Shown here piece by piece: positions 1 through 64,000 of a DNA stretch of 64,000 nucleotides; the first letter of the stretch is position 1; every line of letters starts with the position of its first letter. The notes below the pieces were generated by a model. The model saw nothing but the letters and a program-made list of their open reading frames with translations, did not search any database and was not told the DNA's origin. Made by a program: the position numbers and the translations under genes. The DNA lies in assembly GCA_904063045.1 (NCBI GenBank), contig CAJFCJ010000003.1, positions 1,116,001 to 1,180,000 of the forward strand. The letters run 5' to 3'. Source of the DNA: Dimorphilus gyrociliatus (taxonomy: Eukaryota > Animalia > Annelida).

Positions 1-185
1 TATTTGAAAAATCTCAAAATTATTTTCAATCATTTTAGCTATTTTAAAACACTTCTAAAGAATTATTTTTAAAGTTTTGTATTGTCCATGATCGAAAAAT
101 TGTCACCACAAAATTAAATTTCATTGGTAACCAGTCTATTGATACTTAGAGGCTCTTGTTTCCTGTTCCGGTCGTCGTGTACAAA

Positions 186-1966
186 ATGCCCGTAAAGATA
201 TCTCTAGTTCTTCTATATTCTATGTTATACAGCTGTTCGGCTTTATATTTTCATATAGCCGAAACAGAGAAAAAATGTTTTATCGAGGAAGTTCCTGATG
301 AAACTATGATTGTCGGTAAGATTGTTAAGATTTCTATTAGATCTTTCGATCTCCAAATACGGCTTCCTTAAACATCACGTTCTTAAGGAATCTTTGCGAA
401 TTTTTATAATCTATGCCTTAATACTATGAGAGTCAATACAAGATTGACCCTTTTCCCTCCAAAATATCATTTGACAAACAAGTAAAATTTGCGCCATCTG
501 CATTTATATGAGAAGAAATTCAACGTGGATCAACAGATGACACAAGCATATGTTTTTACTTGACTATTCATATAATAATAACACTATTTCAGGTAAATAT
601 CGTGTTGAAATGTTTGATAAAAACCGTAATACATACGTGGAAACCGTTAGTGGACTGGGGATGCACGTTGTCATAACAGATCCCGAGCAGAAAGTTGTCC
701 TATCAAAAGTAAATGTTTTTTCATTTTTTCTTATTTATTAACAGGCAAATACAAAGTTCTAAGATTCGATAAGAACATAAACGATTTCGTTACAACAACA
801 ACTGGATTAGGAATGCACGTCGAAATCAAAGATCCTTCCGAATCAGTTGTATTGTCAAGGGTAAGGGAGAGGAATAAGTTGTAGAAAATATTTATATTCC
901 CTCCTTCTCTATCCGTAGCCTAGATTGATGGGTTGTGCAGAATTTTTTATTTATATTATTTATGGTTCGGTGTGGGTTACTTTGCATTCCTTTTTCCCGT
1001 ACAACGAATGTTAACGAATATCTTAGAGACCATAAGATATTTCAACAGATATTTTGCGTGTAGCAGGTTTTCAGTTGTTTTGAAAAACGAAAGTGTTCGT
1101 TTCATAAAAGATAGAAATTCTACATCGCCAATTTTTTTAATGATTTGCATTTATCACGATAAATAGAATATTTTAGTTAAAAAATGTAAATTTACAATAT
1201 AATGTTAAAATGTAGAAAGAGGGTGTACAGAGAAGAAAACCTTTATATGATAAGATTTATTGCACAGTTATAGTTAGTTTTTTAAACTTGCATGACCAAT
1301 TAGGAAATATTTATTTCTTTTATTTTAATTTCTTTGTAAATTAGCAACAGTTTAAAATAGTAAACAAACTATTAAATTATATTATAGCTTGTTTATTTTA
1401 ATTTACATTCAGTACGATAATTTAAAAAAAAGAAGAATAAATAAACCAGCATATTCCCTGTTTTTATTTGGTTTTGAGGAAAATTTATTCAAACTATTTT
1501 TAATCGAATGATGCAATTAGACATGTTTTACAAAATTTTTATATATCAATTTTTATCTCTTTAGACATACGCTTCCGAAGGCCGATTTACATTTACATCA
1601 CATTCGGCTGGAGAGCATACAATTTGCCTTCATAGTAATTCAACTGCTTGGTTTGGCGGTGGTCAACTACGTGTTCATTTGGATATTGAAATTGGCGAAC
1701 ATGCCAACGATTATCAACAAATTGCAGCTAAAGATAAACTAAGTGATTTAGAAACAAGAATTAGACAACTTTTGGATCAAGTAGAGCAAATAACTAAGGA
1801 GCAGAATTATCAACGTTATAGAGAAGAAAGATTTAGGCAAACTTCGGAATCAACTAATCAACGGGTTTTGTGGTGGTCCATTGCTCAAACTGTTATATTG
1901 TTGGGAACTGGATTTTGGCAAATGAGACATTTGAAAGGTTTCTTCGAAGCAAAAAAATTGGTGTGA
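186..1966 (+). CDS. TMED9: p24alpha-subfamily (TMED4/9/11, eclair-like) emp24/gp25L cargo receptor, 215 aa
   Basis: Exons 186-315, (593-708 or 745-860), 1565-1966; 648 nt in frame. Signal peptide then [26 protein letters not shown] domain [22 protein letters not shown], coiled coil, [23 protein letters not shown], tail [12 protein letters not shown] with FF and KKxx ER-retrieval signal, typical of p24alpha. Confidence 0.95.
593..708 (+). CDS. TMED9: TMED9 alternative exon 2A (mutually exclusive)
   Basis: tttcag|GT...AAA|gtaaat, 116 nt, phase 1 to 0; (G)[38 protein letters not shown]. Confidence 0.9.
745..860 (+). CDS. TMED9: TMED9 alternative exon 2B (mutually exclusive)
   Basis: taacag|GC...AGG|gtaagg, 116 nt, phase 1 to 0; (G)[38 protein letters not shown]; not shown by the ORF track because it has no own start codon. 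Confidence 0.9.
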
Positions 1967-2371
1967 AGTTGTTGAAATTATATTTATCTACTCATTCCTT
2001 CATATTTAGGTTTATTAAAGTTAATGAAATGATAATAGTGTCATGTCTCTCTCTTTCTCTATCTTTTTCTTTTTTTTTTTTCATTTTAAAAAAGGTAATT
2101 TGTACAAAAATATAACTGATAGAAAATTGTTTTGAAATATGAGAAAAGTAGATTTGAAAGACAGAACAATGAGGAATAATAATTATTAACTAATAAAATA
2201 AATGTAATAAAAAAGAAAGATGTTAGCCATATAGTTTGAAGGCTTGGTTATTTAGAATACGATAAAAAAAGTGTTGAAGAGTATCGAATAAGAAAAAAAG
2301 TTTTGTGTTAAATGTGAGTTAACTCTAGGACAAAATCAGGCCTACTGCAAAATGTAAAATGACCAAAAATG

Positions 2372-2694
2372 CTATTTTGCAAAAAGTAAACATGACTTGA
2401 TAATCACGTTGCTATGTGAACAGAGATATAGAGCTTTTGTTAAGGAGAATGATATTAAAAAAGACTATAAACAATTAACAATAGTCATTGCCATGATAAG
2501 GTTACGAAACCTACTTTCATTCTTACCAAATAGTGTGAAAGTGGAGCAAGTAGCCAATCGTCTTTCAATGAAAACACTATATTCATACGCGATTTGAATT
2601 TTTGAAAATTCCTATACATTTCCATCGTCATACATGCTTTTGAATTTAAGAGAGATCGGTAAACATCATTAAACACAATCTTGTCACATAACAT
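2372..2694 (-). CDS. Candidate small two-exon gene (86-97 aa), unknown function
   Basis: Exons 2694-2527 and 2464-2372 joined by a 62-nt GT-AG intron (TTG|gtaaga...tttatag|TCT) in frame: MLCDKIVFNDVYRSLLNSKACMTMEMYRNFQKFKSRMNIVFSLKDDWLLAPLSHYL+SFLISFSLTKALYLCSHSNVIIKSCLLFAK*. ATG 2694 follows an acceptor-like ttatttcag; upstream in-frame ATGs at 2721 and 2727. No family recognised. Confidence 0.3.
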
Positions 2695-2890
2695 CTGAAA
2701 TAAGCACAGAAATTTCGCCATATACATTGGAACTATTTTTGTTTCGGACTGCGTAGCAAAACTTGTAATTGGGCTCTGCTTGTAAACACAGTCTGGCAGT
2801 TTCTTTCTTCTTCACTGCAGAGAGTAATAAAGGTACGTTGTCAAACATCGAAATTTACGGAATAATTTTCAACTTGGCTTGAAATTAGTC

Positions 2891-4042
2891 ATGCGCATAC
2901 CCGAAATAAAAGAGGAAACGGATTTTTCCGAATACGTTTGGATGGGGGAAGAGCTTGAGGAGTTCGACCGCAAAGTCGTAGCCGAGCTTGAAGAACAATA
3001 TGAAATGGAGGAAGAATTTGAAAAATTTTTAGAACAGCAAGTCGTTTATTATATCGACTTTGCCCTGGATGATGACGGAATTCCTTTGGCACAGGCAAGT
3101 ATTTTTCAATATTATAATTTCAAAAAATTGAAAATCAATCAATATAAAAGGTATTGAGAAAACAGCAGTCTATGTTTATAAAATATTTATAGTTTTGAAA
3201 GAATTGATATACACTAATTTAAGTATGCATCTTCCACTTTCTCTCATTTCTTGGTTTTCTTTTTTACCGTCTCTTATTTATTCCTATTCGATATTCTTAT
3301 TACTTCATATACATATGCATATGTATAAAGTATATATATTTATGAATATGTGTTTATATGCACTTATGCAAAACAATGGTAGCACCTGATTATTCGCATA
3401 GTTTTAGTAGATAGGCACAAAACCTAATTATTAATATACTGGCACGATGTATATGTATATGTATGTATGTATAAATCTATAAGTGGATGTAGAAGTCTTA
3501 CCAGACTAATAGAAACAGTATGGGCAAATCTAAATGAAAATAACATAAAATATCCCTTATCTATGATATTTAATTTATTACAGTATAAACTTGGAACGTA
3601 GGACAATTTCTAAGCGTTACATAGTGCAGACATTCAAAAGAACACCATGTACTCTATCAAACAGAGTATGTTTTAAAGTCGCATAATGTGAATTATAACA
3701 CGTATTAACTTTTTTTTTAATTCTAGCTGAATATTAGTTTCATAGGCTTTGATTTTTCTTATATATATATATATATAAATGTATATATTTCTATCCGTAT
3801 ACTGTTAGATTAAGACAATATTAAAGAGGTTAATCTATTTGTTATTTTACTGTTATTATATATTAGTATTTTTTTTCTGTTATAAACAGGTCCTTCGTTA
3901 CCTGGACGACCTTGTTCGAAACAGTAAACTCAATCCCAACGCACCGGAGTTTGTGCCCAAGAACTTTGTACAGATGGAAGAAGAAGAAGAAGTAGACGTA
4001 GAGGCGGAGTTCGGTGAAGATGAAGAAATTGTCGATAGATAG
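2891..4042 (+). CDS. PAIP2: Poly(A)-binding protein-interacting protein 2, ~118 aa
   Basis: Exons 2891-3094 and 3890-4042. PAM1-like acidic region DFSEYVWMGEELEEFDRKVVAELEEQYEMEEEF; PAM2 motif SKLNPNAPEFVP. Best in-frame junction uses a GC donor (CAG|gcaagt). Probable 5'UTR intron 2833-2888. Confidence 0.9.
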
Positions 4043-6000
4043 ATACCCTTAAACCTTTTAGCATCAACCCCTGGACAAAATGAATATGCAAAAGTGACTT
4101 TTTCTGCATACTCGTTTTATAATACTTGAAGACGATCGACGTTTTGTTCTCTTTGACTGTAGCCGCCAACTGTAGTGGAAATTTTATCTAGTTTACCCAG
4201 TCTTTTTTGCGTAGAGAGTGTACAAATTCTATTTTTTTCGACTGTGATTCGGAAAGAAAACAAAACAATCGCGGATCTTTATATTATTATATATGTATTT
4301 GTTTTTCTTATATTCTCGAAAACCGGCCTTTGTCCTCAGGACTGGTATACGTGTTACATTTCTTATTACGGCTTTATTTCTCCCGCTCCTACTCTACTTA
4401 TTTTTTTAAATAACTAAAAAAAAGAAGTTTTCCCAAATTTAGATTTTTTTCCACCTACATTTTTTTCCTCTCTTTTATTTAATTATTACTTTATAATTAT
4501 TATATATACATATATATATTTTTAAATTATCATTCACTTTATATATACTGCAATGAAAAAAATTATACTGCAATTTTTCAAGGTTGTTTACAGATCAGTG
4601 TTACTCCTTTTTTTTGTCCTATTAGGCCTACTTCCGACATATCGCTACTCTTCAATAATTCATTCTGGCTTATCTAGGCACTGAATTTTTATCTAATCTG
4701 TGACCGTTGTACAATTTTTTCCCCTAAAATCTTCAATAGAAAATTGAATCTCTGCGGTAGTAGGATAAAAATTTACCGGCACAAAAACAACATGTATATC
4801 CTGTAGGGTATATATTTATATATATATACTGCGTATAGGACTAATTTCTAATCGATAGCCTCAACTAGTAAATGATCATATTTTGTTTACGAATAACGTT
4901 ATTGTTGTCGCAAAGCTAGATGATTTTAGGGCATTTTAAGTGAAAAAAGTCCTATAAATTCTGACTGAATAGGTCAATATCCTCTTCTATACTGATAGGC
5001 ATAAATCTAGTTCTATTTTTTCCTTTTTAGTAATAAACATTAAAAATCTTCTCATTTCATAGATAGATTCTTTCAGAGAGTTTGAATAAAATGTATGCCT
5101 ACATTACAGAGGAAACATTGTAGACTATACGTACAGTATATCTACGCGGTATTTTATACAGCTCATATTATATCAATTGTAGACTTATACTATGTAAAAT
5201 ATTATTATATATGCAAGTTTTTATAATCCATTTTCAACCATATATTTATATAAGCAGAACATTATCAAGATAACCTTGAACTAACTTCAAAGCTTAATAT
5301 TTGTCGATTGTTTCGTAATAGCTCGTTGATATAGTTTCTATAAATAAATAGTATAGGCTTTCTTCAAAAGATTCTCCCGTCTTTGAGAAATTAGTAGAAA
5401 AGTCTCCTTTATAAGCATTTACCTTCATTTCCTCTCTTTCTATCCTCTATTTTATCTTTATTACAATATTTCTTCCCTGCCTGCCCAACTTTTTTTGTCA
5501 GTCGTAGTAGTAGTAGTAGTAGTATAGGGAAATTTTCAAATAAAACAATTACTTCTATCCATTTTGAAGAGCCTTAAATAAAAAAAAGATAGACTTCCTT
5601 AACTAATCATAAAATAGACAAACGTATTTCGCAATTACGTAGGCGACAATAAACGTTACATATTCTCTTCAAATTGTGATAAGTAAGTTTCACATAAAGA
5701 AAACAAATTTTCATTGTTAGACTAATTAAAAATCAATGAAATAATATAGATTATTATAGTATGACTATAAAAGAAATTGTCCTAATAATTCTATTTTTCT
5801 CCCCTTATTCTATAAATCTCTGCTAATCATATTGATACAAGAATTAAACACATTAATAGTTAAATGTATGTATATTTAAGTAGTAGTATTGTTGAAGATA
5901 GTAAATATTCTTTGTTATATAATTAAAATTACAATTACTTCAAATTTTTCATTAACTGACTGAAATCAGGTGGTGAGACAAGATTAAATAAGGGAGAAGA

Positions 6001-6831
6001 ATGTTCATCTATACGTTATATAGTTTACTTTTCCTAACATTAGGAAATATTGCCTTACAAGTGCCCTCTTGGCAAAGGACTAAATTTCGTAATTTCGCTT
6101 ATACAAGTCAAGAGCAAGTATTATCTTATCCAAGAAATATGGAGATTTTTAGTATTAAAGCTCGTAGTAAAATATATTGTTTAAGTTCTTGTTTAAATGA
6201 ACCAAGATGCGATTTAGTTATTTATTTAAAATCAAAAAGATGCTTATACTATCCAGATGATAATTTTATTGATGATTCCAGTAGGATATATGAAAAATCG
6301 TGGTTAATTAAAAGAACTAATAGTGTTGATTCTATTGTTTACGGTGACAAATTTTCTAAATTGTGCACAACTTGTTCAAACGATAAGAAATGTTTTTTAA
6401 GTGATTTTTCAATTGAATGTCGTAAAACTTGTCCTAAGCATTTTGTTTATAATTTAAAATTATCGCTATGCTTTTATAAATCTAAGACATTTGAGACTGC
6501 TCACCAATACGAAATTAAAGATAAATGTATTGGAAAACACCCAAATGCTACAACGCTATATTTCAAGAAGAAGGAAGATTTTATTACGGCTATAAAATCA
6601 TTAGAATTATCAGCAGTGTTTAATTATTGGATTGGTTTGAACAATGACAATAAGCAACGTTCTCTTCGATGGGAGAAAAATAACTTAAAGGTAACATTTT
6701 GTAATTTCAAGAAGAAAGTAAAATCAAAATATTATGTTTCGATCGAGCCTAATGGAGAATGGGATAATGATAGCTTCTCAGAGCGGAATCACTACATATG
6801 TCAGTTAAAAGCCTATTCACCGAACGAATAG
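6001..6831 (+). CDS. Secreted protein with PAN/apple-like Cys motif and C-type lectin-like domain, 276 aa, intronless
   Basis: Hydrophobic signal peptide (MFIYTLYSLLFLTLGNIALQ); CLSSCLNEPRCDLVIYLKSKRCLYY resembles PAN; C-terminal CPKHF..CF..C..YWIGL..LRW..GEWD..YICQ is a CTLD skeleton. Confidence 0.8.
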   Translation: MFIYTLYSLLFLTLGNIALQVPSWQRTKFRNFAYTSQEQVLSYPRNMEIFSIKARSKIYCLSSCLNEPRCDLVIYLKSKRCLYYPDDNFIDDSSRIYEKSWLIKRTNSVDSIVYGDKFSKLCTTCSNDKKCFLSDFSIECRKTCPKHFVYNLKLSLCFYKSKTFETAHQYEIKDKCIGKHPNATTLYFKKKEDFITAIKSLELSAVFNYWIGLNNDNKQRSLRWEKNNLKVTFCNFKKKVKSKYYVSIEPNGEWDNDSFSERNHYICQLKAYSPNE

Positions 6832-9800
6832 TAAAGATATATTTTGTTTCTTTTTATGGATTCTTTAATTCTTTAAATATATCTATGTTGATAAATCACA
6901 CCCAAAATGTCAATAGATGATGTATATATCAAATCTCGGTTGGTGTATAGTATCTTCATTTTCATCGTGCACAGTTTATAACATACAATATTATATTTAT
7001 ATACAATCTCTTATAGAGGTTAAGGCTAATTTTTTCAACTTCATTATTCAATAATAAGTTCAATGTTGTTTGGAAGAACAATATAAAGAGAAATTTTTCC
7101 ATGATAAAAAATGCAGTATAATTGATATTTTTAAAGCTCTTTTTTAGTAGTTGACAAGCAGTTTCTATTTTATAACAATTTTGCAAAATGAATGAGGAAG
7201 ACAAGAAAACCTAAACAATAGTTTTTGTAACGATTGAAAGAAAATTATTTTAATGTTCTCTTTAATTCTCTGCTTCTCTCTCGATCTTTCTTTCAATCAT
7301 TTGCATATAATAATAATAAATCTATATTAAGCGTTTAATTAAATGAGTATTATGAAATGGAAAAAAGTGGGCGGAAAATATGATAAAGAAAACATTGTAG
7401 AAAGAAAAAGACGGATAGAAATCATGATTAAAGGTTATACTGTATAATTGCTTTTTCTATTAATATTTCTTGAATTTATATGAATGGCATGCTAATAAAT
7501 TAGATTTAAAGACTTAAAGGCTATACTTATGTTTAAAATGTAGCAAGTTTTAAAGATTATTTTTACTTAAATAGCTCGCTCAATGTCAACTTTCAAAAGA
7601 TTTTATATACAAGTACATATAGCAAAGCTATATACTGACATATGTATAAGTTTATATTAAAAAAATTGACATATGAACTAAAGATAAATATGAATAAAAA
7701 ACAAGACAAGAGAACGAAAGAGAGAAAATACTGTATATACAGTATACTGTATAAGATAAACAGTATGAGCGGTAGAAAACACCCACTGGCGTCTAATTAA
7801 ACTGTATAATTTCTAATCTTCCCTTTCATTTCATGATATTGATTTCTAATATTTATGAAGTAAAATAGAGTAAATTGTTTTAATATGAAGTTTTCTATTT
7901 GATTTTTTTCTTCAATAAATAAAAAAAGAAGGAAGGAAGGAAGGAAGGAAAAATCTAATTATATTGATTTAAAATTTTCCATATTAATAGATGTCAAATA
8001 CAAATATGTACTTTTGATTCTATATATACTTCTAGGGTGGGAGAGATATAAAAATTTTATCTTTATTAGCCGAATAAAGGAAATTATATAGTTGATAAAT
8101 ATAAAACAATTAATTAATCAAGTAAGTGATTTAGACTACTGTTAATGTTAAATTATATATTGTATCAATAAAGTATATACGTGTATATACTAATATATAT
8201 ATATATATACATTTACCACTTAAACCTATAATCTTTCTTCTATAAATACACATTTTTTATTAAAAAATTTATCGGAATATTAAAAAAGTCAATTTATCAT
8301 AGAAATATTTCCTTATTTATTTTTTTATTTTATAAGAAATTTATTGAATTTAAATAAAATACTTTATAATATTAAGATGGGTTAATCCTCTTTTTTTTTT
8401 ATTATTATTTTTCTTTAGACTGTCAATATGGCGTTTATTGATTGATGAAAAAAAATTGTTCTTTTCCTCTAAGTTATCGATTGTCGTAAATGATAAAAAA
8501 AAAAAAACAGAAGAAAACAAATGAATTACGCTCTAGCATTGTACTTTTATATTGTTTTTTTTTTCTTTTTCCTTTATACCATATCTCTGTCATTTATTCT
8601 TCTTTCTGTATAAATAAAGGTTAACAATTATCGTTAAACTGTAGCAATTTATATAACATAATATATAATTTGTACTTGTTAATTCAAGTAAATTATTATC
8701 GTTTCAGTGAGTATTAAGCTCTTTTTTTTTCTATTTAGGCTTTATAACTTATAATATAGTCTTTTTTAATAAATAGTATTTAGGTAGTTATTTTTCTTCT
8801 ATATAATAAATAGTAACTGTTACAGAGAATATTATATATTTACATAATAAATATATATTCTTTTATTCTATAAATTTGCTTTTTTTCGTTCATATAGTTA
8901 TACTAATATATACTGCATATATCTAGATAGAGAGATAGAGAGAGAGAGATGTATTTCGTCATATCGTGTGTAAAATTAACAATCAAGTTAACTAAAAAAT
9001 AAAAATGTACTAAATAATTAAAATTCCAGATGAACATCCTTAACAAACATCCTATTTTTTTGTAATAGTTTTCTTTTATATATTTATCCAACTGATTGTT
9101 TTATAGTCTCTTAAGAGTTTTATACAGTAAATATATATATATATTATTGGAATATAAAGTACCATAAAATTTTAGCTCATGGAATAAATCTATAAATCTG
9201 AAGGGAAAGGATTTTATCTGCACTTGATGCTAACAATAAGAATTTCTTTCTTTCTTCAAAGAAAATGACCTAGTATTAATGTATATACTAATATATATAT
9301 TTTGTATAAAGCAAGTATAATATATAATAATTATAGAATTGCTCTATGTAGACGCTCGTGTAAATCTTGATCTTGGGTACATTGCAAGTTCATCTTGTTT
9401 AGAGTCGCTTGTATAATTAAATGGATATAGTACTTGAGAGATATTATTTATAATAGCTTTAACTATTTAGCTGGTAAAAATTTAATTCATCCAAAAGTAA
9501 CTGTTTATTAAATAGACTAATTAAAAATGAAGTTTTACTATTACTCTAGCAACGTAATGATATGAATATTTAATAATATATCACTTAAAATACTAATTTC
9601 TTTGTTTATATCTACATTTGCTCTAATACAGGTTATTTAAAGTTACATATTTTTTTAAAAGATTAAGCTGGATGATTCTTATCTTAATACGACTTATCAA
9701 TAGTGTCTTCTAGGCTCAAAACAAATATACGATACAACATTTTTTTATTTCCCCTATATTAAGTAGTACAGCTTAATTTAATCTGTCTCAGATAGAGGGC

Positions 9801-12240
9801 GATAGTAGTACTAAATTGTAAAAGAAACAAAATACCTATAAATACTATCCACACAATATAGGTAAACGTTCGATATCTGGGGTTTTTAATTATTTCATTT
9901 ATTGATCCTTAAGAATTCTTAATAGAATGTACTACATTTAGACTAAGAATAAATTTTCCGTATCTATCTATACATTTATATGAATATGGTCATTTTACTG
10001 GGTCTTCCGTTAGCCTAGTTAGTTTCGTAGGTTACTTTTTTTTTCACAGAAAAGATACTTTTCGCAAGTAGTGTTCTTATGGGATACGTTATACTAGACA
10101 TTGTACAGTGTAGTATGAAAGACGCTCTTACTTTTTCATTTTATCCTAAAGATTACTATTTATTGCTTTTAAATTACCATTTCAAAGCGTCTATTTTGCA
10201 CCGAAGCCACTTTACTTTATATTTTCTTACTCTTTGCGTCGCTTTCCAAAAAAATTGTAGACAGGAAACGATACTTTTCAATAATATTTTATAATACAAG
10301 CGTTCATAATGAAAATGTACTATTGTTTACATTTACTCCTGTAATACAAGTATAGTTGATTTTCTAACTATTCAAATATAAATATTGTTTACAAACAAGC
10401 AGGATATATGAAAATGTTAACATTTCTTGTTAAACCATTTAGCGTTTTAAGTAAGAGTTCATCGTTGATTAAATTACTCATAATTTTCAATTGTTCTTCT
10501 ATGTGTTATCATCTCTTTCTTATGTTATTAATATTGTCAATAACATATCAAGTTCTCACTTTTTTGTTTATGCTATTCGATCAATGAATATAAACATTAC
10601 AAATTTTCTCTTTATCACACTCCATCCTACTAACTATATGATATTAGGACTGCCAACTCTGTTCACTAATGATGTTCAACGTCTTATATAAATCTGATCA
10701 GCCGTACGTACATATTTCATAAGGATAAGCTCTTTCTTTAAAATCAATATTATTCAAGTACTACTAAGTTATTTAAGCCTTTGCATATTCAGTAGGATCC
10801 ATATTTGATATAGCTTTTTTAAAAAGCATATATTCACAGGAATTGGAAGATAGTTTGTGGTCGTACATTCTTGAATTTCTTTCTGAATACACTTTTCAGT
10901 TCTGATAGCTGCAATCCTTTTGCACAGTAATGGACTTGATAGGACAATGTTCTTATGACCTTATCTTTAAGAAACTTTTAGAAGTATTTCCTCTATCCGT
11001 ATTAGCCTATTAGCCTAGTGTAACAAATTAATTGAATTATACCTAATGAATGATATAAGCTGGATGATTATTTTATCTATTTTATAACAACATATATACA
11101 TAGATGTATTGAATAAGATCTATTGAAAACGGTAAGATATATGCATATCATGCATAAAACACTGTATCTTGCTTATATACTATACTTTCTATAGTTAGCT
11201 GTGTATTGCAATCGTCGGTTTTATAATAAAGTCTTTTAATTGATTACAACTGCTAGTTAGACGTTGAAATAAAAAACAGGACGTTTTAACATAATGGATT
11301 AGCGATCTCTTTATTTCAATACGATTTATTGTTCTTTGGACAGATAGTATTCATTATTTATAATAAAATATATATTTTCTTATTTTTTTCTTGATATATA
11401 GTCATGTAAGCGAACCTATTATCTTCACTGTATAGGTCTTATTATAAAGAAACTCTATAAACGTTATATTTGTTTGTTTTACTATTCAAAAAAAAGTGTC
11501 AATATAAATCTTTTTTAATATAAAAAGAAGAGAGAAATTCTCTTATATTAAAGATTAAACAGAATATTATTTTTCAAGAAATGTATAATAATCCCGTTTT
11601 AGAATTATCTAGTAGTCTAGTTAAAAAATAGTGCTTACTAGGATTGATCTATTATTAATCAATGGTTAAATAAAGAACGTAAATAGAACAATTATTATAC
11701 TGAACTCTATTATACAATATGACAAAGTATATCATATGAAATATGCGCATTTTTTATTTTGCAAAATGACAAGACCTTTATCTAAATTATGAGACAGAGA
11801 AAGAAAAAAAATTCCAACTTTCTCTTCCTGTAATATTATAAAAAGAAGTCATTCTCGTCTGTAATCCAAGATAATTATTATGAAATATTATAGAGAAATT
11901 TTTATTATTCTATACTAGCTTAGAACAATATTATGTCACTTAAAGTTCAATTTTTGAAGATTATATAGAAAAGCTGTATATTAATCAGTCTATAATATAC
12001 AATAAAAGATATTAAATAAGGAAATATGTTGTATTTATTATATTTAAGAATAAAAAAATATGTAATAATTATTAATGTCCTTAAAGTTTTCATCCAGGTA
12101 ATTAATTATCTAACCTTGAGAAGGAGATTAAGAAGAAAAGAGGGAGAAATACAATGAAAATTGATTTCTTTAGTACTTAATTTAATTCTTTTACCTACCT
12201 TTGTCTTTTGCTTCTAACTTCGTTGTGTGCATATGTATTT

Positions 12241-12290
12241 ATGTGTATGTATGTATGTATGCATGTATGTATGCATGTATGTATGAATGT
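12241..12290. repeat. Imperfect (ATGT)n tetranucleotide repeat
   Basis: atgtgtatgtatgtatgtatgcatgtatgtatgcatgtatgtatgaatgt; source of the spurious ORFs 12201-12437 and 12208-12405. Confidence 0.85.
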
Positions 12291-12828
12291 ATATACTGTA
12301 CATATGTTTGTATATATACATCTCTCTCTCTGTCTCTCTCTCTTCTATTTCTCTCGTCAATTTCACAATACATCAATATATCCATATCATTTTCTATTGT
12401 CTTAGTTGATATCAATACGATATATGTATTTATATAGTATGACTAATGTTAATGAATTAATACTAACTCCAATCTACAATTGCTAATTACCATAAACTAT
12501 TATTATTTTCATTTATACTGTATATAAAGTATCTATTTGATTTAGTTTCTTTAAACGTTTATTTGCAAAAATTAAATGATAATAAAATAGAATTAAAGTG
12601 ACTTTTATCATTCTGTTTTGTTTTTTTTTTTAAAAAAACAAAACGAACCAGAAACAAATACATTCAATTTTTTACAAGTAATCGATCACCACCTTTTCTC
12701 TTTTCCTTTTTATTTTTAATATATTCTGCCGATGATTTACTTTTGAGCATTCAATGGTTATAAAAAAATATTGTTATTTTAATAGTTTTTGTCTATCGTC
12801 GTTTGATTTAATGTATATTTCTCAATTG

Positions 12829-15800
12829 TTATGGAGTATATGCAGGAGGGGGATCGCTGTGGACGGGTGGCATGAGATTAATTGGGTTAGATCCGTGACA
12901 GGAGCTACAGGATTGTCTTGGATTTATTCCTTCACCATCATTAGTAGAACTATTTCGTCTACTTTGGCTTTCTGCTATTACTTCTTCGTAATCTGTTTAG
13001 AAAAGTAAATGAATATACTATATATTATATTGACTACATATAATATAGACTTTTACAATATTAGTCCAGAACAAGTATTTAACACTTACCTGGAGGTTTT
13101 ATTATAGATATTGGAGTATCTGGATAATAGTTAGGCAATTGGCTTTGATCATCCAGTGTATTCCCATTGTTATTATTACGATTCTGTTCATCAGGTACCA
13201 CAGACTATAATTTTAATAGAGAAAACATTGAATATTTACATTACTTATTGTACGTAAACTATGTAGATAAATACTAATAAAAGTAGCATTTTATTATTAT
13301 TTTCTTACCTGTAAAGAAGATTTATAATAACTAATTAAAATCATAGAAGCGATTCCAATCATAAAATTAATAATGCATAATATCATAGAAGCCCATAGCA
13401 GGGATTGAAATCTACCTTCAATTTCACCACAAGATTTCACACCCTGATATTCACTAGATTGTGTCGCTAAACTGAAAAAGAAGAAGAATCAATTGGTACT
13501 ATAAATAGGAATAAGTAAATACAAGTATAAATATATAGATCAATGTAGCCTGCATAAATTGTTTTTAAACAAGAAAAATATTGTTTTCATTCGCTATATT
13601 TAGAATTCTTTCTCTTTTCTATATTACTTAACTTTGACCTTTTACTCTCTGTTGTTTTTTTTTTCTATCCTTTAATTAAACAAATTAATTTAAAAATGAT
13701 CGATGCAAATGAAGCTCTTTATCATTTTCAAAATTAATAGAAATGTGGAGGAATAAAAGAACTAGAAAAGGAGAAGAGATCTCCCTATCGTATTGTTTAC
13801 TTCATTCCCCATCTCTCTTTACGTAAATTGTATTCATATAAACACACTCGGTCGTCTCTAATATTAATAATAAGTAGCTTTTAAGGATAGGCTTACCAGA
13901 ATTTCAGATAAATAATTCATATTTACCATTTTCAGACTACCTTTACAAGATAAATGTATTAATCTGAACAGGCCTGTATATCATATTATAAAGCTAGCAG
14001 GACATTGATCTATATAAATAACCTTGAACAGTTAACGGGAAATTATAGGAGAAGCTCGAGTAATAAAGAAAAATTCTAGAGTAAGCGGTATTTCAAGCTT
14101 TAGATAAATGTTACAGTAGAGACAGGATCTGGAACTTTTGACCATTTAGTACTTACGAAACTGTTTTTTCACATTTTTGCTTTCTATGTACGTAACAGCA
14201 AAAGCAGGTATCAGCTTTAATAGTTAGTTTGCAAGAGCTAATTAGTTGAGTTTGTTGACAGAAGGTAGTTCCACCTTGAAGAGCGTAAGCGCACTGGTTA
14301 AAGTCAGTAGTCTGAAGTAAGATGATTAGAATAAAGGAGGTTATTAAGAATCAACAATAAAGCAAATAGAGAGTTTATAAATCTACATACACCCTTTATA
14401 TTGAATTGTTAATGCGAATGGAGGAAATGATTATGAAAAAATATTATTTGCTGAACTATTGCTCAAAGATTTTATTCGCTCGTTTTTAACGATGAAATGA
14501 AAGATAGAATAAAACTAAACATAAATCAAAAAAATGAAAAAATAAACAGGCTCTTACTGAGCAATCGCGGAACACTTATTTTTTCGGTATACTGGGCAAC
14601 AGAAGCAAGTTTCTCCCTCTACATCAGCTGAACACTTTTCACTTCCGCAGTAGATAGGAGATTTTTTATCGTAGTATTTGCAGTCATAAAAATCGATTCT
14701 CTTTAAATAATATAATGAAATATATTACATATGTAGAAGTTATTATCTTCTTTGTCGTTATTTTCAAAATGCTAAGAACTAATAAACACCTCCACTACCA
14801 TTAAAAGAAAGAAAAACATGCAAGCGTATAGGTTAAGAAGTAAGAGAACAAGAGAAATATAAAGAAATAAAGACGTCTTTTTCAAACTGCGAGCTTATAC
14901 TCTTTAAAAGGAAAAGCGTATTTCTTGGAAAAGAATTTCTTAAGTATCGTCTTTCAACAATTGAATTTTATAGCTAAAGAGAAGTGTTAGACACTGTTAT
15001 TCACGAGCCTATAATGATTCAATTGAATTAATGAATTCGATAATACTAAAATAAATTTATAAATAATGAATAAGATAGAAAAAAAGAAGTATTAACTTTA
15101 TAATTTTCATAATGGATCCTAATGAATATAGAGGAAAAGAGGTAGAAAGGTTGGAATAAAAGACAGTGGAATAGTAAAAATATAATAATTATATACAAAG
15201 ACGTGAACTGAACACAAAAAAACAAAAAAACAAAACTAGGACTTACAGGGATTATTATTAATTAATAAGATTTTTTAATTAGAAGTACATAGAAAAATTG
15301 TTATATATATGAATATATATATAGATCTTCACTTACTGCCACGTGACCGGCTTCTACTCCGTCGACTATTCCGCCGATGAAAGCCATAATTAGGCCTAAA
15401 GCGTTCAATACCAGTCCCCCAATTAACTAATAAAAAAATATAGATATTAAAAAGAGAAGTGACCATCGATTAAGACTTAACGAGGAGAATTGAATATTTT
15501 TTGTAATATTTCTCTGTTGTTCTCTCTCGTATATAAATTATATGAACTTGTTAATGATAAAATTTCCTTACCCATGCCTTCCCTTTTGGATAAGAAGATA
15601 AACCAACTATAAATAAAATTGTAGCTAACCCCATCTGCAAATAGTATAATAATATATTAAGTAAAATGTCTTCTCTTTAATACGAACAGCTATATGGGGC
15701 CAAAATGATCCGGCTCTTATATTATCCGTCGTCGTATAGGCTGCTAAGCCAATAGCAAAACCCATAATAGATATAGTCAGTTGAGTAAGACTGCATATGT

Positions 15801-15970
15801 AGGCTCTGCTCCTTTTATTAATAACTTTTGAGAGAAACAATAAACCAAGTTAGAGAGTTTTCATGAAAATGACTTTATTCCAAACCTGGTTTTGGTACAA
15901 TGACTTCAGGTTCAATTTGTATCTGTCTCCTTAGTTGGGGAAGAGGTCTTCTAACAGAAATATCTTGCAT
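12829..15970 (-). CDS. TMEM255: TMEM255 (FAM70)-like four-TM protein, 319 aa (exon A) or 323 aa (exon B)
   Basis: Exons (minus) 15970-15886, 15824-15688, 15634-15572, 15426-15337, [14700-14558 or 14311-14157], 13471-13309, 13204-13090, 12992-12829; all GT-AG and frame-consistent; in-frame stop upstream of ATG. Motifs IGLAAYTTTDNIRAGSFWP, GGIVDGVEA, TCFCC, EYQGVKSC..LLWASMIL and terminal PPAYTP* parallel vertebrate TMEM255 (GLAATTRTENV, IVDGVFA, TCFCC, EYIDVSSC..LLWSA, PPPYSP). Confidence 0.85.
14157..14311 (-). CDS. TMEM255: TMEM255 alternative exon B (mutually exclusive)
   Basis: cttcag|ACT...TC|gtaagt, 155 nt, phase 0 to 2; TTDFNQCAYALQGGTTFCQQTQLISSCKLTIKADTCFCCYVHRKQKCEKTV(S). Confidence 0.85.
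14558..14700 (-). CDS. TMEM255: TMEM255 alternative exon A (mutually exclusive)
   Basis: tttaaag|AGA...CA|gtaaga, 143 nt, phase 0 to 2; RIDFYDCKYYDKKSPIYCGSEKCSADVEGETCFCCPVYRKNKCSAIA(H). Confidence 0.85.
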
Positions 15971-18900
15971 GTCTTTTGCCCTTGAGCTCTCACACGTTTT
16001 TAAAAAATTACGTAGTTAGCAGATTCTTTACGCAATACTGCTTGTGAAAGTGGCTTTTCTCTCTGTTGATTTCTCTACTTAAAATATAGCTGTTCAAACT
16101 AGAACTGCCAACGGAAAAAGCATTTGTTAAGAGAATAGCAGAATTAGTGAAAGATTACTTTAAAGAATTTTACCTTAAAATTATGGCCCGTTGAAATTGT
16201 AAAAATCCAAATCAGGTGATTAGATAGCCAATGATGTATAATTTGAGAACTTTGAAGAATAACTGAGTGAAAGACGACAAGGAGAAAGAGTTCAGTATAA
16301 GATAAAGTTGAGAAAATCCCAGAAATAAAAGAAACGAAGAGGGTTGAGGGAGAAAAATGACTATTAATGAAGTATTATCCTTTTATTCAAATTATAAAAA
16401 AATAGAGAAATCCAATGTTATGTTTTTTCATACACTGTCAAATTGAAAAACCAAACTACGTTCGAACTTGGATAGGTGAAACTAATAATAAGAGTAATAA
16501 TAATAATAATAGAAGTCTACTGCTTTTAACCAACTGATTATGTATTGATGAAAGCTATTAGCCGTATAGAAAACGGCCATGTTTGTCGGCTATGACGACC
16601 GAATAAACAAATCTCGTTTGAAAGAGTTCATATAGAAAATCGAATGCGACAATGCTTAAATGGGTTTATGGAAAATTTTACGCCAATTGTTTAGCTGCTA
16701 AAATATTGATGATACTGAATAAAAATTATTTAAAATTTCATACAGCCTTCTTAAATAATCCAAGTATTTTTTTTTCTTCACATCATCCTACAATCTCTTC
16801 CCTTTTATCTGTAAAGGTTATATATCTATATGTGTAATTTTTAATGTCTAAATTAACAATGCATAACTTCCGACCAATTGAATAAATAATGCATATCTAC
16901 ATAATAGTTTAATATTTGATTCATATATGTATATACATACTAATATATATGGCATAGTCTATCCATATATATATATATACTAATATATATATATATATAT
17001 ACTGTATATACTAATACATAATAATGCATATCTTTCCTGCTTTATTAATCTTGTTTTATTTTTGTCGGCGTCTCTTTTCACCTTCAATTTCTTATTCTTT
17101 TAGTGTGTATTGTCAAATATGCTGTATAATTTATATGATACAAGGGCGTCTATTTCCTTTGCAATTTCGACAGATAGATGGTATAGAAATATAATTACTC
17201 TTCTTTGAAATATATTTAAGCTGGGTGATCATGATCAAAATGCTTTATAACTACATCGGAATGGCATTCCTTAAAACTTGAGTTAATACATAATGTCTAG
17301 TTAATTCGGAATAACTTTTTTATTCGTATAGCATTTCTTTTTTCTATGAATTCTATAGAAAGAAGAAAGAATAAAAGACTTATTATTAAGGAAAAGTGAC
17401 ATAGGTAAAAAAGAAATGTTTTATGAAAACCATTAGAAGATTTAGAGAAAGACAGAGAGAAAGAGAGATGAGAGAGAAACAGACAAGGAAAATGAGAGAG
17501 GTGATGTTCTAATTTATCAACCGTGACTCTACCTGTATGCTTCCTTTCACTATAATTTATCGTATTCATGACGTAGGGTTTGTTTTAGCTTTCAAATTTG
17601 AAAGATGAGAAACTGTATACATAGCTACTATACATAGATTATACAAATTAAGTATATATAAATATAACCTATACAGACGTCTAAACAAGGTATAATTATA
17701 TATTTAAGTTTTATATAAAAACTAATGATGTTATAGTAGCAAATATGCATATAAGGCGAAAAACTATTGCATCTGCTAAATATTATGTCAATTATTACAT
17801 AATATAGAAATATAAAATGTACATTGCATGTATAGTATTTTTATCTCTTTTTTACAACTGTTTCAAGTTCAGAAGAAATAATCTACTGTGGTCGTTAACC
17901 AGATCACTATTTAGTTCTCTTTCATTAATACTCATTCTCTACTTGCCTAAGTACGTTTTTGGATTGTTTTAACAGTACGTTCACCAATTAACAGCAATAT
18001 GGAAATAGTTCATATTTTTTCCTATTAATCCTATTTCACATCTTTCAAAGGCGATTACAGTGCAGCTTTCCTATATTCGCCTTAAGAAAAACTACTTAAC
18101 TATTTATCTAAAGATATAATTTAACCACATTCAATGTAATATTTATTAGTTTTACTTATTAATAGGAAGATTTCATAAGTTTTTTATTCAATTTACCTTT
18201 TTGAAAGAAAAAATCATTTATTCTTTTTCTTCTTTTATTTTAATGAAATCCAAAAAAACTGTATTCCATATTTCATTGATAAGTTTCTTAATTAAATCCT
18301 TCGTAGCGCCATCTGAATTCTTTTCAACCTTTCTAATTAAATTTGCAACAAAACTTAACAAACAATGTAGAAATATGTGTTTTGTTTGAACCTATTTCCT
18401 TGAAATCTTAAGTAATCTAGCTGTACTTTACCTAGTAGTAGTAATTTAGTAAAAATTTAGGAAAAGTTCAATAAACCTCTTTTTGAAATCATTTTTCGAT
18501 TTTATAAGTAAAATCGAAAATGAAACTACACCAAATAAGAAGAATCGATAATTTGCACATAAAATTCGTTTAGAGTGAGTTGTGTTGTCTAAATAAAATC
18601 ATATAAACACAAATTAAACTCACATTTTTCACATTGACTGTTTTGAAAATCTATTCAAATATCGCAAAAAAAAAAAACATAACTCCATTTGTTTCTTAGT
18701 TTTTTTTCTTTTTTTTATGTAATGTTTGTTAGAACTCTGTAAAGAGAAAAAAAATACAAAATAATCGCCAAATTTCTAATAAATGATCAAAGTAATGACT
18801 GATAACTGCAAAATCTGTAGCTAAAAATATATACAGTATTCATATACGAGAGTATACTTTTATATATACTGCATATATGATTAATCTTAATTAAATGTAA

Positions 18901-18985
18901 ATGGTCATGTACAAATGTATAGATAACACATAGATGCATGTATGCTTATAGTTACATACAGTAAATATGTAATACACATTCGCCT

Positions 18986-19021
<36 letters not shown>

Positions 19022-19070
19022 GCGTATATTTATGTTCTTTACAGTGCATGATAGTAAAAGACACGAGCAA

Positions 19071-22000
19071 TCAGTACTTCGTCCAATCTGGCATCAAAGC
19101 GTCGTTGAGAGCCTGTTGGGATGGTCTAGCCGTTCCTTCGCATCTCATATGTCTGACTTCTGGCCACCTTCGATAAAAGTTATTCAACCACTTCGAGCTC
19201 ATAGCATTAACTGTTTTCTTGCATTTTCCCAAAAATATTGCTAGACTTGAGCCCAGCTGTCTCAATTGCAAACCCTGCAGTTTAATATTAGTCTGAGCAC
19301 AAGCATAAGCGTGTTTCACCAATTTTCTCTCTTCCTCAGCAGAAAAAAGGGAATTATTCGAACGAGGTTTATTTGGAGAATTAGCATTAACTCGATCTCG
19401 TAGAGTTGAAGTGGGAACGTCGTAAAGTTTAGCTGCCTTCGTTACTGAAAAGCGTTTTCTCGTGACAGCTTTGTAGGCTTTGAGCATAGCGTCTTGTGAA
19501 TATTGATGATACTGTTTCTTATGTTCGTACTAAAAAATATACAGGATTAATAATTTTGTCACGTTGAAATCTTTAAAATATCCCTCACATTTCCATAAAG
19601 GCCTTTACGGCCCTTTTTACTTCTTCCTGGTGCTTGACCCGTGCCATCATCATCACTGTCACTTAAATCATCGGAATTAGACAAAGACTGTTGGTCGTAG
19701 TCGGTTGTGATATACGATCCAAGATACCCCGCACCCTCTCGATTTCTATATTATAAATACAATAAATTAAAGCACTTTTTCATTCACATTTTTGTTCTGA
19801 GATGTTACCTGTAGTCGTGATCAGCATCATTCATACCATAAGTTGCCATTTTTCCATTTCTAATACCAATTCTCATTTTACTTGGGGAATTCATTTTACT
19901 TTTTTGTCTCTTCGCTAAAAGCAAACGAAAATATTTTATCATTCGTTAATCTATCATTTTTGCTCCACTTACATTTTGGTAATATAAATTGGCCGCCATC
20001 AAAGGGGGCTTGTGTTTTTGGTGGCACAATCGATGGTACAAGTTCGGTGGGTGGAGCAGGAATAACGTTTGCATCTAAAGGATAAATTCCTGAATCTCTG
20101 AATGCAGCAGTTAAGTTTGCCGGTGTCCACGCTCTTTCATAAGCTCTACAGCATAGTCGACTCATATCATACTTTCTTACGGTATGCGTTCGTGCTCGAA
20201 CTATGGCGGCCCAGGCTTCATCGTAGAACACTTGCCTAGACAGTTATATATTTATTAAGTGTTTATTATATATTAGGGTATTACCTGTATAAATGTTCAG
20301 CACCCGCTATGTCGCTTGATCTTGCAACAATCATATCGGATGATCCATTATTAGTAACGACACTTACACCAGGTTCTGGTTGGAATTTGACGGCTGATAA
20401 ATGAGGAGGTAAAGGAAATAGTAGCATGTTATGTTGTCTTGCTTTATCGAGAACAGAAAGTGTTACATGACTCATATGTGCATCATATAGCACAAGCACA
20501 CATTCGTCAGGTGAATTTGGTAGATAAGTTTGCAAGTGCGTCCTGACGTACTCGCTGAATACATTGAAAGACGTTCTACCCCTTGGGGTAACGTTGCCGG
20601 AAGTGCCTTGAAGAGAACCTTCGGAGGAAATATTGTCTTTAAATATGTTTGAGATATAAGTGCTAGACAACAAACCTTCTAACAAAATACTTGGCATTTT
20701 CCTGCCAGGAAAGACGATATAAGGCGGAACGGACGACCCAACAGCATTTCCCGAAGATAAGACAGTAACACATTTATTTTTAGGCCGAAGTCGAGGTGGT
20801 TGGTTTTTTTCAGGCCAAAGGCCCTGCATTTTAGAATGAACACAGCTTTCTAGCACAAAGAATATATGGTCCGGTTTATCCATCAAATTATGCTCGTGCA
20901 AAAGGGCCTCAAATTCTGAATAGTATTTGTCAATAACCTCGCGATTATTTGACCTCTCTGCCAATTCGCTTAATTTTTTTACTTTTTGGTTACGAACCTC
21001 CGGCCAGCGACTGTAAAATCCTAAAAGCCATTTATTGCTTAATTGACCGTCATCTGTATTACGTCGGCCTATTTGAACTGCTAAATCTGTTGCTAATTCA
21101 CGTATTTTTTCTCTCGAATAGCCATATCCCAACTCATCTAAATATAAGAGATATTCAACAATTCTTCTCTCGTCACGTGTTGTTAAGATGGGAGGTTTTC
21201 TGTTTCTTCTTCGACCAGCGCTTAAAGAAACCTAATTCAAATTTCAACTTAGATCTTTTTATCATTTAAATAAGTATAAAACTGACCCTTCCCGTCACTC
21301 TATCTCTAAGTGTTGTTTGGGGAATACCATATTTCTCACTGGCCTCTCTAATTGTCATTTTATCCTTTTTAACAGCATTGTAGGCTTGTATAACATTGTG
21401 AAAGTCATACTGTCCATATTTCCCCCCAGAGGCAGTTCGTCTATGTCCAGGTGATGTGTTGAGATTTACTCGTAATGATTTTCCTCGACCCCTCGGGGGC
21501 GATGGAGATTCAGTTTCTTCAACATCTATGGCAATGTCTTCATCACTTACTTCAGATGATGACAGTTCGATTTTGCTTTTTCGAATGCGAGAACTCTGTT
21601 AATAAAAGCAATTGTTAATAAGGATTACTTTCTCAAAGTATTTTTTCAGATAAAGTGTTTGATGGCTTAACATGTCTCAAGCATGAAGGCGGCTAAATAA
21701 TGTTAAAGCCGTTGCGTAAGAATAGAAGTATAGTAAAGCAAAAGCTTCATTGTTATTTAGCCTGAACAGGAAAAAACAGGATTGCTAATTCAAGAAAATA
21801 GAAAACATATGAGAGCTGGAATAGATCGTTGACCCATCAAACACAAATTGTCAGATACTTGCTTTTCTTCTCTTCATTTCTTTTTACTTATCTTAACATA
21901 ATCTAGTCGTTCATCTGAAAAAATTGTAATGGAACATCAGGATTTTGAAATAAAAAAGTAAGGCAAATATAATACGATTAAGTTATGAACGAATCGCAGC

Positions 22001-22373
22001 TAATCACCAAGATAAATCAGGTTTAAAATGGCATTTTCTCATCTAAAAATTGTAATTATGTCCATTTCATTTAAAAAATTGCACCATAGCTCGACTAAGA
22101 GCACGAATTTAATGAATCCCTAGAAATTTCGTAGCGTTCTTTTCTCATTAACATAAACCGTTCTAATAGAAATGACCGTTTTGATGTATTTCAAATTGAA
22201 ATCATAATCCAAGTCATTTTAAAATGAATTAGTAAATTATTATAATATAGCTACCGATTTGATAGTAAAAGTATGATTCTCTAAAAGAACAAAGAGCCGT
22301 TGATAAAAAAAAGCGCGAAAACAAGGAACGTTATTATGCTTACGCGTGTCCTATTTTCGCATACCTCGGCCAT
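19071..22373 (-). CDS. Domesticated pogo/Tigger/CENP-B-like transposase-derived protein (~755 aa): psq HTH, CENP-B HTH, degenerate DDE, then a second psq and CENP-B HTH
   Basis: Exons (minus) 22373-22365 (MAE, aaaATGG), 21595-21287, 21231-20285, 20235-19900, 19859-19809, 19745-19589, 19529-19071, frame-consistent. psq1 YDFHNVIQAYNAVKKDKMTIREASEKYGIPQTTLRDRV; CENP-B1 ending SNKWLLGFYSRWPEVR; DDE_1-like VTVLSSGNAVGSSVPPYIVFPG, LVLYDAHMSH, LFPLPPH; psq2 YSQDAMLKAYKAVTRKRFSVTKAAKLYDVPTSTLRDRV; CENP-B2 ending SSKWLNNFYRRWPEVR. First exon and the 40-nt intron 19860-19899 are the least certain parts. Confidence 0.85.
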
Positions 22374-22660
22374 TTTTGTTCTTTATGTATCAGTTATTGG
22401 GTTTATTCATTAAAAAATTAAACAATTTGACAAGTGTTAAAGACTTCTCTTTTTTAGCTGATTTATTCTTGTTTAGAAAAAAAACTAAATCAGCGATGTA
22501 TTTTTAAATACTAACCAAGAATTTTCGCACGGTTCAGAAATCTCGCGTGAAATCACGAACATTCACAGAATCGCTATGCTAGACCGAGATGTTGACTCGC
22601 AGAACAGTTATGGCCGTCGTAGTCTTTCATCCAGCGTGTTCATTTTTATTTTTCCAAGTA
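22374..22660. promoter_or_regulatory. Probable bidirectional promoter / 5'UTR region between the pogo-derived gene and the zinc-finger gene
   Basis: ATGs at 22373 (-) and 23011 (+) diverge; plus-strand donor-like sites at ~22658 (caa|gtatgt) and ~22879 (cag|gtaatt) imply 5'UTR exons, shrinking the TSS gap; CpG-richer sequence with TCTCGCGTGA at ~22541 and E2F-like GCGCGAAA at ~22314. Confidence 0.5.
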
Positions 22661-23010
22661 TGTCTTATCTTTTGTGTCTATTATATCGATTTTCAAGCTT
22701 CAACGCGTGATTGTTTTTGTTGGTTGGAAGAATGTTAATTTGCATAATTAAAACATCAAAATTGATTTATTTCTAATGCATATTCTTGAAAATCACTTGC
22801 CAAATTAGGAGACGGTCTTACTTACTTATGATCGACGGTAGATCGCCTTAACTTGAAGTACGATGAACGATAATACAGGTAATTAAATACACAATGAAAG
22901 TGTCAAAATGCTAATTGCTGAAATTTTTATCGTTGCTAACTCGCTAATTTTTATCAGATCATTCTACACATGAAAATGATTCGTGCGAAAACGGTTTAGA
23001 TAACTACAGG

Positions 23011-26000
23011 ATGGAAAATTCGGCCACACCTAATTCCAGTTTTAAGGAGGATGATCAATCGATCCTCTGCCAAATTTGCCGTGTATCCATAAAAACAAAC
23101 TACAGCAAAAAACATTTTAAAAGTATTGGTCATACAGTCACAAGTGAGATGCAACGTTTACTTCAAGAGAAGAACGTTCCTGTATCTGATAAATTTCAAT
23201 GTGTTTACCATTTGGAAAGAGATGGGTATCCAACAGCCGACTACCTCCTTCGTCATGTTAAGTCTTATCACAGAGATATGTTTGATCAAATTCGTAATGC
23301 TGCTGGTATACATGACGAAGAAGTTGCTGAGGCTAATCATTCACTTACGGAAGAATGCACTTCATTAGGTAAGCTTTAGGGATACCCTGGTCCAATGTGC
23401 AAATTTTCGAACTCAACTTTGACCTTTCTCCTGGTATGAACTGAGAAAGCTTCAATTTTGATTTCAGCTTCATTTTGGAACTTTCCTTCAAAATTGAAAG
23501 TTTTTATTGAAATTTTCTGGCCAAAAACGTTCTTGATTAATTAATGTTCTTTTAAAAGAACACTTCAAAAAAGAAATTTTTTCCTCTTCGCACTACGTCA
23601 TTTTCCAAATTTTAAATTTTTTTAAAATTTCATATGTAACACAAACAGAATGAATAGTAGCTATCTCCTTAACTTTCTACAACAACAATTTTTATGATCT
23701 GAAAGTGGCAGATTTGTAGACAGGATAGATATGGCTTTGAAAACATTCTTTCAATAATTGTTTACTGAAAATATTGTATGTAATGACTTTTATGAACGCA
23801 AATCGGTATTATAAGTGGCTGTATGTAAGCCATTGTTTATTCAGGGATTTTACAGCTTTTTTCTTTCGTTTTAGAATGTAACCAATCGATCATTTACATT
23901 ACAAGATTTGGGATTTCTGAATAATCAATTGTTAGATATTATAAGCCTGTCCTTAGCAAAAACAATTGATTTCTCCTTCCCTAGTTGCATATATACTTAT
24001 TGAACTCGTCAATTTCTAAATTTTGCTTCTATTCCATAGTTAAAATAATGCTATTTTTTATATAGGTATGGAGGAAGTGGAGAAATATATCCGTGAAGAG
24101 ATAGTATCGGAAGCTGATGAAAAACCTTCAATTGACAATGGTTCTAGTGAAGTTTCTCGACCCATTCCCAAAAGAACGTTTTATTCTTGCAAAAAATGCG
24201 ATAAAAGGTGCTTCAAATATGCTGACGCTTCCAAACACGTTGCCAAAGAACACGATATACCGCGCAGTATGGCTTACAAACATATCTTTTGTCCCAAAGG
24301 CTCTGGTTTGAACTCAAAACAGGTTTGTTGACATTTGTATTGAACATAGTTTAGTTTAATGTATAAATATAAACTCTCATTATCATAACATTTTATTTCT
24401 ATTCATCATGGGACACAACAGCAGATATCATTATCTCAAACTATTTGAAACTAAATAGCTGAAAGAATAATTAATTTAAAATAAATCCGTGTCCCATTCA
24501 GAAAAAACATGGATATTTTAAATTAATATATTTTGAAATGACAAAATTAAAGTGATAATTTAAACTACTATTGTAGACCTCCAAATCACAAAACAAGTGT
24601 TTACTTCATCAAGAAAGCAACTGAGTGCTTTCCCTATGCCTTTAACCTAATTTTTGTTGTATCTAACACACCTGATAACTTTAAACAATGAATGAAAGTG
24701 ATTATGTGGAATGACTGCTATTGCCTATAGCTATTAAACTTTGAGCAAAAGTAATCTCCACTAATCATGATATAATCAATTCAACCATATAAACTCATTG
24801 CTATAAACTTTATAGCTGTTAGAGTTTACAACATGTCAGAATTTTGAATTTAAAGTCTTAACAAAAGAACACATTCGTTATTTAAAGTTGCTAACCCTTT
24901 AAATATCATAACCATTTGCTGCCCTTGCTTCTTTTAACTTCCTAAATGTTCAGGTAAAGGCCAGAGAAAATTTGTTACGAGTTTACAAGTCTCGGGAGCC
25001 GAAAAATGTTAAGTACGTTGAAAAGTGCCTAAGTCTTGAACATCAACGTTATAAGGAATTTCCGAAAAATGCTGATGATGGAAAGACGAAGCTATTCTGT
25101 TCCTTCTGCGATTTGAAATGTGACGTTCCAAGCATGTCTTTACATATCTATTCTCAAAAACACTCTCTGTGCTTCTTCACGGAAGACTACAGAAAAAAGA
25201 ATAGTATTACCGATAAATTTGAACATTATGCCGAATCAGCCGTCCAAACAAGAAATTTCGACGTATCAATTACTGATTCAGATCCTCCTCCCATTGAGGA
25301 AAATTCCCCTATTATAGAGGAGAAAAGCCCAGAGGAGACAAAAAAAGAAATTCTTAAGAAAAAGTTTCGAGGAAAATACATTACTAAGAACTCTATACCA
25401 GGAAGTTGGCAATACAATGTCAGGTATGAAAATCGAGACAATATACAACATTCTGTTGAATGTAAAAAGTTTAATTTTATTTTTCTATTCAGACTTCTGA
25501 AGATGCACGCAAAGAGACCTTACAGTCAAACCTACGTGGATACTGAGAGATTGACTCTGGATTATTACGAGTCATTTGAACCAAAGAACTATGAATATGT
25601 TGTGAAGATGCTCGACTTGGAAAAACAAAAAATTTATGAAAAGCAACAAGCCCTTGGAACAAATAAGTCTCAGCCGATAAGTGCTATACATCAACGATGT
25701 AAATATTGTTCTAAATCTATGGCATTTTACGAATATAAAAGACACGTATTTGGGATGCTTCATAGTCGACAATTTTTTACGGAGGAGTTCAGAAAAGACT
25801 ATGCCGTTGCCGAAAGTTTTACACCGTATACACCGGAGGAAATACAGCAGGAAAATGCTAAGCGATTCCCTGTTGATGGGGTCAAATTCGTTTACAGAAG
25901 TCTTTCGAATGATGTACCTACAAATGATAATAATATGGATGATAGTCCTACTGAGAGACCGAGTAGAAAGAGAAAGAATGCTTGGCTAGAGCAAAGCGGA

Positions 26001-27464
26001 GAATGGGAGCTAGGTATACTTATATATTTTTCATTCAAATGTTCGTCATTAGCTCTCGGTTCATTTACTCTCTATATCTTTGATGGTTCGAAAGAAGTTT
26101 CTTCTCTTTTTATTTTACCAAAAAAAGGATTATCTTAGTTCTCCTTGCCTTTGGAATTCCATTTAACCGTCAGTAATATTTCTTTCATCTATTCAGACGG
26201 GAAAAATCATTAGAGATTTTCGTAATACGTTCTCTTCCTTTTAAAGTCAGCTCTATTAAAGAGAAGAATTTCTATTCTAAATGAAAGATATGTCATATTT
26301 TCTCTTTTCTCCAGGTCAAGAAGACAACTCAAGGGTATTTTCTAGGGCAGGAAGAGGGCAAAATTCTAGGAATCCAGAAGAAGGCCAGAGTTCGAACAAA
26401 TTTGACGAAATTAATATTTCCCCTAAAAGACGATTTATTGAACCTCAAGCTAAAAATGAGTTAACAGAGTCCAAAATTCAGCTAATAAAGCGCATAAATT
26501 CCGCCCAATGCAAACTGGCAAAGTTGTCAGAAAAAATTTTAACTGACGAGGAAAGGACTTTGAAAAAGAATGATATTGAAAGTCTTCTTGCTGTTTTTGA
26601 ATCAAACATTGATGGAGTTTTGATTACCAAAAAGCTTGATAGGTCTCCAGGTGCAAGGCTAAGAAATTTAAGCAGTGATGACCCCAATGAGTTAAGAAAA
26701 GAAGAATTTTTTGGATCGCTAAGATTAAATATGAATAAAAGTGCTTTCAACATGAACAATAATAATGGTAGTGAAGAACCGAGAAAGAACTCCCAAGCAA
26801 AAAACACAGCCAGGAAATCAACATCCTCATATGTACCTCAGATAGCTAATCAAGAACAAAAGATGTCAGATGACGAAGAAGAGGAAGAAGACAACGATGA
26901 TGATGATGCACCTACTGTCTCAGTTGAGACGAAACGAAAAGATTTAAAAGGGAGAAGAGGACCCAGTGAAGAGCATCGTTTCATATCACCTCCACCACCC
27001 TTATTGAACATGGACTACCATCGAGGAGGACCAAGTGGTAGTTACTTCAGAGACTATAGGGATCCTTACTACGACTATTTTTATCGAGGAAATGGGAGAC
27101 GGTCAGAAGAGTATTACCCTCCTCCACCACCTCCTGGATATTACATGCCTTACTATAGGTATTATATAGTAAAGGGATTTTTTCAGATAAAATTCTTATT
27201 AAATTTCTATCAATAAAAATACTTTTTTTGAAATATAGGGGCTACGAACCAAGAAGACACTCGGATTTTTATCCCAATCGTGACCAACGAAAGGATGAGT
27301 ACGTTTTACCTTCCTATTTAAAATTAATTTTATATTTTGTTAATTCTGAATAATTTATCAGAAATAAAAGATCATCTTTACATAACTACAAAGACGTTGA
27401 AGTGATTGATGGAGAAGGCAAAAGATCTTCTTCAGTTGTTAAAATTGAAGTTGACTCTGATTAA
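23011..27464 (+). CDS. Multi C2H2/U1-type zinc-finger nuclear protein with acidic and Pro/Tyr/Arg-rich C-terminus, ~870 aa
   Basis: Exons 23011-23368, 24066-24322, 24954-25423, 25493-26013, 26315-27158, 27239-27298, 27362-27464 (2613 nt, frame-consistent). Fingers CQIC-x11-H-x5-H, C-x2-H-x14-H-x4-H (atypical), CKKC-x12-H-x4-H, CSFC-x11-H-x5-H, CKYC-x11-H-x5-H; NLS-like PSRKRK. No orthologue recognised. Confidence 0.8.
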
Positions 27465-27943
27465 GAAAATTTTCCAAAAGGTATATTTTCTATCGTAGAT
27501 TAAACTCTGAAAAACTGAGTTAATTTTTCTGATCTTGAATCAATTAAGAACAGAAGAGATAAGAAATTGGTTACATTGGTATATTTTTTTAAAATGCTTA
27601 CTGGAAGAAAGTTAGAAATGATTATCCACAAAATATTTACTAGATGTAAGGAAAGTTTACAATTTTTTTTCTGCTGGATGCATTTATGTTCATTTTAAAT
27701 AGAATTTAATTTCCGTTTTCGTCTACTCTCTTGTTAAATTTATGTTTTTTCGTATAATTTTCGTATCACACGTTTATTGGCTATTTTGAAGATAATTGAG
27801 TGAGAAATATAGCATCGTAGAAAAAGTACTAACCTGATAGAGAAAGCATGATTCTTTCTTATTAACAATTTTTTTATTGATTAATTCGTTTTATAATGCT
27901 TTTTTGTATAAATTCTAAAAATCAAGCTGTTAAGGGGCGTTTA

Positions 27944-28023
27944 TATATATAAAATTATATATATATATAAATGATATGAGTTCATGATATATATATATAT
28001 ATATAATATATATATATATATAT
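27944..28023. repeat. Interrupted (TA)n microsatellite
   Basis: Several adjacent TA runs visible directly. Confidence 0.85.
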
Positions 28024-29150
28024 CAATTCTTCTGTTATATTTTAATGAGAAACTTTTTTTTAATTACTTAAAAGATAGTTTATTTAATTATATATTTGTT
28101 TGACTAAAGAGAGATCTCAAATAAAAAGTAAACATTTAGATTTAAAACTAGTTTAATGTGAGATTTCTTGAGCCTATTTTTAAGTACTTTTTTTCTCATA
28201 ATATATTTTGTAAAAGAAGCATATGTGAGAATAAATGTCATATCTTGGATACTTTCAAAATAGCCATGATTGCTTTTGTGAGCTATTTCCCAGTTAAATT
28301 TATTGATGAAAACCAGTTTTTTCAAATCTTTATTTATATTCTGATAGTTATTTACGTACATGTGCATTAATATATATTTATTCACAATTATGTACTGGTA
28401 TTAAAGCATATATGTTTATATGTTGAATGTACTTGTACATATGTATGGTATATCTTGATGTGTTTTGTGAATATTTTTTAACACTTTGGATAGAATAGAC
28501 ATGCGTAAAAATGAACAAGCCAGAAGATAAAAGTGCTTCAACTAATCTCATTTTTGAATTAGTTTCTTTACGTTAGTGATTACAGTAGAGAGATTTTTTT
28601 TACTAACTTAACGATAAAACGTGTACTCGTCTACTGACAAGAAATGTCGTCGTATTTAATTATGCTTTTATCATTACGAGATTCTAAGATTTATTAATAC
28701 TTGAAATGCTTGATAGTTATCGTTTCAATTAAATTGTGTAATCGTATTGAACATTTAATAGTCATTTTGTTACTGTAATCTTAAGTCTATTCTAAAGCCA
28801 GAAACTAATCTTGGATTTTTTTTTCATTAGCTAAGTTCAACATTATAGAAAATATTCTTTTGAAAATTTTTGTAACAATTTCAGATTTTTAGATTAAACG
28901 AAAAATAAAGATTATAAAAAAAGACATGATGACGATTTTTTAATATTAATCTTTATAAAGCAAATAATTTCTTTTTTAATTCTGTATAACATAAGTGAAG
29001 GAACGCTTTTTTTTCACATAGTCAATTTCATTTCATTCGTTTTTTTCCCTTCTTAACAAACGAATAAATCGTTCACGAACCAAACAATAGACAATTGTGT
29101 ACGAATAAGTTTTCGACAATGTAAGATTTCTTATAAGATTCTTAATATAA

Positions 29151-29190
29151 TAGCCAATCGAAAACGTTTGTCACGTGATCAATCAGAGTG
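29151..29190. promoter_or_regulatory. Promoter-like CCAAT box plus E-box (USF/MiT type) cluster
   Basis: tagCCAATcg at 29151-29160, GTCACGTGAT at 29170-29179, then caatcag; motif match only. Confidence 0.35.
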
Positions 29191-30809
29191 TATTTCGATT
29201 TTTTAGTATTTAAGGAAAATTATTTGGAATTTGGAAATAGATAAAAAGAATTTTTTTAAAAGACGGCATCTGTTTCCTTTATATCAATGATAACTTCATT
29301 TTATGACTCAGTGTTTATCAAATACATGATAGAAACAGGCAAATTTTACATATTCTCTGGTTGAATTGGTAATTGACTGATTTTTTTAAAAAGTGAAAGA
29401 AAAGAGTATTGTTATCCAAGAAAAAAAAGTATTATATTGAAGCATTGAAGACGAAAGAAATATTTCTTCTTTTTACTGGTTTGTCTATAATTCAGTATTA
29501 AAGATAAAGGGAGAAAAGAAGGATACAAAGAACGGGCTATTATTGTAAAATAAATACAATATACAGCTTTTAAAAATGATAAAATTGATTCACCATTATG
29601 AAATAGGAATAAAATAACATAGACGTTCCAATTTCATGATTTTCTTTATTATGGAGAGAATTAACAAGGTAGACTATCCTCTTAAGGGCATATAAGAGTC
29701 ATTTTACGTTTCTTTCACATATATGCATACATTTATTGTATACGCATGTACGTTAAGCTTTTGAGGTTTAGTAATTGATCTCTAGGGTTGCGGGTTGCTT
29801 CGCCAGCTTCTGGGATAAACAGAATGAGCTCGACAAAGGCACTCATTAATCGAATTATAACAGGAAGTGTTAGGAAAGCGGAGGTGTTGGTGTGAAAATT
29901 ACTGTAAAGATGGCGCTGATGTTAGGCCTTTTCTTCTTACGTATTAAATCCCCCTCCTCGAAAATAAAAGAAAGAAAGTATAAAGGAGAACGACTGGCTA
30001 TGACGTTTTCTATTCGTTCGGTCACGGCTGTACAACAGGAGAAATGTACCCTCGGGCGATTAGGAGGTTAGACGGTTCAAAGAAACCGTGGACAATACCG
30101 GGAAAGAGGAAGGAAGAGGGCAAAGGGGTAGACAAAAGTAGAAAATGAGACCGAAGGAAAAAAGAGGGAGGAGTGGGGAATCTCAGAGAATGTGGAGAAA
30201 GAGCAAAATAGATAAGAGAGAAAGAGAATGCGAGAGATAGAAAGAGAGTAAGAGAGAGGATGGGGGAAAAGAGAGAGAGACGCGGTTAGAGCAATAATCT
30301 ATAAAGCTAACATAATCAGTTATCCTTTCACACTTCTTCTAAGCGTCTATTGTGCACCAGCCTCTTCAGCCGGTGCCAGACGATTACAGTCTTTTCACAG
30401 CGCATTGCCGTTCTTCTGTTGGCGGCTAGATGTTATAAATTTTGCAATATTCGCAGCAGTCTATTGCTATTTGTATTAAAAGGAGAGTCAGCCATAATTT
30501 CGATGAGATTCAAGAACTTTCTCTTTTCCAAGAAAAATGAATGAAAAGGACAAAAATAGAATGTTCTTCAGAGAAGATGTATCAGTAATTTGCAAAATTT
30601 TGCAGTTGGAGACTAAATACGGAAATTTTAGCTTGGAAAAGAATATAGTTATCAAAGAGAAATAACTACGCTTTTATTTACCGCATTTGTATAGAATAAG
30701 GCAATAAGCTGCTGCATTATTTATGGCCTTATATTATGGAAGGGGAAGAGGAAGGAAAAATGAAGATTAAACCTCTTTACAATATGTATAAATAAATAAA
30801 TAAACATGT

Positions 30810-30813
<4 letters not shown>

Positions 30814-30850
<37 letters not shown>
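30814..30850. repeat. (TA)n microsatellite
   Basis: Perfect AT dinucleotide run; many similar runs occur across the window. Confidence 0.95.
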
Positions 30851-30853
<3 letters not shown>

Positions 30854-31494
30854 CATTCTTACTGTATACACTATCGTTTATTATCCATCTTTAATGGTCC
30901 AACTTAATTACAACTTGAAAAATTAATTACAATTTAAATGTATGTCAGTCTTTAGTAAGAAAATTATCATAGGAACTGCCTGTCGCTAGGAAATTGGAGT
31001 ATTTTTTCTGTCAATCGTTCTTTTCACGAAGCATTCAATCAATATTTAAGTTTCCGTCACGTTACGCTATTGTTGCAGAGGGAAACACTGCAGAGCAAAT
31101 ACTGTTTAAGCCTATATATAACCGATAATTTCATGTCGAAATCTATAAAATTTTCTAGAGAATATTGATTAGTATTGAAAATGAAAAGAAAAGTTTTTTG
31201 ATTTTTTTTTTTTAACTTTAATTTATTCTTTTATTTTTCGTTTTCTTTTAAATTAGAAATTTCTCTTTATTTAAATAATTAGAAAATGAAAGTAAATAAT
31301 TCAATATTTTAATTTTTTGGAATATTAATATTAATATATCTATTGAAAAATTATAACAAAAGAAAAAAAAGAAAAAGTACCATATTGAAGGAAAATGGAA
31401 AAAGTCAAAGAAGATAGAAAGGGAAGGAAAAGTAAAGAAGAAGAATGAGTTAGATTTTTCTTGGTGCAGTATTTATATATTCTCTATGTTTTAT

Positions 31495-31531
<37 letters not shown>

Positions 31532-32845
31532 AATACACTCTGTACACAGTATATAGATACAAAATGTACTTCTACAAAAGAAATGTTTGTATTGTTATAC
31601 GTTCTGGCATTATTGTTCCTATTAATTGGGTTTGAAATATCAATGTATAAATATTTAACTTAGGCGTTTTATAAAAAGGGAAAATGTAGAAAGTAAATTT
31701 ACAGAGTTGTTTACAAATTGTTACATACCTTGTTAAAAAAAAAAAAGAAATAGAGCAAAGAACTGATAAAAGATGGAAGAGAGAAGTAAGAGAATGAGAG
31801 GAAAGCTAAAGATTTTTATTTTAAACTGTTTGTTAATTTTAGTAATTTGACCTAGGTCTTTAAAACGAATATTAATGATTAAATTATGCTGGAGATTTTA
31901 ATGCATAAAATATAACTAGATTTATACACTATATACAAGGTATTCAGTATGTATATATGTTTATATATCAATATTTAACTATGTATATATATAAGTATAT
32001 ATCAATTTAATCAAAATTTCCAGTATATTTACTTTTTACATGTGGAATAATTTATCGGCAAAGTTATTAGATTATTTGGACTATCCTTTTGTTACCTATA
32101 CAAACTGGAAAACGTGTTGCCGCACTCTATTATCGCATAAGGCCTATAAATCCCATTCAAAAGATATAAATTCTGTTAAAAATCGAACTTTTGTGCTCTC
32201 ACGACAAAAATGCAAAAAAAGGTGTCAAGTACATAGTTGTGTATATAATATAAGTAAGCATTCTTATTTTTTTATATATATTTATCAGCGAGTTTACATG
32301 TATATAAACTCAGTTATCTTTATTTATGCTTATAAATGTAAGAATGAATGGCATAAATATAAGCAACTATACTTATACATTTTATATAAAAGAATCACAA
32401 GCGGCGGCGTCTAAAAATCTGCAATGCGGCAATAACGAGCGGGATGAATGGCAAAAGGGCTGGACGGCCGTATGAAAAGGTGTCGATGCAAACAAAAGCG
32501 GCTAGCCCACTCGGAATTCGACGCACGTCTCAAGCTCGAGCGTCTCTTTTCAATAGAGGCCGTGACGGTCGTTTGAGTGCTTTGCACATATTCCGATTGA
32601 GGTTTAGTCGACGTGAAAATAGTCTTCGCCCCGCATATATTTTCAGGGATAGTAGGCAGTTAGTTGGGAACGACAGTTTTTCTTTTATAGGCCTATAATC
32701 TCTTTTATAATTCCCTTCCCACTTTCTCTTTCCTTTTGTACACTTTTGATTGTTCTTTTTTCATTTCATGATCAAATTAATATTTCACTTTCTTCTTCTC
32801 TCTTAGTCAACAAGATTTTAGCCCTTCATAAAAAAATATCCATTC

Positions 32846-32862
32846 GACCACCAGAGGGCAAC
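32846..32862 (+). promoter_or_regulatory. CTCF-like motif (forward)
   Basis: GACCACCAGAGGGCAAC, close to the CTCF core CCACCAGRKGGCRS. Confidence 0.5.
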
Positions 32863-34935
32863 AAAACGAGATAAAAGCAGTGGATGATTCTGGAATGAAA
32901 AGGGTTTGGAAGGAAACAAAAAAAAACTGGAAAATTTCGTCCAGTATTTTCTAATGACGTCACACACATATAGGCCCGTTGTGAAAGTCAAGGGGAAAAA
33001 ATCCCGGTTCCGTGCCGCAATTCATCCGCCGCCCTATTCAGAATCGCAGCTCGTTGCAGTCCCATTCATAAACTCAATGCGGATCGTCGGCAGACATTTC
33101 GTATTCTCTATAGTTGAACAATCGACGTCCATTGCCGAGTTTTCTATACAACTTCCGATTCCTGAAACTGGGGGAAAAAAGACGAGAAAAGGAAAAAAAA
33201 AGGGGGGGGGGGTGAAAGATACGAAAACTGAAGAAGAATAAGACTAAACATGATGAAGAAGAAGAAGAAGAGAAAGAAGAGGATAGCAAAAGAGAAAGGG
33301 TGGGAGGGGGAGGAAGGTAAAGAGGAAAAAAGGGAAAAGAAACTAAGATTCTTTTCATACTATTGTATTTTATTCAAATTTAATCTTTATACATTTTCTA
33401 GTGTAATGCTATTTAATATACTGTTAAGAATAAAGTATATATACTGTTTATACAATTGTATGTTACAGACACTTGTATTTATTTACTAAAATAGAATGTT
33501 ATACATTCTTTTCCACAAACACTCATGAATATTCACTTATTAAGTATATATGTACACACCCACATATACACATTTATATGTATGCTTTCTATTATACATA
33601 TATATATATAGATACAGTATATAGTATATACTATATATATATATACTAAACAATTTTTTTGCTGTACATGAAATCTACATATGCTTTATGCTTCTATTAT
33701 AAGCTATCTCCTTTATAATTTCTCTCTTTTTTATAAAGAACGGCGAAATATTTTCCAATTATTATATTTTATGAGTACGCATGCGCGTAAATTCTGTTCG
33801 AGTGAAAAGGTTTGGCGCGCGTTTTTTGCAGTTGATCGAGTGTGCCTACGACGATCGGATTTCTCTCAGATTTTTTCTCTTTTCTTTATCTTTTATTCTC
33901 AATTTTTTTATCATTTCCTCTCAGCACATTCATTTATAAAAGTGGATATTTATCTTACCAAATTCATCATCTCACAACCTATATATAATCGGATTCTTTA
34001 ATTTACCAACAATGATCATCGAATATATTAAGAAAAAAGTACAAGATAGATTAAAGGATTATTAAACTGGATTTAACAAGGGTAAGAGAATTAATAAATT
34101 AGCACACTGCTGTTGATACAGATCTGTCAATAATTATGTCTAATTAAACGCATTTTTCGATTTAATTAACATCCAAATAATTTCGTTTTGTTCTTTTATT
34201 TCATTTTTTCAATTCAATGTTTACTTTGTTTTCATCTTTTCCTTTAATCGGTAATTTGTTACTTTTCGCTCCTTATCCCTTCCCCATCTTCTCCATCAAT
34301 CTATCTATCTATCTATTTCTGTCTCTCCTCTTTTTATCGTCTTTTTTTTATATGTACATTATTCTTTCTTTCTTTCTACTTTAGTCCCTAATTAAAATTT
34401 TCTAGATAATTTATTCACTTAATCCAAATTAGTTAAAGTCGTTATTTCAAACAAAAAGCAAAAACAAATAATTATACATTCATATATAATTTATAGTGTT
34501 AGTGAAGACTAAAAAAGGCCTATGAATATCAAAATAATACAAATTAACAAAATAAATAAGTATATAAATAAATATAAATACTTAAATATAGAATAAGTAA
34601 TTTGTATATTATCTATCTAGTAGACATAGTATACCGTATAAGTTTTTTTGCAAATAATAATATATTTATAGAACAATCTTTCCTTGCTTCTTTTTAATCC
34701 GACGGAATAATGCTATGTGTATGTGTGTATTCATTTCACTTTTTATACGAAATAAAAAAAAAAAGAAAATAATAAGGGACAATAGAACTTAGTATAGGCC
34801 TAAATAAAGTTTATAATTTTTTTTCATAGTTTTCATCAAAGTACTTTTAAAATATTATACTTTTCTTATAAATTTTCAATAGATTATATATATATATATT
34901 ATATATCATATGTATACTTATACACATAAAAGTGG

Positions 34936-34977
<42 letters not shown>

Positions 34978-35166
34978 AAAGTATTTGTAGGTGAAAGAGG
35001 TAACTTTTCTAAATTCGATTTCTATTTAAAAGAGACGTCATTGGTTTCTTCTTTAGAAGAAAAATGAATAGGGAAAATTTCTAAAAGTAAAAATGGAAGG
35101 ACTATTTCTATACCATTGATTGGTTTGTTATGGAAAAATTTCTGGCTCTCTCTTTCTCCATATACA

Positions 35167-35199
<33 letters not shown>

Positions 35200-35848
35200 G
35201 TGTATATATAACAGTATAACATATATTTTAATATACATATACATATACATATATATATATATATATATAGTGTAATATTAATAAATAGTATATATATACT
35301 CATTTTAGGACTGTGGAGTAAATGCATTAAAATAGATGCTGTACATTTATGCATAGATATATATTTTTTATAAATTTCGTACAGAACCCTTTTAAAGTAA
35401 CAATTTTTCATTTTACTGGAAAAAAAACAGCAGGGAAGAGGAAAAAAGGGTGAAAGAGAAAGGGTAGCGTTTAATTTTTGATGGAGACTATTGTTCGAGT
35501 TTGTATTGTGGTGTTTGTGACGCTTTGAATATCTTCTATTCTCGCATTATAGACGCCGAACAATGCGTTCGTTCAGTTTTATTGTCGGAGTGCGATTGTT
35601 TTCTATACTTTCCCCTAATGAGTTTTTTTTCCTCTTTTTTTACTCCCTCCCACCGTGCCTCCTCACCACAATACCCTCCTTCGCTAGAAACGTCTAGGCG
35701 TCTAAGCGAAAGAATTTCTTGGGCGGCTTTAGCTATGAGAGATGTCAGTGCGGAGTCATTGTTGACGGTAACAATAGCAGGTTGGTAGCAGTCTTAAGAA
35801 GAAGACTTTTATAGATAGAAGAGAGAAGAAAAGTTTTAATCGAAATAA

Positions 35849-35863
35849 TGCCACCTAGTGGTC
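35849..35863 (-). promoter_or_regulatory. CTCF-like motif (reverse)
   Basis: Minus strand reads GACCACTAGGTGGCA. Confidence 0.5.
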
Positions 35864-37630
35864 GAGCGAGGATGCGCAAGCGTCTATAATCTCCACATAA
35901 AACATCAGAGGATTTCTATAACTTCTATTCAATACTTTGTTCGATGACAATGCGTAATCTCGCCTGTTCGATTTCTTTTTTAATTCGAATGTACGTATAC
36001 GCATTGTGGAATAGATAATACATGCGCATAGTGCACAATGCATATAGAATATAGATTATATCATCGGGTCGTCTATTGCAGTAGTGTATGTACTAGAAAA
36101 AATATTCATACAAGATTTATACAAGCGTGTGCGTGTTAAAAGGAAAAAGAAAAGTGAATATTCCGCTCCGGATTGAACGCTATTGTTCGTTCAATTTCCG
36201 ATCGTATCGATACGTTGGCAGTTCGCTTAGTTACTGCACGCTTCTCGGATTTAATTATTAATCGTATTTGTTTATTTATTTTTTTTTCTTTATTGACATC
36301 AACGCCACCAAGCGTTCGAACGGGGATTGTGAATAGGAATTTTTTTCCATTCTTTTTTTCTCAGCATCGCTCTTCCTTTTTTTTCTTGTGTAGCCTTCAC
36401 CTCTAACTTTGACTTTTGCTTTTAATTAACCCTTAACTGGGCATTGGAGAACTGAAAATGGGATAATTATCTAATCACAATGCTTACCGAATAATTAAAG
36501 AGTTGTTTGTTTTGCCTAACGTACTAAAAAATATCTATAAAACGTTAATTGAAGTGATTGAATGAATAAAATGTAAAAAGTAATACATAATTAACAAAGA
36601 ATACATCTTACTCTAACGCCTTCTGGTGTTAGGCTTATTCAAATTTTTTTTTATCAAAATCCATTAACATGCAGTATTCTATGCTTTAGTTGATCAATAA
36701 TGACATAAAAGCCATTGAATTCGTCACTCTACCCAAATAATTGGGTATGTTAGAAAAAAAAAATAAAAAGCGAGTAGGAATTGAAATTTCTAATAGCTTT
36801 TAGCCTACTTGCTAACGAAAAAAAATCGCTTTCCAGATAGTCCATTATTGTCAGTACAATAGACTAAAATATCTATGAAATAACTAAAGATCGTCCTTTA
36901 ATACCCGATTATTATATATTCAATTTTCTAAATAATTTATCCTCTTTATGTTGCCTACAAAACACTTAGATACTACTTATAATTACAGACTCTATATTTA
37001 CATAGGACGGCTTAAATATTATAAGTATATAATATTAGGGTAAAATACGTAATTATTTGCGGCGTTCGTATTGCGTTATTAAATGCTTATATAATAAGAT
37101 AATTGTAACGGGCGACACTAATGAATTACGAAAAATAGCGTGTTTAACTCAAATTTTTTCCATAACGCTCATAAATTCCTAAACCATCTGCCGTATTTTG
37201 GTACACTCAAGAGAATGGAAATGTTCATTCAGCTTTCATCATAATAAAATAATTGACAATAAGTTGATTAGATAATTGGTATGTTTTACGCAAACTTCTT
37301 TTATATATGGATTCGTAAATTTTGTATGTATATGTATCTATCAATATACGGTTATATCATCATTTGATATACTGTATATATATTTAGCCTATAATACTAT
37401 TAGAATAGATTTCTTTCTTTAACTTGTTAATAAAGTACTCAAATTTTCTCGTTGATTAATACTCAGCTAGCCACGTAAACTCTTTTTATACTGTTTTTAT
37501 TGTTATTTACACAAAACCGGTAGTTACTTCCGGTTATTTGGTTGAACAAATGTGAAATTAACCACGTGATAAGAGTCTAAATATAGCTTCTGCATAGAAA
37601 TTTTAAAATAAATTGTATATATATATATCC

Positions 37631-37672
<42 letters not shown>

Positions 37673-37993
37673 AAGTGTTTATATATATATTTATATATTC
37701 TTTAGAAAAGAGCAAGATAAAAAATGTCGCTCCCTTTCAAGATATAACAGTGCGTGACTGTTGAATTGAAGCTCGCGTTCAATTCTCGCCTTACATAATA
37801 TAAGGCCGTGATCGATGGGTGACGAGGCTCATTGTCATTATAGAATGGGAGGTAAATAGGAGGTGAAAGGTGTGCGTGTCTGCGCTTTCTATGGTGGGCA
37901 AGGGTTTGGTAAGTCCAAGGAAGTAGACGATTGTTCAGACAACTTCAAAGATTATTGAATAAGAGACTTAGATAAAATAGAATAGTCATTTTA

Positions 37994-38010
37994 TCAATAG
38001 GTGGCGCCAG
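37994..38010 (+). promoter_or_regulatory. CTCF-like motif (forward)
   Basis: TCAATAGGTGGCGCCAG; strong 3' half, mismatches in the 5' half. Confidence 0.4.
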
Positions 38011-38830
38011 TGTCGACGCACGTGCCGTCGACGCGTGTGGCATTTGGTTTAGTGAAAGCGAATTGGAAGGGGGCGTCAACGACGCTCTTCATTTAAGGTA
38101 TTTTTTTATTAGATTCTAGTTATTGTTTTTTATTTGTTAAATCGTATAAGTCTTCTTGTTAACGCTCATTTAGAAATGATAAAAAACGCTATGCATTTTA
38201 AGAAACTATATCGGATATCTCACACTTTTTTGTTGTGTTGTTACAAAAAACGATCTATAATTGTTTTTGAGCGTCTCTCTGGGGCGTTTCCCCCAAATTA
38301 CGATCAACGTGAGAGGTGACGCGATAATCACCGTTACACGTCAACACGTGTCCCAAGGGCGCGTCTATTACACAACAGATTACGATCATGTGTTTCTTTC
38401 TCTTCAATACGTCTCTTCCTTTCCGATATTTTAATCATATTAAATATTTAGAAAAAGAGAGACAGATGGATTTTTTTTCTTAAACTTTAAGTTCTCTCTT
38501 CTATATCGTAACCTCTTCTTACAAACCCGCCGGCGTACTGTATCGCCCTTTTAATTTTCTCTTTCTTTTTTGAAAAGAAGCCCTTTACCGTAATTTTTTT
38601 TCTACTTTTTTTTGTCTTCTTAAAGAATGCAGTTATTTAAAGTTAATTCATTGTAAAGCAAATTTCTGTCAATCACGTGACCTTTAGTTTATTAGACTTA
38701 TGACGTCACAACAGACTTTAGTCTCTTTATTGGAAAACTTTTTTTAAAGGAAGGGCAATGAAATCTATTTCTTTGAAAACGTATTGTTTTCTTTTAGTAT
38801 ATTATAAAACATGTCTAGCTGCATAAAAAG

Positions 38831-38861
<31 letters not shown>

Positions 38862-39552
38862 ATTTGTAATCTATTCGTATGTAGGCATATAACTCAGGTT
38901 TATTGTATTTTTTGTTGGGTTTTTTGAGGTATAGATGTTTGTATTATCTATTTTTCAATGTATTCGAAATAATTTGTACTAAAAGAAATCTTACTTCAGA
39001 CATTAAGGCCAAAATAGTTCTATGTAAAACTATAAAGGAAAGATAATACTAATAAATAATAGAAATAAAAAAAAACGCCGCCTAGACGCTAGGAAATATT
39101 ATAACGACGTCTTGAAAATGAATGTCTAGTCCGCAGCGGACAAAAGGGGCGGCAGACAATAGTCGTATTGTTTCTATTGTTCGCCTATCTTTTGAGTAAG
39201 ATGAAAAGGCAAGTGATGTCATTCGCTTGTCATCTTTCTGGCGAATGAGGAGGGCGAGACACCTTTTTAGAAAAAACGTTTCCTTTTCCAACCGTCAACT
39301 CGATCTTTCTTTTATCTGTTGTAACGCTCGATTTACTAACGCTTTCGACCTCTTGTAGCCCTCTCCTCTACTTTACTTTTACCCTCTTTATATATACAAA
39401 ATCTACTCTACTCTCTCTCGTTCGTCTCTCTTCCCTCTAACCCTTGTCAATTGAACATTCTCCTTTCCCTCGTTTATCCCAGTCTTGTCGTTTTAATCTG
39501 TCCTTTTATCATTTCACTCTTTCTTCCCTCTCTGTTCCTTTTCCTCTTCCTT

Positions 39553-39585
<33 letters not shown>

Positions 39586-41207
39586 GTTTATTTTTATTGC
39601 CTTTGGAGATATAGCAGTGCCTCTATTGACTATTGTTGAAAATACGCTTCTTTCATATTGCTGAAAAGCAAATGTTTGAGTTGATTTTAAAATGAGAAGA
39701 GTAGGCGCGGCTGTGGTGTAGGGATTGGAGTTGTTGTACGAAATCCATTCAAAACTTGTATATATAAATACATATATTTATAGAAATATTAATCTATTTT
39801 TAGATGTTTTATTTACATTATGCAACATCCTCTTAAAATTTAGTCATTCTATCTAAACTTTTATTTATATTGCATACAATTATAGAATACATTTAGGGCT
39901 TTTGTATATCTTTTTTTCTATAAATTCGAATAAAAGGGAGATATAGGGAAGAGAAGGAGAAAAGGAGATGAGAGAAAGGCAATTGCGAAAGAGAAACGTA
40001 TGTAGATGTAGACGACAAAATAGAAATAAGCGAGTAAAAAAAAAGATACACAAACGGATAGATAGTTCGATAGGCGGACAGAAATAGTAAAGTAAAGAAG
40101 GAAAACAGATTTGTTCTTCTTTAAAGAATTATTAGCCATTCTATCTCTGCCGCTTTAGGGGACGCTATTAATAAAATGAACGAAAGGAAGTGAAAATGTA
40201 GAAAATGGAGGAAACAAAGAAATGAAGTCTTTTATAATTTTTGTAGAATTCTTAAAACTTTATTGTTATTAACTGCATGATGAATTATTACTGTAGGCGG
40301 TAATAATAATAATGAGTAATATTTCATCCTTTCTCTACTGATTTTTCTCATTCTTTTGTTTCCTTTTCCTATTCATTCTTCTTTTCTTCTTCCTTTTTTT
40401 CACTCTCCCTCTTCCATTCCTTAAACCTCATATGTCTTTTCTTAGATCAATCGTCTATACCCCCCTATTAGAGAGTAACCTTTTCAAGAGCCAAACAATT
40501 TTTCACGCTCTAAAGAAGCTTTAAATGCAAAAAAGAAAAAAGATAAAAGATTTTGAAAAGGCTAGAGATAGACTTCTAAAGTTCATTTACGCCCTCTATT
40601 GTTCAGTATTGGAATCCAGTCGAAAAGTTTCTTCTCACGATGTGTGTATATCGTAATAAATGCATTTTTAAATAAGACGACTGAATAAAGTAATTGAATT
40701 TTTTATAAATTAGAGACTAAGATAATAGGTATTGGTTGTTTATAATCCTTTATAAGTTTTATAATTCAAATTAACATATTATTGAATAATTTAATTACTT
40801 AAAAAAGTTAGATTACAAGGTTGAAACAGTAGAAAATTGATCGATTTTAACTACTTAAATAATGTAAATAGTTACTTAAATAAAGATAAAGAAGAAAGCA
40901 CAACATATATTAATGATAAAGATAACATTTATAAACTAGAAAATCTGTACTCGAAGTAATTGCCGATTGTTTGTCAAGGTTTTCATAACATTACCTATAT
41001 AATATTCATGAAGTTATAAAAGCTTCTTAGACTTGGGTGAGTCAATTAAGAAATCCATATCTGGTATAAAGGAATAATTTATTTTGTATTCTTACAAGCA
41101 TTTACATATCGTTTTAGTTTCATTGAATTTCTTTCCTTTGATATGTTGAAAAACAAAATAATAATAATAATAATGTAATCTTTGTTCAAATATATACTTA
41201 TTTCTAG

Positions 41208-41235
41208 TTCTTCTTCTTCTTCTTCTTCTTCTTCT
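41208..41235. repeat. (TTC)n microsatellite
   Basis: About 9 TTC units visible. Confidence 0.9.
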
Positions 41236-41499
41236 CCTTCTCTTTTCACTCATTCATTCATTCACTTTCTTTCTTTCAATTAAAACCCGTTTTTTTTCTT
41301 TCTCTCTCTCGCTCTCTCGCCCTTTTTAATGATTGCTATTATCAATATCATATTATTGTATTCTTTTGTTCAAAAAGAAATAAATAGAGAGGAGAGAATT
41401 GCGAAGGAATTTGGTGTAGTGACAGAAGAACAACGGAATATGGGAGAAGGGAGGGAATAGAGGGGGGGTAGAAAAGTAAAAGAGTGAGAATCTATATCG

Positions 41500-41538
<39 letters not shown>

Positions 41539-44500
41539 AGAGAGAGAGAGTATAATCGGTTGTTACCAGGTTTATTTAATCAGTCGTTATTTTTCAAGTA
41601 TAATCTATACACGAAAGAATTATTTGCAAAGAGATAGAGATATTGAAGGTGAGGATAGATGAGAGATTTAAAGAGAGAGAGAAAGCTATTTTCCACATAT
41701 ATTCGCATAAACAGATATTTTCACTCTCTTTTCAACAGGAAGGAAATAAATATTATATGAGAGTATTTACAAAGGAACTAGTAAAAATGAAAAGTAACAG
41801 AGAGAGAGAAAGGGAGTAGAGGGGAAAGGAAAAGTTGTACTTGACTTTTCCACTTTTCTGCTCTTCTACACTTTTTGTCTAGTACTAGAGAAACGTTGAG
41901 CGTCTATAGCTGAAAAGTAAATGTTTGCCGAGCGGTTTGCCTTTAATGTATAGAAATAATAAAGAAAGGGAAAATCGAGAGCGAGGGCGATTGACTACAG
42001 CAGAATGTTCATTTGTTTCAGTCACGTCGCCCACAGAGAACACTATGCTATATGCAAACTTGAGGTCTTTTCACGCTCTAAAAGCCATTGTATTCCATAC
42101 AATACAACAACAATGCGCTGCATTTTTATCTTCTACAAATACGATGCTTGGCTTAATGAAGAGTTCTTTGATTTTTTTTAATTACATTCTCTTCTCCGCC
42201 TCTTTTTTATATCTAGTTTCTCTTTCTCCCTGTATCTCTTTATCTCTTTTTATATTTTTTATCAATCTTCATCTATAAGCTGCACTCTTTCAGTATTTCT
42301 TCTCTCTCCCCTCCGTCCCCTCCCCTGTCTGTCTGTCTGTCTCTCTCCCTCTGTCTCTCTTTCTTCTTTTCTCTTCTCGTCATTCTTTCATTTATTCTTT
42401 TTGATAATAAATTTTTTTATTGTCTTAAAACTATGAAGTGCATCTTCTACTTGATTGGTCTTATTTTTTTTGACTTGTCATAATATTTTATTTTAATTAG
42501 TGCTAAAATCTTTGTTTAGTTTCTTCTCATTTTAATTTGCTTTAGTAAATTTAGTATTCGTGCTTTGTGAATGAAAAAATGTTTTACCTTCCTCTGCCCC
42601 TCCCATCCTATTTTTTGTTTAATTAGAAACACAAAATACTAAACTAGCTATTTAAAAATAAAATAAAAATGTTGATAGTCTTCTTTTCTTTTATTCTTTG
42701 TGTTTTATATGTTTTATATACATTATTTATATTTAAATTATGTAATATATATATATATATATATGTATATTTGTGTGCATAGTCCTTATATGCAAGTTGT
42801 TTTCTAGACGCCTCCATAAAGATTCTATTCTATAGGCGTTTAGTGAAGATCTTTTCTCGGCAAATTAGATGTCAAAAACACATTTAAATCTATTTTTAAA
42901 CATTTACTATTTAAAAAAAGTTGTAGGAGAGAGAGAGAGATAGAGAAAGATAGAAAAATAGAAAGAGAGAGTGAGTGATATGGCAATAAAAGTAAATTAT
43001 ATATATTTATAAATATATATAATTATACATTTTGAATGGTTTTATTAATAATTTTGGAATTAACTTTTATATTGTGAATATTTAATTATTTGAAGATAAA
43101 AATGTAGAAAAGAATGTAGGAATTAAGGATAAAGTATCCATATTTCGCTATAGTTTGACCTAACAAATAAAGAGGTCACCAATCGGACGCTTATAGAATT
43201 CTATTGGCCTGATTTCAACTTTTCTCTCCAAACTTAAAATAGACTTTGATTGAATGAAAACTGTGAAATATAGAAAAAATTTCTCTTTTTAATTGTTGGA
43301 TATTATTTTTTTTTTAAAAAAAAAAAGACAAAGCTATTGTAATAAATAGAAATGTATTTAAAATAGAAATGATTAAAACTAGTTAATTAACCTTGTTTAT
43401 TAACCATTGAGAAAATTATATATATATTATAGAGAAGTAGATATAAACGATTTTTTCTCATAGAGTAATGATGTATTTTCTTTCTCTTTTATTTTCAACT
43501 TTCCTTCCCTCTTCCCCATTTATATTCATCCTCTTCTCTCTCCTTCTTTAAATACTTCCTTCGAGTTTATGGATGAGAATTCATTGAAAATTTACCAATT
43601 CTCTTCATTTTCTTTGATTGTTGATTGAAAAAGGGACTCGAAAGGTTTTTGTGAAAAAGTTTTATAGGAATTGGGGGCGTGAAGAGAGGTTAAAGAGGGA
43701 CACCTTGAGGAAACGATAAAAAGGGAAGAATTAACCCCCCTCCACCGCTATATTCCCGCAATTCTTTTCATTTTATTTCTGTTTTTTATATAGAACCATG
43801 TAAGCATGATAAAGTATAGACGTATTTCCAAGTATTCGTTTAACATCTATAGCTACTCTTTACAGTATGCTATATCTACAAAGTATTTATAAACACGTAT
43901 ATTTTTCAATTTTATTATATTTCATTTTTTTTTCATTCGAAAACCTACAGCATGCAGCCGCGCTTTGTCTTTCCATTGAAAAGCGCTTTTTGAATAGCCA
44001 GGCATTCAATTCGAATTGTATGCGTTCCGTATTTACGACACGAGTCATGTTATAGTGTTCATTATGAGGCGAATGAATTGCCATTCTTTTACCGTTTTGT
44101 TCAGCTTTAGAACGCGTTTTGAATGCGAGCAGATTTTGTTCGCGTTTTTATTCTTCTGCGTTTTTTTTTTTTTTTGTATACACGGGAATATTCTATACTC
44201 TCGCCGGTCAGTTTTCGTTCCGACGCCGAACTGTACGGGCTCCTTCTTCTTCTAACTTCTTCATTCTTCCCTTCAAACAACCTACTTATTATTCTTTTTT
44301 TCCTGTTGATTATCACCAGATACTATTCTTAGAAAAACGTTCATCTATTATTGAATTAATCAACGGTGTACTTTTGTTTTCTTTGCATTGTTTACATTAA
44401 AAAAAACTTGGTTTATTATAGCCAAAAAAGGTACTTGACTCATTTTTTGTTTTTTTTATTCATTTATTACTATTATCATTATTTCACTTTATTATTCAAG

Positions 44501-44874
44501 CTTCATAAAGCTTTAATAGACCCTCGCTGAGGTGTTTTTTTTCCTTATCTTTCTCTATTCTGTACTCTCTCTTCCTATGTCTCTCTATCTGTCTCATTTA
44601 TAGCAGTTGTATACTCATACATATGCGCATACACAGACCACACACACACACACATAAGCACACAAAATACATGGCAATGCACACATACAGTTAAACACGA
44701 AACCGATAAAGATATCGTAACATACTCTTCTATCTCTTCCCTTCGACAGTAACAGTTTATCATCAATATATTAATTAGATTTATTAATTATTACTTATTT
44801 ACTTTACAATTACTCTTAGGTTATTGTTTAAAATCGTCACTATTCATTGCTTATTCGTATTTTTTATTTTCCAG

Positions 44875-44920
44875 AACTGGAAAAGGCTCATATTTTAAAG
44901 GTGATATATAAATTGAACAG
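44875..44920 (+). other. Candidate orphan 46-nt exon
   Basis: Acceptor tttttattttccag| and perfect donor CAG|gtaagt; only one frame open (LEKAHILKVIYKLN); partner exons not identified. Confidence 0.4.
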
Positions 44921-45110
44921 GTAAGTTCTTTTACTTTATTCAAGTTCTTTCGTGTATTTTTTCTTCTCATTCTTTTCATTAGAATTGTAGAAAGAGGGTT
45001 TTTTTTTTGAAAAAATTGATTTACTTTGTTATGATTATTATTCTTTTCTCTCTTAGGAATTTTGCTTTAAAACGTATATTCTTGTAACAATAACTATATT
45101 CTTAAGAAAG

Positions 45111-45126
<16 letters not shown>

Positions 45127-45157
<31 letters not shown>
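45127..45157. repeat. (GA)n microsatellite
   Basis: Perfect AG run. Confidence 0.95.
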
Positions 45158-45163
<6 letters not shown>

Positions 45164-46390
45164 ATGAAAGAAAGAGTGAGAAATTTAATAATAATAATTA
45201 CAACTTTTGGTTTTAATCAACAATCAAGATATTGTATTATTTATTAGTTTATTGCTGGTACCGTTAGTTTGTTATAATAGAATATTATAGCGTAAAATTT
45301 AGTGAAATTTCTTTCCTCTTCTCATCGATCGTTTGATATTTTTTTATATTATCGATATTTGATACATCCTCTTTAAGTTGGTTTTTTTTTATTATAATCG
45401 AAATATTAACATTTCTCTATTATTGTTAATATGTGAATAGTATTATAAAATTCTATAATAGCTCAACTGCTTCTACTCTGTAATTTATATTACAAAAAAA
45501 GTGAACAAAGTTTCTATGGCTCTTATAGATAGTAAGAATATATGAATGAACGAGCGAACTAGGGAGTAAAGGAGGGGCTATAGTTTAACATATTTAAAGT
45601 ATATCGAATTCCAATCTATAAAACTTGGGATGAATGAAGAAAGGTAGGAGAGGTCAACAATATGATTAACCTCTGCCTTTAAAGGGAAAAAAGTAACTGT
45701 ACAAAAAGGAGAAAGAGATAATGATAGCAATAATAATAAAATTATAACATAAAAGTATATAAACATAAAAGAAACAACAAAATCTAATAGAGAAAGAAGG
45801 AGAAGAAGAAGGAGAAGAAGAAAGAGAAAAAGAAATTTAAATTTAAATTGAATTTATTACGGGAATAAAAGAGGAAAAGACAAAAAAAGAAAGAAAATGA
45901 ACGTAACAAAAGTAATAAGGAAATAGGTTGTTATTGAGACAATTAGCCAACTGATTATTCCTTTCGATTAAGAAGACTAATATATATCTACTATATTAGA
46001 TATATTTATACATTATACACAGTATATATTTATACAGTAGATATGTGTAATACCAGTTTCCGCTCTCTTAACCTGAATGTCGAAAAGTTTTATGTAAATA
46101 GTCAAGTAGAGAAATACTGAAAAAAAAGAAAGGCGAGAACAAATTTATTTTTCCCTTTATAGAAAATAAAAAGCTGCGGCGTGCGTGCATATAATGAAAT
46201 GTATAAATAGCTTCGCTGGTGCCCTATTATGTGGGCGCTGCTAGTTATTAATTATGTACAGGTTCCTTTGTTGCGTTCTAAACAAATGTCTGTAAATAAT
46301 GTAGTAGGATGGTCATTGAGAGTTTGATTGGAAAAAGAGGAGAGCATATGAGCCTTTAATATGATGCTAACGAAATGTATACTTTTCATA

Positions 46391-46539
46391 TCCGATAGGG
46401 GGCGTTGGGTTTTATTTTCTTTCTTGGTCTTTGGTCTGATTTTGTTTACTTTAAACTAAAGCTCCATCTAGCGGATATTTACTTTATTATAAGATAGAGG
46501 GAGACCTTGTCGTTTTCTATTGTTGTTCCATCTGGTGGA
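46391..46539. promoter_or_regulatory. Cluster of three CTCF-like motifs
   Basis: 46391-46407 + TCCGATAGGGGGCGTTG; 46461-46475 minus TCCGCTAGATGGAGC; 46525-46539 minus TCCACCAGATGGAAC. Confidence 0.45.
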
Positions 46540-49500
46540 TATCGACAGAGTTATTTAAATGAAAGAGCCGGCGGTCATGATTATCTGCGGTCGACTTGCT
46601 TAATCAATGGGGCGTTGGAGTCGGGCGTCGATTAAACAATACGAGCCCTTATCTTTCCACCGCCAAAATCGTTTAGTCGTTTTTCTTTTAGATTACGTCC
46701 TTACGCATCCCAACTTCTATCGGAATATTAAATATAAAGATGATGAATAATGGAAGTAATGACTGTTTGATTCAATTCCATCCGTCCTATATATCCGATG
46801 TACTTCTTCCTTATTTTCTGTCACTCTTTCTCTGCCCTTTTCAATCGACCTTATCAATTTCTTTCTCCTTGAATTCTGCTAAATAAAAACTCGGTCAGAA
46901 AGGGGAGATTACGTTATAAAACGTCATCGCGCTGTCTACCATCCCACCAACCTACCAACAACGCCCCGTTCGTTAGTTGTTTCCTGCGGTCGTGACAGGA
47001 AACCGACGCGTCGGACGACAGCCTTGTATTCTTACATCATCGCTATACGAGATTATTGTTGGTGAATTGTAGACGAATCTGCGTCAAATTCAGTATATTA
47101 TGTAATGTTTTGATTGCTTCTTGTGCCAAAGAGACGATTGTTGAATGCTTAGAGAGATGTATATGATTCTCTTAACCCTAAGCTCTCTCTTTCTTTCCCT
47201 TCTCCCATCTCTCTCTCTCTCCCTTTCTTTCTTTCTTTCTTTCTTTCTATCTTCCCTTTCTTTCCTCCTCTCTTGCTAGCAATCCGAAGCGCTTTGAGTC
47301 TTAAATTGTTGATGATAAAAAGAAGAAGAGAGGGTAGGGGACGGGAAAATTTCGTGTCCCTATTTTTTTCTTGTAAAAGAGAAGAACAAAAAAGATTTTG
47401 TAAAGGAAACATAAAGTGCAGTATGTTACGTATTATTCTTGTATAAGGAGGAAATATTTGAAATTTTTAAGGCACGCTTTCACCCTAAGGCTAACCTTTC
47501 CTCTTTGCCTTCCCAGTCGTAAAAATTGTAATTTTAGCATTTTTTTTAACACTATACCATCAATTGTTAGGGCTACCGAATATAAGTAAATTCTATTACC
47601 TTCCACAAAAATTTATTGACTAAGGGTATTATTTAAAAAAAGTAGGGTTAATAGAACCTACTTTTCAGTAATTTAGACGTCTAGTAACTGGCTTTTTCCT
47701 TTCTAAGAAAATAAAGAAGCCACTATATTTAACCAAACATCCTTTTTAAATATTAAATAGCATAATAATATATAAGATTCTAGCAAAATGGATTAGATTA
47801 ATTCTTTTCTTTTGCTATATTAAGTTGAAGAAGGCAACAATTAAAAATACTGTCTAATTGAGACAGCAAACAGAAATAATTAGTCTTTAAAAGAAGACAA
47901 AATTGAGGGCGTGAAGGAGCATAGAGTGAAAGAATAAATGATTGACAGAGAGACGGAGAGACAGAGAGACAGAGAGAGAGAGAGAGAAAGAGATGGAAGT
48001 AATAGGCAGACGAAATGAGCGAAAGAAGAACTGCGGAAGAGTACGAAAAGTAAAGAAAGTAAAGATAGGGAAAATTAAAATAATATAAAGGTTTACAGTT
48101 TTAACGAGAAGATTAATAGACGATGAAAACGTATGAAAGTTAGCAAGGAGGGCTAAGAGACTAGTAGCCACGGAGGAGAATATTCTTTTTGTCATTCTCA
48201 ACCCATTCTTTCGTATGAAATCTATTGGCAATTGAAGTGGGTTGTTACGCCGATGATTGGACGTGTGTCAGTTTTCTTAGTATGCCGCTGCCTCGTGATT
48301 GCAGCCATCAACAATCGGATTCAATATAAAAATTGTCTATGTAACGAAATATCTGGCGCTCTCTCCCCTTTTCCCTCCCTCTTTCTCTATTTCTTTCTTT
48401 CTATCTTTCGAACTCGTTTCACTTTTTAGTCTCCCCCTTCGTTTCATTCCCATCGCCTATTTATTATTGTGTTTTTGTGCTAAGATGAGAATTTAGTCTC
48501 GACTATAATCCCTCTATATGAATTATTCTTTTCTTCATTTATTAATGAGAGAATAGGATAAGGAAATGATCAAGATATGTACACGTTTTTCTTTTATAAC
48601 CGCCATCTCTCCGTCTATTTTAATTATACGTGTACGTGCGCGATTATTTACATAACCTAAGGGCGTTTCTTGTACGAAAAAATTGGCAGTAACAGTAGAC
48701 GTCGTTCAAGTAGACAGTATTCTTTGTAAATAAACACAAGAAAAGGGAGAAAGAAGCGATTAATTGTAATCGTTCGGAGGATTCGATCATAGTGCAGGTG
48801 TGCAGGACGTCTTCATTATAATACCTGCAACGTGTGTAGAAGGGTGAAAATTGCGTATTTGTTTGGAACGTAACGCCGGTAGTCACCCTAAGGGCTGTGG
48901 GCAATGGGTGAACCTATTATTTTAATTACAGTTGAAATTTTTCGAATATCTCTTATGGTGTTAAGTTATCTAGAGTCTTGGAAGAGGAGGGAATGAGGGA
49001 GGGGAAAGAAGAGAACATAGATGGACTTAGCTTAAAATAGTCTATAGTATACTATAAAGACTTTTCTAACTGAGACTTGAGATGCTGCGTGAGAAAGAGT
49101 ATTGTATCTAGCAGCTTATGCAGTTTGTGTTTTAGTCGATTTCTTTTATAAATAATCATAAATATTATTTGACAAATAATTTCGAAGAAAGACTGGTTTT
49201 TCTCAATGTTTTTAAATTGTAATGCGAAACTATAAAAACAAGGAAAAGTATACCTGGTTTAAGGGATAAAATTGAGAAATACGAGTGCTTTTCTCCTATT
49301 TTTTTTTGGGATTGTTTTGTATTTCGCCATGAACAAAATAGGAAAGAGCATATGCCGTTTATGGAATACTGTCTTTTTTTTTTTCGCAAAAACCTCCCAC
49401 TGGACAATTAGACGCTTCGTATAGATAATCGAAGGAGATAATAGTTTTATCTCTCTCTTACATCACCGCCTATATCGACCACACGGAGCGTCGGTTCTAA

Positions 49501-49577
49501 AAATAAAAGAATAATACTAGAAAAAAAAGGAAGAGAAAAAAAAACAACGAGCAACTAGCTCAAAAGGGTTCGAAGAA

Positions 49578-49620
49578 GACGCCATCTTCCGGCGGAAGCG
49601 GAATCCGGCAGCGCATCCGG
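49578..49620. promoter_or_regulatory. YY1 plus inverted ETS-site cluster, promoter-like
   Basis: CGCCATCTT (YY1) 49580-49588 overlapping CTTCCG-G-CGGAAG 49586-49598 and GCGGAAT; motif match only. Confidence 0.4.
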
Positions 49621-52011
49621 GTGTCGTTTGCTCGTTTAGCCCGTCTTTGAAGAAAGTTCTTCAGCTTTAGCCAGATGAAAAGAGGGGAACACTCTTTAAA
49701 AAATAGTCTAGGTTAAAGAATGAAAACAATCTGAATTTCCACGTCTTGGGGCTAGATTTCATCATGTGATTCTTGACAGCGAATAGATAGTTTGTGTAGT
49801 CATTAAGTCGATAATGAGACGTCGATTGTGCCTAGACATTATCAGCTTTAGCATAAACTCAACCGTCGGGCAGAGATTGACAGAACGGGACAGCGGAGGA
49901 GTAATTTTAATTTAGTTCGTAGATAGGCCAAAAGCAGGGCAGGGCGACGTCGTAGTATATTGTAATTATTCTTCCGCCGGTAAAGAAAAAAGCGTCTGGG
50001 AAGTGTTTGATAAAAGAAGATCGTCGCGGCGTCGACATCAAAAGAAGAGTACTCGATGTGCCGTCACGTCGTTGACGTTACTCTTTCTCTTTTGAATCTG
50101 TCGGCGTTACGCAATTTTCTTTTTGGATGTACTGGAAAAATGGATAAGGGGAATGCTATGAAATAGAACAGGCGGTATAAAATAAGAGGGAAGGGGGGTG
50201 GTGGGTGGAAGGAAAAAAATTGACTTTAATTAAAGCTGCCAAGGACTTGGAATAATATGAAGGAAATAGAATGGGTGACTACAAACAACACTGTGCGGAT
50301 TAGATTTTAGGCGAATCGGCGGTGGTTTTTTCTTGCTGTTTATTCCAGTATATCGATCGATTCGGAAGGAAAAATATAAATTTGTCGATTGTTTGTCGAG
50401 TGACGGGTGATTTATGCGAATATAAATAAATATGGGGAGAAAGAGAGACAGAACGGACGTCGGCGGCGTTGAAGCGTTCTACTGTGTACAGACTATCAGC
50501 TGGACGTCTATTGATTGACAACTGCAAAATCTGCAAAATGCGGCGTTGGACGCCGGTGGCGTTTCTTATTCTGTGTCTGTATTGCGTAAAAATCAAGTAT
50601 ATTCGGTTTCTTGTAACGTTTTACGGTTATTTCTCAACATGTTAAGGCATGAATCGTATGTTTTCGAATGAAAAACTCATTAATTTAAGTTGAATTAAGC
50701 TTATTTACCCTTAAAACGTTCTTTAAGGAACATTATTATTTATAAGGGAAAAAACATTCTTATTTTCATAAGAATATTAAATATAGCGTATTTTCTAATT
50801 AGTTACGTTCTGTTTGCATTTTAATTAGAATATTTCCAGGCCATTGTTGAATATGCGTAATATTATGCGAATAATCGCCATTTATACCGTTTAATTCTGA
50901 AAACACCTTATTTACGGCGTATAAAAGTAAATCTCTGTTAAAGCGTTAAGGAAATTATATAGTACAGCGGGGTAAACGAGCTATCGCTTACTGCAATACT
51001 GCAATTGGCGCGACCTCATTCTCTACCTCGTTAGACAATTACAGTACAGCGCCTCAGGTGTTTTTCTCGTTTTGCAGTAGTGTTTCTTTCTCGCTTGTTT
51101 GCGTTACGTGAGTTGTCTATAATAGTATTTTATAGTTTTATAGAAAATTTTGCGGTATATTCTTCAAGATCAATTACGTAACCTGATATAGACTTTTACG
51201 CAAGCGACAATTTGGGTGGCGAACGATTAGCGTCGTCGCCCATCGGCGCCGGCGTCACTCGACGTCAGTCACAAGACGCTTTTTCGTCCAACCTTTGACC
51301 TATGGCCGTCTTTTCCCATGGAAGAGATTGTCGAGTGAGGGTGAAATAAGGTTAGCGCCTTTTAACCAGCAGAGATAGAGAGATTGCGGAATAAGGAAAA
51401 AATAGAGAAAAATCTCAGAGATGATTTTAAAAGGCTATACAAAAGGGTATGGGTAGATAAAAAGATAGATAGCTAGATTGATAAAATGATAAGTGGACAC
51501 TGGAGACAAAACGATAGAGAGAAGAACTAGGAGAGGAAGAGGGAGGAAGGGAGAGAAGGAGAGAGAGAAAGAAAGAGAGAGAAATGGCGAAATCGATTAT
51601 TGTCACGAATATACCGCATGACGTGTGACCTTCGTTCGAGGGCTTTCAAGTGAGATTTGCTTTCGAACAGCGATACGGATACGTTCTCTTCTCGACCGCT
51701 AAACTTTTAAATAATAATAAGTGAATAATTCCCTAATATGTTTGTTATTATCCGATTTAAAGTATTTCTCCCCAATTTCCTTTACTACATTCTATCAAAT
51801 CTATCTATCTATCTATCTATCTTGGCTTGGTTTTTTTTCGTGATTCATAACTTTACTCTTCCTCTTGAACAAAAGCGAAAAGGAAACTATACCAAAAGTC
51901 TGACAACCAATATTTCTTCATAAAGGATAAAGTGGACAATATTCTTGACAAAATTAATACGTATTACTCCTCCCATTTTCGTACACGCCTCTTCTCCTCT
52001 CTACCCTGTCT

Positions 52012-52049
<38 letters not shown>

Positions 52050-55000
52050 TTCTTCTTTTATCCTTCCCACTCATCTATCTATATATCCATTTTCCCATTC
52101 ATTTCAATATTTTCCACTCACCGCCTTAACTCTCTTGAAATATTTTGAATGTGTAAAAAACGCTTTGAAAGAAGCTGGATTGGGATATGTTCATTTTTCA
52201 CTTTTTATTTGCTATTTCAAGTGAAAAATAACGTTACGCGCTTGACTACTATTTATTCATATAAAAATTGATAAAACGCCTTCCTCTTTTCTAACCAATT
52301 CAAGAAAATTGAATAAAAATGTTATTAAAAAAATACTCTGTCTTCTTCCCCCCTCCCTTTCTCTTCTTTAGAAAGAGATAAATAACTATAGATACAAAGT
52401 TAGATATCAGAAGTAAAATGCATAAAGTTAAAGTCAAAAGTTTTTAGAATGAATAAAGACGATGCTTAAGGGTTAATTTCTTAAGCTGCAATAAAATATT
52501 GCATGATTTTGTAAACATTATATTTCTGTATGGACTATAATACTCGTACAGAGCTATTTGATTGATGGATAGAGAGATAAACTATTTGTTTTTTTGCATA
52601 CGTTATAAACTATGTAGAGAGGAAACTATATTGTATACACTGTATATATATATATATATATATTTATATATTTTCCAAATATCTCGCTGACATATCGAGT
52701 AATCGTTGGACTGTAAACAAATATTTTCTGCCTACTCGAATTGTGAGGTTCCCGTATGCAATTTTTGGCAATTATTACGCGAGAAAACTCGTTTTCATAT
52801 ATATTATTGCCGGAGGTGATAAAGGATTAGGCGCCATTTTTTCGCACCTTTGTACTGGCCGGGCCTTGAGGGGGATTTTTGACAAATAAAATCGAAATAC
52901 TTACATATACTCTTTGTATTTATAGATAGGCATATATATATATATATATATATTTATACATTACGTCCGTAATAGAAAAGAGAAAAAGATTATTACACAA
53001 ATGAAATAGACATTTCTCTCTATCTTCTTCTTTTCCGTTTGACCTTGTGAACATTGTGAGAAATGATTTTTTTTCCACTAGCTATTTTTTACAGGCCTAA
53101 ATTAATTGGAATTTTCTGTCTCATATTCCGAACGAATCGCTACTTTCTTTCTCTTTCACTTATTCACCGTCCTTTTGCATTATTTCACAATTATAAAAAA
53201 AGGAGGAGAAAGAGAGCAAGAAAGAAAAAAGAGAAAAAGATAAAACTGTAGTAAAGCTTTATTCTCTTTTTCGTTTCCTACTATTTTTACATATACCGAA
53301 GTCAAGAATGTAAGGGCATGTACTTAGTTGCTAAGGCTACGCCATATTGTTTGTTCTATAAATCTATTGGCAAGGTGTATATTTAGCATTAACGGCAACT
53401 GTTTACTAATTAAATCGCCTTTTTTGTACATTTTTTTTTATTTCTTACCTTATACGTACAAATATCTACAAATATATTGAGAGAGATTTTTCTATTAGGC
53501 GAAGAGAAATCTAGTGGGTTTTATTCTACTTTTTTTTATCCAAAAGCATTCGTATTAAGCGTCGTATAAGTTGATTTTTATTGGCGAGGAAACGATTAAT
53601 GGACGACGTCGAAACGTCCCACGCTTTTCTTCTGTATCCTGAATAAAATTGTCGTGAATATTCCTCCTTTTTCCTTCCTATTGCCCATTCATTTATACAT
53701 TATTGAACTAAAACTATATACTATAAAAAAAATTCTATTTAAAAGGAATTAGACAGAGGTCACGTGATCTATTTTAAAATTTTTTCAATTTTTCTTTTTG
53801 CCTTTTAGTGAGCCAAGTGCGCGTTACATGTATAAACATTCGCGTACGTTCTAATTCGGATCGTAATCGATTTGTTAAGTGTATTTGCATAAAACTTTTA
53901 AGTAATCGAGAAGGTGCTAGACGAGTGTGTATATATGGCAGGAAAATCCGTTTTAAAGGAATTCCTTTTTAGAAAGATAGTGTGACCTCCTTTTTTATAT
54001 TTGGTGGCGGGTGAAATTCTATACACTTCGACTACTGTATGTATATATACATAGCATTCTTTCTTCACCGGTTATTAATGTATGACCGAGTTCATATGTC
54101 AAATTGTTTACACTTTATAGAATCGTCTCTTTATTTATATCTAAAGTTCCCTCTTCATTTTCATCTCTCAATTCCGCAGAACTTTTCTCTTTCTATCCAG
54201 CACTCCCCCTTCTCTCTCTCTCTCTCTCTCTTTCTCTTTCTCTTTCTCTTTCTTTTCGCCTTTTTTTTAACTTCACACGTACCTCTCATTTTTTTATAAT
54301 CTTTATAAATTTTTTATCTAAAACGGCCTTGGCATTAAGTGATAACTTTGTCCCGTAAACCATGAATAAGATATGAAGGAAAGGAAAGAAAAAGCCACGT
54401 AAAGTATGTAAATGTATAGTGGATACACTATATATACAATATCTAAGGCTATAAAAATTCCTTCTCCACCCTTATCCAACCTTTCTTACATTTTTACAAG
54501 CATTACATAAAATATATAAGTGCAATTTCGACCATATTCTATTTGTCGGTTGAAATTCAATATGTTTAATCCAGTATTGTACACCCCTAAAGTGGGTTAT
54601 AATTAATGTATGACCCTAGTTCATGTGTCCAATTATTTTTTGTATTTACGGATGTTTTTTCAACGCTTGTTTTTTCTATAAAAAGAAAGGAATTAAATGA
54701 ATGGTTTGTTTGGTTTAATTACATCCCCTTCACAAAGTTTTTGTAACAATTAAAGTAATTTAAAGACCTGTCGTAACCAATCAAATAACATATTTCCTAT
54801 ATGATTTATGTAAGTAAAAAGACAGGCACGTATAGGCCCTCCTTTATATGAATTCATTACAAATTACTCTTTGTACAACACTCACCCTTAGGCTAATTCC
54901 GTAGATAAGCCGTTGTTTAAGAAGTAATTTATTAGCCTTATGCATGATCTATAGTAATTTTAAACCGGCTTCTAAAATTTATATCAATAGGCCTAAACTT

Positions 55001-56818
55001 GTATAAATCTTAAATTTTCTTGTTGCTTTTCTTTTTTACCTTGTCAATTTCAAGATGGAATTAAAAAGTCATTATGGGGAAAGTTTTAGAAAAGTGAAGG
55101 GGGTGGGTAGGAAGGAGAAAGGGGTGGAAGAAAGACGAGAAAGGGCAGAGAGAGAGGGAGGCAGAGAAAGAAAAAATCAAGTATATAATATATTATTAGA
55201 TAGTCGGAAGATAGAAGAAAATGCAGTAAAAATAGTTTGGAGGAGAGTAAGATTGTATAAAAAGGGAGGAGGAGGAGGAGGACATTTAGGAGGACGATGA
55301 GGATGAATATTAAACTGATGAGAGTTTTTAAAAGACATTTATTCCTTAACATCTTATCCGATTTTATATATATTGCATAAAACCGAATATTTAAAAAGAA
55401 TTTTATATTGTGTTACGTAATTGATTACGTAGATAAAACTCTTTTTATCGGCAACTTACATAAAAGTTTTATATAGAAAACGTTTCACTGTAAACTAAAT
55501 AATGAAAATTCTTTTAGAAATGTAGTTGGACTTTATTTCTCGTTTGTCGGCTGAAATCTTATACATCTAATCCGACGCCTTATATGTAGGTAGTAGCGTG
55601 CATAGAAGACGATTAATGGCAATATGAAAGAGAAAAGAAGTGGAAAGGAAAAAAGTTCCACTGCTTTCTTTACGCCCATAGTTGTACTCGCCACCCCTTC
55701 TTATACTTTCCTTTAATTAATGTATAACCCAGTTCATATGTCCAATTATACACCCCTTTCGAAAACCTAATCTCGCATCCATTCCACGAATCCGAGTGTA
55801 AACACTGCAGCAATACGCGTCGAACAAATAGAGAAAGAGGGGGCCGGTGGTATAGACGGGGTGGAACTAGGCACGGGGGGGCCGATTGATTTAATAGAAG
55901 TAGGGGGAATTTTATAAAACGGAGTGAGAGAAGAGTGAAAAGAATAAATGAAGAAAATACAAGACTAAACGAACAAATTCTGAACACCGTCGCTCGCCGT
56001 CGTCAGCGTTTAATCCGTTCGGCGCATTTATATAAAGTTGCCGGCGGCCCCCTTTGATGTACAACTTTTGTTTTACGTGATGATCGGAGAAAAGTAGCGG
56101 GTGGTCACTTTGTTTCAGCAGCTTGAAAGTAGTCGAAAGCTAATTTAGCTCGTTCGCTAACGAACGCTATTCGACGCCTTTTTGCTCTCGGCTATCAGAG
56201 ATTTGTTATACAGTTATAAAAAAACGTATATATATATATATATATATATATATCGTTTATCGTCCTATAAAAACACGATATTGTGTGAAAATCATAAAGG
56301 AAAAAGAATAGAAAAATAGTATGAAACAATAGTAATAGAGATTAAAATAATAATAATAGTAATAATAATAAAAAACGCCTCTTAAACCGTCAATTTTACT
56401 TCTTCCTTTGCTTACAACAAACTGAATTGTGAATAAAGCTATTAGTATAAGCCTAGTAAAAACTGTAATGTTTATATAGAATAAAGATTTTTCTCACGAT
56501 ACACGAGTGCTTAAACACGATAATGCAAAAAAAAAAAAGTAAAAGAAAGGAGATAGAAAAAAACGTTTAAAATTTTAGACGTCTATACTTTTAAAACGAC
56601 CTATTTATGAATTGTTAATTAATATTTTTTATTCCTTAGCGTTATGTCTTCTTAATGAACTTTCAAAGAGTCTTTTCGAGCGTTTAAATTATTTTAAGAG
56701 CGTATTATTATATACTTCATTTTTATAGAATTATAAACGTTATTTTATGCAAATTAATGTACGTTAATAGCCCGCCTACAACTTTTATTTTGCCCACCTT
56801 ATTAGAAATTTTCCTCTT

Positions 56819-56822
<4 letters not shown>

Positions 56823-56860
<38 letters not shown>
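56823..56860. repeat. (CT)n microsatellite
   Basis: Perfect TC run; similar runs at ~52017-52045 and ~57850-57881. Confidence 0.95.
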
Positions 56861-56861
<1 letters not shown>

Positions 56862-57843
56862 ACCTTACTCCCTACAATACTTTTTAGAATGGTTGATAAA
56901 TTAGTTGATTCATTTTACCCTTCGTTTTTTTATTAACAGTTTAGATTTATTTAGGTTCGTTTATCAAGAGTTTATATTTATAAATTATACAAATTTTAAT
57001 TTAGATTAACATTGAATAGACTTCTATTTATATATTTATATAGGCATTCATTTACACATTTATGCATTTATGTATAAATCTATATGCGCATTAAATCTCA
57101 ATTAATATTTTTGTTGTATATTTCTTATATTCTTTTACACACAAATATACGTATACATATACTGATATATATATATATATATATATTTATGCTGGCCGCG
57201 TTGACAAGAAAAACGCGCAAAGGCATTGACTCTCGCTATAGATTTCTATTGTGCAGCGTCTGAATGGGAGAATAAAGCGTCTCTTGTAAACCGTCACAAT
57301 AGTTATTGTTATACGCTCATTTTTGTGCTTAACTTAGCTTTGACCATTTTCGCCATTTCGTAGTGGACACTCGGTCGAGACGGTAGAATATACTAGAATA
57401 TGAGAGATTTTTATTAAAAATTGAATCATTTTTTCAACAAGTAAACCTTTCTTTGAACTTGTCCTATATCTGTTTTGAATCTGTGTAATACTATGTTGAC
57501 TTTTTATTGGGTTAACTTTCTGTTTCTTTTTTACCTATAGGAAAAACGATACACATGACTGAAAAAAAAATCTCGAGAAACATAGGAAGGAGGAAAAGAA
57601 GAGGAAGACGCAAATACCTGAACGAACGGATTTCAGACGGATTAACTTAATCTCCGTATTTTGTGGATTATACATTATACTTTGTATCGGATTATTAGCC
57701 CGATTAAACTCGCGGATATTATCACATTCTCTATTTCTCCTTCTTCTTCTCTCTCTCTCTTCCCCTTCCCCCCTAAAAAAATTCTTTAACATCAGACCTT
57801 TTGCTTCTATGTCTATCTTACAATAATTCTTAATCTACTATAT

Positions 57844-57886
<43 letters not shown>

Positions 57887-59342
57887 CTTCAAAATTTATC
57901 GAAGGAAGAAAAGCAGAAGAATGAACGAAGGAAGCAAGCAATAGGTGAGCTTTGATTTTTAAGTGTCTGCTTTAGTCGCATGAACGTGCATACAGGTTAG
58001 GGTATTTTTTTTAAGTAAAACTGCTTATACTCTTATTTTCTTTTAACCTATTCTTGTATGCACTGCATGCGAACATGTAGGAGTGTGTGAGAGCGTGACA
58101 GAGCAAATATGTATAAATATGTAAATATACAGACATATAAATATAAACTGTATATACTGTATAATATATATGTAGGCGAATAAATACGTATAAGCCCCAG
58201 TAGTCCCACGTGACCACTACAACTGACCTAGATTTTTTTTTCTTTTTTTTTTCAAAAGCGTGAGACCAGGTGTTGACATGATTAGAACAGGGACTTTAAT
58301 TAGATACGCATTGAAATCGCTGTATTGTTTAAGCTAATCGCGTTAATTGTTATTACTAAGTTGGGTGAAAATTTAAAGAAAAGAGTAACATTGGGGTATT
58401 ATTACATTTTTGTCCTCTTTAACAAGATAAATAGGTTAGCATATGTTGATAAAATGCTAAGGGAGGCAAAAAAAATATTTCTGTACATACATAGATGATG
58501 CATTCATAAATTTCTTAATCTATTTATATACGCTGTTCATATATGTATGCATATACATGTTAATAAGTATATATGTACATACAGAAATAGTAAAATTATC
58601 AATTTTTGAAATATACTTTGCACACAGCTGCAATTCTATTCTTTTAGACTTTTACCTCTTTTTCTTTCTTTTTTCTTGCTGTACAACTGTCAAAAAAAGT
58701 ACTAATATTACACACGCTATTAATATAATATATTAATTTATATATATATATATATATAAATGAAGAGATTATGAATACATTAGTTCTCTCATGAATATTT
58801 AAAAATGAACAGATGTTCATAGAATGAACATGATGATTGATAAGAATCTTAAATTAAATGACCAAGATAGAAAATTTAATAAAAAATTCTAGTTAGAGTA
58901 TTATTCTGTTGAGGAGTGTACACGTATATTTATATATCCGAGTATATCCTGATTGTGGGGAAATAGGCTGACTGTACATTCCGCTTCACTCAACCACCTG
59001 CCCGTATACCTGTCGGCGACATCAAACGCCTAGTTCGTATCCAATTAAGGAAAACGCGCGAAAATTGGTGCCGACGTCGTTGTTTACAGCATACCTCAGG
59101 CGTCTCGTCCAGCAGTAATATGCTAATGAGTACGGATTTGCATGGCAAGGAATTTGGGAAAGGGAATGATGGGGAAAGAGAGCGAAGCAATAATGTTGCT
59201 AACCGCAATCGTATTTTGTTCAATCTATCCGGCGCTGATTTAATCACGTTTTCTCCTGCACTCTCTCTACTCCCTCTGCACCTGCTTTTGTTCTACTCGG
59301 GCGTTTTTCTCGCGCTATTTTTAGGGGCGGTAGGACGCAGGC

Positions 59343-59358
59343 GACGTCACGTGACGTC
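59343..59358. promoter_or_regulatory. Perfect 16-bp palindrome with overlapping CRE and E-box
   Basis: GACGTCACGTGACGTC contains GTCACGTGAC and two GACGTCA CRE cores (the right-hand one a full TGACGTCA). Confidence 0.45.
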
Positions 59359-60526
59359 ATTAGCGACGTATTCAAAGATGTCCGAGAGTGGCACGTCCCA
59401 AATAAGCGGCCCGCCTCTGTTTACAAACTGACGAAAACCGCAAATTGCAGTTTTTTCCTTCTATCCTACAATACATTGTTACGCCTTACATGTCTGTTAC
59501 TTTTCCTTTTATATCGTATAATGTATAAAAAATTCATACGTTAGTTATAAGTAGGTTTCTCAAAAGAGAAAAGTACTTTTTTTTACTATATTCTACTATG
59601 TGTATTATCTATCTAATTATAAGGATCATTTGCTTTAGCTTCGCCCTGTTGTTTTAAAATGTTAAAACATCTGAGAAATCATCGCATGCGAGCTTTGGTT
59701 GAAAAATGTTTATTGTATAGTTTCGAAACCCGCATTGTCAGAGAGATTTTTATCAAAATGACAAAGCACTTCATCGGTTGGGGGGTGGAAGGGGAGGTGG
59801 GCGTAGGTAGCATACGTAAGGGAGACAGATAGATACGAAATGAGGTAGGGGAGATAAAAAATTATGGTAAGAGGGTTGTAGAGAAAGATCGACTAGTTTT
59901 TTTTTTATAAACGTCCTTTCGTCTCAATAAGCCTGAAATAGTTGGAATAGGTGGCAATAGGTAAAGAACATTGTGAGAATTTATAGTAGGGAAAGAGAAT
60001 TAATAGAGAATAGTAGAGTGTCGGCCATTTTTTTCTATTTCGAATGGCGATAATTACTACGCGTCGATAATTGCCGAGTCGGCTCGTCGAATGACTTCTG
60101 TCCCTACTCGAACGGCAGAAATTGCCATAATTTTCGCATTTTCGCCGCACTAAATTGCTTTCGCTCCTTCTCATGCTGTTTTCCACCACTTTTTATAGGG
60201 ATGGTAGCGGTACAGTACTGTCCCTTCGTTTGTTTATTCAATTGAATTAGATCAAAATATTTCCCCTCCCCCCTCCAATACTTCGCACCCCTACCATTAT
60301 CATTTCAGTTCGAAATTTTTATCCACACCTTTGCAAATGTCTACCGTTTCTCTTGACGCAGTAAAGTGAGAATTGTATGAATATTCATAGAATTTAATAC
60401 GATTAGGGCGTCTATTTTCATTTCTTTTCTCCCTTTTTTTTTAATTTGGAATTAATCAGAGATTAAGTCGTGTTTATTATAAAATGCTAATAAATGTTTA
60501 TTGCAGTAAAAGAAGGACAGATAGGT

Positions 60527-60528
<2 letters not shown>

Positions 60529-60578
<50 letters not shown>
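60529..60578. repeat. (TA)25 microsatellite
   Basis: Longest perfect AT run noticed in the window. Confidence 0.95.
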
Positions 60579-60581
<3 letters not shown>

Positions 60582-63500
60582 TAGATACAGAGAAATCGGG
60601 GGAAGTATGATAGACAGAATCTTTCTAATAGTTGCTTAATGATGGATATATAGCGTAGCCAATATTAACTCCACTGTACATGGTTGTACGCAATGAAAAT
60701 ACTTGAAATTCCTTTTCCAATTTATTCCAATTAAGACTTATTTATTTAATAAAAAGACTTAAGTGATAGTTATTTCCTTAATGATTCTTTTTACCGGTTT
60801 TTATATAATAATTAACATAAAAGACCTTATATATGATAAATATATGTGCTAAGACTTTAAATTCAAATATTCAATTTATCGTTGAATTGATTTCAATAGG
60901 TAGCTGTTTTTTTCTATTATTTCTGACTGTATACCCACAAAAGTTTGTTTATTTACGGCTTATCCTTTTTTTTATGATTGAAATTCTTTAAATCCTATCC
61001 TTTCTTTTCCATTTAAGGTTGTCGAGTGTTTAAATTAGCTTTTAATTCGGGTTGTTTTAACTAATCTATTCCCTCTTGCCCTTTGTCCATTTTGTCATCA
61101 CTGACCTAAGATTCGAGTGAATTAATTACCCTATATAACCCATCTATATATTAACCCTTATAACCTCGAAAGTTAACCCTCGACTAGCCGGCGGCTGAAT
61201 TATGAGCCCGTAATATACGTGGCACATTTACCTGAGGGCGGTCGGCATCATTTTAATTAATTAGAATATTGATAAAATATTGGCGAACAGGCACTAAAGT
61301 TTGTCAGCCTATCAACAAGAATTTGTGGGGCAAAGAGAAGAGAAAGAAGGAGAGAGAGGGAGGGGGAATAGTGGGCGGTGATTGATAAGAGGCAGTAGCG
61401 TGGTTACGGGTTCCAGACGGCTACCTAACTAGGTCTTCCATGCGAAGACTAATGGCGGGGAAGAAAGGAATGTGTCAGATAGCAATTTATGCGCGCATGA
61501 AGGGCCATGAGGTCAGTGTATTGCATTGTAATCAGCGAGCAGATATGGGAGCCGAAAATTTCAGCACGCTCATTCTTTTTAGGCTTTTAACCGTCTATTA
61601 TTGCGAAATCTTATATAAAAAATAATAGCAGAGTAGGACCAGTAGCTATTTAAACATACAGTTGTATGTAAATCTATAAAAAAAATTCTCCTAATCATTT
61701 TTTTCATTCAATATGCTATGTATATACTGTATATATAGAATGTTGTATATATGACAAAAAAAGAGAGAAGAGTAATCTTTCGATGAAGATTTACTACAAT
61801 ATAATATCAATGTAACAATATGGGTATATACGTGTGTACTAGTTGTTTAGGTATTTTTTAAGTGGATACTATAAAAATACTTTCTCTCTTTGAAGGCTTT
61901 TTTTTAATTATCTTTTGCATTCTTTTCTATGTTTATAATGAAAATATTCTGATTTTTTTATTTTCTTTATTTCATTCTCTCCTCACACCTTCCCTTACCT
62001 TCGCCCGTTCGTTCGTCTCCTCTCTGCTAATGCATGTAAACAACAGTAGTATAATTTTTGAACAGTTGAATGCATTTGACAAGTAAAATATTTCTTCTAT
62101 CTTAGAGGACGGATCTTTATTATTTTTCTCCCTTTATAACAGTCATCTGTGTCTACTTAAAAGAAAACGATTATATACAGGCCTAAAAAAATTCTAAATC
62201 TAAGTAAACAATTTGCTCTTCCGAAAATCTTTCTTTCTTTCCAAAATATTAGATTAAATAGTGAGGAATATATATTAGGAGAGATTATAAATAGAAAAAC
62301 AACTAGTAGATGTATATTTTGAGCGAGATGATTACTGCGTGTGTTGTAAACGGTTATAACGCTCTAAAGCGATCAGTCTTTTTTTTTTCTATTTAATTTT
62401 ACTTGTATAATGTATACATAGATTATATCCAACTGTTTTTTCCTCCGTTTTTTTAGCTTTAACTCTTATTGATAAAAAAAAGGTGTAAAGAACTATTATA
62501 TAGATACTATATATACTGTATATATATATATAAATGGAACGGAGGTTGTGAACTAAAGAGGAACGGATAAAAGGATAAAATAATAATAATAATAATGTAA
62601 TAAGAAAGAAAGAGGGTAGAAGAAGGGAAGTAAGAAGTAGTACGGATGATAAAACAGAATCGTTACATACAAAAAAAATTGCCACCATATATATATTCAT
62701 CGATCCATTATATTGTATATTTTTCTAAGTGCTCATAAGCGGCCATAAGGTCACCGTATTGCATAATCAGTCAGTATAATTTTTGACAGCCAATAAGACT
62801 CGGTTTACCCCTAAAGTCATTCCTTTTAAAAGGTTTCTTTTAAAAGTTTTTAAAATAATATTAATAATACCTAAAAAAAAATAAGTTGAAATAGGACAAA
62901 TATTTCGATTTAGTAAGAAAGATTATTTTACCTTTATATATATATTATATATATATATATATGCCTACATATCTATAATATATATTATACTAAAACGAGG
63001 CCTATAGTTTGTATGTATTATCCTCTACAAATACTCTTTACGGTCAATATGGAAAATAAGGCGTAAAATGGGGTGATAGAAATTAAAAATGAACAAAATA
63101 CATATTTATATAAAATTGTAACAAAAATAGTAGCTGACTATGTATTATTTTCACGTACATGTATATTTTCTCACCCTCAGTGTTTGCTCGGTCGATTTCT
63201 AATCGATCTCGCATCGCTTGTACACTAACTAAGTTAGCCTTTAGGCCTATATATATTGCTCATTTTGTACATTTTTGTATATACACTTGAGTCATATGTA
63301 TATCCTATGTATTAAATGTATTCGCCAATAGAGAAACCGCGTATAATGTGTATTTGCGCTAATGGACTAATGAATTATAAAAGAGTTACCTCTCTCCTAT
63401 TGCATGACTACCTGCGGATTGACAGATCGGGTGACGGATGAATGTATTACATTGTATAGACGACTACCGTCTGTTTATAAATAGTAACCGATTACGCGAC

Positions 63501-64000
63501 ACTTAAAATTGTTTTATTAAAGAAAATTAACTACTTAAAGAGAAAAAGGAATAAAAAATAAGCTAAGAAATTAAACTTACAGCCGTAGAAATTGTATAAA
63601 TTTCTTATCTCGTAGTTTAGTTCATTTGATGATGGTATTGAAAGCGCCTCCTTTGTTTAAATGGCTTTAGACTAATCAAGCGTCGTACACCCGTTTAAAT
63701 CGAAACCAGTTTAAGTTAGTTGCTACTTAAAAGATAACTTAGTTCATTCTACGTCCTTGATACTTTCCCTTTAGTTTTACGAGCGATCGTTTGGCATTCT
63801 TTTACTAAGCTCTTCGCTGGCTAGCAATTAGTGCGAATATTTCGTCCGACTTCAAACGACGGTAAACTGTTGGAGGAAATCGCGATTTATAGGTTTGAGA
63901 GATTTTTTTTTTAAAGTTTATGTGACGTTCAAAACGAGCGCGTTCGATTATTCATTTTGCACGTTTTGCATCTGTCCCCTACACCTGTCAGTATTTAGCA

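Follow-up and report, generated by a model that had tools for sequence, protein, structure and literature searches.

Tandemly duplicated, likely mutually exclusive exons give TMEM255 of Dimorphilus gyrociliatus two alternative outer loops

The TMEM255/FAM70 gene of Dimorphilus gyrociliatus likely contains two tandemly duplicated exons that are truly mutually exclusive, so that one gene would present two outer faces and probably engage differing partners. The gene, annotated DgyrCDS2165, lies on the minus strand of the window, i.e. the whole stretch of 64,000 nucleotides that was analysed. RNA contigs of two studies speak for the splicing of the two exons, referred to as A and B, as a mutually exclusive pair. 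TMEM255 is conserved across bilaterians and is poorly understood, published work on the mammalian proteins being sparse; it is reportedly a p53 target. The Fam70A protein binds Wnt5a in mouse oocytes (PMC7309945). No description of alternative loop exons in TMEM255 was found in the literature searched.

The original prediction had identified the gene as TMEM255, and this identification was confirmed on two counts. Five translated exon pieces match the Pfam profile FAM70 (PF14967) collinearly, at profile positions 17-61, 83-109, 134-170 and 174-219, and a search with the constitutive downstream exon retrieved the public protein P0001, which is DgyrCDS2165, with 100% identity to the query. P0001 itself carries PF14967 and its N-terminal 231 residues are identical to the B isoform of the gene. 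In the Pfam profile search, exons A and B both fall on FAM70 positions of approximately 134-170. The gene looks single-copy in Dimorphilus gyrociliatus. Its organization is as follows.

12829..15970, minus strand: TMEM255/FAM70 coding region, with the ATG at 15970 and the stop codon at 12831-12829 (exon-by-exon translation and phases)
16400+..16174, minus strand: 5' UTR exon (spliced contigs)
15886..16104, minus strand: exon e2, 5' UTR, start codon and N-terminal 28 codons (junctions 16174/16104 and 15886/15824; translation)
15688..15824, minus strand: exon e3, TM1 and start of TM2 (junctions; FAM70 17-61)
15572..15634, minus strand: exon e4, remainder of TM2 and short inner loop (junctions 15688/15634 and 15572/15426)
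15337..15426, minus strand: exon e5, constitutive, TM3, ending in phase 0 (junctions 15337>14700 and 15337>14311; FAM70 83-109)
14701..15336, minus strand: intron 1, 636 nt, GT..AG (junction table)
14558..14700, minus strand: exon A, 143 nt, 47 codons plus 2 nt (joined to e5 and e7 in X2 contigs)
14312..14557, minus strand: intron 2, the spacer between A and B, 246 nt (tandem layout backed by the unspliced X2 contig 14282-14587)
14157..14311, minus strand: exon B, 155 nt, 51 codons plus 2 nt (spliced to both e5 and e7 in X2 contigs, and to e5 in an X1 contig)
13472..14156, minus strand: intron 3, 685 nt, GT..AG (junction table)
13309..13471, minus strand: exon e7, constitutive, eighth loop cysteine and TM4 (FAM70 174-219)
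13090..13204, minus strand: exon e8, cytoplasmic tail (junctions 13309/13204 in X1 and X2, 13090/12992 in X2)
12688..12992, minus strand: exon e9, end of the tail with a PPPAY (PY-type) motif, stop codon and 3' UTR (junctions; translation)

The encoded protein is 319 residues long with exon A and 323 with exon B. All introns are of the GT..AG type and each is seen in spliced contigs, the constitutive ones measuring 53-145 nt. The C-terminal PPPAY corresponds to the PPPYS ends of TMEM255 homologues. The public model P0001 includes exon B only and omits both exon A and exon e8. Since its last residues, '...SSLQVRK', are a read-through into the intron that follows e7, the model is truncated and is deprived of the true C-terminal tail with the PY motif.

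The junctions around the two exons were looked for in two sequencing runs, X2 (2017) and X1, a marine metatranscriptome from a separate study. In both cases assembled contigs were used rather than reads. Run X2 matches the window at no less than 99% identity. Ten spliced junctions of the TMEM255 gene are seen in it, and word depths are 180-560 in exons against 33-72 in introns. X2 has no recorded library type; these ten junctions and the higher exon depth are the reasons for taking it as RNA. The four junctions expected of a mutually exclusive pair are all present in its spliced contigs: e5 to A (15337>14700, word depth 179), A to e7 (14558>13471, 234), e5 to B (15337>14311, 225) and B to e7 (14157>13471, 263). 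All four are GT..AG on the minus strand. The junctions joining A to B (14558>14311) or skipping both exons (15337>13471) were found in none of the contigs listed, bearing in mind that contigs prove presence and not absence. The mutual exclusion put forward in the original prediction is in agreement with these observations. Each junction contig extends only 29-30 nt on one side, as expected of a k=31 assembly (de Bruijn) graph at a bubble, and no contig spanning e5, A and e7 end to end was found among those listed. Contigs give no ratios, so that the relative use of A and B, a tissue bias or rare double inclusion are not readable from them. In run X1, of low depth, four contigs are 90-99% alike to the window. 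One of them, 626 nt long, connects exon B with e5, e3 and e2 and contains between these a stretch of the size of e4. This run showed no exon A.

The tandem arrangement might in principle be an artefact of the assembly, in which a pair of alleles or of gene copies was misplaced side by side. Nothing specific points to it beyond the generic risk attached to assemblies of small genomes, and three observations oppose it. The unspliced X2 contigs 13442-14186, 14282-14587 and 14671-15150 agree with the assembled layout with no differences, A and B are spliced to identical flanking exons, and the amino-acid identity between the two is only 36%. The probability of such an artefact is negligible, and A and B are treated below as genuine tandem exons of one gene.

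The reading frame imposes the choice of a single exon. The donor of e5 falls in phase 0, and two nucleotides are left over at the end of either alternative exon. They form a codon with the first base of e7, specifying His after A and Ser after B. It had been anticipated that including both exons or neither would break the frame, and an early stop was indeed computed in either case. Double inclusion shifts the frame and leads to a stop 22 codons into exon B, and double skipping leads to a stop six codons into e7. Both stops sit far upstream of the last junctions. Transcripts with stops in such positions are degraded by nonsense-mediated decay, through which the products of double inclusion and double skipping would be cleared.

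As for the exclusion itself, it would most likely proceed via ordinary splice-site competition or via regulators. Steric hindrance, of the type described for alpha-tropomyosin, had already been considered an insufficient explanation on account of the length of the spacer. This intron was measured at the predicted 246 nt (14557..14312) and branch-like CTAAT/TTAAT motifs and a pyrimidine tract are found near the acceptor of exon B, making hindrance unlikely. Incompatibility between U2 and U12 splice sites finds no support, as the three donors are all GTAAG, the acceptors are all AG and there is no ATCC-type donor.

In insect Dscam and 14-3-3 genes, competing RNA structures steer the exclusion, in that two selectors compete for pairing with a docking site. 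The same could hold here in place of competition and nonsense-mediated decay, but we consider it unlikely. An element of intron 3 (14002-14026) is complementary to 13522-13546 over 21/25 bases. It shows weak complementarity to two other sites, 14338-14358 shortly before exon B and 15314-15327 right behind the e5 donor. However, the search for docking and selector complementarity suggested along with the original prediction yielded nothing above chance. The duplex energies between introns (RNAduplex) are no better than those of shuffled sequences (z -0.2 to +1.6). In the scan with 25-nt windows, the best stem (21/25), which has its two arms within intron 3, was matched in 2/60 Markov simulations of this AT-rich sequence. 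Splice-site competition or regulators, with decay of the aberrant products, is the reading retained for the exclusion.

Translation reproduced the predicted coordinates of both exons, their lengths (143 and 155 nt), their phases from 0 to 2 and their common cysteine skeleton. Exon A encodes RIDFYDCKYYDKKSPIYCGSEKCSADVEGETCFCCPVYRKNKCSAIA and exon B encodes TTDFNQCAYALQGGTTFCQQTQLISSCKLTIKADTCFCCYVHRKQKCEKTV. The acceptors of both consist of an AG after a pyrimidine-rich tract, and both donors are GTAAG. The two translations share the skeleton DF..C-x10-C-x4/8-C-x8-CFCC.V.RK.KC with seven cysteines apiece, and are 36% identical in amino acids (BLASTP, E 1e-9). A third copy of the exon was found nowhere in the 64-kb window, where tblastn of each exon finds only the other one (E 4e-8). 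The spacer between the second and third cysteines counts 8 residues in B and 4 in A, the shortest seen, and the family-invariant glycine G139 is present in B and absent from A. These two features make B the canonical copy and A the divergent copy. Their compositions also differ: exon A contains 15 charged residues and 5 tyrosines, and exon B, which is Q/T-rich, contains 17 Q/T/S/N residues.

The position of these exons in the protein was examined on an AlphaFold2 model of the B form (P0001, nine homologues; mean pLDDT 84.6). Helices are predicted at residues 27-60, 70-87, 93-126 (TM3) and 191-232 (TM4), and the loop between the third and the fourth contains four short strands and a helix over residues 133-172. 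Exon B corresponds to residues 126-177, so the alternative exon supplies nearly the whole ordered TM3-TM4 loop. This agrees with the earlier proposal that the exon encodes the large loop between the third and fourth transmembrane segments. Eight loop cysteines (C132, C143, C152, C161, C163, C164, C172 and C191) are invariant in an alignment of nine TMEM255 sequences from annelids, a hemichordate, a starfish, amphioxus and fishes. The loop had been described as a 7-cysteine module, which is correct for each exon and needs amending for the loop as a whole, since the eighth conserved cysteine, C191, is encoded by the constitutive exon e7. With eight cysteines, four disulfides are possible, and A and B must both pair with the constant C191.

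The two isoforms would therefore be composed of a constant membrane core, a constant cytoplasmic tail with the PY motif, and chemically different outer surfaces. The A surface would be charged and rich in tyrosine, with a shorter hairpin, and the B surface polar and rich in Q and T. Only the outer loop is swapped and the constant parts are untouched, and selection has maintained both scaffolds although almost every non-cysteine surface residue differs. For these reasons, A and B probably differ in their choice of extracellular or in-membrane partners. In sarcospan and CD20, the solved proteins nearest in structure, it is also the TM3-TM4 loop that forms the exposed outer face.

The duplication had been predicted to be old, and the comparison of the two copies bears this out. 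Of 47 aligned residues 16 are identical, only 6 of these 16 are encoded by the same codon, i.e. synonymous sites are saturated, and nucleotide identity is 46%. Few common codons and such a low nucleotide identity mean that the duplication is old. Together with the retention of all seven cysteines, these figures also indicate that long-term selection at the protein level has acted on both copies.

Its phylogenetic spread was assessed in five comparator loci, those of Capitella teleta (L001), Owenia fusiformis (L002), a eukaryotic contig (L003), Glandiceps (L004) and Patiria (L005). Each has one loop exon with the same boundaries. No second loop exon was detected in any of the five by tblastn with the Dimorphilus loops and with the loops of the species concerned, or by a scan for the C-x-C-C motif, and in Capitella the introns flanking the loop exon are too short to conceal a second copy. 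On this sampling, the duplication would be lineage-restricted, or lost elsewhere. Two derived features, the V.RK.KC that follows the CC and the short spacers, occur in both A and B and were seen in none of the other species. Most simply, the exon would have been duplicated in the Dimorphilus lineage once this had separated from the lineages of Capitella and Owenia, B being the ancestral-type copy and A the one that diverged. A tree of loop exons, on 56 columns, did not date the duplication: A, B and the L003 exon were grouped with weak support, and a long-branch warning applies. The copy of a close relative was sought in metagenome contigs with a protein-pattern scan and a degenerate DNA pattern of exon A, neither of which gave a match. 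Word-index protein searches returned only the Dimorphilus gyrociliatus protein itself and a few deuterostome homologues.

A different account of exon A would be that it is a decaying or neutral duplicate spliced in by noise, the annotated B isoform being the only functional one. The family-invariant glycine and the canonical spacer are kept in B and not in A, the public model contains B only, B alone is seen in run X1, and the other species checked manage with one loop exon. Against this, exon A has an intact frame, good splice sites, its seven cysteines and the DF and RK.KC motifs despite saturated synonymous divergence, and a neutral copy so old would have lost its frame or its cysteines. 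Moreover, the word depths of the A junction contigs in X2 are of the same order as those of B. A noise origin of exon A is thus quite improbable, and a genuine mutually exclusive pair is the preferred reading.

The predicted fold was compared with solved structures. Below E 0.001, Foldseek matched nothing but sarcospan as solved within the dystrophin-glycoprotein complex (chains 9c3c_n, E 8e-5, and 8yt8_S); FcεRIβ, CD20 and tetraspanin-type proteins come next. VIA-align of the B-form model with sarcospan 9c3c_n gave a Z of 14.6 over 165/175 residues with an rmsd of 2.8. Four-helix bundles score a high Z from their arrangement alone, and the sequence profile match between TMEM255 and sarcospan is not significant (E 2.7). 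Sarcospan is for this reason treated as a protein that TMEM255 may work like, and not as evidence of membership or homology. The large extracellular loop of sarcospan is located between TM3 and TM4 (PMC11173052). Nothing relevant to a link between TMEM255 and sarcospan was found in the literature searched. It could tentatively be imagined, although the idea is rather doubtful, that TMEM255 is a distant structural relative of sarcospan in which the disulfide-rich loop docks partners outside the cell or in the membrane and the PY tail recruits WW-domain ubiquitin ligases. The lineage-specific exon switch would then re-aim the adaptor at two partners, possibly per tissue. If this were true, the exon pair would be a natural two-state system for finding the binding partner of the TMEM255 loop.

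Several consequences can be drawn for the study of this family. A natural switch of almost the entire ordered outer loop, with membrane core and tail unchanged, marks this loop as the functional, partner-facing part of TMEM255, and A and B form a matched pair that could serve in screens for binding partners. The resemblance of the fold to sarcospan can be tested cheaply and is a lead for all TMEM255 proteins. Finally, the public gene model is to be corrected by the addition of exon A and of the true tail with the PY motif.

The splicing mechanism itself is already known, and the case is sound but fairly ordinary. With the TMEM255A/B proteins (FAM70A/B, PF14967), the Dimorphilus protein shares four transmembrane helices, an eight-cysteine TM3-TM4 loop with C-x-C-C and a PPxY-type C-terminal motif, exon A deviating from it in two respects, the missing invariant glycine and the length of the spacer. 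The two TMEM255 isoforms of Branchiostoma differ by a TM2 exon and not by the loop. With sarcospan and the MS4A/CD20/FcεRIβ proteins the common points are a predicted four-helix core and a large outer loop, whose position between TM3 and TM4 matches sarcospan; the eight-cysteine pattern, in contrast, is specific to TMEM255. The Dscam and 14-3-3ξ clusters resemble the present pair in their tandem alternative exons and in the strict choice of one among N, whereas the TMEM255 pair has two variants only and no complementarity above chance. Tandem-duplicated mutually exclusive exons are known from the muscle myosin heavy chain clusters (PMC3912159) and from the a/e exons of COQ-2 in helminths and annelids (PMC7434440). 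As in these two systems, the TMEM255 exons are adjacent, homologous and of the same phase, they share common flanking exons, the frame is kept by one exon per mRNA, and a structural module is swapped. Unlike them, the TMEM255 pair is absent from the other annelids checked, and the module it exchanges is the disulfide-rich outer loop of a tetraspan protein.

The C-terminal end of the public gene model for TMEM255 (DgyrCDS2165, 234 aa, representing the form with loop exon B) is a read-through into the intron after 13309 on the minus strand. Spliced contigs delineate two further coding exons, 13204-13090 and 12992-12829 (minus strand), which together add roughly 90 aa of tail with PPPAY at its end. 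The corresponding region is as follows:

12688-13308, minus strand, region of the added 3' exons, from spliced contigs

Directly past the 3' end of the gene is a (CATA/CACA)-type simple repeat (12217-12372, minus strand), one frame of which translates as HTYMHTYMHTYIH.

In X2, a run with spliced contigs and taken for RNA, unspliced contigs (13442-15150) also span all three introns flanking the mutually exclusive exons A and B, at an intron depth roughly 10-33% that of the exons. These contigs could stem from pre-mRNA, from retained introns or from DNA carried over into the library. Transcripts 90-99% alike to the gene (13094-16384) were recovered from X1, a 2025 marine metatranscriptome. Mismatches are concentrated in the 5' UTR and at the N-terminus. 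The pattern suggests that this environmental sample contains another strain of Dimorphilus or a sibling species.

In the single-loop-exon locus of the ENA contig L003 (10088-10539), the TM4 segment of the TMEM255 homologue, FTFLLWSSMALCFINFLVSIATCVLV, occurs three times in tandem within a single open frame (P0002), which could reflect either duplication in tandem at this site or an error of assembly. The annotated Branchiostoma lanceolatum TMEM255A isoforms P0005 and P0009 differ by a 21-residue stretch that matches the TM2 exon (e4 in Dimorphilus). Skipping of this exon in amphioxus would reduce the helices to three and invert the membrane orientation of everything else in the protein.

No family link between TMEM255 and sarcospan was found in the literature searched. 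Sarcospan, of the dystrophin-glycoprotein complex, is the nearest fold to the AlphaFold2 model of DgyrCDS2165 (Foldseek E 8e-5; Z 14.6), and proteins of the MS4A/CD20 type come next.

Follow-up and report, generated by a model that had tools for sequence, protein, structure and literature searches.

The octamer KNTARKST, encoded by a zinc-finger gene of the annelid Dimorphilus gyrociliatus, closely resembles the stretch of histone H3 around lysine 9, which raises the question of whether the protein carrying it is methylated and read as H3 is. The gene lies in a window of 64,000 nucleotides (CAJFCJ010000003.1:1116001-1180000 of assembly GCA_904063045.1), the whole stretch of DNA analysed here, and positions given without another sequence name refer to this window. 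A first-pass annotation of the locus had proposed that the lysine is methylated in the manner of H3K9 and that the protein serves as adaptor or decoy for heterochromatin readers. The general premises of that proposal are upheld by the literature: G9a and GLP methylate A-R-K-[S/T] sites in non-histone proteins (ATF7IP, LIG1, WIZ and G9a itself), with HP1, MPP8 and UHRF1 as readers, and the serine next to H3K9 acts as an Aurora B phospho-switch, phosphorylation of H3S10 releasing HP1 (as cited through references 38-39 in PMC8541646).

The motif is encoded by a transcribed and spliced gene

Contigs from RNA libraries over positions 22900-27800 define GT..AG junctions and thereby a transcribed, spliced gene on the plus strand; its model, starting at the ATG at 23011, has 870 codons, a minimum length for the gene. 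The RNA contigs of run X6 were identical to the window, and those of two metatranscriptomes were 95-99% alike. The ends of RNA contigs place the end of a 5′ exon at 22864-22878, with an in-frame ATG at 22864 (23 additional codons) and a donor at 22878/22879; the otherwise unplaced 5′ letters of the RNA contigs that start at 22955 map to 22846-22875. The following exon (22955-23368) contains the ATG at 23011, a first finger of the CxxC-x11-H-x5-H pattern (23068-23133) and a CxxH-x14-H-x4-H finger (23200-23271), and the exon at 24066-24322 contains a classical C2H2 finger (24188-24253). According to the junctions and a module alignment, the first copy of a duplicated module occupies the exon at 24954-25423, with a PKN..YV helix, a CxxC-x11-H-x5-H finger (25098-25163) and the sequence FFTEDYR, and the second copy lies in the exon at 25493-26013, with a finger at 25698-25763 and a basic RKRK cluster at 25965-25976. 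Exon 5 (26315-27158), which is large and constitutive, encodes helices predicted by AlphaFold2, a disordered linker with the motif, an acidic tract and a Tyr/Pro/Arg-rich tail. Exon 6 (27239-27298) and the last coding exon (27362-27480, stop codon at 27462-27464) complete the coding sequence. RNA splicing also revealed a 68-nt intron in the 3′ untranslated region (27481-27548), located 16 nt past the stop codon; nonsense-mediated decay is not expected from this intron because it lies too near the stop. The spliced protein model was used for coordinates, composition and dN/dS, and single exons were used for database and fold searches.

Three further observations concern the locus. The 69-nt intron at 25424-25492 is in frame and stop-free, so that its retention would add 23 residues between the finger modules; its splicing was seen in two runs. 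At 26799-26804, just before the motif, a metatranscriptome contig of run X2 (depth 4.6) carries a run of seven A where the window has six; the altered frame would meet a stop near 26843, and either misassembly or a truncating allele may be the cause. Open frames at 19071-21132 on the minus strand, upstream of the zinc-finger gene, belong to a pogo/Tigger-type transposase-derived gene.

KNTARKST reproduces H3 residues T6-T11 in a predicted disordered linker

The octamer is encoded at 26800-26823 by the codons AAA AAC ACA GCC AGG AAA TCA ACA, the codon equivalent to H3 K9 being AAA at 26815-26817 and that equivalent to S10 being TCA at 26818-26820. The reading frame is the real coding frame, as the first-pass annotation had assumed, since RNA contigs splice GT..AG junctions around the exon at 26315-27158; translation of the minus strand across the same 24 nucleotides meets a stop. 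Four H3 genes of the same genome (L001, L002 and L009 among them) begin with MARTKQTARKSTGG, and the match of the motif to residues K4-T11 of the worm's own H3 is therefore 7/8, in agreement with the figure originally given, with N in place of Q5 as the sole mismatch. The hexamer TARKST is an exact copy of T6-T11 of this genome's H3.

In the 870-codon model, KNTARKST corresponds to residues 698-705 and ARKS to residues 701-704, the lysine equivalent to H3 K9 being K703; within exon 5, the motif spans residues 162-169. Single-sequence prediction of exon 5 with AlphaFold2 gave three helices followed by coil over the motif, residues 150-179 of the exon, motif included, being coil with pLDDT below 50. 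An acidic tract had been described just beyond the motif, and we located it at 26866-26907 (residues 720-733), where it begins 14 residues downstream and consists of a Ser followed by 12 Asp/Glu and one Asn; its opening Ser would stand in a CK2-type context. An Asn-rich stretch precedes the motif, and the sequence ANQEQKMS lies on its other side together with the acidic tract.

Other short motifs were observed downstream. The pentamer PTVSV (26911-26925, residues 735-739) is of the PxVx[LMVI] type and is a possible HP1 chromoshadow-binding motif; it is retained in the sister lineage described below, and by our estimate chance alone would give about 0.65 pentamers of this type in 870 residues. 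Near the C-terminus, VEVID (27396-27410; VELID in the sister lineage) and VVKIEVDSD (27435-27461; LVKIEVDSD in the sister lineage) look like SUMO-interaction motifs, and the second of them resembles the C-terminal motif of DAXX. In addition to RKRK, the protein contains the basic clusters KRR and KRK.

The protein belongs to a small zinc-finger family of restricted distribution

The designation as a zinc-finger protein derives from residue spacing. The protein has the ligand spacing of five widely separated fingers, four of them CxxC-x11/12-H-x4/5-H and one CxxH-x14-H-x4-H, but neither its large exons, all of which were scanned, nor the paralogue matched a Pfam model above cut-off, zf-C2H2, zf-met and AKAP95 included, and no homeodomain was found. 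Two of the fingers lie within the duplicated module of about 90 residues (PKN..YV helix, finger, FFTE[ED][FY]R), and the finger ligands are invariant in both module copies, in the sister lineage and in the paralogue. The AlphaFold2 model of the module combines a helical hairpin and a beta-beta-alpha finger (pLDDT in the 80s); in the exon 4 model, two short strands (66-68 and 75-77) and then a helix (78-86) cover the ligands, also with pLDDT in the 80s. A Foldseek comparison of the whole finger module with the PDB yielded no significant match. In sequence searches of the PDB, exon 5 had no match and the module had only weak matches to single fingers, and the ESM Atlas gave no usable match for exon 5. 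By language-model features, the module was nearest to zf-met/AKAP95/ZNF326-type fingers (0.84-0.92), a result to be taken as a lead only.

An exhaustive HMMER search with exons 3-4 against 1.84 billion representative proteins retrieved only P0001, a fragment from the sister lineage, and a spurious bacterial repeat protein. Word-index searches, for which exon 5, exons 3-4 and a 5-sequence module profile served as queries, found nothing beyond P0001, weak blanks in view of length limits and of a collection that lacks the sister's exon-5 frame; JGI metagenome contigs scanned with exon 5 and with the finger module contained no relatives. The genome holds a single paralogue, on the same contig (G000:C3:1754064-1754327, minus strand; L023 1366-2733, L024 7933-9333), which is 32% identical over one module and shares the finger order CxxC..H-x5-H, CxxH..H-x4-H, C2H2, PKN..YV module. 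The paralogue cannot test the motif, because its C-terminal part differs and is devoid of any ARK[ST]. Judged by these searches, the gene and its paralogue are a small family without a Pfam model, and the protein belongs to no known family, one paralogue and one sister lineage being the relatives detected.

WIZ and ZNF644 are partners and substrates of G9a/GLP with widely spaced zinc fingers. The worm protein resembles them in having widely spaced fingers together with a G9a-type lysine site, and differs in the lack of detectable homology and in its H-x5-H fingers of the matrin/AKAP95 kind. Orthology to WIZ, ZNF644 or ADNP, with a motif inherited from that family, would account for the shared layout of five widely spaced fingers, ARKS motif and PxVxL-like pentamer, but the likeness is one of layout only; the outcome of the HMMER search with the finger exons, the missing Pfam domain (specifically a homeodomain), the fold search without a match and, as a lead, the language-model features all stand against it. 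We consider such an origin highly improbable, and it was rejected for want of detectable homology.

TARKST outside histone-fold genes shows a mild excess over expectation

The chance model applied the composition of this protein to 5-7 million residues. Over that range, 0.09-0.13 matches of at least 7/8 to KQTARKST, 0.18-0.25 exact copies of TARKST (about 0.2 per proteome) and 180-250 copies of ARK[ST] are expected. At the level of DNA, a degenerate TARKST pattern occurred at 17 sites in the 78-Mb genome vs 16 for the reversed control. Eleven of the 17 sites were examined in frame and comprise four H3 genes, one H3-fold variant, one DAXX-like gene and five frames broken by stops, one of which reads TARKTT. 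The remaining six are the zinc-finger gene itself and five sites that do not encode the hexamer. Coding TARKST outside histone-fold genes was thus found twice, in the zinc-finger gene and in the DAXX-like gene, vs about 0.2 expected, which by sequence amounts to a mild excess in two proteins of chromatin type. The excess may still be due to chance, since the screen spanned the genome and could have picked up many other motifs. Though rare, the motif is within what chance could yield when a whole genome is read for many famous motifs.

Regarding the other two genes, the last exon of the DAXX-like gene encodes LRSTARKSTAVRK (G000:C4:829271-829287, plus strand; L025 3134-3535), and an upstream exon matched the Pfam Daxx N-terminal domain with an E-value of 5.7e-5, below the cut-off. 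Its protein ends in ..VLIVISDSD, which we take to resemble the SUMO-interaction motif of DAXX. The H3-fold variant starts with MRIKQTARKSTLGS (G000:C22:154277-154293, minus strand; L026 1755-2363; Pfam Histone, E-value 4.6e-31). This variant, probably the cenH3 that has been reported in D. gyrociliatus, has a long divergent N-terminal tail and an intron within the fold, yet with its MRIKQTARKST start it keeps the H3 K4-T11 stretch.

Comparison with a sister lineage indicates strong purifying selection on the whole gene

The 174-aa fragment P0001, 93% identical to the protein under study, led to genomic contigs of a sister lineage: L018 (SRR23372228, 13.1 kb), L019 and L020. The orthologous gene has the same exon structure, with exons about 76-89% identical in DNA. 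The sister is a separate species-level lineage, because the exons are about 80% identical and synonymous sites are saturated. The two proteins are 87% identical, with dN of 0.064, saturated dS (estimate above 1) and dN/dS of about 0.03. These data indicate that the whole gene is real and under strong purifying selection, low-complexity parts included. The sister-lineage contigs should also be useful for comparative work on this genome.

The sequence of the sister lineage at this site is KSTARKST. All nine residues of TARKSTSSY are shared, with synonymous differences in the Ala, Arg and two Ser codons, and the second position of the motif is variable (N here, S in the sister lineage, vs Q in H3). 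Across regions of the protein, 36-55% of all 6-mers are identical in both lineages, and the 30-residue windows around the motif, with 83% identity, are among the less conserved of the protein. Since the whole protein is constrained and 36-55% of its 6-mers are equally kept, the presence of KSTARKST in the sister lineage carries no weight for the motif itself. Furthermore, the comparison of motif and divergent flanks is powerless here, because one orthologue was found and the flanks are as conserved as the motif.

Putative writers and readers are encoded in the same genome

Four Pre-SET loci were identified in the genome, two of which encode an EHMT Cys-rich region, ankyrin repeats, Pre-SET, SET and post-SET. 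The worm thus has two EHMT genes of the G9a/GLP type (G000:C6:3614651 and G000:C15:793020), along with one HP1 gene with chromo and chromoshadow domains (G000:C19:3695998). In agreement with this, D. gyrociliatus has been described as having no SUV39H1/2, two EHMT genes and SETDB1, and as having negligible 5mC with divergent UHRF1 and DNMT1 (PMC12153100). An HP1-type reader is therefore more plausible than a route through UHRF1. According to a review, the minimal H3 recognition site of G9a lies within the same stretch (TARKSTG), the Arg at -1 being essential (PMC8541646). The motif has the A-R-K-[S/T] core with Arg at -1, as in this recognition stretch of H3. No automethylation-type ARK[ST] motif was seen around the two EHMT genes in open frames of at least 60 aa, a scan from which short 5′ exons could escape.

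The Pre-SET/SET/post-SET region of a worm EHMT (272 aa) was docked with a 40-residue stretch around the motif. The pair scored 0.77 and the best of three controls 0.00. Of 78 solved complexes, 51 attained this mark, vs 2 of 108 mismatched pairs; among eukaryotes, 39 of 65 solved pairs that have no older like complex did so, vs 2 of 126 unrelated pairs. Peptides and disordered chains fall outside this calibration. The runs agreed in at least 59% of contacts, with a partner pLDDT of at least 46. In the model, the confident interface of the partner is formed by exon-5 residues 162-169, exactly KNTARKST, placed in the SET groove, and the lysine equivalent to K9 makes the closest contacts. The result may reflect a memory of solved complexes of G9a/GLP with H3 peptides, and it indicates likeness, not binding.

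Comparison with known ARK[S/T] sites

A close analogy is offered by ATF7IP, in which K16 (FKARKTM) is trimethylated by G9a/GLP and read by the chromodomain of MPP8, LIG1 and WIZ being substrates as well (PMC6172828). Both cases concern an H3K9-like A-R-K-[S/T] within a disordered segment of a nuclear protein that acts as heterochromatin adaptor, a role proposed for the worm protein, and the proposed logic of writer, mark and chromodomain is the same. The ATF7IP site, however, lies at the N-terminus, has been demonstrated by mass spectrometry and is retained from fish through mammals, in a protein with no homology to that of the worm, whereas the worm site is internal, a candidate, and known from two lineages only.

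G9a K165 (ARKmeT) and H1 K26 (ARKmeS) bind HP1, as cited in PMC3022755 (for the G9a/GLP site, also PMC8541646). The G9a/GLP site (ARKT) shares with the reading proposed for the worm the use of a non-histone ARK[ST] as ligand of the HP1 chromodomain, but it lies within the enzyme itself, a location for which the open frames around the worm's two EHMT genes gave no counterpart. In LIG1, K126me2/3 is read by the tandem Tudor domain of UHRF1 (PMC7585203). The LIG1 site has in common with H3 and the worm motif the T-A-R-K core, and likewise lies in a disordered region (PMC7585203, PMC6172828); it differs in its reader, UHRF1, and in its DNA-methylation pathway, a route unlikely in D. gyrociliatus (PMC12153100).

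ADNP provides a cautionary precedent. It has nine zinc fingers, an ARKS motif and PGVLL, and the contact of PGVLL with the chromoshadow domain accounts for most of its recruitment by HP1; methylation was not detected, and a K767me3 peptide did not bind HP1 through the chromodomain (PMC3022755). The worm protein is likewise a multi-zinc-finger protein combining ARKS (701-704) with a PxVxL-type pentamer (PTVSV, 735-739). In ADNP, however, both motifs lie inside a folded homeodomain, whereas the worm protein has no homeodomain and carries its motif in predicted coil.

Discussion

KNTARKST may be regarded as a short linear motif in the predicted disordered linker of an expressed, strongly constrained and lineage-restricted zinc-finger protein of nuclear type. 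In the mechanism that we favour, the two EHMT methyltransferases of the worm would methylate, or at a minimum bind, the lysine encoded at 26815-26817; the methylated lysine could then serve as docking site for a chromodomain reader, HP1 for example, and the adjacent serine could be a phospho-switch. This is the most likely specific mechanism because H3 T6-T11 is reproduced exactly. A candidate H3K9 mimic is plausible and biochemically reasonable, judging from the primary structure and the docking model, and each of its preconditions within reach of sequence tools was found. Methylation of the motif peptide in vitro seems likely. The claim that EHMT engages this lysine in vivo deserves credence only slightly short of even, and a reader-dependent function appears unlikely. 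Nuclear location, methylation, reading and the adaptor or decoy role are all properties that we infer for the protein. The resemblance may be no more than a rare coincidence.

The octamer could instead have arisen by drift in a linker containing Lys, Ser, Thr and Arg and have been kept by the constraint on the whole protein, its lysine being unmethylated in vivo or methylated without consequence. Such an origin is a serious possibility, if somewhat short of even. The expected count of 0.1-0.25 per proteome is not negligible, the DNA pattern is as frequent as its reversed control (17 vs 16), and the search was in effect genome-wide and took in many motifs. The motif is conserved to the same degree as its flanks, with N or S at the position of H3 Q5, and in ADNP the ARKS motif was neither found methylated nor bound as the me3 form by HP1 (PMC3022755). 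The loose four-residue G9a pattern, moreover, matches more than 17,000 human proteins (PMC10611923), which counts against inference from the motif alone. On the other hand, two coding TARKST were found outside histone-fold genes vs about 0.2 expected, both in proteins of chromatin type; all six residues of H3 6-11 are exact, within the minimal G9a site and in a segment predicted to be accessible; and the docking model picks out exactly this octamer.

The same residues could also work as a basic Ser/Thr patch, K-x-T-A-R-K-S-T-S-S-Y, offering an R-K-S site to a basophilic kinase, part of a nuclear localization signal or another binding surface, with no role for lysine methylation. The R-K-S-T-S-S run, the full retention of TARKSTSSY in the sister lineage, the Ser-acidic CK2-type tract 14 residues on and the additional basic clusters of the protein are in line with this function. 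It finds no specific support as a kinase or importin site at the patch, however, and stronger NLS-like clusters occur elsewhere in the protein; we regard it as improbable. A kinase patch would in any case be compatible with the phospho-switch, and does not exclude it.

A broader possibility follows the combination of motifs in the disordered tail, which may unite three docking motifs: an exact copy of H3 T6-T11 as EHMT substrate and chromodomain ligand, a PxVxV pentamer as chromoshadow ligand and a DAXX-like C-terminal SUMO-interaction motif. The protein might have newly evolved as an adaptor through which EHMT, HP1 and the SUMO machinery reach its DNA or RNA targets, a scenario to which we attach little probability. 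If it were true, H3K9 mimicry would, given the second TARKST in the DAXX-like protein, be a device used repeatedly in this genome, in an annelid that lacks SUV39 and cytosine methylation and has duplicated EHMT.

Returning to the EHMT-substrate mechanism, endogenous H3K9 mimics are already known; the present one, if real, would occur in a protein family without known relatives. If the mechanism is false, the locus illustrates once more that histone mimicry cannot be predicted from an ARKS-type motif by itself. Should the lysine be both methylated and read, KNTARKST would represent an H3K9 mimic that evolved independently in a protein that is young and lineage-restricted, and a natural case of short motifs plugging new proteins into an old chromatin pathway, in a host whose H3K9 machinery consists of EHMT and SETDB1.
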